The notes beneath the pieces were generated by a model. It did not search any database. It worked only from the letters and a program-made list of their open reading frames with translations, and was not told where the DNA came from. A stretch of DNA of 64,000 nt from Stegostoma tigrinum (taxonomy: Eukaryota): the NCBI RefSeq assembly GCF_030684315.1, contig NC_081404.1, forward strand, positions 13,583,140 through 13,647,139, given 5' to 3'. The position numbers were made by a program, and so were the translations under genes. Positions 1-64,000 of the stretch are shown here, in pieces (positions within the stretch are counted from its first letter, which is position 1; every line of letters begins with the position of its first letter).

Positions 1-1214
1 TGGCACTAAATGAGAAAAATTACTCATCAGGGTTCTGATTCTGATTGGATTTCTGACTCTCATCGGACTGTCTCGCAGGTGGGTGAGGAACCAGAACACC
101 GATGGGGAACAGAGCTTGAAACTGGCATCTTTAGCCAAGGAGGAGAGACAGTGAGGGACAGAAGGGAAACTTCCATCCGAAACAGAAACCTAGTTTCTTT
201 TTTCACAGATTCTGCCTGACCGGCTGAATGTTTGTCAGCACTCTCTGTTTCAATTTCATATTTCCAATGTCGCTGTTTTTAGCTTTTAGGCAGTAGAATT
301 GATTATTATAACATTCGACATTGGTCAATCAGTAATATTTATGGGTGAAGCTGAACATTCATGAACATGTGCGATGCTGTAACTGTAAAAGTCAGAGAAT
401 TCCATGAAACCCCCAAAAGTATGACTTTGAGCACTGACTTGGTTACATTGCTCAGGTAATATCAGATCCCCACTCGTGAAATAGTGTCAGAAACTGGGGT
501 AAAGGCAGTTTTCAAAGCAACAATAAATATGTGCATTTGAACTTTATTAACACTTAGGATGGTTAGGTATAGCCCAAACTCACCTAACAGCAACACAGAC
601 ACAAAAGTAGTTCATTGTTAACTGAATCATCGACAGATAGTCCAAAGTGCAATGTTCATCTCAAGTGGGCATTTTTCTCTTCCCTGTTTCCATGACTACA
701 TATAATATTTAACCAAATTTTGACTCAATGTGGTGTGGTGATACACATTACTAATAGCCACTCTATATTATTGACATTGTCTTCCCCCAACAACTGGTTA
801 GAGGTTAATAGCTGTGACGTGGGGTGATACAGGGAAAAGAAAAAGTATTAGTCACAATGGTTGTCTGGATGTTAAATATTTAGATCAACATAAATTAATC
901 TAATCTGATTACAGGAAATGACTCTGGTGATTGAAGTAGCAAAAAGAAATCCCACAAATTGAGCGTGCGAGAAGCATCGGTCTCTGAAGCAATAAACCAA
1001 TCTGCTGACTTATATCAATCAGCTTCTCCCATGTTATAAATGGTCTTCCTCCCCCAGATTCTGAGACTGAACACCCCACTCCATTCTGTCTTGGTTAAGG
1101 TTTTCTTTAACATGTCCCTGGCACCACTCTAGTGTTTAGAATCACAAAATGGCTGCAGCGTACAAAGAGACCATTCAGCCGATTGTGTCCATGCTTTCTC
1201 TCACTGCAAAGGAC

Positions 1215-1360
1215 ACCTGAAATTCCCTCCCTAACAGCATGTGGGGTGTACCCACACCCAATGGACTGCAGTGATTCAAGAAGGCAGCTCACCTTCTCAA
1301 GGGCAACTAGAGACAGGAAATAAATGCTGGCCTGGTCGGTGATGCCAAAACCCTGTGTGC
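1215..1360 (+). mobile_element. LINE 3' end (CR1/L2 group; same family at 25530-25950 minus and 44410-44810 plus)
   Basis: Shared text atggactgcag..gttcaagaaggcagctcacc...ttctcaagggcaactag. Confidence 0.65.
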
Positions 1361-3681
1361 AAATTTTAAATAAGCAAAATAAAAAGTTTGAAAACATTTT
1401 TTAAAAGTCACAGCCTCTAGTGCTGCTCTTAGGTCCTGGGCCCTGATCTGATCCCAGCAGGCTCCCTATCACTGAGGGCCTTGTTTATTGCACTCTGATT
1501 GCACTCAGAGTGCCAATATTTAGGAATTGAGGTTAGTGCTCTTACTGAGCAGAGGGAGAAAGTGGAGAAACTAGGCAGAAGAAAGAGATGGAGCAGAAAG
1601 TCTTTCACGGTGAAACACAAAATGAAGTCGGTGCAAACTTTGGATCAATCCTTTTAGCTACATTATGAACGCACCTTCCTTGGCCCTCAAGTGGGAGTTG
1701 AGTCCAAATCTTTTGGCTCAGAGGCAGGGACACTACCCACTGCACCACAAGACCCACCCCCCGACAGTTTTCTCCCATTTCCAAAGGTGGACCACAGTGC
1801 TCCATTGGATTGGTCCACATTTATGGATTGCCATTGCCAATCAAGAAACTCTCTCCTTCTCTCTTACTGTCTGCCATCAGGAGGATTGGAAGGCTTTACA
1901 GATGACAAACAACACGTTTACCCTGTTACAGATGCATTTCTCTTAGTCAATGAGTTTTCACATGAGAACTCAAACCCAAAGCTCCTGACTCAGAGATATA
2001 AGGGCAACATGTTTATTCCACAAGACCTCTGCTGAGTGTCTTTCTTGTTTATTTGAATCAACCCCTGCAGGCATGTATGACACACCTCTGGGGCAAGTTA
2101 GAGTTGAACACAAACATTCTAGTTTAGGGACAAAAACAACTCTAGTGTGTCACAAGGCCTCCCACTATCTCTGTTTGCCTGTGAACCCAGGCCTCAGTCA
2201 AGCAATATCCATCATCTGTATATCCTCAATAATATCATCAATGGCTTAGGGAGGGCATTCCATATTGTTGAGTCTTGGCAGGTCAAGGTATGGCTACCAA
2301 TGGCGATTTGATGAAAATTGGAGATGAGTAAGAAGCTAGAAGATCTCCTTGTAGAGGCTGTATTGTTAGTATTACAATGGAGAGATATGTCAACTTGATT
2401 AGCTAATTCTGCTGTATACTGAATGATGTGCCACTGCTCTCCCCAACTCATCTCATTGACCTCTCTGACTCTGACCTAATCTTCTCTCGCTTTGTCCAAT
2501 TGGTCTGAGAGGTGAAAAAATGGAAAATAAAAACAGTAATACTTGGAAATGAATGTACTGGTCACACTGGAGCCCCATGTGTATACAAGTATACACGATG
2601 AGTTAAGGGCTCTTGTGGTACAGTGATAATGTCAATACCTCTGAATCCGGAGGTCTGGGCTCAAGTTTGACCTGCTCCAGTGATGTGTCATAACATTCCT
2701 GAATAGGTTGATGAGGAAAATACCAATGAGCTGAATCAGACTGTATGTCTTATTCTCCAACAAAAACCTTTGTCGGGTCACCAGACCTGAAATGTTAACT
2801 TTGATTTCTCTTCACAGATGCTGCCAGCCCTGCTGAGCTTTTCCAGCAATTTCTGTTTTTGCTTCTGATTTTCAGCATCAGAAATTCTTTCAGTTTTCGT
2901 CCCATTCTCCAGATGTATTGAATATTTCTTCCTGGGGTGACCGTGTCTCCAAGAACTTACGGCTCAAACTCTGGAATTCCTTTCCTAAAACTTTCTGTTT
3001 CTATAACTTCCTCCAGTGTCTCTCGGGACATCTTTAAACTTCTGCTCACCTGTGCACCGTTCCCAATACCGCCATCTTTGAAGCTTGGTGCCCATTTTTG
3101 TCTAATTGCACCTTTGTGAAGCTCAATGGGGTATTTTCCCTCTGTTAGCGACACTATACCCTTTTAGCATTACCTCATCCCATTTGTGATTTTACACATG
3201 CAAGCTTATTGAAGCAAATATCGGGCGGCAATCAAACACATGAAGCCATTCAAGCCAAGCCCTTAAGTTGTGTACATTGTTAGTTAATTGTTGATGGCTT
3301 GCAGCTCCTGGAGCCTGTCAAACTGGCTTTCCTCCTCACATCAGGGACTCAGTTGCTGGGTAAATCTAGTTGGTTTAACTGTCTTCTAGCCATAGTATAC
3401 CTGACTTAGTTGCAGTGTTGTTCCCACATGGCAGGGGAGTCCATGGAAGGGCAACTGAGACTGGGAAGGGTCAGGAGTGGAGGAGGAGTGCAGAGATCTT
3501 AGAGGGTTATAGGGCTGGAGGAGATTGCTCCCAGAAGAATTAAGAAGCAGGTCCATGGAGGGATTTGAAAACCAGGACCAGAATTTCACTGGCCCGTGGA
3601 TTTCTGTAATCAAAGGCCCGATTAGGGGCCGTTTTGTGGCCCTGTTGGTATGTTGCTGGTGACAGGGGTTGGGTTAGGACA

Positions 3682-4948
3682 AGAAACAGAGTTAACCTTT
3701 GAGCTCGGTGAGTTTTCATCAGAACTGAGAAAAGTCAGAAGCATAATCAGTTTTGAGGAAAATCAGTTTTGAAAATAATTGGTTTTGAGACCAGGCAAAA
3801 GGGAGCAGTAATGGAGCAAGTAAAGAAAGGTGCAAATGGCAGAATAGATGCTGAATTAATGCCCAATAAAACAAAGAGGAAAACCCCTGCCTCAGGAGGA
3901 GGCCACCAGATAAAAGAGAGCAGCCTCCCAGCCGAACCCTGTGGAGGGAGAGGGTGGAGGATTTATTGAACAAATTGAGAGAATGCAGCTCCAAAATTCT
4001 CCCTAGGGGACCGTTGCCCTCCAATTCAGGACCCCATCTTGGCTTTAATGACAGGTTACCAACTCCTGTCTAACACTCAGCATCAGGAATAGGGCACCAC
4101 TCGCTTTGGGCCCCCACTCAAATCCAATGCCCTTCCTTCATATATTTTAATGTTAAACATGCTATTGCTGAAAATGCCAGCTGTGTAGACCACTCACTTT
4201 AGTTGACATTGTCACATGGGAATGTATTTTTAAACACCTCAGTGTCAGAAGTGCTTTTCAAAAAGTAACATTCTCATTTCCCTTGCTGCATGGGTACCTT
4301 TCTTTCGATGCCTCCATCTGGCCTTTGTGGACCCCTCGAATCGGATTAGATTCCCTACAGTGTGGAAACAGGCCCTTCGGCCCAACAAATTCACACTGAC
4401 CCTTGAAGCATCCCACCCAAACCCCTCCCCCTATAACCCACACACCCCTGAACACTACGGGCAACTTAGCATGGCCAATTCACCTAGCCTGCACATCATT
4501 GGACTGTGGGAGGAAACCCGCGCAGGCAGGGGGAGAATGTGCAAACTCCACACAGACAGTTACCCGAGACTGGTATTGAACCCGCGTCCCTGGCGCTGTG
4601 AGGCTGCAGTGCTACCCACTGAGCCACAGGCCTTTGACTTCAGTTTGGCCAAACCCTGTGAGTTCACACACAGATAAGAGCTGATCCATGCAACAGCCAG
4701 AGAAATGAGAGCAAACACATCTCAACAGGTCTGGCAGCCTCTGCAGAGAGAGAAACAGAGTTAACCTTTGAGCTCGATGAGTTTTCATCAGAACTGAGAA
4801 AAGTCAGAAGCATAATCAGTTTTGAGGAAAATCAGTGAAAATAGTCGGTTTTGAGACCAGGCAAAAGGGAGCGGTAATGGAGCAAGTAAAGAAAGGTGCA
4901 AATGGCAGAATAGATGCTGAATTAATGCCCAATAAAGCAAAGAGGAAA
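3682..4948 (+). repeat. Direct duplication of about 200 bp (3682-3882 and 4751-4948)
   Basis: Near-identical text agaaacagagttaacctttgagctc...gcccaataaa.caaagaggaaa. Confidence 0.92.
4345..4630 (-). mobile_element. HE1-like V-SINE
   Basis: Reverse complement of the tRNA-type head plus the V-domain ctgtgtggagtttgcacattctccc. Confidence 0.85.
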
Positions 4949-5360
4949 GCAACCAAACCAGCAAAGAAACACAAAGCCAGAGCAGGCAGGGGTTCCAAAC
5001 TAAAATAGTTCTGCAAGTTGGGTCCAGAAGGCCATAAAGTGTCACATTGAAAGGTGAGGTGCCATTCCTTGAACTTTGTGCTGAGTTCCGCTGGAACCAC
5101 ATTGGAGGCTGAATACGGAGAATGAAAGTAACAGGTTACTGGTAGCCCTGGTATCTCACTTGTGGATTGAACAGAGATGTTCCACAGAACAGTCAACTGA
5201 TCCACATTCAGTGTCCGCAATGTGAAACAGACAACTTTGTGAGCAGCAAATCCTACTTTGAAAGAAGTGCAAATCAATCACTGTTTCCACAGGAAGGAGT
5301 GTTTGAAGATTCGCATGGTGTGAAGGGGTTGTGGGGGGAGGTGGTGGTAAAAGGGCAGGT
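4710..5360 (-). mobile_element. Degenerate Penelope-like element remnant
   Basis: Terminal repeat text (caggtctggcagc..ctgcagagagagaaacagagttaac) and decayed similarity to the GIY-YIG C-terminus at 8419-9045. Confidence 0.55.
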
Positions 5361-6039
5361 TAAACATTTGGATTGGACATGGTGCAGCAGGTTTGAGAGC
5401 TTGGAAAGGGCATGAAAGGTTTCAGTGTGGAAGTATTAATGTGGCAGGCTGATTGAAGAGGTCAAACAAGGCAAAATAATATCAACCATGATGTGAGATA
5501 TCCAAAAAGTGGGGAAAATCTCCTCTTCAGTCTGAATCTCAGGGTATTTACATTAGATGTAAATCAGAGTGAACAGAACTGGAAAATTGGAATCGTTGGG
5601 TATTGTGAGAATTATGCAAACAATAACTGAACAGTGTCTGCGACCGATTCAAGATTAGCGGTGAAAGGTTTCTCTTTTGAAAACCTTCGAGTGGCCAGTG
5701 GTGCTTGAACCTACAAGCGTTTGGCTCAAATCTAAGAGTACTTCTAAGTGAGCCAACTGAAATGATAAAAAAGGAGATAAAGGTGAAATATTACTAATAT
5801 TTAAAGGATGTACATCTTCTGTAACAAAACCTTCCATGGTATTTACCCTCCAAAATCTACTTTACGCATAAAATGGGTAAAGGTGCATTTTGTAAAGTGT
5901 AACAGAGATCAGTTTCTATAGTTACAGTCCATGAGGTGCTTCTTTACACTTATCATTCCAAGTGACCAGTATTTGACAATGTACACATGTACATTTTGTG
6001 TCAAACATTCTATGGTGTATACAGGCTGAGAGACTTTAC

Positions 6040-6420
6040 ACACGTCCCTAAACCTTGATGCATTATGGCTGAAAAACCTTTGATACTGGCCTTTCCCCAT
6101 TGGACACATTTTCCATTGACCAAGATTTTAGCATTTGCTGTCATTGCAGTTGCCTCAAACTTCAGTGTATCCTCAGCATGTAGTCCTGGACCTTGGAATG
6201 TGCCAGTCTGCGACACTAAGTCATCAATGGCTCTTTACACCAGGAGACCAAGCTTTGGGCAAACTAAAGACTGTTTTTCACCAAGCTAATGATCGTCCAA
6301 CACAGTTGATGTTTGACTCGGTGTGAGTCGTTGGGATTAGCCCATGGAACACCAGACTCCTGTGTCGTGGAGCAGCTTAGACTTAACCTCGACAGAAATC
6401 CACTGCATCTCTCTTCTTTT
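6040..6420 (-). mobile_element. Tx1/L1-clade LINE 3' fragment
   Basis: Reverse complement aligns with 33400-33750 (cacattccaaggtccagga.ta..tgctgagg). Confidence 0.7.
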
Positions 6421-6892
6421 GCGAAGCCCTGAAGGAGGTGGGCGACAGTCTTCTCTCAACTACATGGCTGCCAAATTAAGCTTTCACAACTTTGCTCCGT
6501 GATTCCAGCTGCCCCAAACTGCCACCTTGTTTTATTTGCATGGGAATGTTTACATATCAATGCATGCACACACATTACAGGGAACTGATGTTTCCGAATA
6601 GATGCAGTCAAGGGGAAGATGAACATTATGGTGACGGATCAACAAATGCATCACCAACTGTGGTAACTGTAACTAACCGAAAAGGCTAATTCCAAAGCCA
6701 TTGCAATTTTTGGCAAAGGAAGTCCTGACAAGTGTAAATTGGTAAAGGTTCCCAGATGAACAATAGAAGTTGAAGAACCATTGATGGACTGCATTTTGTA
6801 CCTAGGTCTCACTGTTAAGAGTATTATCTCCAAAACTAAATAAGGTATTTTGAATCACTAGTCAGAAAAATACAAATGTCTCTTTAACATCT

Positions 6893-7255
6893 GGGCAGCA
6901 GGGTGGCTGAGTGGTTAGCACTGCTGTCTTACTGTGCCAGGGACCCGGGTTCAATTCCGCACCCGGGTGACTGTCTGTGTGGAGTTTGCTTGTTCTCCCT
7001 CTGCCTGTGTGGTTTTCCTCCAGGTGCTCTGGTTTCCTCCCACAGTCCAAAGATGTGCAGGTTAGGGTGGATTGGCCAGGCTAAATTGCCCCATAGTGTC
7101 CATGGATATGCAGGCTAGGTGGGTTAGCCATAGGAAATGCAGGGTTACAGGGATAGGGTAGGGGGATGGATCTGGTTGGGATGTTCTTCAGAGTGTCATT
7201 GTGGACTCAAGGGGCTGAATGCCCTGCTTCCATATTGTAAGGATTCTATGATTCT
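6893..7255 (+). mobile_element. HE1-like V-SINE, near full length
   Basis: A box TGGCTGAGTGG, B box GGTTCAATTCC, V-domain, and CR1/HER1-type tail ending attctatgattcta. Confidence 0.9.
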
Positions 7256-8063
7256 AATCTGCTCATGAGCAAAACTTCCTTTACCTGATTAGCTGTTTGA
7301 AAATTTGAGAAGATATTAATGATTTTCATCAAACTGTATTATAGGAACCAGGAGAAGAAAGTGGGGCACACCCAAAACTTTTTGAAGGCTGATATTGGGG
7401 ATCAGCTTTGAATGTATTTGCTTTCCGACCCTGTTACTGTTTGCAACTTCTAAAGACTGTAAAGGAATGAAATGAGGTGTGAACTGTACAACAGGAGCAA
7501 GTGCTGCATGAGAGGAGTTTTTATTTCAAACCAGCAATCCTCCCTTCATTCTATGACTGTTGTAAAACAAGAAGCTGCAATATGATTTTTTCTTCTGATA
7601 TGTCTAGAGTTATCCTTTAAGCCTTTGCCCTTCACGAGATATTAACAATGCAGCCGGAGAAAGCTACAAGCCCCAGTTTCCAGGAGCTTTGAAAGCCGAG
7701 AGTCAGTTCTATTGTACTTTCACTGGACACATTTTCCATCGACCAAGATTTTAGCATTTGCTGTCATTGTTTCTCTAACTGATTGTAAATTCTACACATG
7801 CACAGATAAACACTTCTCCCAAAGATGCAGTGTTGAGGGGGTAGCATGGTTTCTCAGTGGGTACCACGGCTGCCTTGCAGTGCCAGGGACCTGGGTTCGA
7901 TACCAGCCTGAGGTACTGTCTGTGTGGAGTTTGCACATTCTCCCTGTGTCTGTGTGGGTTTCCCTTGGGCGCTCCGCTTTCCTCCCACAGTCCAAAGATG
8001 TGCAGGATAAGTGGATTGGCTATACTTAAATTACCCAGAGTGTCTAGGATGGGAAATGCAGGG

Positions 8064-9135
8064 ATAATGGGAACTGCAGAGGCTGGAGAATCCAAGATAA
8101 CAAAGTGTGAGGCTGAATGAACACAGCAGGCCAAACAGCATCAGAGGAGCACAAAAGCTGACGTTTCGGGCCTAGACCCTTCATCAGAGAGGGGGATGGG
8201 GTGAGGGTTCTGGAATAAATAGGGAGGGAGGGAGGGGGAGGTGGACCGAAGATGGAGAGAAAAGAAGATAGGTGGAGAGGAGAGTATAGGTGGGGAGGTA
8301 GGGAGGGGATAGGTCAGTCCAGGGAAGACGGACAGGTCAAGGAGGTGGGATGAGGTTAGTAGGTAGCTGGGGGTGCGGCTTGGGGTGGGAGGAAGGGATG
8401 GGCGAGAGGAAGAACAGGTTAGGGAGGCAGAGACAGGCTGGGCTGGCTTTGGGATGCAGTGGGGGGAGGAGATGAGCTGGGCTGGTTGTGTGATGCAGTG
8501 GGGGGAGGGGATGAACTGGGCTGGTTTTGGGATGCGGTGGGGGAAGGGGAGATTTTGAAGCTGGTGAAGTCCACATTGATACCATTGGGCTGCAGGGTTG
8601 CCAAGCGGAATATGAGTTGCTGTTCCTGCAACCTTCGAGTGGCATCATTGTGGCAGTGCAGGAGGCCCATGATGGACATGTCATCAAGAGAATGGGAGGG
8701 GGAGTTGAAATGGTTTGCGACTGGGAGGTGCAGTTGTTTGTTGTGAACCGAGCGGAGGTGTTCTGCAAAGCGGTCCCCAAGCCTCCGCTTGGTTTCCCCA
8801 ATGTAGAGGAAGCCACACTGGGTACAATGGATACAGTATACCACATTGGCAGGTGTGCAGGTGAGCCTCTGCTTAATGTGGAAAGTCATCTTGGGGCCTG
8901 GGATGGGGGTGAGGGAGGAGGTGTGGGTGCAAGTGTAGCATTTCCTGCGGTTGCAGGGGAAGGTGCCGGGTGTGATGGGGTTTGAGGGCAGTGTGGAGCG
9001 AACAAGGGAGTCACGGAGAGAGTGGTCTGTCTGGAAAGCAGACAAGGGTGGGGATGGAAAAATGTCTTGGGTGGGGTTGGATTGTAGATGGCGGAAGTGT
9101 CAGAGGATGATGTGTTGTATCTGGAGGTTGGTGGG
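8064..9135 (-). mobile_element. Penelope-like element 3' fragment with open GIY-YIG endonuclease domain (ORF 8419-9045) and pLTR
   Basis: NVVYCIHCTQCGFLYIGETKRRLGDRFAEH...VANHFN...EQQLIFRLATLQPNGIN; pLTR containing a hammerhead core. Confidence 0.9.
8160..8187 (-). ncRNA. Minimal type I hammerhead ribozyme motif in Penelope pLTR
   Basis: CTGATGA-aGGGtctaggCCC-GAAAC-GTC on the minus strand. Confidence 0.65.
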
Positions 9136-9669
9136 GTGTTGGTCTGGGTGGGATGCTCTCTCGAGGTTCAGTGTGGACTCGATGGCCTAGTTTCACACTG
9201 TAGGATTCTATGAGATCCCTCCCAAGGCAATTGGAAGTCACTAAACTGACATGATCTCTTATACTCTTTGTCCTGCTGTAAAAGCCCTTGAAAATATTGC
9301 ATCTTGTTGACTCTAATTCAGTTTTTAAACAACATGTTAAATCTTAATTACTGCTAACCAACTTAACTGGCCCAGAAAGAATATTTTTATACTTGTCAAA
9401 CATCAAATTTCTGTGTTATGTCAACAATTTATTTTTTTAAGTTTCTTTCTGACATTTAAGCTTTTAACACAATTCTATATTATATCCCAAACATTTCTCT
9501 CACTATCCGTAAAATTTTTAAAAATGCAGAAGGGAAAGATCTCAGTGGTTTTTAACCTCTTAGCTCTGCAACTGCTATCTGTGTGAATACTGGCTTTGAT
9601 TCTTGACACCACTGCTGCTGGATTTGTCACTAGATTCAAACTGAAATGCCACAGAGGCTGCAAGATCAT

Positions 9670-10130
9670 TAGAATGGAATAGAACCCCAGCAGTGTGGAA
9701 ACAGGCCCTTTGGCCCAACAAGTCCACACCAACCCTCAGAGCACCTCACCAAGACCCATCACCCTAATCTGCACATCCCTGAACACTATGGGCAATTTAG
9801 CATGGCCAGCGAGTTTTGAGAAGATTTGTAGCTCAGGTTGAGGTTCGGGATGTAAGTTTGCTCGCTGAGCTGGAAGGTTCATTTTCAGACATTTTGTCAC
9901 CATTCTAGGTAACATCATCAGTGAGCCTCCGACGAAGCGCTGGTGTTATGTTCCGCTTTCTATTTATGAGTTAGCATGGCCAATTCACCTAACCTGCATG
10001 TTTTTGGATTGTGAGAAGAAACCCATGCAGGCACAGGGAGAACTCCACTCAGACAGTTGGCCAAGGCTAGAACTGAACCCTGGTCCCCGGCACTGTGAGG
10101 CAGCACTGCTAACCACTGAGCCACTGCGCT
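9670..10130 (-). mobile_element. HE1-like SINE interrupted by a Penelope pLTR fragment (9809-9970) with 12-bp TSD
   Basis: TSD ttagcatggcca at 9797-9808 and 9971-9982; the insert resembles 46216-46380. Confidence 0.85.
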
Positions 10131-12879
10131 GCTCCTTAACTGTGGGAAGCTTTCTTCCACATCAACTGTGAGCACCATTGCAGGCCACCACATACTGGGT
10201 GCAGGCAGTAAAACTAACATGAGCAACTTTGCAAGCCAGTGCTGCACAAATAGTTTAAGATTTTGTTAGCTGGAGCCTGCAAACTTATGATGATGGCTTA
10301 TTAAGTGCCTTGTATCTATTTTAGCAAATAGGATTGTGATAATTCTCAACCCATAAAGACCTTTGTTCACAGTACACACCTAATTCATCTTCTCTAACAG
10401 GTGTGATATTGACAGAAAATTTCCTACAAAGCCAGCTTTCACTTTTATCCATTGTCCTGCCTATGGTCCTAGTCACAAAAATTCTTCATGTCAATTCTAA
10501 TTGCCTCCTATAATCAAAGGAAATGCATTCTAATATTGGACCCTTCCCTTTCTTTCCCCCACCCATTACAATGCCCCAAATAGCCCTGTTTATCCAATAT
10601 TCACACCCCAAAGTGAGAGCCAAAGTGCACAGTGAGTAATGCAGTGGGGGAGTTTAAATTGATTTACTGATTGTCAGTCTTTTGCATGCAAGGTCGTAAC
10701 TTGTGCAATTAAACAAGGCAATAACACAGGAGCTTATCACTCTCCTTTTGCATGGCTGTTGTGCCACACCCTACCCTTCCCTTTTCAGTTTGCATTGCTA
10801 TCAGTCATTCCTTCAGCAAAGCTTACATAGGACTGTCTGTTTAGTGGGCTGAGACATACTTCCCTGTGATGCCTGCATGGGTGGGGAGGAACAGGCGTGG
10901 CAGAGTTCAAAGCCAGCTCAGATGATGGTGAGAGAAGAATCGCCTCCGCCCCTGCCACCTCCCCATATGTGAACTAGGTTTGAGCAATCTGAGTCCAATC
11001 GAGAATGGCCACATGCTTGCCTTTGTATGGCTCCTTAACATATCCTGCCTGAGTGATTCCCAAGATGCTTGACACATCTTGAAGTGTTTTCTGTCAAGGT
11101 GTGGGCCAGTCATTTTGAACATGTCAAGGTCTGACAAACAGCACTGAAAGAAGATTCAGCCCAGGGAGGTTGACTGAAGGAGGAAGGTATAGGGCCCCAG
11201 CAAAGGTTTTCAAGCTTTGAACATCCAGCATCCCTCTGAGCCACCAGAACAGGCAGATTGGGCCTCGGATTGATATCTCATCTTGAACAGCATGTGACAC
11301 TCCCTCAGAACTGCACAAATGTGTCAGTCTTGATTGTATGGAGAGGAGGTTAAACTCCCTGGCTCTAGAAATTCTGAAACATTTCTTTTTATGTTGTTTA
11401 GGACCTTGGCCATGCCCCTCTGCACTGCGCATCGCAATGCCACATTGACCAGCCAGAGGCGGTGAACTCCATGCCTTATGGCTGTGGCAGCAGCAGCATA
11501 TCTCCTTCACAGCCTCCTGAAGCCACTGCTCATCTGTGAATTGAGATAGCAGAGGCACCCTCTTGTAGCTCCTCTGTGGGTAAAACCTTGTGCCATCCTG
11601 CCCTTCTGGCAGTTGCTCTTGCTTTGCTGCATCTTTCACACTCGCAGCCATGTTTCTGTCCCAGAGTTAGCCCTACAAGGTCAGCCATCCGTGCGGGAAG
11701 TTGAGATTTGACAAGAGCGCAAGACTGCTCTCTGGGGATTCATTAAAATTGCAGTGGATGTAGAATTAAATCAAAAGGTACGTAAGTCATATTGCAGCCA
11801 AAAAAAATATATAATACATGTAACTCCTGCATGAAGTCTTTAAACAGGTTGCGGCAGTTTGTTGTCAGGAGCAAGGCCAGTGCAAGGCAGACTATTGAAT
11901 CGGGCTTTCAGAAATGACAGGGATTGTACATAGGTCTGTTACATAACTGATAAGTGCAAATGCTAAAGCCTGTGCCAGGCTGGTTGTATGAGCATTCTGG
12001 AAGCCATTTTCCCAGCTCAGGTGGCAAAGTGGTGCCCAATAAACAGGTACCATGTGGCCAGATTTAACCCTAATGCCTTCAAACTCTATATTGAAGCTCA
12101 AGCATTTTCACTCGGACAGGAGAGTGATGCCAGTCAAGTGCAAAAGGTTCAATGTCCCTTACATGGAAAGCAGGAAGGTACACACTGGGATGCAAGGGGA
12201 CATTGTTGAGAGACAACTGTCTATGCTCCAGCTAACCTGGGCATGTGCTACAATTATTTTTAATCAATCAAGCTGTTTGAGCATGTTATGACATTCCTTG
12301 GGAGCAGGCGTGACTTGAATGTGGACATTTTCCTCTCGGGTGGTGTGTTTAATGCTAACGTAAGGGTTCAATTTTGAGGCACTGACATCACTGAGAAAAC
12401 GTTTTTTCAAATATACCCTGAGCCTTCAAGGCACAATAAGTGAGAAAGTAGATTGTGATGGAGGTGCTTCCCAAAGATGGAAGAGGTATTAGGTTTCTCA
12501 CAATATTGCAGAAATGGTACAGGTCTTATTGCCGGCAACCAAGGTCATTTGTCATAAAAGAAACAAATCAAGTCACATTAGGTGGTTTAGCATAGGTCTG
12601 GGTTTAACAGGATTAGCTGCTCTGCTCATGGAGTCACCCAATAAAAATGAAACACATTTCTTTCAGTCTAGTCATGATATGCACTTATTAATAGCTTTCA
12701 GGCACACATGCTTCATTTATTTTGTATGTTTTCACATTGTTAACATTTATTGAGAGTTAGCTGATGAGTATTGGTCACGTTTGTTGTGAATGCTGCTCAA
12801 GAGGTCCTCCATTCTAACTGAGATGAATTTTGTCAAGCTGACTTCGTGCTCAGATGATGCAACATATCAACACCTTGAT

Positions 12880-13130
12880 TCTCATCCTGATCTTCAAGTA
12901 CTTCGACGGCATCTACTCTTCCCTTTCTCTGTAACCTTCCTAAGCCCTACAGCTCCCTGAGAACTCTGTATTTCTCCAGCTCTAGCCTCTTGTTCATTCC
13001 CCTTTCCTTTGCTCTACCATTGATGGCCATTCTTTCAGTTGGCAAAGCTCTAGGATTTCCTCTCTAGCCTTCTGTCATCCTTTAAGATGCTTTTTATAAT
13101 CTAACACTTTGACCAAGATTTAAGTCATCT
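12880..13130 (+). mobile_element. L2-type LINE 3' fragment (related pieces at about 3480-3600, 34700-34950, 49300-49490, 63650-64000)
   Basis: Decayed ILIFK..G...P.L.NL..PY...R.L..S.SGLL-type coding text followed by 3'UTR. Confidence 0.55.
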
Positions 13131-14339
13131 GCTGTTCGGAGTCAATTCCTGGTTGGGTTCCAATCAAGTTGTTGTTGATCATGGCTCTTAACTGTGAGTA
13201 GTTTGGGCCTTGATTTTGTATTAAGACTGGAAGATGGATTTCCCAGTCCTAGTAAAGTTCAACAACAACAGCATATCACATTTGCTTAGCACCTCTCAGA
13301 CACGATGGGGTCCCATTCTCTACCATTGCACTCTAACACTGTCGCCATTATAGGCTTCATTGTGGTCATCACGGTGACCCACCATGATGAAGCCCATCCC
13401 AAACCAGAGGTGCCCACTTTCCCCAGGGCTCTGTGGACTGTCCCTCAATAAGCTCTCTGACCATTACTAACCTGCCACTCACTGCAGTTCTGACTGTAGC
13501 CCATCCACCAGACTGATTTGACAGGACAACCCTGACTGAGCAAGGCTGCCTCCCCTCAACTGATATCTCAATGGCTGACCTACCTGTAGTCCCATGACTG
13601 CTTGCAGTCAACCTGCAGGACTGACCATGGCCCAGGTCAGGGTGTCCAAGCACGTGGACCCTCAGACTCAGGATTGACCAAATTCCTGACTGACCATGGC
13701 CAAGTCCCTGGGCCAGAATAGGATCAGTCCCTAGACTGACAGTTGTGACATTCCCTGACTGACTGTAGTCCCTTTTCACTCTACTGAGGACTGCTTCCCT
13801 TTCACTTTCCCATTTGCTTGAAGCACATGCAATGTATTTGCTGCTTAAGCTGCTGGCAGATGCTGCATGGTGCCATACAGTGACATGTCCACCCTCTTTC
13901 TGAGTGATAGTGCTCCCTACTATCTGCCTGTCAAGCTGGCAAGCTGTCTGCCTCTCCTTCCGCAATATAAAGCAATGCAAACCACTGAGCAACCTTCCCT
14001 CAAAGCTGTTCAGCCATGAGGCCATCCCGCACACACGATTGACATGCGAACGCAATGGCTTCTGGATCTGGAAACCACTGCAGTGCACAGACCTAGGAGG
14101 TCCATGCATAAGAAAAAATGGAGTCGAGGGAATGTTGCCACAGAGGCTGGCAGCCTTGTAACTAAGCAGTGAGGACCCTGTGTGCTAAGAAGGCAATGTA
14201 TTCTCACACAGAGTCTTCCTATAAGTCAGTGCTAAAGGCAGTAGGTCTACACTCAGAATGCAAAATGGACAGACACTGTCAGCCTCCAATGCTAAATGAA
14301 TGACTGCTAAAAAAAAGCAAGATAAGAGTCATAAGATGT

Positions 14340-14950
14340 CTTTTGAGTACAGGAATTGGGAAGTTATGTTGATGTTTTTACAGGACATTGGTAAGGCTTC
14401 TTCTGGAGTATTGTGTCCAGTTCTGGTCACCCAGTTACAGAAAGGATATTGTTAAGCTGGAGAAAGTTCAGAAGAGATTTACCAGGATATTGCTGGTTTT
14501 GGAAGGTTTGAGTTACAAAGAAAGACTGGATAGGCTGAGACTGTTTTTACTGGATCTTAGGAGGCTAAGAGGTTACCTAATACAAGTTTATAAAATAATG
14601 AGGTGTATAGATAGAATTGATGGTAGTTGTCTTTTTCCTAGGATGGGAGATTTTAAGACTAGGGGGCACATTTTTAAGGGGAGAGGAGGGAGATATAGAA
14701 AAGACATGAGGGGCAATTTTTTTACATAGAGGGTGGTTTGTGCGTGGAATGAGCTTCCAGAGGAAGTGGTGGATATGGGTACAGTTACGGCATTTAAAAG
14801 GCATTTGGATAAGTACATGAATAGGAAAGGTTTAGAGGGATATGGGCCAGGAGCAGGCAGGTGGGACTAGTTTAGTTTGGGATTATGGTTGGCATGGACT
14901 GGTTGGACTGAAGGGTCTGTTTCCATGCTGTATGACTCTAAGACTCTATG
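14340..14950 (+). mobile_element. CR1/HER1 LINE 3' fragment
   Basis: VRLLLEYCVQFWSPSYRKDIVKLEKVQKRFTR...RGHIFK; tail gactcta(a/t)gactctatg. Confidence 0.92.
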
Positions 14951-17099
14951 TCTAAGACTATGTGCGCTTGCTGTGTAAATGAGTGAGGTGCATGAAGTAT
15001 GAAGTGACCTGGCAGAAGCATGAAAGTTATAGCTGTCCCAGAGTTCTCAACTGAAGTGTTGGTGGGCTGAAATATGGTCAAAGAGTAGGCACGATGATGT
15101 TGATGAGGCTGGTGGCTTGCTGATGCCAACTTGTGTTGGGCGCGGAGGGTGGTGACCATGATGAAGCAGTTTGGGACAAGCATTCAGTGAGGTGCAGAAC
15201 CTGGGTACCCATTGGACCTACATGTCGGTAAGGTGCACTTTCAAGTTTCCTGGAGAAGCATATAAACGTATATTACAAGTATAATTTTGTCTCACAGTTA
15301 GCCAACAGTCATCATACTTTAAAGTGTCAAAAATATTATAACATGAAGAATAAGGCAAGTTACAAAGTTGGGTACAATTGAGAGGTCGTTTAACACATTA
15401 GTCTCATCCTCTGTAGAAACCTATTATCCTTTATGTCACATCATCTCACTGTTCTTTAACTTAAAAGATGTGGGGATTGAGAGAAAAGTGGAGTTGAGGT
15501 GAATCAGCTACGATCCTATTGAGTGTTGGAAAAGGCTCAATGGGCTGAATGGTCCATACCAGCCCCATGTTCTTGTGAATGACCCAGTACTTGGATATAA
15601 TTCCATGAATGAATCATCCAGTATTTAGATGTGTTTCCTGGTGTCAGCCTTTTTCCAGTGTCTTGTGTTCTTGTCCTGTGGTGATGCATTGACTCAATAT
15701 TATGCTCAGGATGAGGCAGTCCTATTGCACTGACATGCTGCTGTGAGCTTCCCTGTCAATCATCTCCATTCGAGACTGAAGAAGCTGACTTTTTGAACCT
15801 TTCTTCATCAACCAGTTGTCTAGGGCTGGTTCTCAACCTCATGTCCTCAGCATCACATCCAGCATTTTGATGTTTCTCTTGTGCCTCAGTGAACAGAATA
15901 TTCAGTTAGAATTACATAGAGAGTAGAACACAGGCTGTTGAGCTGGCCAGTCTATTCCAGTGTTGATGTTCCACTTGACTCTCTTCCTAGTCTCTTCATC
16001 TGACTCAAACAGTTTGACTCTGTATTCCCTGACCTCCCTTTCACGTGTTCAACCAGCTTCCCCTTAAATATTATTCCCCCCAACAAATCCCCGCAGGAGT
16101 GAGTCCTGCATTCTCACTACTCTCTGCGTGAAGATGCTCTCTCTGAATTTCCAATTGGGTTTCTTGATGACACCAGTATTCACATTGAATTCAACAACTT
16201 CCAACAAATCATAGTCCCCATGTTTTCAAAGAGCAGGAGATGATGATAGAGAGAGTAGGAACTGCCGATGCTGGAGAATCTGAGATAACAAGGTGTGAAG
16301 CTAATGATGATGATGATAGATAATAAAGACAATGATGAAAATAAAGATTATGATAGTTCTGCTTTTGACATTTATAGTTGCTCTTGACTCAATTTTTTTT
16401 TGTTCCTTTACTCGCCCTATTCTCTTTTACCTTGACCTCTTTCTTTTGATTTAATCTCTCCTGCCTTCTTCCCTTTCAAGGATCTCTCACTTTATTCTTT
16501 GGGCCCCCTATTCCCTGGCTCTGTATTTGCTTCGAAACCATTAAATCCCTGGTATCTCCCAGTTCTGGAGAAGGATCATCACTCCAGGATCTTAGCACTG
16601 ATGGGGTGATGATCAGCCATAGACAATGGATAAAATTAGCAACCTTGGCCTGTATGTCAATTTTCTGGCTCAGTCATTTCCTCTGGTTGGGGAGTGTAAA
16701 AACAGGGGACATAGCATCAGGATACGGGATAAGTCACTTAACACTGAGATGAGGAAACATTTCACTCGGAGGGTGGTCAGCCTGTGGAATTTGTTACCTC
16801 AGAAGCCTGTGGAGGCACTTTTAAATATTAAAGGCTCAACAGATGTGGAGAGAAAGTGGTAATATAGTGTTTAGATAGAGGGTCAGCCAGGATCCTATTG
16901 AATGGTGAAACAGACTGCTAGGGCTGAATGGCCTACTCCTGCTCTCATATATTCTGATTGGTCCTCCAGCTTCGAGATTCTACCTGCTATTTGTTGGCAA
17001 GCCCACCCTCAGCCTAGTAACTGGGAAAATTACAGCAAGTGGCTGTTTTGCACACAGTGTGGACGCTATTTGAGGTTGCTGGCATGGATCAGAAGCTCA

Positions 17100-17305
17100 C
17101 AGGGAAAAGTCCCGCCATAAATCCAGAAACTGCTCTTAGATTAGTGAGAAGGAGAGGGGGCACTGACGTTGCTGAGTTTAACTTGGGGGTTACCACATCT
17201 CAGGCAAGGTTGAGAAAACAAGACCTTCAGCAGTGATCCCAGGCAGTACCAAAACTAAGCACACACTGTTGGTATCACTCCATAGATCAGCCAACTGAGC
17301 TAACT
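17100..17305 (-). mobile_element. tRNA-derived SINE family (other copies at about 49880-50070 minus, 56570-56770 plus, 60200-60390 minus)
   Basis: Shared core ggtttaacctg.gggtcaccacacctcaggc.aggggagaggttgagaagg; B-box-like ggttcaattcc in the 56.6-kb copy. Confidence 0.6.
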
Positions 17306-18349
17306 TTATTTCTGTTGCTAGAGCTTTGAATATTTCCCGTATTTTCCATTTTTACCTCGCAATTTCAGGACATAGCTTTTTCCAATTTCAGCACAGTGGT
17401 CACAAAGATTTAAATTCCATTGATTTAATAATGCACCTCCATTTTCCACACTCCAGGCCTCAGTGCTGTGTTTCCTATCATTCTCTGAACTCTTTGAAAC
17501 TCTTCACTGTCAAGTTTTGACTCTCGTCACTCAGCCTGTCCTGCACCAGTTTCTTTCAACCTGTCTCCTCTGTGTTGAATTTCCTCAGCCATATAACTTT
17601 TCCCACAAGAAAATACACCCAGCTCTTCTCTTGAAATTACTTCATAAAACCTCACTTAGTCTCGCCACAGCATCTGTGAGCAACACCACAGAAGAATGTA
17701 AAGGTCTCAAAGATACTGGGATGAAAATTTGTGAATGTCTTATGCCTTTTTCCAAGCTTATGGGCTCAAATTGTTCCCAATTCAGGGTGGAATGGTTCAT
17801 GTTCCTTTTTATTCCTGTCACAAGCAATTTTCTGCTTAAGTCAGGGGAGAAATGCTTCCCCTTACACCAATGGCCCCCCTTCCTCATTCTTCACTGTCTC
17901 TGTAGTCCTGCTGATTGATCTCCTTTCTCAATTAACCCTTCCACTCAGTTGCCTGATTTAATCCACCCACAACATCCCCTCGCAGGTATATATTACCAAA
18001 ACGCAACTGCTGGAAATCTCAAATTCATTTTTCTGGCGACACAAGTTCTGGAGGCCTGACCAAGCAGCTAGCCCTATATTTCTGGACAGCCTGAGACTCA
18101 GTCTCTGGACAGCTTCAGGCCTCTCCAGGCAAATGTATGCTGGGGCCAGAAAACCCACTCTGACTCATTTCTGTGCCCTTGAATTATTTTCGCTCCTTTT
18201 CTTCATCCCCACCTCCACTTCCTCTCCTGAAGCTGTTCATTGCAGGCGCTGGGTGGCCTCCTATACCTCACTGAAGTAATCATTCTTCACCTCCAAATGG
18301 AGTAGACGTTTAGCTGTAATGGGGAGCCATCAGGATTGAAAGAAAGATG

Positions 18350-18680
18350 AAGAATGGCTTGCATTTATTTATCTCTTTCCACAACCATCAGCCACCCCAA
18401 AGTGGAGAAATATTTTTGAAGTGAAGTTGCTCCTGTATTGCAGAAAACACAGCAGCCAATTTGTACGTAAAAAAAGGCTCCCTAAAACAGCAACAAAATA
18501 ATAATCAGGTAATCTGTTTTTGCAATGTTGCTTGAGGGATGACTATTGTTCGAGAGACCAGGCAGAGCTCTCCTGTGCTTCTTCAAAATCATGCAATGGG
18601 ATCTTTTATATCAACCAGACAGGGCCTCAGTTTAACATCCCATTCAAAAGGTGAAACCTCCAACAGTGGAATGTCGACCT
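18350..18680 (-). mobile_element. Deu-domain (SacSINE1/AmnSINE-like) SINE fragment
   Basis: Reverse complement of gatcccatggcacta...gaagaag.gcaggggag and aaactgaggccctgtctg. Confidence 0.65.
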
Positions 18681-19539
18681 TGATTAGATACTCAATCCTT
18701 TGTATATCGGGGCCACCCTGAAAACTCCAATGGATGTCTCCAATTAGAAGTTGTGAAGTGCTTAGGTAAAGTAAAAAAGGGGAAACTGCTTCCAGTCACT
18801 GGAGCAGTGAAAACCAGGAAGGGCATGGATTTCAGCTGATTTGCAACAGAACCGGAAACAACATGAAGGAAGAAGAAAATTACGAAGCAAGTGGATGGGA
18901 TTTGGAATGCACTGCCTGACAATGTAGCGGAGGCAGATTCAGTAGCCACTTTCAAAAGAGAATGGGATAAATACTTGAAGGAGGAAGAAAAGACCTGATG
19001 GACCAAATAGCCTCCTTCTGCGCTGTACTTTTTTATTCCGACCCAGAGCACCTGCTCTGGAATTCGCGCCCTTGTCATCCCAGCTACTTGAGCTATCTGT
19101 TCAGTGGAATGACTACACTGGAAAAGGTTCTGCAGGATTATATGGAGTGAACCTTTGTGTGGGGTTGCACTGATTTGCTGAGGAATTTACCTGACATTTA
19201 ATACGTTTGGGTAAGTGGAGTAGACTGATTGGGGAAAGCAACAGAATTCCTATCTCTCCACCAACCTCCCCCTGCTCCCTATCAAATGTCATTCTCGTTT
19301 CGGTGTATTGATTTTAAGATAAATACAAGTCACTCTTCATAACTGCTCTGCCGGTTACCTTATCTTCAAAACTCTTTTGGACGCAGTCACAATCATGTCT
19401 TCAGCAGCATAAAATCACACTTGAGACACAAAGCAGGCGGAACGGTTTCTTTGTGATTAATGACTTACAAGGAAACTTTTCTAAACAGGCATTTTCTGAG
19501 AATGGAATTTTATTAGCCAGGTGCCAGCTGTGATTTAAC

Positions 19540-19895
19540 TCTGAGATGTTGGGTGTTCAATTCACACTGCAGAAAATTGAGCACATAACTTCAGCTGACA
19601 CTCCGGTGAGGTACTGAGAGAGTGTAAGGGGGACATCTCACTTAATTGGGGGAGGGAGGGTGTGTTAACCTAACCCAAGGTCCTGTCTGCCTTCACATAT
19701 AGATAAGAAAGATCCCATGGAGCTATTATGAAGAAAAGCAGGGGAGCTATCCCTGGCATCCTGGTTATGAGTTATATTGTGGTTTAAGGAAGCCTGCAAT
19801 GTAGAAGTCAGTTGTTGTATTTCCTACAATATAACTTCTTACACTTTACAAGTTATGAAAATAATTAGAAAACACTTTGGGACATCCTGGGGTTG
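19540..19895 (+). mobile_element. Deu-domain SINE
   Basis: gctgacactcc.gtg.ggtactgag...gatcccatgg.gcta...gaagaaaagcaggggag. Confidence 0.65.
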
Positions 19896-20664
19896 GCACC
19901 CTACAGAGGGGATAGCAGCACAATGGTGAAGCCAGCAGTGCAGGACCTGTTTGGTCATATCCTATAATTGGTCACATAAAAGGGGCACCAACTTTGAGTG
20001 GCACCCACCTTAATCAGATCCAGTGTGGGCAGGCCATGAATCATGAAACCCACACCCAAGAAACGGGCCTTTGAATTTCAAAACCGGAAGCATAACTATG
20101 ATAATATGCTACGCAAAGTGCTATTTCACTGATCTGCTGCAGAGCAGCAAGACATACAGGTATCCCTTGCTGAGCTCTGTAGTTCCTTCTCTAATTCTCG
20201 CAGCCTTGCTCTACTTCTGTCTCCTTTAAGATTCCCCTTAAAACCCAAGTCTGACCAAGACTTTACTCCACTGTACTTAATGTCATTATGTGGCTTGTCT
20301 TATTTGATGACAGCTCTGTGAAGCACCTGGAGATGTTTTATTGCTTTAAAGACACTGCATAAATTCAAGCTTTTTTTTCCCCCAACACTGATGACCCTTC
20401 CCCTTGATGACTATGAAATAGATCAAAACTTCGGAAAAAAGAGAAAGATAATTTCTCAGAGCAATGTGTCCACATATCAGAAACCTTGTTGTAGAAACAT
20501 TCAGCAGACAAGTGACGTTGGATAAATATTAAACAACCACAATCCTTGACCTTGGCCCAGTTCAGCTCTTCAGACTAGCACCAGGAGCAGTTGCTCTCAA
20601 TTCCAGAATGTGAAACCTTCAGTTTCCCCTTCGTAACTGCATAGCGTTTGAAAAAAATTTGGAT

Positions 20665-21475
20665 TGAAGAAGTTCATTGAGTTTAATTTAGATAAATATG
20701 AGGTGTTGCAACTTGGAAAGGCAAATCAAAGCAGGACTTGCACACTTAGTGGTAAGGCCCTGGGGAGTGATGCCGAACAAATAGACCAAGGGGAGCAGGT
20801 TCATAGTTCCTTGAAAGTGAAGTTACAGATAGACAGGATAGTGAAAAATGCATTTGGTACATTTGTCTGTATTGGGTATAGGAGTGGGACGTAATGTTGC
20901 GGCTGTAAAGGGCATTGTTTCGGCCACTTTTGGAATACTACGTGCAACTCTGGTCTCCCTGCTATAGAAAAGGTGTTGTAAAATTTTGAAAGTGTGCAGA
21001 AAAGACTTTCAAGGATGTTACTGGGTTGGAGGGTTTGAGTTACAGGGAGAGGCTGAATAGGCTGGGGCTATTTTCTCTGGAGTGCCAGAGGGTGAGGGTG
21101 ACTTTATAGAGGTTTATAAAACCATGAGGAGCGTGGATAGGGTGAATAGCCAATGTCTTTTTCCCAGGGTAGGGGAGTCCAAAACTACAGGGGCATAGGT
21201 TTAAGGTGAGGGGGGAAAGATATAAAAGGGACCCAAGGGGCAACTTTTTCATGTCAAGTGTGGTGTGTGTATGGAATGAGCTGCCAGAGGAAGTGGTGGA
21301 GGCTGGTACAATTACAACATTTAAAGAGGCATCTGGATGGGGACATGAATAGGAAGGGTTTAGAAGGGTAAGAGTCAAATGCTGGCAATTGGAACTAGAT
21401 TTATTTAGGATATCTGGTCGGCATGGACAAGTTGGACCGAAGGGTCTGTTTCTGTGCTGTATATTTCTATGTCTC
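20665..21475 (+). mobile_element. CR1/HER1 LINE 3' fragment, frameshifted
   Basis: EFNLDKYEVLQLGKAN...; LEYYVQLWSP; tail similar to 14.9 kb. Confidence 0.9.
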
Positions 21476-21949
21476 TAAGTTGGGGCTGTTCTCCTCGGAG
21501 AGAAAAAGGCTGAGAGGAGATCTGATAGAGATTTGCAACATCATGAGCGGGTTGGGCAGAGTAGACGTCAAGACTTACCGAATGGTGAGAATTGGCTGAG
21601 AAGTACTGAGGGTAACTGTTGTCTCCAGTGTCCCAGCTGAGATCAACCAATGTAGCATAAATGATGGACAGATGCTGGTTTGAGAGAGATAATGGGAACT
21701 GCAGATGCTGGAGAATCCAAGATAACAAAGTGCGAAGCTGGATGAACACAGCAGGCCAAGCAGCATCTCAGGCCTAGACAGATGCTGATTTGTCTGCCTC
21801 AATGACACAGTGGAGGGAAGCTTCACTTACTGTGTGAATAAGAGCCCTTTTCAAATGGGCTCGAAGTATCTCACTGTATGAATCACTGTTAATCACATGT
21901 GACTGTGGGGGGCTGAAAGTGTTCAGGAAAGTGACCACCAACTTCCCAG

Positions 21950-22127
21950 AGATAGTAGGAACTGCAGATGCTGGAGAACCTGAGATAACAAGGTGCGGCA
22001 GGCCAAGCAGCATCAGAGGAGCAGGAAGGATGATATTTCGGGCCTTTCTGAAGAAGGGTCTAGGCCCGAAACGTCAGCTTTCCTGCTCCTCTGATGCTGC
22101 TTGGCCTGCTGTGCTCATCCAGCTCCA
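21950..22127. mobile_element. Short Penelope-derived element made of two inverted pLTR pieces, with 14-bp TSD
   Basis: TSD caccaacttcccag at 21936-21949 and 22128-22141; arms gcaggccaagcagcatcagaggagcaggaa / ttcctgctcctctgatgctgcttggcctgc. Confidence 0.85.
22048..22075 (+). ncRNA. Minimal type I hammerhead ribozyme motif
   Basis: CTGAAGA-aGGGtctaggCCC-GAAAC-GTC. Confidence 0.6.
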
Positions 22128-23779
22128 CACCAACTTCCCAGGGCAGTCTGGGATGGTTAAAAAAGGATGGCTTTGCCAATGCTGTCAGATTAACAGTAAA
22201 ACGCCTTCATAAAACCACTTAGATGCCACCTGGATATGATCTGTAATCTTATTGACCTACCCTTGATGAATGCCTTCAAACAAATATTTATTTCAATTTT
22301 TGTATTAATATTTATTTTACTATGCTGCCACACCAAACTGTACTGTTAGCATATTTGCTTTTAGTTAACAAACTACAGTAATCAGACAGGACTTCAAGTT
22401 TCCCAATGTCTCTTAATGGCTGCATTTTTGCTGTCTTTATCTACGATGGACGAGTTTTAGAGAGATTTTGAAATTGGTTCCTGTCAGTAAATGCCCCCAC
22501 AATATTTCAAACCAATCCAGAGTTTGGATGCTTACCAGGCTTATTGCAGATAAATGGTGTTGTGAAAGAGAACACCTGAAGTTTTGTGTAAAATTAACAA
22601 CCCTTTTACAAAGAGTAGCTCCAGGCTGCAATCCAACATCAGGACAATAAACAGACCACTCCTCCAATATCTTGTTCCAGCCATTGTTCATTGTAATTAT
22701 TTTGCTGCTAACAATAAAAGCCAGTCTGCAAAACTATGGCTTTCTGCTACAGAGAACTGCTCTGGAGGGCTGCGTCCTTAAATTACACAGTAATTTAGGC
22801 ACTCTGTGAAGTTGGAGCATTTATCCTCTTTTTACCACAGTGCAGAGTAGTTATTAATTCACAGCAACACACCATTGATTATTGACTACAAGCATTTTTG
22901 TGCTCATTTCCTGAGCCTTTTAGATTCTTAACCCCTGAAGACACTGATTTGTGAGAGGGGTTCTGTTCTGCAAGTCTCCTCCAGTACCTTGACCAAGTGT
23001 TACTGTTCCAACAGAAGAGTTCTTAGCCTCTGTTCCCGCTTCACCCAGAGCAGAAATTAGATCCCCTTCTCAAATTCCATCATTAATTTCTGATTGCCTT
23101 GCATCAAATTACTTCAATTAAGGGTAATCCAGGCAGCGAATGAGTAGCCTGAGGAGATTAACACAACAAAGCAAATGAGAAAAGAATATGAATTATATTT
23201 ATTCCATTATTTGAGTATAATCCATTCCATTCCAAGTTCCACCCAGTCCTTCTCATTCCTTGAGGAAAGATTCCCATTTTGCTCTCCGTGAAAGTTAATT
23301 GTGAGCAACAGCAGGTGGGATATAAAGCCAGTGTCCCTCATGATCCTGAGATCCAAGATGTAGAGCTGGTTGAACACAGCAGGCCGAGTAGCATCAGAGG
23401 AGCAGTAAGGCTGACGTTTTGGACGTAGATGTCAGCCTACCTTGTTATCCCAGATTCCCCAGCATCTGCAGTTCCTACTATCTCCCACATGACCCTGTTG
23501 CTTTAAAACTGGGTGACTGGGGTTAAACTGTGCCCCCCCCCCACCCCGGTTATGCATACAATGATTGGGATAAGGTTCCTCACTATTAACAATCTCCATT
23601 TGTACTGCCAGCATATACATCAGAACAGCATATATTTCCCATTGTAGATTGCTGACCCCTCTGATAGAATTTGATGCTGCCACACCAAGCACTCCAGGCT
23701 AAATCACGATTAGTATTTTTTCTAAGATATGCACTTATACAGCATCAAAATACAATTGGAAAATAAAGACCAACACTGT

Positions 23780-24195
23780 GACTCTATGGGTTGTGGTCTG
23801 AGTCATAAGGTCCTGGATTTAAGTCTGACTCTGGAGATTTAAGTACAAGATCCAAACTAACACTCCCATGCAGTGCTGAGGGAGTTGCACACAGTTGGCG
23901 AAACTGTAATTTGGATGGGACATTCAACAATGGCCCAAGCTGTCCTCTCAAGTATAGTTAATAGATCCCATGGCACTACTTCAAAGATAAGCAGGGAAGT
24001 CATCCCCAGTATCATGGCCAATATTTATCCATCAACCATTGCCTCAAAAACAGATTATGTGGTTAATTATTAAATTGCTGTTCATGGAAGTTTGCTATGT
24101 GTAAACTGGCCGCCATGTTTCCAACATCACACCAAGGATTACAAAAGCCAGTGGTTAAGCACTTTGGGATGGCCCATGGTGCTAAATAAATGCAT
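23780..24195 (+). mobile_element. Deu-domain SINE, near full length (further copies at about 27540-27960 minus, 29795-30090 minus, 30320-30655 minus, 33850-34170 plus, 62150-62480 minus)
   Basis: tRNA-like head, then cactcc.atgcagtgctgagggag, gatcccatggcacta, and tail ending aaataaatgca. Confidence 0.7.
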
Positions 24196-27100
24196 TTTTC
24201 GTTCTTCATTTCTCATGGAGGGGGGAATTCTGACCATTCCAATATAAAGGCCCAGTCATTGAGATAGTTCAATAGTGTGGTGGTGTTCACAGGCCACAGT
24301 GAAAGTTCACATGAATAGATAGGAATCCCAACTAACTCGGAGATCCAGATACTGGCAGGGTTGCAGCTGGGAGTGCAGTGGATATCGTGAAGTTAGCCCT
24401 TTTGTCAATAGGCTCCTTGTGTCTGTGTAATGAGAGGCTAGGGAGCCATTTGCTTGGCTGGCATGGAGTGAAGTGGGAGTTTGGGAGGGCTGCATAGATT
24501 TTGATGGGGCAGTTATTACTGGTCATTAAAGGGATAGGATTTTCTTCGTGCTGTGGAAAATGTTGAGTGAACTGTACAGGCCAAGATGAAGGAGCTGGAG
24601 GCAAAAATTTGGGGAAGTCTCTCCCTATTGATTTTCATGCCTTTGATAGCTCCTAACCCAATCACTGCTCTTCTGTTTCTGAGACATTTATCCAAGTTTT
24701 TCTCATCTCTAGGCTAGAATTTTTTCAAAGGTTTCCTCACTGATCTTTCCTCTTCTGCTTGAGAACAGCAGCCCCTGCCCTGTCCTGAACTGCACTACTC
24801 TGGATCCCCAACCACCAACAGATTCAATCAAAAAAATGACTCAACCTTAGAGCCTTAGGCTGCTCAATGTCTGGAATTCCTCCACATTTGTAACTCCCTG
24901 CCGTCCTTTTGTGTATCCTCAATGCCTTTCACTCAACTTTGGTTGCACACCTTTGTGACTGGCTTGGACCTATTTGCCAGAAGCCTCTCCCCTATCAAAG
25001 TGGAAAGATGGGAGGGGAGAGGGTTCTGTGACTACTGTCCCTCTTTCTCCCTCCGTTTTTGTTAAATCACCCTGGGCTGTCTCTTACATTTAAGGCAGGG
25101 TAGAAATAAGGCTGTTGCTGTTGGAAACAGCACATGGAGCTGACTGATAAACCTCTATACACAAGGCTTTGATGGTAATAATGCTGCAGGATGCATTTTC
25201 AAGCTGCACATCTGGCGTTGTATTAGCTTTCATGACTGGGCATTAATCTTGTCAGGTGTGCCCTGAAGCTTACAGAAGCAGCATTCAGTAATTTAATCAG
25301 CAGGTGGGGGATGTTGGTCTGCCTCAGATTGTGTCTGTTTGGCGGCCCTTCCACTTTCAAACATCCAAACATAGCTTTCGGGTGAAAATCTAGACTGGAG
25401 GCATGCGGCTGTAGATATCTCCCAGATAATAGCTTTGCCAAAATGGTCAGCTTTGAAGAGTGACTGAGAAAAGAGAAAAATGGAGAAGCCAAGATCTTCA
25501 GGGAGGAAATTCCGAAGCTTTTTTAAAAACATCTTTCACGGGATACAGGCGTCGCTGACTGGGCTGGCATTTGTTGTCTATCTGAGTTGCTCTTGAGAAG
25601 GTGGTGGTGAGCTGTCTTCTTCAACCGCTGCAGTCCATGTGCTGTAAGTAGACCCACATTGCCTTTCGGGAGGGAGTTCCAGGATTTTGACCCAGTGACA
25701 TTGAAGGAATGAAGATATATTTCTGGGTCAGGATGGTGAGTGGAGAGGAACTTGCAGGGGGTGGTGTTCCCAGGTATCTGCTGCCCTTGTCCTTAGATGG
25801 AAGTGGGTTTGAAAGGTACTTCCTCAGGAGCCTGGGCAAGTTACAGTGTGTCTTGTAGATGGTACACACTGCTGCTACTGCGCATCAGTGGTGGAGGGAG
25901 TGAAAGGTTAAGGTTGTGGGTTGGGGTCTGATCAAACGGGCTGTTTTAACCTTCAGGCCACAGTGAGTAAAGAGACAGTCACTATTTGTGGAGCGATTGA
26001 AATTAGTGTGCTGTTTGCCATGGTCAGTGGGATCACAGCCAAGTCAATCAGTGCATTCAGAAACAGAGGGTGAATGGTATTTATCCCACCTTTTTTCACA
26101 GTGTCACACACACGAGGTGTGTGAGCTGTTTGGGTGAATGTGTCCATTCAGATTACCTGGAATGTGCAATTTTGATTTATTGGTAAGAATCAACATTATT
26201 CTTTCAGATAAGACCTAGTGGGAGGCAAAGCAGATTCTTCAATTCATATGTTATTAAATCTACCAGCCCAACTGCAGGCTGACAGGCCAGGATTTAGCTC
26301 ACTCACAAAGAAAAGCTTTGTATACTGTGATCTTACTATCATTTTCTATGACCACTTTTTTCCACTGCTGTGCGGCCCATTGATCTGAACAAGAACAGCA
26401 TGGACGAACCTGGCAATTTGAGTCACCATTTGCCTCAATGCATTAGAGTTCAAACCAATGAAGAGACCCAACTCCAGTCGCCAATCTGTGATGAGGAAGC
26501 CATCCCCATTGGAGCAGTGGGAATGGGGCAGCCCCCACTGAGCAAGGACAGTGTAAATCCACTCTTAGTAAGTTATTGTGCACCCCACAGGTTTGGCCAT
26601 TGCTATTGCTCATCGTAAACAAGCCACTTCCAGCCTGAAAACGTTTGCAAGAAAGAACTTCTCACACAGTAAAAATGAGGAGGCACTGGATTGAAAAATG
26701 AAGCAAGAGAGTAGCAGCCACCATACTGATGTAAAACAGGATCGGCTTTGAAAACACAATAATGCCAGGCTCAGGATATGAATTACAGCTCTGGGATAGC
26801 TGCTCAAAGCTTTACCGCTGTTACCAGGCAATACCACATCAGCAAATCTTCTGGTTTTGCAAGCTATTCTGTATTTGAGCTTCTCCATTGCTAGAGCAGA
26901 CTCTGTTGCTTATCACTGTGCCATTCAGTCCTGGAGTTCGTCTAGGTTTCAGTGCAAATGTAGCACCTCTTATCTTTGATATTCAGGTAATTCTAAATTC
27001 CTGCTCATTACAGTCATTCCAATCGCAATTTAGCTGCTGAATTCTTATAAAAACCTTATAAAAGTGAGGAAATAGAAGCATTGGGAGGCTATTTCAATTC

Positions 27101-30100
27101 ATCCCGCTCACTTTGCCTTTCAATAAAATCTTCCACCCCAACCTAATTTTATCATAGCCTCACATACCTTCATTTCCCTTAGCACCCACAAATCCACTGA
27201 CCCCCTGCCTTGACTATATTTAATAACTGAGTATCCACAGCTACCTGGGGTAACGATTCACAACTCTCTGAGGGAAATAAATTCTCCACAGCACAGTCCT
27301 AAATGGTTTGCTCCTCTCCTGAAATTTTGAGGCCTAGTTCTAGAGCCTCCAGCAAGGAGGAAACAGGCACTCTGTATCTACCTTGTGAAAATCACATATA
27401 TTAACATCATGGTTAAACCATTTATTTCTCAATGGTTAAACATTAGCGCTCACAGAACACTGATGGGTGAAACTAGGCTCAGGTGTGTGGTGGACAAAGC
27501 AAGTGATCAGGCTGGCAGGAAATAAAAGAAAGGCTTAACTTTATATCGCACCTGTCTCCACGACCTGACATTTCAGAGCATGTTACAGCCAACAAAATAC
27601 TTTAGATGTGTAGTTGCTGCAGAAACACAGGAAGTGCAGCAGCCAAATTGCACACAGCAAGCTCCCACACACGTGATCGTGTCCAGAAAATTTGTTTCAT
27701 TTATGGTGTTTGTTGATGGATAAATACTGGCCAGAACATTCAGAGAATGCCTTTGTCCTTCTCTGACATAGCCCCATTGGTTCTCTTATGTCTGAATAGA
27801 CAGACAGGGCCCTCATCCGAAAGGCAGCTCTTCTGGCAGTGCTGCACTCTCCCAGTATTCCACTGGAGTGTCAGATGATGTGAACCTTGTGTGCGATATG
27901 AACCTACAACCCTCCAGCTCAGAGGCTAAAATGCTACCAACTGAGCCCGGCTGACCACAGGATCCATTACATGATAGAAGCTGCTCAATTTTCATCTCAG
28001 TGAGTCCATCCGAATGCCCATCAGGCAGGCTCTACATTGAGTAGGTAACTTTCCACCAGCACTTTATGTGGCTAGCTCGTGATTTTGAGGATGATCCTAA
28101 CCCCATTGTAGTTTGTGTGCTCTCTGGCAGAGTTTTATTTGAAACAGGGTTCCTCAGGTGCCTTCCAGCACTTGGTTCCACTTCCCTGGGCAGTAACTGG
28201 CAGAAGGCTGGTCTGAATTTTGCTGGGAGCTGAGAACCAAGCCCTTGTTGCAGTGATGCCTTTTTAATCCTTCATAGTATGAGTCATAGGTGAGAGGACG
28301 ATGGAACCCAAAACCTAGTTAAAAGAAAGGCACATGCCAATGCAGATTTGCATCTTCTACAAGTCTAACACATGCTGTTTTGCAAATTGATGTGTTAGGA
28401 TGATGTAGAAGGCCAGGTGGATTGCAGCTGTAGATGTTGTCCAGTGGAAGCCGAAAATTTAACTCATGCTGATCCAAACCAGGGCCACTTTGAGAAACTT
28501 TGCAAGTGCTTGAAATTCAGCTGCACTCTCTGTTTCCCACTAAGATGAGATTTGGCCCAATTCAACTGTGGGTGTGAACCGTTTCCTATCTTTTTGTCGT
28601 ATTTCAGATGACACTTAAAGGTTGCCTTACCATTCGATAGATACAGCCACAGTACAAGGAATCTGTGTATTTATTAGTTTCAGGGCAAATGTGGTCTAGT
28701 GGGAAAGATGGAGTTGGGGGTTTTGGGGTGGTGAGGGGAGAAATAGAGTTGCATAAATGAGGTTTCCTCACTGCCAAATGTTTTCAATGTTGGGTTTCAG
28801 GCATCCAGTTCAAAGGAGGTTAATTTTGGAGTCAGTTAGAAGCATCTGAGCAATCGATCTAGCAATAGATGAACTGGGGAAGGGATTTAACTGGGAGCAA
28901 GCTTCAAGATGGATGGGGTGTTGGAGGGCCAGGATGTGGGGATTGTCAATGCTGTCCAATATCATCAGTTTGAAACTTCAATTATTTGAAGAAATGAATA
29001 TGACAGTACAATGATTATGAAACAAAAACTGAAATTGCTGGCAAAACTCAGCACGTCTGGCAGCATCTGTGAAGAAAAATCAGTGTTAGCATTTCAGGTC
29101 TGATAGTAGCTAGGAAAATGTCAGTTTTTATGCAGAAGATAGGGTGGGGGGAAGGGTTAAGGTGTAAATGATAGGTGGGAATAAAGTCCAAAGGGAGAGA
29201 AGAGCAGTTGGAGAGACGAAGGAGTTGATCACAGTCTGTTTGTTACAGGCTTGGCTTTCATAGGGCTTGACCATTTTACGCATACTTCTCGTGTTTGGTC
29301 AAGTTGTTCAAGTCCGTAAGTCCACAGTGGAGACATGACAACCTGCAATTCCCCTCCATCCTGACTTACTTGAAACTATATCACTGCCCCTTCATGGGTG
29401 CTAGGCCATGAAATTCTGGAATTTCCTCCCTGACATCAAACAGAAGATGGATGATAAATACTGGGCTTGCCAGTGATGCTCACATCACAAGAAAAAATGA
29501 ATAAAAATATGCATTATTGCATTACAAATGGATCTTTACCAATTGGAGGACATCCTAAGATTTTACAGTGGCTTGGGGATATGCTGTGATAAAATATTCA
29601 TGGGGTGAGCACACCACTTTAAATGGTGATGGATTCAAACGTAAACCCTTTCAACATGAAATATCCAGGCTGACTCACAAAACGTTTGCCATTTTCCTGG
29701 TATACCCAACATTAGTCACATATGACACTTTTTCGAACCAATGCCATATCTTTCAATGCCATTCACAGCTATGTCAGCAGACTCTGCAGTAGATTTTCAC
29801 CCAACAAGGTCCCACAGGAAGCAAATGAATGAATGATCACTTAACTTGTGTTGGCTTGATAGAGGGATGAGTGTTGGCAGCGATGCCAGGACAAGTCAAG
29901 GCTTTTTTACAAATAGCGCCACAGAATCTTTGCCGTCCATCTGTGAGGCCATACAGGGCCTCATCTGAAGAATGGCACCTCCGACAGTGCAGCGCTCCAA
30001 TGAAATGATGTATTTAGACCAGGACCTCAGCCCTGGGGTGTGTCTTGTTGTCCCTTCAGAATCAGAGGTGAGTGCACGAGTGTTAGTGCTCAAGCAAGAT

Positions 30101-31589
30101 GACACTTAAAGCCAGATGATGGTGCAGATTTGTAATGGATCATATGTGCCTTATGTTTGGGAAATGAGCTGGAAAAATGTTGGGGTTTATGAATTAACCT
30201 GAAATGATTCTCCCCCCAAAGTCGAGTAGCTTGTAAAGATTTGAATCCCAGCTCCGAGCAATGCGGGGGGGAGTTCTCTCGGGGTCTTCCTTGCTGTGCG
30301 GTAGAGGAAGATTGGCTGAAACCTGACCAACTTGTGCACAGCCAGCTCCCACAAATAACAATGTGATCATGGCCCAATAATCTGCTTTATTGAGTTTATT
30401 TATATTGATTTTACCTGAGGAATAAATATCGATCAAAACACCAAGGAGAACCTTTCAGTTTTTCTTTGAAATGACACCAAGAGATCTTTTACTTGAGAAA
30501 GCCAATGACGTTTCAGTTTAACATTTCACCTGAAAGTTTGCATCCCTAATGGTGTAGCACTCCCTCAGAACCACACTGATGTCTGAGCCTGGATTCTGTT
30601 GCCAACTCTATGCAGTGCTATTTAAACCCGTGACCTTCTGACCAATTGACTCACAACTGCCTTCCCTTCCCAGCCAACACCAACTTCGAATTTTTGTTTG
30701 AGGAAGAGCAAGGCTGCAGCTACATTTACACTAGTGAATGAAACAAAAAGGTCATCAAATTCACCCAGGAATGGCATATGGCAGAAGGTGAGTGAGGAGG
30801 AAAGTAGCAGAACTTATAAAGGGGGCATAAATAAATAAGAAGGTAATGATCAAAAGGTCATGCCAGAATTTGGAAATGAACTTGGCTGTCATAGTGCCAT
30901 TCAACTTCCTTGAATATGTTTCAGCTTTGTAATTCTACACTAAGTGGCTGTAATTCTAACTGTAACACATGGGTCATAGACTGTTTCACACAATGATTAA
31001 ATAATGCATCGCCATTGTAAACTCATCTTTTACTCTTTCACCAGCATATTACACTTTGGAAGAGGCCAGCACTCCGGCACTGGATCGCTTAAGTCTCATT
31101 TTCAGCCCATTGAACAACTGCTTCTTTACAAGTGATCCTGTGCAACTTGCTTAGTGTGCAACCTAGTAACGCACTGAGGTATTCAGATCAGAAAGATGCC
31201 AGCATGGTTCCCTGTTCAATGCTACAAGAGCTGACTCTTGTATTCATATCAAATCATAGAATTTACAGCGTACAAATAGCCCATTCATCCCAACTTGTCC
31301 ATGTCAACATTTGCGCTTCACATGAATCTCCTCCTGTCCTATTTACTTCATCTCACCCTGTCAACATTTCCTTCTGTTCCTTTCTCCCTCCAGTTGCTCG
31401 TTAAATGCATCTAAACAACTCACCTTAACTACTTTCAGAAACAGTGACTTCCGTACTGTCATCTGAATAAAGACGTTTTGACCTGACTTCCCCATTCACT
31501 TTATTATGGAGAATGTATTTCTAACATATTTCCACTAACATCCCCAACTTTAGAAGAATCTAAATCCAACATCACAAAAAAAATACAGC

Positions 31590-31870
31590 CTCGGGTGACT
31601 GTCCGTGTGGAGTTTGCACATTCACCCCTTGTCACTGTGGGTTTCCTCCGGGTGCTCCGGTTTCCTCTCACAGTCCAAAGATGTGCAGGTTAGGGTGGAT
31701 TGGCCATGCTAAATTGCCCACAGTGTCCAGGGATGTGTAAGCTAGGTGGATTAGCCATGGGAAATGCGGGGATAGGGTAGGGGGATGGGTCTGGGTGGGA
31801 TGCTCTTCAGAGGGTCAGTGTGGACCCGACGGGCTGAATCGCCTGATGTCACACTTGGGATTCTATGATT
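31590..31870 (+). mobile_element. HE1-like SINE, 5' truncated
   Basis: High similarity to 6965-7255. Confidence 0.88.
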
Positions 31871-33159
31871 TTAAGCGACAGCAGTCCAATGGGACAATAG
31901 TACTGAGGCATTGAACAAAAATGCTGAGGTCAGCTTTGTCAAAAGACTCGAGGCAGGTTGAAAAGGATGGAGAGGGACAGTTTAATTTGACCACAATGGC
32001 AGCAAATTGTCATTTGTGACTTTGATTAAGGGTCTTGTCAATGCTGAGACAAGACGGGAACCTGATTGGAGGGACCCGAGTACAAACTTGTGGGAATGAT
32101 GGGCACAGATTTGAAAAGTGATAATACTTTCAAGGATTTATCACAGGAGTTGGCAATGATTATTGGTTTGCAATACAAAGGGCTAAAAGTTAGGTTCTTG
32201 TGAGGTAAGCATGGGGCTGATGACATTGGTTTTGAATGGGAGAGGGACAGTACCTGAGAAGGGAGAACCATTTGCAATGTCAGATAATATGGGACCAGGA
32301 AAGGGAATTGGGTAGTTGACATTGATGGAAAAATGGATTTAAAGGGAGCCAGAAGTGCACTCCCTGGACAAAGTAGTAAGAGAATGGTGTAATATCAATG
32401 TCTCATTCAAGAGATATCCCCTTTGGCATCCTTTGAGTTTTTGCAACAACAAAGTACATTAGAAATTTTGAAGCTCCCTGTGTTTTACATTTTATTAAAT
32501 TATGATGCAATGACCACATATACAAATTTCAGCAAGTAGTTTCGATATCTGGCACAATGCAAAGCTCTGTCTATCCTTTGTAGTGCATTTGCTTTTGTGC
32601 TAATTTAGGACAAACTCTGATACCTCATTAAATGGGTAGTTTTGCATTTTGAAGATTGACTGTAGAAATGAGAAAGAGAATGTCATAAATGTAAAGCTGC
32701 CAAAGGGTACGCAGTTGTGTAAAGGCATTTACAGGTTGTCATGAGGCGGGAATACATTGACAAGGAATATCCCCTTGATACCAATAAACCCAATTAAATA
32801 TGCCACACGAAACGGGCACTATTAACTCTCTGTAAAGAAAATTAAAACTTTAAAGGAAACCTATTAAATTGAAAAATAATTCCTAGTCTTGAGCAATGCA
32901 CTCCAGAAACCTGAGTGCCCAACGATTGCAGAAGGCCTCAAGACACTTCTCAAGAGCATGGGGCTCATGTGCAACCAGAAACTTGGAGCAGCCTATTCAG
33001 GTGATGGAACAGTGGCTACCACTTCTCCCGCTGTAAGTAAAGATGAACGCTGGAGTCCTCTAGGCCACAGAGATTACAAGCAGCACAGGAGTCCATGAAT
33101 CATCTTAACCATCTATTGCTCGGGGCCGCAGTGGGTAACACTCTCTGTACCAAATTCCC

Positions 33160-33800
33160 GATAGGAGACCCTGCGGGAAAAAGAAAGGGTGGATCCTGTC
33201 GCATGGTTCCCTGAGCAGGCTGTCAAAGTCACTTGGCAGAATGCCTCATCACCGGAACGTTCCAATAAGCACAAAGGCATCACTTGGCTGGTAGTGAGAT
33301 GGGCACTACCAGTGAGATCTTCTTGTATGCCCTGTCAGTTTGAGCCACCGCACGCTGCCCTCGAAGCGGCAGCAGTGGGGTGGAGACTGTCACATATCTC
33401 CTACTGGAATGTGCCTTTGCAAAGGAAGTCTGGAGAAAGCTGCAGTGATTTTTCGGCTGAGGTTCATCCTGAGCAGGTCTGTGACGCAGGATTCTGTTCC
33501 CAGGGGTACACACTGTGAAAAATAGCGAATGAGCCTGAAGGACCATCAACCCAGTGAAAGACTGTCTTTGGTCTGCCCAAAACTTGCTGGTCTCCCAGAA
33601 CAAGGAGTTGACCTTGATTGAGTGTTGGAAGCTGACACATTCCAAGGTCCAGGATTATGTGCTGAGGGATGCACTAAAGTTTGGAGCAGATGCTGCCAAG
33701 GCGCAGTGGGGAAAGTCTTCTGTCTAAGCTCTTTCAGCCAAAGTACAATGGGGTCTGTTCAGTTATCAGAACTTCCCAGTGCCTCAGATACATGTAATTA
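33160..33800 (+). mobile_element. Tx1/L1-clade LINE ORF2 C-terminus, frameshifted
   Basis: DPVAWFPEQAVKVTWQNASSP...WLVVRWALPVRS, then the Cys/His zinc-binding segment ETVT.LLLECAFAK. Confidence 0.75.
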
Positions 33801-36800
33801 TTTTTGAAAAATTAAGAAAGGCATTTGGGTTTGTTGTAGCTACAGAGAAAGGAGAGTGCTGTACAGTCTGAGCTGCTGTCTTTTGATGAGATGTTCAACC
33901 ACAACCCCAACTGCGCTTTAATAAAAAACATCTCATGATGGTATTCAGAAAGAAAGAGCAGAGTCCTCCCTCACAACATTGGCAATGTTTATTGCTCGGG
34001 CAACATCACTGAAAAAGTCATCAGTGCAGTGTGTGGGATCTTGCTCTGTACAGATTAGCCAATTGTATCTTCCACGTCACAATGGTGACTGCACTTCAAG
34101 AAAATAGTTCACTAAATCTAAAATACTTTAGATTGTCCTCAGGCCATGAAATGATTTCTTTAAATGCAAATTCTTTCGTTCATTGACGGATGCAATCATC
34201 AAACTGGGTTTTACGAAGTCATCATGGTGTGCCATTTCTCCACTTGTTAAAACATTATTTTGCAAGCAATTCATACCCAGTCCTCAGCGCTGGAGCCAAA
34301 TTGTTTCCATTAAAATTTAAACAGTGTTAAGACTGATTACTGAGGCAAGGCCATGCAGCCTTGTTTTAATAAGAATTCAGCATATGAGACATTTTTTTGT
34401 GGCAGGTGAGTTTGCTTCTCTCTCATCCTGCTGTCTGATAACATGTTTGGCAAACTCATGATGTATCAGTCTGGAATGCAGTCTGACCAGAAACCCTTCA
34501 AACCTCGGGGGTGGGAGGGGTGGGGGGTGGTAATGATAGGGGGCTATCTCCTCACTTTTCTGTGTCATAACCTTTCTTGCCCCTCCCTGCTTTTTCAATA
34601 CTGTTAGGATCAGTGCTCAAGGTCTACTTGTGTTTTAACATTGCAGAACATCCCAAGACCCAGAAGCTGTGAGTATTGGACATAATTTGACACCAACAGC
34701 CCAGTTCAGAGGTATTTGAGCAGATGAGCAAAAACTTAGTCAGAAAGGTAGCTCTCAAGGTGCGTCTTCAGGAAAGAAAGATTTAGGAAGGGCAGGGAGG
34801 GCTTGGGCAAATGAAAACTCAGTCACTACCGCTGGGTGAAGGAAATCATGAGTGAGCAGGAAGCCAAAATTGGTGGAACATAATGTTTTGAGGGGGTTGT
34901 GGGGCTGGAGGAGGTTAAATGGATAGAGAGGGGTGAGGCGCGAGGACTTGACTGTCATCTCTTGTTTATCCCTGTATCTTATATTTAGCAGAAAGATATT
35001 TATGCTCCTCCAGTACTAGATGTCAGTCTTGACAACAATCCATTGGATCAAAGGCAGTGCAGGAACTAGGAAAGGTGCTTATGAGGTAGAACTGGGTGTT
35101 GTGTGTGTCTCTGTAGAATCGGGCTCTGCATTTTCAGTTGATAGTCATCAAAAGATGGCCAACGGATGAGAAATGGTGGTTGGGGTGCGGTGCACACAGC
35201 AGAGGCTGAGATTATCATTTTATTCTGATTTATTGTCACATACTTCACATATAATCACATATTCCTACAATACAGTGAGAAGTGTTAATTGTCAACATAG
35301 TCTGGTGCCGTTTTGAATTACTGGATAGGTTTAAAAGATATTACTAAAATAGAGTTCACCTTTCTTTCCCCAGCTTGTTCCTCCTCTGCTGCTCTGCTTG
35401 ACATTGGCCGGGTTCTCTGTAACAGGCTCCGGGTATCAGTTACGGGCCTTTGTCGCCACCACCATGTCCAAGCTGGACCCATGGGCCTTTTCTTGTACCT
35501 CTGGAGCCCCAACCAACAGGAGATCCTGGGCTAGGGGCAGAGCTGTGTCTGCCTCATCCTGGCATTACTGCCAGTGGTTAGACCCATGGGGGACATCACA
35601 GAGAAGCAGGAGAAACTGGGAGTGGCCTTGGAGGATATTAGAGTGACCAATAGTGTCAAAGGCTGCAGAAAGCTCAAGAATGCTGAAGAAGGATAGTACC
35701 CACAGTCATATTCATAGCACATTTCATGATGTGAGTTTGACAGAAGCCCTTTCAGTGCGTGGAAACCTGATTAGAATGATTAATGGTATAGAATTGCAGG
35801 AAGGACAGGCTTTGAAGATGGGGGTGGTCAATTGCAAGGGCAGTGGGGTTAAAGGTTGGTATTTTGAAGTGGGAAGGGGATGACAGCAGATTTGACAAAG
35901 AAGGGGACAGTACCCAAGGAGAAGTCATCAGAAGGGCCCAGAAGAGGAGTTGGCTGATCAGCTCTTAGCAATGGGATCAAGTGAATAGGAGGTGAAACAT
36001 CATGGACAAGATGAGCTTGCAGAAGATATGGGAGAAATGGGATCCCCAATTCCCTTGTTTTGCGACTATGCACATTGCAAAATGGGCAATTTAATGTGTA
36101 CTCATTTTTCGCTTTTTTAACAGCTATTGTTATTTGTTAGCACTTGGTAGCGGTGTAAGTGTATGTGGAACATGAGTTGGTGTGAAAAAACAGTACATTT
36201 CTATCATCACAATGTGTTGGGACATGAAGGTTGACTTAGCTGAGTGTTGAATGACATGAGATCTGGTTCAGGTATGAGATGCCCTGAGCAGCCAAAGCTC
36301 ATCCAATGAGGTATCACCTAACAGGAACAAATATCAGTCAGAACCTACACACAGTGACCAACACCACACACATTCAAACAGTATGAATTGAAATCAACCT
36401 TTGTTAACCCATCAGAAAGTATTTCATTGAAAAATCACAATTACGATCAAATACCACATGTTTTCAAACTGCCTATGACATTCAGCTATCATTTCACGGA
36501 TAATGATCCCTCATTGAATACAAAATAAGAAATAGAAGCTGGAACAGGCCCTTTGAACCTATTCTACCATTCAGTCTATTGTATACCTTAACTGCACTTC
36601 TTACACTGTCTTCATATCCCAAATTGTTAAAAACAATCAACCTCAGCCTTGACTATAGGCACAAGAATAGACCATTCAGTCCTCCTTTGTTGAATTGTAA
36701 AATTCTCCCACTCCTCAGGGTTACAATTATTTTTTGGTGACTTTATGAACTTCTTCCTTCAATCTATTACCGTCTTTCACTTTTTCTTGTCAGCAATGGC

Positions 36801-37935
36801 TCTCTTGCCTTTTTCCTTCTGGATATTTTTGCCTTAAAGGAATGGATAGTTTTTGAAAACCAGCTTTTTTTAAATACTGGCATTACCAGTCTATCATCAA
36901 CCTTTTAATGTATTTTTCCAATCTACCACAGCCAACTTCCTCCTCATACCTTCATAATTACCCTTATTTTGATTTAAGACCCTGCTTATGGAATGAATCT
37001 TTATCAAATTTAATGGAAAATTCTATCATGTTATGGTCACTGTTCCCTAAAAAGATAAAAAGAGAGAGAAAGTAAATTATGAGGACAAACCAGTAAGAAA
37101 TATAAAACTGACCATAAGAATTTTTTAAATATGTAAAAAGGAAGAGAGAGGTCAAAGTGAGTATCAACTCCTTAGAAAATGAATCTGGGGAGATTGTTAT
37201 AGCGAGCAAGGCAAAGGAGTTAAACAGGCGTTTTGCATCAGTCTTTCCAGCGGAAGATACTTTGAACTTTCCACTCATTTGAAAGAATAAGGGGGAGGAT
37301 TAAGTACTATTGCCATCACTGGAGAAGTAATATTAGATAAATTAATGGGGCTAAAAGCAGATAAGTCCTCTGGCCCTATTGGTTTGTGGCTAGGATCCCA
37401 AAAGAAGTAACTACAGAGATAGTGGATGCATTGGTTGTAATTTTCCAAAAGTTCTTGAATTCTGGAGAAATACTGGAGGATTAGAAAACCTCTAATGGGA
37501 CACCCCTATTCAAAAAGGGAGGGAGGCAAGAGTGGATAGAGGGCAACCAGTAGATGTGACGTCTTTGAACTTCCAGAAAGTGTTTGACAAGGTACCTCAA
37601 AAAAAGATTAAGTCCAAAGATAAGAACCCATGGTGTTGGAGGTAGCACAGAGGCATGGACGGGGAGAATTGGTTTATGGGCAGAAAACAGCAGTGGGGAT
37701 TTGGGCTTCTTTTTTAGGTTGACAACCTGCAACCAGTGGGGTTCCACAACGATCAGTACTGGGACAACAACTGTCTACAATATATATTAATGTCTTAGAG
37801 AAAGGAAGTGAATGTACTTTAGCCAACAGTTTACACAAAGATATTGATCGGCTAAGGAAGTGGGCAAACAGAAATGTACGATGGGGAATGTGAAGTTTTT
37901 CACTTTGGAAGGGAGGACACAAGAACCAAATATTA

Positions 37936-39438
37936 AAATAGCAATTTATCGTCATTTTTACAAAAAAGGTGAGTAGTTTTACAAGTCACCACAGCACTGC
38001 ACAAACATTAATGTCAGAAGTCATAAATAAAAAGGGAAAGTAGTTAAAGTTCATCTCAGTTCATTTAATGGCTCTTGGGTTCAGGGTATGCCTGAAAAAC
38101 AGGATGAAACTACCATGAAACTGCTAGGCCAAGACTGCCACGCCAGACAGAGATGAGACCTCCATGCCAGGATTAGACCTCCAAGCTGGGCCATTTGAAG
38201 GTCCGAAAGCTGCCACTGAAGCAAGCACAAGACATAAGCACCAAGACGAGGTCTTCATGCCCACTGTTGGAATTCTGGAAGCCGCTGAAGAAGACCTCCA
38301 CAGCAGGACAGGAATGCTACTCCAGGCCGAGACCACCCCTCCTGAAACAAGACTGCCACACCGGGAGACTGCTACACCAGGGGATCGCCACACCGTCACA
38401 CCAGGAGATTGCCACACCGGGAGATTGCCACACCAGGAGACCGCCACACCGGGAGATTGCCACACCGGGAGAGTGCCACACCTGGAGACTGCCACACCGG
38501 GAGATTACCACACCTGGAGACTGCCACACTGGAAGACTGCCACACCTGGAGACTGCCACACCGAGAGACTGCCACACCGGGAGATTGCCACACCGGGAGA
38601 TTGCCACACCGGGAGAGTGCCACACCCGTAGACTGCCACACTGGGAGATTGCCACATTTGGAGATTGCCATACCGGGAGATTGCCACACCCGGAAACCAC
38701 CACACCCAGAGATTACCACAGTTGGAGATTGCCACACTGGGAGACTGCCACACCCGGAGATTGCCACACCAGGAGACTGCCACACCGGGCGATTGCCACA
38801 CCCGGAGACTGCCACACCAGGAGATTGCCACACCCCGGAGATTGCCACACCCGGAGATTGCCACACCAGGAGATTGCCACACCGGGAGACTGCCACAGTT
38901 GGAGATTGCCACACTGGGAGATTGCCACACCTGGAGACCACCACAACCAGAGATTGCCACATTTGGAGATTGCCACACCGGGAGACTCCACACCGGGGAT
39001 TGCCACACCGGGAGATTGCCACACCGGGAGACTGCCACACCTGGAGATTGCCACACCCGGAGACTGCCACACCCGGAGACTGCCACACCCGGAGACTGCC
39101 ACACTGGGAGACTGCCACACCCGGAGACTGCCACACTGGGAGACCGCCACATTGGTAGATTGTCCCAGGAGACCGCCCAACCAGGCCTGTACTGCCATTA
39201 CGGACCGTTGGAAACCACCTCGTCACTTGGCCTAGGCCTGGAGAAGACACCTTCCGCTGAACTCGTTAAAAGAAAGTAAGGTTCCGTAGTAAATAGAAAA
39301 ATTTTAAAAAGCATGCAAAGAAATCAAAAGGAAAGTGGACTGAGTAGGCGAGCTCCGGGCTCCTGGACTGAGGATCCTGCACATTGCCCTGCTCCCTCGC
39401 CACCATCTTGAAAAGAAATTTAAATATCATTATCAAGG
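37936..39438 (-). mobile_element. About 1.5-kb non-autonomous insertion carrying the minisatellite, inserted into CR1
   Basis: CR1 text resumes after it; possible TSD atatta at 37930-37935 and 39439-39444; CAAGATGGTGGC near its inferred 5' end. Confidence 0.6.
38350..39160. repeat. Minisatellite, 16-bp unit, consensus about GCCACACC(G/C)GGAGA(C/T)T, roughly 50 copies
   Basis: Read directly; explains the overlapping repetitive ORFs in all six frames. Confidence 0.97.
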
Positions 39439-41999
39439 ATATTATTTAAATAGAGACAAAGTGCAAGAAGTTGCAATATGAAGGGACTTTGGGAGACTTG
39501 TGCAGTAAACACAGAAAGCTGGGACACGAGAGCAGGAAGGGCCATGGAACGTTGGCCCTTATTTCAAGGCGGTTGGCGTATGAGTTGGGATGTCTCTCTG
39601 CAACTGTACAAGGTGCTGGTGTGATCATATATGGAGTACTGTGAGCAGTTTTTGTCCCTGTGTTTAAGAAAAAGATTATTCCATTGGAGGCAGTTCAGAG
39701 AAGGTTCACCGGGGTAATCCCTGGTATGCAGAAATTTATGAGCAAACAATAAACAGGAAGGGTCTCTAATCACTGGAATTTAGAAGAATGAGAGAAGGTT
39801 GCTTTGAAACATACAGGATTCTTAAGGGGCTTGACAGGGTAAATGTTGAGAGGATGTCATCCCAGCTTCAACTCCATTTTCTCGTCTCCTCGCCATATCC
39901 CTTGGTTCCCCAACAGACAGTCTCTCTCTCTCAGCCTCACTTATATTCAGTGATGGAGACTCTGCAACCCTTTGAGTGTTCCAGAGATTCACAACCCTCT
40001 GAGTGAAGTGAATTCTCCTCACCCCATCCTAAGTGGTGACCCCCTTATTTTGAGACTCTGCCCCATCTCCTGTTTCCTACATTCCCCAGCCAGGAGAAAC
40101 AATAGGCTGAATTTCCCCATATTTTGGCAAAATGTCAATTACAGGGGGCTTTATGAAGGGTCTTCCTCCATGAGCCTTGCTGACATTTCTCCCATGATTT
40201 TTCCTTCTCACCTAATTAAGTCATCACTACTTCAAGTTTGGCATCATGAAACTGTCCCCATTCTTCCAACTCTCTCTTCTATTAGTTAGCCAGTCCTCTA
40301 GACATGCTAACATACTAGCTTGAATGGGCTCCCATCTTATTAAGCAACCAAAAGTATGGCAACTTCTGAAGCACCTTCTAAAAGTCCAAATGTTTGACAT
40401 CCACTACTTCCCCTTTATCTATCCTGCTTGTTACCTCCTCAAAGAATTATAGTAAATTTGCTGGCCATGATTTCCCCTTCATGAGGCTATGGTGACTCTG
40501 CTTGATCATATTATACACTTCCAAATGTTCTGCTATCGCATCCTTTAAAACAGACTTTAACATTTTCCCAATAACAGACATTAAGCTAAGTGGCCTATAG
40601 TTAACTGTTTTTAGTCTCCTTCCCTTTTTAAATAAAGGTGTCAACATTAATTATTCGCCCAGTCTCCACGGTTTCAATTGTGTGTGATCTTGCACTCAGC
40701 AGCAGTAGAGATGCTCACTGGCATTGGAGCCTTCTGACGTTCACGTCACCTACACCATATTTAAAGCCCAGCTGCATACCATTTCAGACGTTGCTTTCAA
40801 ACTCATGAAATGCCCTTCACAGCGTGTTGTTGCCCAGTTCCAAAGGAAATACCAGAGATAGGAAAGTTGGGACACTGCTTTGTCACCTGGAGGTTCTGGT
40901 GCACAGTGTTGTGGAGAGAGAGGGAGGGCTGCCACAAGATGGTGAATGACCTTCCGTGCGCTCTGCCAGGGTAAGTGCCACCATCGTCTCTCTGTTACCT
41001 CACGTTTGCTGTACCACTTAGCAACATGTCCAGCCCTTTGCCTGTTCAGTGCTGGCAAGCATGACAAACTGCTTGGCTTTCTGTCTGCGCTAAGAGGCAA
41101 GGCAAGACAGAACTACTGTGAGCCTGTGAGTTTTGACTGAAGTGGCAATATATTGAAACTGATGCTTTGCCAATGGGATGTGAGGGTGCAGTGGTCACTG
41201 CCCAAGGAGCGGGCCCTAAGATGTTCGGGAATCCTGGAGAAGAACTCAGTGGTCTCTAGCTCTGGCTCTGATTTTTGAGTCGGGAATTGGAGTGTCTCAC
41301 TGGCATCTGGGAAAAAAGCAACCTTCACATAAATGGGACAAGATTAGATAACACCGAGATGTTACTGCATGCAAGCAGACTCCTCACTGCTCACTGGCAA
41401 GATTCTCACCCAGCCATTAAAAACCTCAGCAAAAATCTGACCTACTTTTCTCTTGACACAGAGATTCGCAATTTTTCATTCTCGCTACCCACGTCATCCA
41501 GAGACTCAGAAAATTCCAGGCATCCTCCATATATGCAACCTGTTGAGTCCCCCTCAAAACCATATTTACTTATCAATCAAATCACTCCTCATTCATCTGA
41601 ACTCCAGACAATATTGGGCTAATCTATTCAGCCTCTCATCATAAGACAACCCCCTCATCCCTGTGACTGTTCACTGTATTATCTCCAATGGAAAGCTGGT
41701 ATGGTACGCATACTCTGTACCGTTGTCTGCTGATATTTGGTCCTGAGCTGATTTCTTGCCAGGTTTTGTCAGTAGCAGTTACTGGGGTAGGATGAGGATG
41801 CAGGTCCCGAGTCTATCACAGCCGGAATGGGGATCCAAACCTGCATCATTGGTGCACTTCTTAACCATTTCCACTGACTGAGCAAACCAGCCCCCACTAT
41901 TGTGCTTACATTCTTCTGTCTATTTAGAGACCAAGCTGCTCAGAGTACTTTAGGTGTGGTCTCACCAAAACCCTGTACAATAGCAGTAAGACTGTATAG

Positions 42000-42990
42000 G
42001 ACCATAAAATACGGTAGCAGAATTAGGCCATTCAGCTCATCGAGCCTGCTCCACCATTCGATAATGGCTGATATAAGACCATAAGACATAGGAGGGGAAG
42101 TAAGGCCATTCGACCCATCGAGGCCACTCTGCCATTTAATCATGGCTGATGGGCATTTCAACTCCACTTACCCGCACTCTCCCTGTAGCCCTTAATTCCT
42201 TGCGAGATCAAGAATTTATCAATCTCTGCCTTGAAGACATTTAATGTCCCGGCATCCACTGCGCTCCGTGGCAATGAATTCCACAGGTCCACCACTCTCT
42301 GGCTGAAGAAATGTCTCCTCATTTCTAAATTAACCCCGTCTAATTCTAAGCCTGCGCCCACAGGTCCTAGTCCCCCTGCCTAACGGAAACAACTTCCTAG
42401 CGTCCACCCTTTCTAAGCCATACATTATCTTGTCAGTTTCTAGTAGATCTCCCCTCAACCTTCTAAACTCTAATGAATACAACCCCAGGATCAACAGCCG
42501 TTCATCGTACGTTAAACCTACCATTCCAGGGATCATCCATGTGAATCTCCGCTGGACACGCTCCAGTGCCAGTATGTCCTTCCTGAGGTGTGGGGTCCAA
42601 AATTGGACACAGTATTCGAAATGGGGCCTAACTAGAGCTTTGTTTCTCACCCCATTTTTCTGCCTTCTCCTCAGAACCCTTGAACCTATTATCCTTAAAT
42701 ACACTCAATGACTTGGCTTCCATAGCCCTCTGTGGCAATGAGTTCCACAGATTCACCACCCTCTGGCTGAAGAAATTCATCTCAGTTCTCAAGGTTCGTC
42801 CCTGACTCTGAGACTGTGCCCTCGGGTCTTAATGGAAACATCCTCTCCAAGTCCATTCCTTCATTCCTGTCCTCCAGTTGCCTTGCAATAAAGGTTAGCA
42901 TTTCATCTGCCTTCCTAATTGCTTGCTGTACTTGCATGATAATGTTCTGTGTGCTTTGTGCAAGTACCCCCACATTTCTCTGCATGATTA
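42000..42990 (-). mobile_element. Younger CR1 3' fragment (about 42073-42640) nested in an older CR1 tail
   Basis: KALVRPHFEYCVQFWTPHLRKDILALERVQRRFT; two tail starts (accataaaat / ataagaccataagacatagg). Confidence 0.85.
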
Positions 42991-45669
42991 TCTTAATGAT
43001 TCATTTCAAATTATGATCTTGAAATTATCTCCATGAATGTTACTCAGTAGTCAAAGGTAAAGAATAATTTGATTCCAGTTATCAAGATATTAAGGTAAAC
43101 AGATTGGATTGATAAAAATTATTTCCGCTGGAGGCTAGGACACAAGGACACTGTGTGAAAATGAGAGAGGCCTGAAAATTTCAGGAGCGAAATTAGCAAA
43201 CGCTTTTTACAGGGTGGCAATGTGTGTAGTGCAATTCTGCAATTGCTACATCAATTAATCTAATTACCAATCCAAGATGGCAGTGGCAGAGATGGCAGTG
43301 TTCAGCTCGGTAGCTCTGTCACTTTATTTTGGGTTAGTTGCCCTGAGGCTTCCTCCTGATGTCCTCCTGTGGGGATGTACAATTTATTCAATAATTTGGC
43401 AGCATCTGCGGAGAGAAATTAGAGTTAACATTTCGGGTCAAGTGAGCCTGAGTTGTGAGGAAGGGTCACTCGATCTGAAACATTAGCTCTGATTTCTCTT
43501 CACAGACGCTGCCAGTCCTGCTGAGTTTTCCCAGCAATTTCTGTTTTTATTTCTGATTTACAACATCTGCAATTCTTTCAGTTTTTATTCAATGATTTAT
43601 TCTGGAATCCAAGATGGCGCCAGAATGTAGTGATATTACACACTTTTCACTATACCTCAGTGCAAGTGACAATGTTAAATAAATCAAAGTAAAAATCTGA
43701 CTATTAATTTTGAAAACTGAGACTGATGGATTTTCATTCATCAAAGATGGTGAGGGATCTGGGGGAAAGGGCACATGGGAATTAGGATGCAGATCAGCCA
43801 TGATCTCAGAGCAGGGCTAAACGATCTACTCTTATTTGCCAGTTAAGGTTTTAAACACATTTCTCATTGGCTTCAACTTCTTTTTTGTTGTCATGCATGC
43901 TTTATGCCTTCTACAGAAATCATGAGATAATTTCTCAGACTTGATTTTCTGAGCGTGAAAGATTTCTGTCACAAATCATGTAACAAAGAGTGATCACGAG
44001 GGTGCTCTTGGGCTTGAATTCATTTCTGGGTCCATTGCAGTCTTGCAGTTTGCAGTTACAAGTTTTATGTTTCAGTTCGGCCTCAGGGCTCAAACATAGA
44101 TTACACACTCCTCAATTACAGAATTATTTGAAAAAGATTGAAAAGACATCAACAAAGTGATTTTAAAATAGATAAAGTCCAGTATTTCACTGTTAGTAAA
44201 GGTAGTAGCTTCAAAAGTGAAAGTACTGTTGTGATCTTTTGGAAAGCACCAAAAAGCAGGACTTAGGGGGTTTCTGTTAACTACTCAACTCCTGACTGAG
44301 TAATCAGAGTTATCAAGGCCAGAGGTGTCCAATCTTTTGGAGTCTAGAGCCTTTATGACAATCATTAAGCTATCCATATTTCATTAAAGTCAGCTTATGT
44401 GCACATACCAGACATCCACTCCCTCCACCCCCGATGCTCAGTAACAGCACTGTCTATGATCTACAAGATGCATTACAGAAATTCACCAAAGCTCCTCAGA
44501 AAGTACCATCCAAACCCACGGCCACTTCCATCTGGGAGGACAAAGGCCACAGATATATGGGAACATCACTACCTCCAAGTTCACCTCCAAGTACTCACCA
44601 TCCTGACTTGGAAATATTTCACAGTTTCTTCCCTTCGCTGGGTCAAAATCCTGGAATTTCCTCCCTCATGGCATTGAGGGTCACCCCGCATCAGAAGGAC
44701 TGCAGCAGTTCAAGAAGGAAGCTCACCACCACCTTCTCAAGGGGCAACTAGGGATGGGCAAGAAATGCTGGTCCAGCCAGCAATGCCCACATCCCATAAA
44801 TGAATACAAAAAAAAATTCACTGGAACAAATTTCATAGGGACATGATCAGGTCAGAAATGACAGGAAGCTAAAGAAAGAGGCATTAAGACAGGGACCGCT
44901 AGGGATGGGCAGCAAATGCTGATGTTGCCAGTGACACTCATATCACATGAATTTAAAAAAACAATCAGGGCAGCGGACCAAAGAAAACAGGAATCGCTGG
45001 TGAAACTCAGCAGGTCTGGCAGTATCTGTGGGAAGAAAGAAGAGTTATCATTTCGAGTCTGACAGCTAGGAAAGGGTGTTGGGGGGGGGGGGATTGTAAG
45101 AGGAGATGTGAGTGGACAGGTGGAGATGGAGCCCACAGAGTGACAGAGATATGAAAGGGGGAGGTAAACAAGAAGATTATGACTAGTAAGCCAGGACAGG
45201 AGAAAAGATGAATTAGTGATAATAAGAGCTAAGGGTAGGAGAGAATGGGTGAGTTGTACTGAATGTGACCCATGTAATGGGCCGAGGAGAAGGTGACAAT
45301 GGATGAAATGTGCTAAAAGCAACCCATGTCATAACAGGACTGGGTGTGGGGGTGGGTAAAAAAAATGCAAGGATGGAATCAGTCTCTAAAGTTATCGAAC
45401 TCGATGTTGAGTCCTAGAGGCTGCAGGGTCCCCAAGTGGAAAATGAGATGTTGTTCTTTGAGTTCATGCTGAGACTCAATGAACACTGTGACAGAAACTG
45501 TGACTGTTGCCCAGGGAACACAGTGGTGTTTTGAAGTGACAGGTAACTGGAAGCTTGGGGTCATTTTTGAGGACAGAACCTAGGTTTTCTGTAAAGTGGT
45601 CACCCAATCTGTGTTTTGTCTCCCCAATGCAGAGGAGACCACATCGTGATCAGCAAATACAGTAGACTC

Positions 45670-48035
45670 TAATTCTCTGATGCCTCTACTTCCTCAGAAG
45701 GTGAGGGAAATTCAGCATGTCCACAATAACTCTTACCAATTTTTACAGATGCACCATAGAAAGCATCATATCTGGATGCATCACAGCTTGGTATGGGCAA
45801 CTGCTCTGCCCAAGAGTGCAAGAATCTATAGAGAGTTGCGAACACAGCTCAGTCCATCACAAAAACCAGCCTCCCATCCATTGACTCTATACTTCTTGCT
45901 GCCTCAGAAAAGCAAACAACTTAATCAAAGATTCCTTCAACTTCACTTCAACATACCACTGTGTTCCCTGGGCAACAGTCACAGTTTCTGTCACAGTGTT
46001 CCATTGAGTCTCAGCGTGAACTCGAAGAACAACATCTCATTTTCCACTTGGGGACCCTGCAGCCTCTAGGACTCAACATTGAGTTCGATAACTTTAGAGC
46101 CTGATTCTGTCCTTCCATCAGGCAGAGATACAAGCATTTGAAAACACATATCAGGGGATTCAAGAACAGCGTCTTCCCTGTCATTATCAGCCTTCTGAAC
46201 AGACCTTTCATACTCAAGGTTTTTGAGAAGATTTGTGACTCAGGTTGTTGATGTGGTTGTAGACTTGCTTGCTGAGTTGGTAAGTTTGTTTGCAGATGTT
46301 TCATCACCACACTAGTTAACATCATCATTGCATCTCCAGTTAAGCGTCGGTGTTCTGCCCCACATGCTATTTATGTGTCTTGGTTTTCTGGGATGGTTGG
46401 CATCACTTCTGGATTTGCTTCTTAGTGGTTGGAATATGGGCTGTATGGACTCTCAAGGTACACAAGCCGGATGTACCCCCTCAGATCCATAGTCTCACTG
46501 CCAGGTACACCAACATACAGACTAGCGTAAGAACTACAAGGAGACTTGAAACACCCAGTAGACAGCTCAAACCATTTCATCCACTCTGCCTAAGAATTCT
46601 TCAACATTGTCAAGGACACCAGAATAGATGAGGATGAGATCATGGTTTCCTTAGATGTGACTGCACTGTTTACCTCCATAAACATCCTCCTAGCTAAGGA
46701 AACACTAGCCTCACTACTAGACAGACCAGGGATCCAGACACCCAACATTACCAACACTGTCAGCAAAGACAGCACCCTCAAACTACTGGATCTGTGCCTC
46801 ACGACCCAACTCATCTTCAATGGCAAGATATACAGATTAATAAAAGAAGCTGTAATGCAAAGACTGGAATGGACAGCCCTTCCTACCATCCAACCAAAAC
46901 TAAAGATCCACTATGTGGATGAAACCTTTATAATTATCAAATGCTCTAAACTGGAGAAAACCCATCCACACATTAACAACATCCTCACCAGCATAAAGTT
47001 CGCCAGGGAAGAGGATAACAACAACAGACTTCCCTTCCTGGATGTAATGATTGAAAGTATGGCCAACGGTGAGCTCCAAACCAGCATTCACAGGAAGGCC
47101 ACCCACATAGATCAGGTACTCAACTACAATAGCAATCATCCCATTACCCGCAAACAGAGCTGCACCAAAACACTTTTCAAGTGAGCCACAACCGACACAC
47201 TGCAACACCCTGGAGCTGTGCAAAGCTGAGGAAGGACACCTATACAGCATCTTTAGAAACAACAGTTACTCAAAAAGTGTAGTCTGCCAATAACTACACA
47301 CAAGACCACAACAGGAAAACACACACACCCAGAGACCCTAGTCACCCTACCATACATTAAGGACATATCGGAAATGACCACCAGATTACTCTTCCCCCTA
47401 GGAATCATGGTAGCCCACAAACTGACAGCTATGCTACGATGAGAATAAAAGGTCTGACATCCTCAACTAATAGAACCGATGTTATTTACCAGATACTGTG
47501 CAAAGACTGCCGAAAGCTTTACACAGGGCAAACCGGAGGAAACGAGCCATCAGGATTCATGAACACCAATTAGCCAACGAGACGTGACCAACTATCACTC
47601 ATTTCAATACACATGGACAAAGAAGGACACCAGCTCGACTGGGACAAAGTAGCTATCCTAGGACAAGCCAAGCAAAGACACACACGACGATTCCTGGAGG
47701 CCCGGCATTCAAACTGGAATCCCGTTAAAAAATGTGCAAAACTGGACCCCAATATACCAACCACTAAGAAACAAATCCAGAAGTGATGCCACTGACCCCA
47801 GCAAACTAAGACACATAAATAACAAGTGGGACAGAACACCAACGCTTCACTGGAGGTGCACTAATGAAGTTACCTAGTATGGTGACCTTTCTCTGCACCT
47901 TCTCTGTATCTGTAACACTATATTCTGCATTCTGTTCTATCACACTGATGTATTCATGTAAGGTATAATTTGCCTGGATAGCACGCAAAACAGTACTGTA
48001 TCTCGGTACATGTGACAATAACAAATCAAATCAAA
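45670..48035 (+). mobile_element. Rex/Babar-type LINE 3' fragment, itself interrupted twice
   Basis: LYFLRR...TLTNFYRCTIESIISGCITAWY motif; tail ggtacatgtgacaataacaaatcaaatcaaa. Confidence 0.75.
46216..47885 (+). mobile_element. Second Penelope-like element with RT remnants, GIY-YIG remnants and an inverted 5' pLTR
   Basis: MVSLDVTALFTSI, HYVDETFII, LPFLDV, HRKATHIDQVLNYNSNHP; VIYQILCKDC..YTGQTG; 46290-46440 is the reverse complement of 47750-47885. Confidence 0.88.
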
Positions 48036-49489
48036 GACTAGATTGAATGAAATACAGATAAATCACTGCTTCACCTGGAAGGTGTGTCTGGGCCCATGGA
48101 TGGTGAGGAGGGAGGAGGTAAACTGGCATCTGTTATACCTTCTGTGATAACCAGGGAAGGTGCTGTGGAAGTGTGAGAAGGCATTGGGAACGGAGGAGGA
48201 GTGCACCAAGGAACAATCCCTGCAGAAGGTTGACAAAGGAGAAGAGAGAAATGAGCGTCTGGTGGTGGCATCCCTTTGGAGGTCTTGGAAATGGCGGCTG
48301 AATCCTTTGGATGCATAGGCTGGTGGTGTTGTCAGTGAGGATCGGGGGACCCTACATTGTTGTGGCAGAGAAAGGAAAGGGGTGAGGGCAGAAATGTGGG
48401 AGTTGGTTTTGGCACAGCTAGGGCCCTGTCAACCACAGGAGCTGCGAATCCTTGGTTGAGGTAAAAAGTGGACATTTTTGAGGCCCCTACCTCCACCATG
48501 GGAGGTGATATCATCAGAACAGATATGATGAAGATGGAAGAAGTTGGAGACTGGGATGGAGTCACCAGGGACCAAACACTTCATCAGAGTGTTTTGTTTT
48601 AAGGTTGAGAGATATGAAGAGGCTTAAGGGAAGGACTTCCAGACCATACAGTCTAACAGCTAGTTGAAGGGTTGATTGCCAGTACGGGAGAAAATGGTAA
48701 GGGATGCTCAAGAAACTGGTGATGGAGCTCTTTGGGACGATTCATTCTAAAAGTTACAAGATATGTACAAATATTATTAAAATAGTCCTGCTCCTCACCA
48801 CACAATTGAATAATTTGTGAAAGATTTGCAAAATTTGGCTTTTTTACAAATCTATTTGTAAATTACTTGATGAAAGTATCATTCAGGTTTAACCTTTAAA
48901 ATCTGTTCCTGAGCTAGTTAGCTGGAATTTCCTGGTACAGGATACAATCTTGTTAATGGTGCTTGCTAGCATTAACTATACAGGATGTAAACCCCGCAGA
49001 CCACATAATAGGCGAACAGCTCTGTGACTGTCCACAGTTGTAGAAGTGAAAGAAAAATGAAAACAGATAAGGTGGACTGGGATGCAGAGAAAAAATGTTG
49101 AAAGACCAGAGAGGGGGAGACACAATAGTGTTGACAGAGACTGAAATGAATTCTATAATCTCAAGCTCATTTAAAACTCTGCTGCCTTTATCCTAACTCG
49201 CATCAAGTGCAATTCATCCATCTCTCCTGTGTTTGTAGCACTGAATCAATTTTTAAATTCTCATGTCTTCCAATTCCTCTATGCTTGCTCCTTCTTTTTG
49301 GAGAAGCTTCCTTCAGCCCTCTGGGAACCCTGCATTCTTTTGATTCTGATCTCTGGTGCAGTCCCAATTTCCATCACCCCAGTAACAGCCATGCCGTCAG
49401 TTGTCTAGACACTAAGCTCTGCCTTTCCTTCCCTAGACTTTTGCCCGCTCGTCCTTGAAAATGCTTCTTCAAATCTACCTCTTTGACCA

Positions 49490-49880
49490 AGGAGGGATAC
49501 GATTGCACTGGAAATGCTGCAGAGATTCACCAGGATGTTGCCCGGGCTGGAGCTCTTCAGCTCTGAAGAAAGGCTGGATAGCTGGGGTTGTTTTCCTTAG
49601 AGCAAAAAACACTGAGGGGGATCCTTAATGAGTTGTACAAAGTTCTAAGGGGTAAATAATTGCGGACATAGATTTAAGGTAAAGGGTAGGAAGTTTAGAG
49701 GGGATTTAAGGAAGACTTTTTTTCCCCCAGAGGGTGATGGGTATCTGGCAAGCACTGTCTGAAAAGGTGGTAGAGGCAGGAACCATCATAACATTGAAGA
49801 TGTATTTAGACGAACACACTTGAAGTACCGTAGCATACAAGGCTACAGGCCAAGAGCTGGAAAACGGGACTAGAATAAAG
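49490..49880 (+). mobile_element. CR1 LINE 3' fragment
   Basis: gagattcaccaggatgttgcc.gggctgg...cccagagggtgatgggtatctgg. Confidence 0.75.
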
Positions 49881-50552
49881 GTAAAGTCACTGCAGTCCCA
49901 GAGGGATGTTCTGTCATTAGAGAGACTCGAATGGTAGTGGTTTAACCTGGGCACCATGCCGCAGGCAAGGGGACAGGATAAGAAAGTCAGAGTCCTTTGT
50001 GGTAACCTGAACTGGTACAGGAAGTGAACCCATGCTGCTGGTGTCACTCTGCATCACAAGCCAGCTGTCTAGGGCCAAATCTGCTGCTGGGATGGGAAGA
50101 GATTTTGTGTGGGGGATAAGCACCACCAGACTGGCAGGCCTATTTCCTACAAACATACATGGAAAATACAAGCAGGAGTAGGCCATTTGGCCATTTGAGC
50201 CTGCTGCACCATTTAGTATGATCTGGTTGCAGTGTCAATTTCACTTTCCCATCTGCCTCCCATAACCATTGATTGCCTTGTCTATCAAAACCCTTGAGCT
50301 GTAAGGTCTATGTCATTCTTTTGGGACTGAATCAAAACATGGAACATCACAGGGTGGACTGAGAGATCTGGATTTGGTCTACATACCCTATGGTTGGATA
50401 ATTCTGACCGAGAAGTTTGTCATTGTGCATCGCACCTGACTATTTGCTGTTACATTGCAACTTTTGTTTTGGCTGTTTTAGTCACGATATCAAAGATTAC
50501 TTTCCCACTGCCATTTAAAATGACGAGTCAAGATTGGAAGTCAAAGAGGATC

Positions 50553-50558
50553 TTTATT
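50553..50558 (-). terminator. Polyadenylation signal AATAAA of the krt18-like gene
   Basis: tttatt on the + strand, about 105 nt after the stop codon. Confidence 0.7.
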
Positions 50559-50664
50559 TTTCATAATATTCAAAAAGCCAACAAACTCCAGCCTATTACA
50601 TTTCTCACTGCAACTACCAGTGATTGGTCATGACAATTGGAAGGCGAATGTAGCTTGATGCCTT

Positions 50665-50759
50665 TTAGCTGATGCGGACTGTCTCATCAGATACCAGTTT
50701 GCCATCAATGAGTTTCTGAGTGGTGACTACCGTTTTCTTGATAGTTTGTGAGGTGGCAC
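50665..50759 (-). CDS. krt18: krt18-like exon 8 coding part (tail, stop TAA)
   Basis: gaacag|(G)[30 protein letters not shown]; resembles the K18 tail QTIQKTTTRRIVDGKVVS. Confidence 0.92.
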
Positions 50760-52982
50760 CTGTTCATACAAAACAAAGAAAAATCAGATTGTGAGCAGGT
50801 ATGTTTGCAGACAAGAAACTTAACATACAATATGTTTCTAGCCTCGCTGGATGCATCACACATCCTTGTAGAATCTACTTGCTGCCACCCCACCCTCCCC
50901 AGTCTAAGCTGATTCATTTCAACAGAATGTGAAACAGGACAGATTACCAGCTGTATGGAGCAGGTGGAAATCTATCCGGTGGTATGTACAGCAGGGACAT
51001 TATAAAATTACATGTACAAATTCTCTCAATTAAATGATCTTACCAGAGGTTGACTCAACAAGTGCGCTGTAAAAACAAAAAAAGGAAAAGTGAGACAGAA
51101 ATAAATCAGCTCAGTGCTATTACACACATAAAACCAAGGTGTGGATGGGGGATTTCACAACTTTGCCATAATGGTCATTACTTTTTCTACCTTTTCTACT
51201 GATGCTACTTACTTGATGTCTTCTCCATCCAGCAGACGTTTGTATGTTGCTATTTCAGCCTCAAGTTTCATCTTCACGTTCAAGAGACTTTCATACTCTC
51301 TGACCTGGGACTGCATATCACTGCGCATCTGAAACAGATCTCCCTCTAGTTTGGCAATCACGCCATTTAGGCTCTGCAGCTCCATATCATATCTCAGTTC
51401 TGTATCTTTGAGAGTGCCTTCCAGTGAGTTTTTCTAGAATAAAATAAAAATACAGGCTCAACTTTTTACTAGAATATATATGATCTTGCAATTAGATCAG
51501 TCAGTATTGCATGCAATGTGTGATGTGAGGCTTTGGTTTGTGTTACACTTCTTCAGAATGGAGTGCTTACCATGCTTTGAAGAGTCTCCAGCTCAACGTC
51601 CAGAGACTGTACCTGGCGGTGCAGTTCAGTGACTTGTACCTTTGCACCTCGCAGTTCTTCAGTATTGTGTTCGACTTCAACTTTGTAGTTATCTATCTGC
51701 AATAAGAAGTAATGTAATTAAGTGACAGCACTTTTCACCAGTGTTCACAAGATGTTATATTTTGAGAATATTTGATCAAATTGCAATCCCATGCAATTCT
51801 GTGTGCTTGGAAGATTAAATTGAGTCAAATGTTATCAGTGGAAGCATGTGGAATTGTGTAATTCTGTGGAAATAAAAGCACTTTGTTCACCTGGTTCTTG
51901 TACCAGTTCTCTGCATCATCCTTGTTTCTCTGTGCCACCTCTTCATATTGATTTCTGATCTCAGCAATGATCTTAGCCAGATCTGGACCTTGAGGAGAGT
52001 CCACTTCAACCTGCACACTCGAGTCAGTGATCTGGGAGCGAAGAGCTTTGACTTCCTGTAGAATTAAAAGACAATTTTCATCCATTATTACCGAACTAGC
52101 CATATCCTGCTCCATATCCAGAACTCAAAGGATTGGAGAGTCAAAATGGAGCAGAATTTCATAGCTCATTCCCATTAGTGAATGCTATCTGTGTTATATT
52201 TTATTAATTTATCTCTATTATTGCTTTCATACAGAAATTACTTGTGAACCAATAATCTGGTTTCCCAACTGTTTACTGCAATCTCCCTCCTTACAATTAT
52301 CCCATAGCTCCTTGTCAACAAGAGACAACTCTGTGGAACTTACGTCTTCATGGTTCTTCCTGATGTAGATGAGCTCCTCTTTGAGAGACTCGATCTCACC
52401 TTCCAGGTGCAGGCGCCCAATGTTGGTGTCGTCGATGACTTTGCGCAGTCCGTTGATGTCATTCTCCACAGACTGCCTGATGCTCAGTTCGGACTCCCAC
52501 CTGTGCAGGGGAAAGACAAACAGGTCAGGTCAGAGGAGCTGTGGTGGGTGGGGAAGGTATTCCCTCACTGATCACAGTGGGGTTCAACCATGTGGACATT
52601 ATGCACGTGGGACAGATGGGGGATTGAAGTACTGAAACAAAAAGACCACCTTCCATCCAAAACTATATCTGTGACATGGTTTAATAAGTGTATAAGAGCA
52701 CATGTTAACATCCTCATGACACAGTCTTAGTATCCATCCCTCTGAGTCAGAAAAGCGAGATTCAAGTCCCAGCTGCTCGAGGGGTGTTCACAATAGCTCT
52801 GAACAGGTTGGTTAGAAACTACCTACAATGTTGACTCTAAGGACTGTTGTGTCCTAATGTAGTGTCCCTGCCTCAGGTCCAGAAGGCCTAAATTCAAATC
52901 TCACCTACCCCACCCCTCTCTCCCGCCCCCAAAGTATATCATAACAGGCCTGAAGGTAACTGGGAGGATATGTGTATGGGTA

Positions 52983-53045
<63 letters not shown>

Positions 53046-53785
53046 GGAACTCACTTCACTCTGAAGTCGTCAGCAGCCAGGCGAGCATTATCGATCTGAA
53101 GTACCAAACGAGCATTTTCGATGGTCATATCATAGACCTGAAGGATTGAAACGCATACATTGATTAAAGTGTCATTTCGTGTATTTTTTTAAAGTTAAAG
53201 ATGAGCCAGTGTGGGGAGGATGGGTTCCGCAACAGCAAGCCTCTGTGCCAGGTATTGTGTAACAGGAGAGAAGCTTGAACAGCTTGGGGCTGGGGAGAAT
53301 CGTTTGGAGGCGAGGATAACGGCGGCTAGTCTCCTCTCCTTCCCTCTCGGTGCACAGTGTGCCAGCAGAGCCCCCTATCCATAACCCAACAATCAGCTAA
53401 ATGTTACCTCTTTGCGGAGGTCACTCAGCGGCTTCTCGTAGACGCTCCAGTCACGGACGCTGGCTCCCCTGGACTCCAGATGCTCCTTGATCTGCAGCTC
53501 CAGGTTGGCGTTGGCCGTCTCCAAGCTGCGCACTTTCTCCAGGTAGCTGGCCAGCCGGTCGTTCAGGCCTTGCATGGTCTCTTTCTGGTTGCTGACCCCC
53601 CCGATGCTGATGCCGATGCCGGCGCCGCTGACCATGCCTACGGGCCGGGCTATCGACGCCCGGCTGACGGACACTCTCTGGCCGAAGCCACTGATGCTGC
53701 TAGCGCTGGACTGCAGGGGCACAGAGCGCCGCAGGGACATGGGACCACCGTGAGTCGACAGCGAGGAATAACTTCTGAAACTCAT
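50665..53785 (-). CDS. krt18: Keratin type I cytoskeletal 18-like, complete gene; join(53408..53785,53055..53137,52344..52500,51891..52055,51571..51696,51213..51433,51044..51066,50665..50759); 1248 nt = 415 aa + stop
   Basis: Spliced translation keeps frame across all GT-AG introns. Motifs: [22 protein letters not shown] (coil 1A), [19 protein letters not shown] linker, [15 protein letters not shown] (helix termination), tail [13 protein letters not shown]18-type features: RVSVSR head, [24 protein letters not shown]. Exon sizes 83/157/165/126 match the K18 pattern. Confidence 0.93.
51044..51066 (-). CDS. krt18: krt18-like exon 7, 23-nt micro-exon
   Basis: Long polypyrimidine tract + cag|CGCACTTGTTGAGTCAACCTCTG|gtaaga. 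It is required to put the last exon in the frame encoding the K18-type tail. Confidence 0.85.
51213..51433 (-). CDS. krt18: krt18-like exon 6 (221 nt; coil 2B end)
   Basis: ttctag|[15 protein letters not shown]...[24 protein letters not shown]|gtaagt. Confidence 0.95.
51571..51696 (-). CDS. krt18: krt18-like exon 5 (126 nt)
   Basis: ttgcag|[42 protein letters not shown]|gtaagc. Confidence 0.94.
51891..52055 (-). CDS. krt18: krt18-like exon 4 (165 nt; L12 linker with VEVD caspase site)
   Basis: ctacag|[55 protein letters not shown]|gtgaac. Confidence 0.95.
52344..52500 (-). CDS. krt18: krt18-like exon 3 (157 nt)
   Basis: gcacag|[52 protein letters not shown]|gtaagt. Confidence 0.95.
52984..53045. 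repeat. (TG)26 followed by short (AG)n microsatellite, krt18 intron 2
   Basis: Read directly from the sequence. Confidence 0.97.
53055..53137 (-). CDS. krt18: krt18-like exon 2 (83 nt)
   Basis: ccttcag|[27 protein letters not shown](K)|gtgagt. Confidence 0.95.
53408..53785 (-). CDS. krt18: krt18-like exon 1 (head + coil 1A, 126 codons)
   Basis: ATG at 53785; MSFRSY...LSDLRKE, then donor GTAACA. Confidence 0.95.
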
Positions 53786-54182
53786 CTTGAAAGGGGAAGG
53801 CGGGGGGGTTTGGTGCTTGGAGCTGCACTTCCTACGAGAACTAGCTGGAGAAGATCAATAAGTCACTCACACCAAGTGCAGACACTTTATACCTTCCGGC
53901 TATCGCCAATTGGCTTAAAGTGGCGTCCAGTAACCATGGTAATCCTTTCTGACACCGTTCTTGTCCAATGGGGAACCGACGGAATTTGCCTATATACCAC
54001 ACGCCGTCTAACGGGAGCACATTTGCCTCGGGGCAAACACCAGAAAGGGGTTTCTGAGATTGGACTTTTTCGTTTGGCACCCCCCCTAGCTCAAGACCTG
54101 CCCCACTCTTCCAAAATAATCCAAACTTTGTGTTTTGTTACCCCGATCTTGTGATAAACCAGAGAGACAGAAAGAGACCACT
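53786..54182. promoter_or_regulatory. Putative bidirectional promoter and 5'UTRs shared by the two keratin genes
   Basis: TATAAA on minus strand at 53886-53891; ETS-type CCGGAAG (minus) at about 53893-53899; palindrome GCCAATTGGC at 53905-53914; CCAAT at 53965-53969; TATATA at 53991-53996; ATTGG at 54059-54063; no ATG between 53997 and 54182. Confidence 0.75.
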
Positions 54183-54428
54183 ATGTCCAGCCGTAGCTCG
54201 TTCCGTTCCCGTTCCCACTTCAGCAGCCAGTCTTACACCCCCGGCTTGTCCATGCAACGGGTCAGCGTGGTCCGGGGCGCTCAGCGACTGGGTAACGTGC
54301 CCCCTCTGGGCAAAATACCCGCCGAGAATCCACGCTTCGAGGGCGGCCAGGAATTCCAGGAGCTGCGTATCCGCGAGAAGGAACAGATCAAAGGGCTGAA
54401 TAACCAGTTCGCCAGTTTCATCGACAAG
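54183..54428 (+). CDS. Type II keratin (K8-like) exon 1, 82 codons
   Basis: actATG start; MSSRSSFRSRSHFSSQSY...EKEQIKGLNNQFASFIDK|gtaaaa. This is the type II coil-1A signature with the canonical intron after FIDK. Confidence 0.9.
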
Positions 54429-55012
54429 GTAAAACCAAAACATGTTTTTTTTTATTTTAAAAAAAGCACAAGCTTGAGTTAAACATTCAACTTTAAAATG
54501 AACCGCGCTGAAAGTATGACAAAATGCTAACTGTGCAATCTAACGCATTTTCAAGGTGTTAAACTAACCGCTGGAGCAGTTTTTTCTAAAAAAAACAAAC
54601 GTGTAATGTGTACATAAACTCAAACTGAGCTCCTGTAGAAACAGGTAGCCCCAGGGCGATTGCACCTGTAATAATGTGAAGCATCTTCTTTCACAGTGAC
54701 GCCCTAATTGGGTTGAAGGTGGCACCAAAAATGAGCCACAGATGTAAAGTACCCTTTGATATTAATTCCACTGATTGCAGTATGACCGCCCGAGACAACT
54801 GTCATTTTGTCTTTGACCTTCACGTACCCCTGGAATGAAGACAGGTGCATTTAAAAAAAAACCAAAGAACTGTCGATGCTGGAAACATGAAACATAAACA
54901 GAAATTGCTGGAAAAACTCGGCGATGCTGCCGGGCCTGCCGAGTTTCCCCAGCAATTTCTGCATTTTTAATTAAAAAAATGTCACGCAGTATGCATGACC
55001 TTATGTTTTAAG

Positions 55013-55221
55013 GTGCGGGCACTGGAACACCGCAACAAGCAGCTAGAAATGCACTGGAAACTGCTGCAGGAGAAAGGTGTGCGCAGCTCCAACATTGACC
55101 AACTCTTCCAAGTTTATTCCAACAACCTCAAACAGCAGATCGATACCTTAGCCCAGGAGAAGCTTCGCCTGCAATCTGACCTGGAGGGCATGCAGGGAAT
55201 GGTGGAAGACTACAAGACCAA
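55013..55221 (+). CDS. Type II keratin (K8-like) exon 2, 209 nt; gene presumably continues beyond the window
   Basis: ttttaag|VRALEHRNKQLEMHWKLLQEKGVRSSNIDQLFQVYSNNLKQQIDTLAQEKLRLQSDLEGMQGMVEDYKT(K)|gtaagt. The 209-nt size and sequence resemble K8 exon 2. Confidence 0.92.
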
Positions 55222-56799
55222 GTAAGTATTGAAAATTGCCAATCGCTTTCCATTTTACATGTTTAGTAGGGAGAGGGTAGGATTCACAGATAATTTTTAA
55301 AAAAAAAATTAGAATAAGTCTTTCCAAATTCACATAGTAACCCCATCAATCTTCCAAATGACATTTCACTTTGAGTTTGTTTGTTTCCTTTTGAAATGTT
55401 TTGACTTTTGTTACCGTGCCCGTCAGGGACTGCCAGCCCCAGTTTATGTTTGATCTGGTTAATTGGTTGAGTTTGAAAAAGTAGATTTCAGCATCAATTG
55501 TAGAGAAGGTGAGAAAAACAGGCAACTTAACCTTGGACTTTATGCAAATCATGAAGCATAATGTATGGTCTAACATGAAATTCCTCTCTACCCGTTGTTA
55601 AAGCAGAACAGCAAACCCATCGTTTTAATTTTAACTTGTCTCAAAATAGGGTCAAGGTAACTGCTCACACCTTCACAAAATGTCTGTGTGATTCCAAGGC
55701 ATTTGTGTGGATTGGCCGCAGAACCTGTCATAGACCGACAGCCAAAGTGAGAATTGAATTGAATCGAATTAGGTTTATTTTCACATGTACTCGCATGAGT
55801 ACAGTGGAAGGTTTACAAGTTGCCGCTTATGGCGCCATCTTAGGTACCAAGGCACCGAGGTACAGAATCTCAGTTGCAAAGCTTGATCTCAGGGCTGTTA
55901 TACCCATATCATTCACTGCCACTTTCATGGAGATTTTCCTTTGAGGGCTCTTCTGAGCAGTTGCTGAAAAATTGGTGCAAATCCCACTGAGCCAGGGTAG
56001 CCAGGGCTCCTGCTAAAGTTTCAGAGCGAAAGGGTGACATGTTCTCATTTTATGAGCTCCAGTCACAGGAGACTCTCAGAATACTACCCTCAGTTGAAAC
56101 TGAAGAGAGGCTTAAATTGAACCCAAAGGCACTTTGTAAGTAAATCTGAGCTTCGGTTTTACTGGTATCTGTGCCCGGCGATCTCATTTGCCAAACCAAC
56201 ACCATATACCAGCCACGTTCCTTTCGGCAAAAGGAGCAGTGGGAGATGGCTTTTTCTTTAAGCAGCGAGCTGTTGAGGACTGGAGTATGCTACCTGCACA
56301 AGAGCAGATTTAAACGTAACCTTTTACAAAAAAGTGAATTGGATGTTTCCTTGAAAGTGTTGGCGGTTGGTGGTTGGGTTTGGAAATGTCTTTAGGGAAA
56401 GAATGGAGCAGTGGGGATAATTAGAAAGTTATTTCAAAGAACCAGCACGGGCACATTTGGCACAATCCTTCTGTCCTCTAAGATTCTATGATTCTATACA
56501 GCAGCATGAAAAATAGACCTCATTAAGCTGCCTTACCTAGCTGAAGAGTACCTCCACTAAAACTGATGGTTTGTACAATTGACTGAGCAGTGGGTTTGCA
56601 AGGCAGAGTAGTGCCAGCATTTTGGGTTCAATTCCCACACCAGCTGAGTTACTATGATGGATTCTCCTTCTCAACCTCTCCCCTTGCCTGAACTGTGGTG
56701 AGCCCCAGGTTAAGCCACCACCAGTTGTCTCTCTCTAATGAGCCTAGTAGAACCATGGTGACCTTACCTTTAATAAGTGATGGCATGGCTTCACTGACA

Positions 56800-57035
56800 G
56801 GGTGACATGATGGCTCACAGAGCCAGAGACCCAGTTTCAATTCCAGCCTCTGACAACTGTCTGTGGAGGTTGCACATTCTCCCTGTGGCTTCCTCCCACA
56901 GTCCAAAGATGTGCAGGTTAGGTGGATTGGCGATGGGGAACACAGGGTTATAGGGATGGGATGGGTCTGGGTGTGATGCTCCTTGGAGGGACAGTGTGGA
57001 CTTAAGGAATGGCCTGCTTCCACACTGTAGGGAGT
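56800..57035 (+). mobile_element. HE1-like SINE, internally deleted
   Basis: V-domain and cacagtccaaagatgtgcaggttagg. Confidence 0.8.
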
Positions 57036-57789
57036 CTTTCATTCAGTTCCTAAGCAGCTTGGTTGAGGAATTGTCTTTGAGCTGAAGACTTGGACAGTAT
57101 TCTTTGTACAGTAAGCTCAAATGACTAGCCTATTCATTTAAAAAGGGTCCATTATTTCAGAACATTATTTAAACCAATCTGAGATCCACATTTATATTTT
57201 AGGTCTGGGAATTGAATGAAGCTGAAGTGAGTCCAGAGAAACTTCAAACAGAATACTGTGAGCATTACAATAGTAATCTTAGTTAGTTAGTTTTGTCACA
57301 TACCTGGAAAGATACAGGAGCACCATCACAGCCGACAATCTGCTGAATCCACAAAGTATTGAGCTAATGTTTCTGCTAAGCTGTGTGTATAGACAGCAGT
57401 GCAACAGCACACGAGATATCATGCTGGCAAAAAAGATAGAAAGGTATACCACATAGGGAAAGCATCGGCTGTACACTTCTGATAGCCCCGCTGGGTGAAG
57501 ATTGGAATATTCTCTGTTAAAACTGAGTTAAAATCCCAAGGGGAATGCCCACTGGTGTTGTGGACAGTCTTGATGAATGGAGACCAGGTATAAGGTTGGG
57601 GGGGGCCTCCTTAGCCTTCTTTGCACCCCACCTAGGAGATGATACTTCAGAAAATACACACCAGAGGGCAGAACACACCATATAGGTAGATCTGCCAACA
57701 GCATTGTTACCACTGACCCTCAATGTTAGAAAGCTCCCTTCACAGCCTCAAATTCCCAAAGCACCTTACCTGGAAATCCAGTTATGGAA

Positions 57790-58050
57790 TCCCGACAGCG
57801 TAGAAGCAACCCATTTGGACCTTCAGGCCCATATCACCCCTCCGAAGGGCATCCCACACAGACCCACCCCATAACCCTGCATTTGCCACGGCCAATCAAC
57901 CTAATGTGAAAATCTTTAGATTGTGCGATGAAACTGGACAACCTGGAGAATGTGCAAACTCCACACAGACAGCCACCTGAAGGTAGAATTGAGCTCTGGT
58001 CCCTGACCCTATGAGGCAGCAGTGCTAACCACTGAGCCACTGTGCCAGCA
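57790..58050 (-). mobile_element. HE1-like SINE
   Basis: Reverse complement begins ggcacagtggctcagtggttagcactgctgcctc. Confidence 0.82.
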
Positions 58051-58525
58051 GTGATTCTTGGAGTGTCAGAGAGGTGGTAGCTCATCAATCCCACAAACAG
58101 CACTGAGACAACTGACCTGATTTAGTGATTTTTTTTTGATGAGGAATAAAAATTGACCAGAGCATTGGGAAAGGCAGCAATAAAAAGGAGAAAATTTATG
58201 AAACATTAGAAAACAATTTCCCTTTCTCACTTGACCAAATGACTGGTAAAGTTGCATGTAAGCTGCTCTCTACTACGATCCTTGTACAGTTAATTCCACC
58301 AGATACAAGCCTAGGCTTGTTGACGCATTTTATATTTCACCTGGTGTGCCATTCCTCTGGACATTTGAATGGATTCTACCATTCTAACCACTTAAAGAAA
58401 GAAGGGACAGGCATTTATATCACACGTTTCATGTCTCAAGGATGTGTGAGAATGCTTCATGGAAGTGTAGTCACTATTGTCAAGTAGGGAGATGCAACAA
58501 TCCGCATAACCAAAATGTTCAATTT

Positions 58526-59566
58526 AGAACATAGAACAGTACAGCACAGAACAGGCCCTTCAGCCCACGATGTTGTGCCGACCATTGATCCTCAAGTATG
58601 CACCCTCAAATTTCTGTGACCATATGCATGTCCAGCAGTCTCTTAAATGTCCCCAATGACCTTGCTTCCACAACTGCTGCTGGCAACGCATTCCATGCTC
58701 TCACAACTCTGTGTAAAGAACCCGCCTCTGACATCCCCTCTATACTTTCCTCCAACCAACTTAAAACTATGACCTCTCGTGTTAGCCATTTCTGCCCTGG
58801 GAAATAGTCTCTGGCTATCAACTCTATATCTATGCCTCTCATTATCTTGTATACCTCAATTCGGTCCCCTCTCCTCCTCCTTTTCTCCAATGAAAAGAGT
58901 CCGAGCTCAGTCAACCTCTCTTCATAAGATAAGCCTTCCAGTCCAGGCAGCATCCTGGTAAACCTCCTCTGAACCCTCTCCAAAGCATCCACATCTTTCC
59001 TATAATAGGGCGCCCAGAACTGGACACAGTATTCCAAGTGCGGTCTTACCAAAGTTTTACAGAGCTGCAACAAGATCTCACGACTCTTAAACTCAATCCC
59101 CCTGCTAATGAAAGCCAAAACACCATATGCTTTCTTAACAACCCTGTCCACTTGGGTGGCCATTTTAAGGGATCTATGTATCTGCACATCAAGATCCCTC
59201 TGTTCCTCCACACTGCCAAGAATCCTATCTTTAATCCTGTACTCAGCTTTCAAATTCGACCTTCCAAAATGCATCACCTCGCATTTATCCAGGTTGAACT
59301 CCATCTGCCACCTCTCAGCCCATCTCTGCATCCTGTCAATGTCCCGCTGCAGCCTACAACAGCCCTTTATACTGTCAACGACACCTCCAACCTTTGTGTC
59401 GTCTGCAAACTTGCTGACCCATCCTTCAATCCCCTCATCCAAGTCATTAATAAAAATTATAAACAGTAGAGGCCCAAGGACAGAGCCCTGTGGAACACCA
59501 CTCACCACTGACTTCCAGGCAGAATATTTTCCTTCTACTACCACTCACTGTCTTCTGTTGGCCAGC
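58526..59566 (-). mobile_element. Young 5'-truncated CR1 LINE with open RT C-terminus (ORF 58606-59544), antisense in type II keratin intron 2
   Basis: GVPQGSVLGPLLF, SKFADDTK, LVRPHLEYCVQFW; (TTCTATG)-type tail; possible TSD caattt at 58520-58525 and 59567-59572. Confidence 0.93.
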
Positions 59567-62500
59567 CAATTTGACTATTCAATAGCGAGGCTCTGAAGAG
59601 GTAAGTCTCATTTGATTGTTTAGTAATCTAAGTAGAGTGCCCAGTGTAGACTAAGGCTGTCAGATTCAATCCACACAGCTTGTGCTGAATGCTTTGGTCT
59701 CATCAGTCAGGATGCTGACTGTGCTGATATGAAAAGTATGGGTTAGGGAGGGGTGACAAAAAAATCAGTCGCGTTTCTCAACCATGATCTTCATCTAAAG
59801 AGCATTTGGCTCTCACTGACTCATAACACCAGAGCAGGATCACTGGGCTGCGCCTGTGTTGAAATTCTACCTAACATTACAGAACAATGCCCATGTAAAG
59901 ATAGAGGAAGGATTGAGCTTGGCTACATCAGTTTTCAGATCAAACAACCTGCTCATGCTTGCTGCTTAGATTCGCAGGTGAAGCCGCTAGACCTCACTTC
60001 AGCAGAGTTAGGAAATGAACACTGCATTTTCTTGTTGGTTTTGGCCCAATGTCACACATGCACAGCTTGTAATTTCTTCTTTGTTTTTAAAAGAAATCAT
60101 ATAATTTCAATTAGCATTACCTCTTGTGTCAATACACCTCAAAAGAGTATTGAGAGCTAGCCAGAAAATAGAGTTAATTTGAACAGTTACCTTTAAAAGA
60201 TAAGGTTGCCATAATCCTCTTGGGCTGCACTCTAATCAGAGAGAGACAGCTGCTGGTGGTTTAACCTGAAGGTCACCGCACCTCAGATCAGGGGAGAGGC
60301 AGAGAAAGAGAGTTCTTTAATGGTAACCTCAGCCAGTGCAGGAACTGAACCCACAAATTATTGGTGTTACTAACCAGCTAACTGACCCACATGTGTCTAT
60401 ATATGCACCTGTGTCTGTATAGCAAAGTTTAAGCGACTGGCTGCGGCTAATTGACTAAATTACCCTGTCAATGTAAAGGGTGAGTTGTTGGATCTTGAGG
60501 CACAGCGATAGTGTCCCTACCTCTCAACCAGAGAGCTTGGGTTCAAGTTCGACCTGTTCAGGTGGTGTGTCACGACCTATCCCAATAGGGGGAGCAGCTG
60601 TTACTGAGGGGTGTGGTGTGAGCTGTGTTGCTCTTCAGTCAATAAGTTCAATTGTGAGGAAAGGGTGCTTCAAGGTTGAATTCACCCATGGACTTGGATT
60701 AGAGTTAAGATCTGGGTAACATTAGGAATAACTTCAAAATTGTTCTCCTCAGTAGGATGTTATGTACAAAGTTGTTTACTTCTGTTAGCCCCAGTTACAG
60801 ACATAAAGTACACTACTTCTCCCTGGAAGCAGACAGGTTAATGGGTTTTGCATAAAATGTTCTTTGCTATTTTATAGTGATGATCTTCCTAAGGGCAGGT
60901 CCTCTGCACTTTTCTCTGCAATTCACAGTTGTAAGAACATATGTTCATATGCTTTCTTGCCTTTTCCTAGTCAGTTGATTGTGTAGCCTCCCATTTGTCA
61001 ACCTCATAAGCAATGAGATTAGGGAAAAGAGCCCACATGAAGTGAGGTGGTTCCCCATCTCCTTCCTGATGTTTGCTGAAATGAAACAAAAGCCTTTGTC
61101 CTGAAGGGACACTGCTCAAGGTTCTAGCTCTTTCACCATTGCCACTGGAAGTTCACTGGTTCTGTTGTTGGCCATGTCTTGGAATAATGCCGAGCATAGG
61201 ACTATTTTTTACCTGGGCCTGAAGCGACTTGTAACGAGAAAAGGGATGACATACCCAAGGTCTCAAACAAGCCTGTTACTTTACTGCATTTTAAACACTC
61301 CCCTCTAAACTAATTGAAGCCTGAATTCTAACTGTTAGTGAGACAGCACTGGCCTGAAAATGTTGCCCAAACGCTTAACTGCCAACTTACACTGGCCCTC
61401 TGACTGGCACTGTCATTGGTAGGGAAATGCCAGTGTGTTTCAAGCAGCAGGCCATTTGCAATAGGCAAGTCAGTGTCAGGCTCTGATTGTAATTTCTGAG
61501 GTGAAAATGGACAGAGCAGATATGTCACGAGCTTTGACCATTGGTACCAGGGATACAGGGATCTAACCCATGTCCCTTAAAGGGAGAAGGAAGTAACCAA
61601 AAGCTCAGTCAAACGATGTGATTTAACCAAAATCTCAAAGGAAGAGAGTGAGAGCACTCTGTGAGAATGAGTGAAAACAAGCTTAAAGGTAGGAGTTTTT
61701 TTACAATTGGTTTCTCTCCTGCTCTGAAGACACTGACTTAGGTTGAGAAATTGTTTCGTGGGCATAGCCAAGTCTAAGCAACAAGTGTCAGACATCTACC
61801 TGTATCACATAGTTACCTCCTCATCATATTCAAGACTCTTCCTGTACTCAACGGGTGTTTGTGCACATTCACTTCCTGGCAGGAGCAACAATTGATTGGG
61901 AGGGGAAAAGTTCTGTGTCACCAGATGGGGAGATAAGATAAGTCAGCGGGCACAATGGGGGATGTTTGGAATGGTACTTCATGCCAGTATGATTTCTGCC
62001 AAATTTAACTGAATTGGCATAGACCATTGGTATGAAAGTAGGAGCTGGCCCACATGACTGATGACCTAATTCTTATCCAGATGGCTTCATTGTGTTAGGT
62101 TGAATAAAAGAAGTTGCATGAAGCCCCTTTAGAATCCTAGAACTGGTAGACTGCTTTACTTTTAGAGGCAAACGCTGCCATTAATCAGTACACAGCAGAC
62201 TCTCATACAGACCATGAGATGTGTGATCAGTTTACTACGAATGGTTGGGTGATAAATATTGGTCAGGGCTCTGGGGAGAACCCTCCGCTGTTCTCCAGTT
62301 AGCGCAATGGGCTATTTTGCATCCACCTGAGATATCAAACACAGCCTTGGGTCTGAAATCTCATCTGAAAGACAACACCATCTGACTGTGCAGCACTTCC
62401 TCAGTGCTGCACTGGAGTGTCAACCTGGAACTGAAGTCTCTGGCGTGGACCTTGAGCCCACTGTCTTCTGCCTCAAGGGTAAACTACAGTTGATACATCA

Positions 62501-64000
62501 CCAAACATGTCTCAAAGCCACATGCAAGGTTCAATATACCTTAGGCATGAATTAGTTGACCCCATTCACGTTGAACTGAACAACAGTGTTAAGACTGTGC
62601 ACAAAGGAATTTTATGTGAGCATGTTAAGCCTTACATGGCTATAAGAATTCAAAAGTTCCAAGATGCACAAATGAGCACCAAAATGTTTGTGTGACAAAG
62701 CACCACTGAGCTGAAGTTGTAATTGATGACTCATGGTTTGGAGCCCAGTATCTCTTGGCAACTGCTATTGCGCACTCATATGTATAACTCCTAGCACTTC
62801 AGCATGCCACTTCAGAGAAGTTGACCTTTTTGAACCTTGTGAGTCCCAAAGTCTAAAGGGTGGTTGCAAAGACCAAGTGACTCAGAGCTGCCAATATTCG
62901 TTCATTATTAACTAGCCCTGATAAAAGCTTTTCGAAAGACATAGACCTGTGGGACTTTTGATTGATAAACTACTATTTGCTTTTGTCCAGACAAGCGGTA
63001 TAGGGTGATGGATCACAGGTTGCAGAAGCTCAGTTGATATTCTGGACGAAGATGGATAGATTTTTAGACTCTGAGGTATTGAAGGGATAAAGGGAGAGAG
63101 TGGGGAAAATTAACTTAGGTCGAAGGTCAGCCGTGATCTTTTTGAATGGTGAAGCAGGTTCCAGGGGCCAAGTAGAAACTCTTCCATACGGAAGAAATCT
63201 TAATTGCAATTACACAAGAACAGAAAGCTTCAAGCCTTCTCATCTGAAGCTGCTGCCCTTAATGGGACAAAAGTGGAAAAGCACTAGAGTTCCTCTGGTG
63301 CATTACCCAAGTGGTTGTGAGTTCACATAGTGAGTGCAGGTTGGCTACTGAACTACAAGTGGGCATCTTTTATCCAGCAGTGATAAGGGGCAGGGCTTAT
63401 GATCTACTGTTTTAATCCCCTTCTCCCCTTGCCCTGAGATCGTGAGGATAATGGCTGACTCTCCAGACTCTACTCCAGGGGAGATTATACAATTTAGTAG
63501 AAATCTGGGATTGAGTCATGGGATCTTTCTGGTCAGTATAGCTCACTTCCTCACCCAATGTCGCTATCAGGGAACTGGCGTTCAAAGTTTAAAAATGTTT
63601 TAAATTTTTTGACAGTGGTGAACAAGCAGAGTGTGAAAGGTTCAAAGTTAAACAATTTACATAATGTCTTAAACCTAATATAATGTTTCAAGATGCTTCA
63701 AAGGATTCTCATAAAACTAAATGTGACACTGAGCCACATAAGGAGATCTGAGGTCAGATGACCAAAAGCAGTACATTTTAAGGCATGTCTTAAAGGAGGA
63801 AAACCAAGTAGAGAGCTCTAGAGAAATAATTGCAGAGCTGAGGGCCTAGGTAATTAAAGGCACCACCAACAATGGTGAAGCAATTAAAATTGAGATCCAG
63901 CTCAAGAGGCTAGAATTAGAGAATTTTTGAGAGGATCATGGAGCTGGAGGAGATTAGAGATGGGAACGGGGCAAGGCCATGGATGGACTTAAAAACAAAG

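Follow-up and report, generated by a model that had tools for sequence, protein, structure and literature searches.

The linkage of the type I keratin gene KRT18 to the type II keratin cluster is an old oddity, and the reason why it has persisted head-to-head with KRT8 across vertebrates is unexplained. In the zebra shark (Stegostoma tigrinum), the window analysed here (64,000 nucleotides of contig NC_081404.1, positions 13,583,140 to 13,647,139 of the forward strand) carries a divergent type I/type II keratin pair with less than 400 bp between the two start codons, which raises the question of whether a single bidirectional promoter serves both partners and whether this compact state is the ancestral one. 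If it is, a compact shared ancestral promoter would supply a concrete reason for the pairing, namely an element of ~400 bp for co-expression of the first heteropolymer, and a bidirectional promoter would have been dismantled in one lineage while the gene order was kept; if the two promoters are independent, the finding reduces to a mere measurement on a published gene pair. The coding features of the pair in the window are as follows.

50665..53785, minus strand: coding span of krt18 (type I keratin), 8 exons, 415 aa, intact, GT-AG introns
53785-53408, 53137-53055, 52500-52344, 52055-51891, 51696-51571, 51433-51213, 51066-51044 and 50759-50665, minus strand: krt18 exons
54183..55221, plus strand: krt8 (type II keratin) exons 1 (54183-54428) and 2 (55013-55221), with the remaining exons 3-9 past the window end

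The protein encoded by the krt18 gene, itself compact at 3.1 kb, shares 94% identity with whale shark K18 (P0001), with which it groups in the tree, and 79% with P0042, whose cluster includes the cloned Scyliorhinus stellaris K18 (CAA74980); the top matches in the protein search were all named K18 or K18-like. The shark K18 was identified by Schaffeld's group partly from its occurrence in simple epithelia (PMC1896152). The krt8 gene continues on the window contig (C64) after a 9,075-bp intron, with exons 3-9 at G000:C64:13647436-13654552, and as a whole comprises 9 exons encoding 437 aa, intact and with GT-AG introns. A type II pseudogene, considered in view of the absence of exons 3-9 from the window, was rejected since these exons are intact just past the window end. 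The K8 protein is identical at 437/437 residues to XP_048379378.1 of S. tigrinum (P0033) and shares 85% identity with the cloned S. stellaris K8 (CAA74981), the two forming a clade with support of 97/99. By identity and tree placement, the two genes are judged to be orthologues of the cloned shark K8 and K18, and hence true K18/K8 partners, which upholds the original prediction of a type I and a type II keratin partner lying head-to-head. The pair adjoins further type II genes, 10 more of which occur within 200 kb. Accessions for K18 and K8 are consecutive or near-consecutive in five of the six sharks with both listed (C. punctatum, C. plagiosum, Cetorhinus, S. torazame and Heptranchias, but not S. 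canicula), and this shows adjacency of the two genes in other sharks while saying nothing of their spacing.

The krt18 tail includes a 23-bp micro-exon (51044-51066), the shark gene having 8 exons compared with 7 listed for human KRT18. At window position 54274, in the K8 head, related sharks carry 21 extra bases, the S. tigrinum head being the shorter. A single residue at the exon 8/9 junction (G000:C64:13653459-13654552) separates the two RefSeq isoforms of K8 (438 and 437 aa), a difference consistent with a tandem splice site.

Re-reading of the start codons placed the A of the krt18 ATG at 53785 (minus strand) and that of the krt8 ATG at 54183 (plus strand), confirming the predicted 397 bases between them. 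The spacer is single-copy in a genome search and, together with the transcript ends described below, presents the following features.

53858..53860, minus strand: putative K18 transcription start (A at 53859), suggested by one low-depth contig
53886-53891, minus strand: TATAAA, at -32 to -27 from the putative K18 start, likely the K18 TATA box
53893-53899, minus strand: ETS-type CCGGAAG, abutting TATAAA directly upstream, a candidate site (P=0.13 in shuffles)
53905-53914, both strands: GCCAATTGGC palindrome, two overlapping CCAAT boxes on opposite strands
53965-53969, plus strand: CCAAT box in mid spacer
53991-53996, strand not assigned: TATATA, ~125-130 bases upstream of the apparent K8 start
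54059-54063, minus strand: fourth CCAAT box (ATTGG), at about -60 from the apparent K8 start
54078-54086, plus strand: CACCC/C-run, at about -40 from the apparent K8 start
54118..54129, plus strand: apparent K8 transcription start region, suggested by contig beginnings from three studies of relatives

All of the motifs named in the original prediction (TATAAA, TATATA, CCGGAAG, the CCAAT palindrome and a further CCAAT) were found at their places, and the fourth CCAAT box at 54059-54063 had been overlooked. The CACCC/C-run is one that we take to be KLF/Sp-like. Two NF-Y complexes cannot occupy overlapping CCAAT boxes, given the NF-Y footprint, and the palindrome GCCAATTGGC is therefore probably a single NF-Y site usable in either orientation. 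Among 3000 dinucleotide shuffles of the spacer, two TATAWA words (P=0.011) and four CCAAT boxes (P=0.014) were uncommon, and an ETS site (P=0.13) and any 10-bp palindrome (P=0.25), each taken by itself, were within chance; since the motifs were picked after being seen, this enrichment is only modest. When 294 kb was tiled with 740 windows of 397 bp, at least two TATAWA words occurred in 33 windows and at least four CCAAT boxes in 11, with both in one, possibly the spacer itself. The spacer lies within a CpG-rich patch, the CpG observed/expected ratio being 0.65-1.04 over 53401-54600 compared with 0.19-0.56 in windows 52001-53600.

Hints of the transcription starts came from contigs of related sharks aligned to 53600-54340 (4 of 22 listed runs, none of the 22 recorded as RNA and those aligned only guessed to be so, their contigs being less than 90% alike). 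On the K8 side, contigs in three of the four runs (three studies, two organisms) have their first bases at 54129, 54126 and 54120, and none is listed with a loose end. Two of these contigs are 1575 and 1589 nt long, matching the predicted spliced K8 mRNA from 54120 (~1580 nt, or ~1600 nt with the 21-nt insertion of the relatives). A spliced K8 5' UTR was rejected as an account of these beginnings, there being no AG acceptor in 54096-54160 and no loose ends listed at the contig ends. The apparent K8 start, which has no TATA at -30, lies ~100 bp further downstream than the ~54020 originally predicted, a shift that these contigs suggest rather than fix. On the K18 side, just one of the four runs gave a contig (151 nt, depth 3.5); its end lies at 53857 and is followed, on the plus strand, by a loose T and seven C. 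Of the other runs, one gave no contig at all and two gave none on this side, blanks that filtering may account for. We infer that this tail represents A-53859 preceded by non-templated G, as in template-switching libraries, a genomic G-run in the relative being the other possibility. A start at 53859 would lie 32 bases past the initial T of TATAAA, the usual distance from TATA box to start, and it lends weak support to the prediction of a K18 start at ~53860. The interval 53875-54099 is uncovered by any related-shark contig in the four runs aligned, and the contig ends on both sides fall within the spacer ~260 bp apart, with the exact positions approximate. In related sharks, the 5' UTR on either side aligns. 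Divergent starts less than 1 kb apart are the operational definition of a bidirectional promoter, and it is to such starts that these ends point, if loosely as regards their exact positions.

H2A/H2B and COL4A1/COL4A2 are heteromer subunits encoded head-to-head on divergent promoters, and in this they resemble K8/K18; those two pairs keep a compact layout in mammals, whereas the K8/K18 spacer is wide in 9/9 tetrapods examined. Histone bidirectional promoters have been validated in medaka (PMC11676430), and divergent pairs with sub-kb spacing account for ~10% of human and 13% of medaka genes, their promoters being mostly TATA-less and enriched in NF-Y and GABP sites (PMC3082894, PMC11676430). 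Set against such a typical bidirectional promoter, the shark spacer shows the CpG content (0.65-1.04) and the four CCAAT boxes (P=0.014), but its ETS site could be due to chance (P=0.13) and its K18 side carries a TATA box. The Mrps12/Sarsm promoter likewise packs four CCAAT boxes into a very short divergent spacer, and NF-Y binding and activity have been shown there by reporter assay, EMSA and ChIP (PMC1802594). That pair consists of mitochondrial translation genes, whereas the shark genes encode structural partners and have a TATA box on one side of their putative shared promoter.

From this arrangement of motifs and contig ends, we consider it probable that two core promoters ~260 bp apart switch on K8 and K18 together, likely sharing CCAAT/NF-Y and ETS elements. 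The K18 core promoter would be of the TATA type and that of K8 probably TATA-less; the CCAAT/NF-Y- and ETS-type elements between them may serve both, and one CpG-rich patch of open chromatin may switch on both partner genes in the same cells. Bidirectional promoters typically carry NF-Y and GABP/ETS motifs (PMC3082894, PMC1802594), which speaks for this reading. The promoter is a less likely source of the exact 1:1 balance of the proteins than the post-translational degradation of chains left without a partner. When K8 or K18 is expressed singly, it is more ubiquitinated and undergoes degradation (PMC2174842); the human genes, although 44 kb apart, correlate across tissues with a rho of 0.89 (PMC8733776); and in mice a K18 transgene carrying 2.5 kb of 5' flank shows correct expression with no K8 in its vicinity (PMC2116298). 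A shared promoter is thus unnecessary for 1:1 filaments, and the 'hard-wired stoichiometry' of the original prediction is overstated.

The tetrapod KRT8/KRT18 locus contains the orthologous genes in the same divergent orientation as the shark pair, but at distances of 4.5 kb (chicken) to 104 kb (anole), compared with 0.4 kb in the shark. These distances were obtained by subtracting published start-codon coordinates by hand, and all nine tetrapods exceed 4 kb: chicken 4,546, alligator 20,905, turtle 52,626, snake 56,488, Xenopus tropicalis 61,676 and anole 104,491 bp, the last being less sure as the anole K8 entry is short (PMC7086170), and dog 28,404 bp, horse 29,890 bp and human ~44 kb, or ~23 kb from an alternative KRT8 first exon (PMC5573215). 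Other keratin gaps in the S. tigrinum genome are also far longer than the spacer (10.7-16.1 kb for the period of a type II array, 40 kb from K8 to that array).

The gene pair and its orientation are already known. Two head-to-head krt18/krt8 pairs, present from lamprey and elephant shark to tetrapods, were proposed as the ancestral keratin set by Kimura and Nikaido (bioRxiv 10.1101/2020.05.06.063123), which answers, as far as the head-to-head arrangement goes, the doubt in the original prediction about a shark precedent, this arrangement having been published for a chondrichthyan (elephant shark) as well as for lamprey. Their krt18.1/krt8 (keratin cluster 2) and krt18.2/krt8 (subcluster 4) appear to be the same two divergent pairs as in S. 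tigrinum, and the window pair, which corresponds to that of cluster 2, stands at the head of the type II cluster; the flanking markers eif4b and faim2 are reported there as absent in elephant shark. The main text of that preprint gives no spacing and is without the words 'promoter', 'bidirectional', 'intergenic' or 'distance', although its supplementary gene locations may allow the spacing to be derived. A literature search, with subscription papers outside its scope, returned no report of a compact K8/K18 promoter or of its spacing, and extracts from a lamprey and hagfish keratin paper (PMC11850651) yielded no usable coordinates for a K8/K18 pair. What we did not find in print is the sub-kb spacing of both paralogous pairs, as against 4.5-104 kb in tetrapods.

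The second of these pairs emerged from a genome-wide search for filament domains, which identified a type II gene (minus strand) and a type I gene (plus strand) on contig C9 with ATGs at 104172770 and 104173528, 757 bases apart (G000:C9:104172567-104173896). We infer its identity with the krt18.2/krt8 pair published for subcluster 4. The type I gene is annotated as K18-like across sharks and rays, and such K18-like proteins, with the C9 gene represented in the tree by its whale shark orthologue, form a long-branched clade apart from the window K18 (96/100). The Heterodontus orthologues of the pair have consecutive accessions and lie on a single contig. A Hox9 gene is also present on C9; matches in the Hox9 search fell on C2, C9 and C41, with none on C64. 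The C9 contig is 108 Mb long and its genes have kb-long introns, yet the pair is less than 1 kb apart; the two pairs thus both keep sub-kb spacers in a genome of 3.2 Gb with nearby introns of up to 9 kb. A tandem repeat of 36-37-bp units occupies 402 of the 757 bp, between the type II ATG and the putative promoter; a coding role for it is unlikely, the head of the Heterodontus orthologue having the same length and an equivalent start position. The C9 spacer contains TATAAT (plus strand), a weak TTAAAAG (minus strand), two CCAAT boxes and two GC boxes, but alignment with the window spacer gave a score of 23 against 21.1 +/- 2.8 for shuffled sequence, indicating no sequence similarity between the two. 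The C9 type II gene is also without the usual exon 2/3 intron, having one exon of 270 bp (G000:C9:104165710-104165979, minus strand) in place of 209+61.

The main rival to two co-activated core promoters with shared elements is a pair of independent unidirectional promoters placed back to back, under which the spacer is short by inheritance and separate or intronic enhancers bring about co-expression. K18 would then use the TATA box, the ETS site and the palindrome, and K8 the CCAAT box at 54059 and the C-run. A separate CCAAT box does stand at about -50 to -60 from each inferred start, and the tetrapod pair functions at 4.5-104 kb (human rho 0.89); that two short independent promoters might suffice also follows from the mammalian K18 transgene, which works alone (PMC2116298). 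We nevertheless regard independence as rather unlikely, as the retention of both paralogous pairs below 1 kb amid introns of up to 9 kb suggests a cost of widening. The symmetrical arrangement of the original prediction, in which facing TATA boxes at 53891 and 53991 direct starts at ~53860 and ~54020 and a hard-wired 1:1 output, draws on the presence of two TATAWA words in 397 bp (P=0.011), on a plus strand with no ATG between 53969 and 54183, and on a K18 half that fits the related-shark contig end. Its K8 half fares poorly. The K8 contigs of three studies start at 54120-54129, with 53875-54099 uncovered, and splicing cannot account for these beginnings since 54096-54160 offers no AG acceptor. 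TATATA is probably not the K8 core TATA box because of those same contig beginnings, from which it lies at about -125, and against the consensus TATAWAWR it has one mismatch on the minus strand and two on the plus strand, a better minus-strand fit. The pairing of the two TATA boxes ~100 bp apart therefore probably fails and, with lone K8 or K18 being ubiquitinated and degraded in any case (PMC2174842), the symmetrical arrangement as a whole seems very improbable.

It is also improbable, in our estimation, that the spacer is compact merely through some recent or local quirk of the species or contig and is under no constraint. The spacing was measured in one shark, the K18 gene is compact as well, and in a table of 1737 divergent medaka pairs none bears the name 'krt' or 'keratin', though many of the genes there are unnamed LOC entries; however, the second pair, on a different large contig, is likewise less than 1 kb apart, and the 5' UTRs on both sides of the window spacer align in relatives.

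The second compact pair makes an old origin of compactness plausible. This part of the claim that the compact state is ancestral for K8/K18 gains ground, while the spacing itself comes from one shark. A compact ancestor is favoured because the two paralogous pairs are both compact, albeit in the one species measured, so that a shark-specific compaction is possible. We tentatively propose, as a scenario that may or may not hold, that the keratin locus from which those of vertebrates derive consisted of one type I/type II pair served by a single sub-kb bidirectional promoter, that sharks keep this layout in both copies from an early genome duplication, and that tetrapods spread the partners 10- to 260-fold, coordination having moved to separate enhancers.

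Beyond the pair, nine tandem copies of a type II keratin gene with a glycine-rich head lie 48-156 kb past the window (G000:C64:13694865-13803650), with 99.2-99.5% identity to copy 1 over ~2.9 kb and a period of 10.7-16.1 kb; a TATA-like word, CATAAAA, precedes the gene in the copies whose flank was inspected. The cluster ends with a divergent type II keratin in the opposite orientation (G000:C64:13822268-13831246, minus strand), which has a TATATATAAAG box; a type I partner did not turn up in the 45.9 kb examined upstream of it. Elsewhere, two similar type I keratin genes lie tail-to-tail at G000:C45:11272107-11308097. Within the window, a tandem repeat at 38128-39279 has long open frames on both strands and is probably a non-coding minisatellite. 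The fragments at 58606-59544 (minus strand), 46594-47184 (plus strand) and 8419-9099 (minus strand) presumably resemble LINE and Penelope-type retroelements, and one such retroelement-like fragment sits in K8 intron 2.
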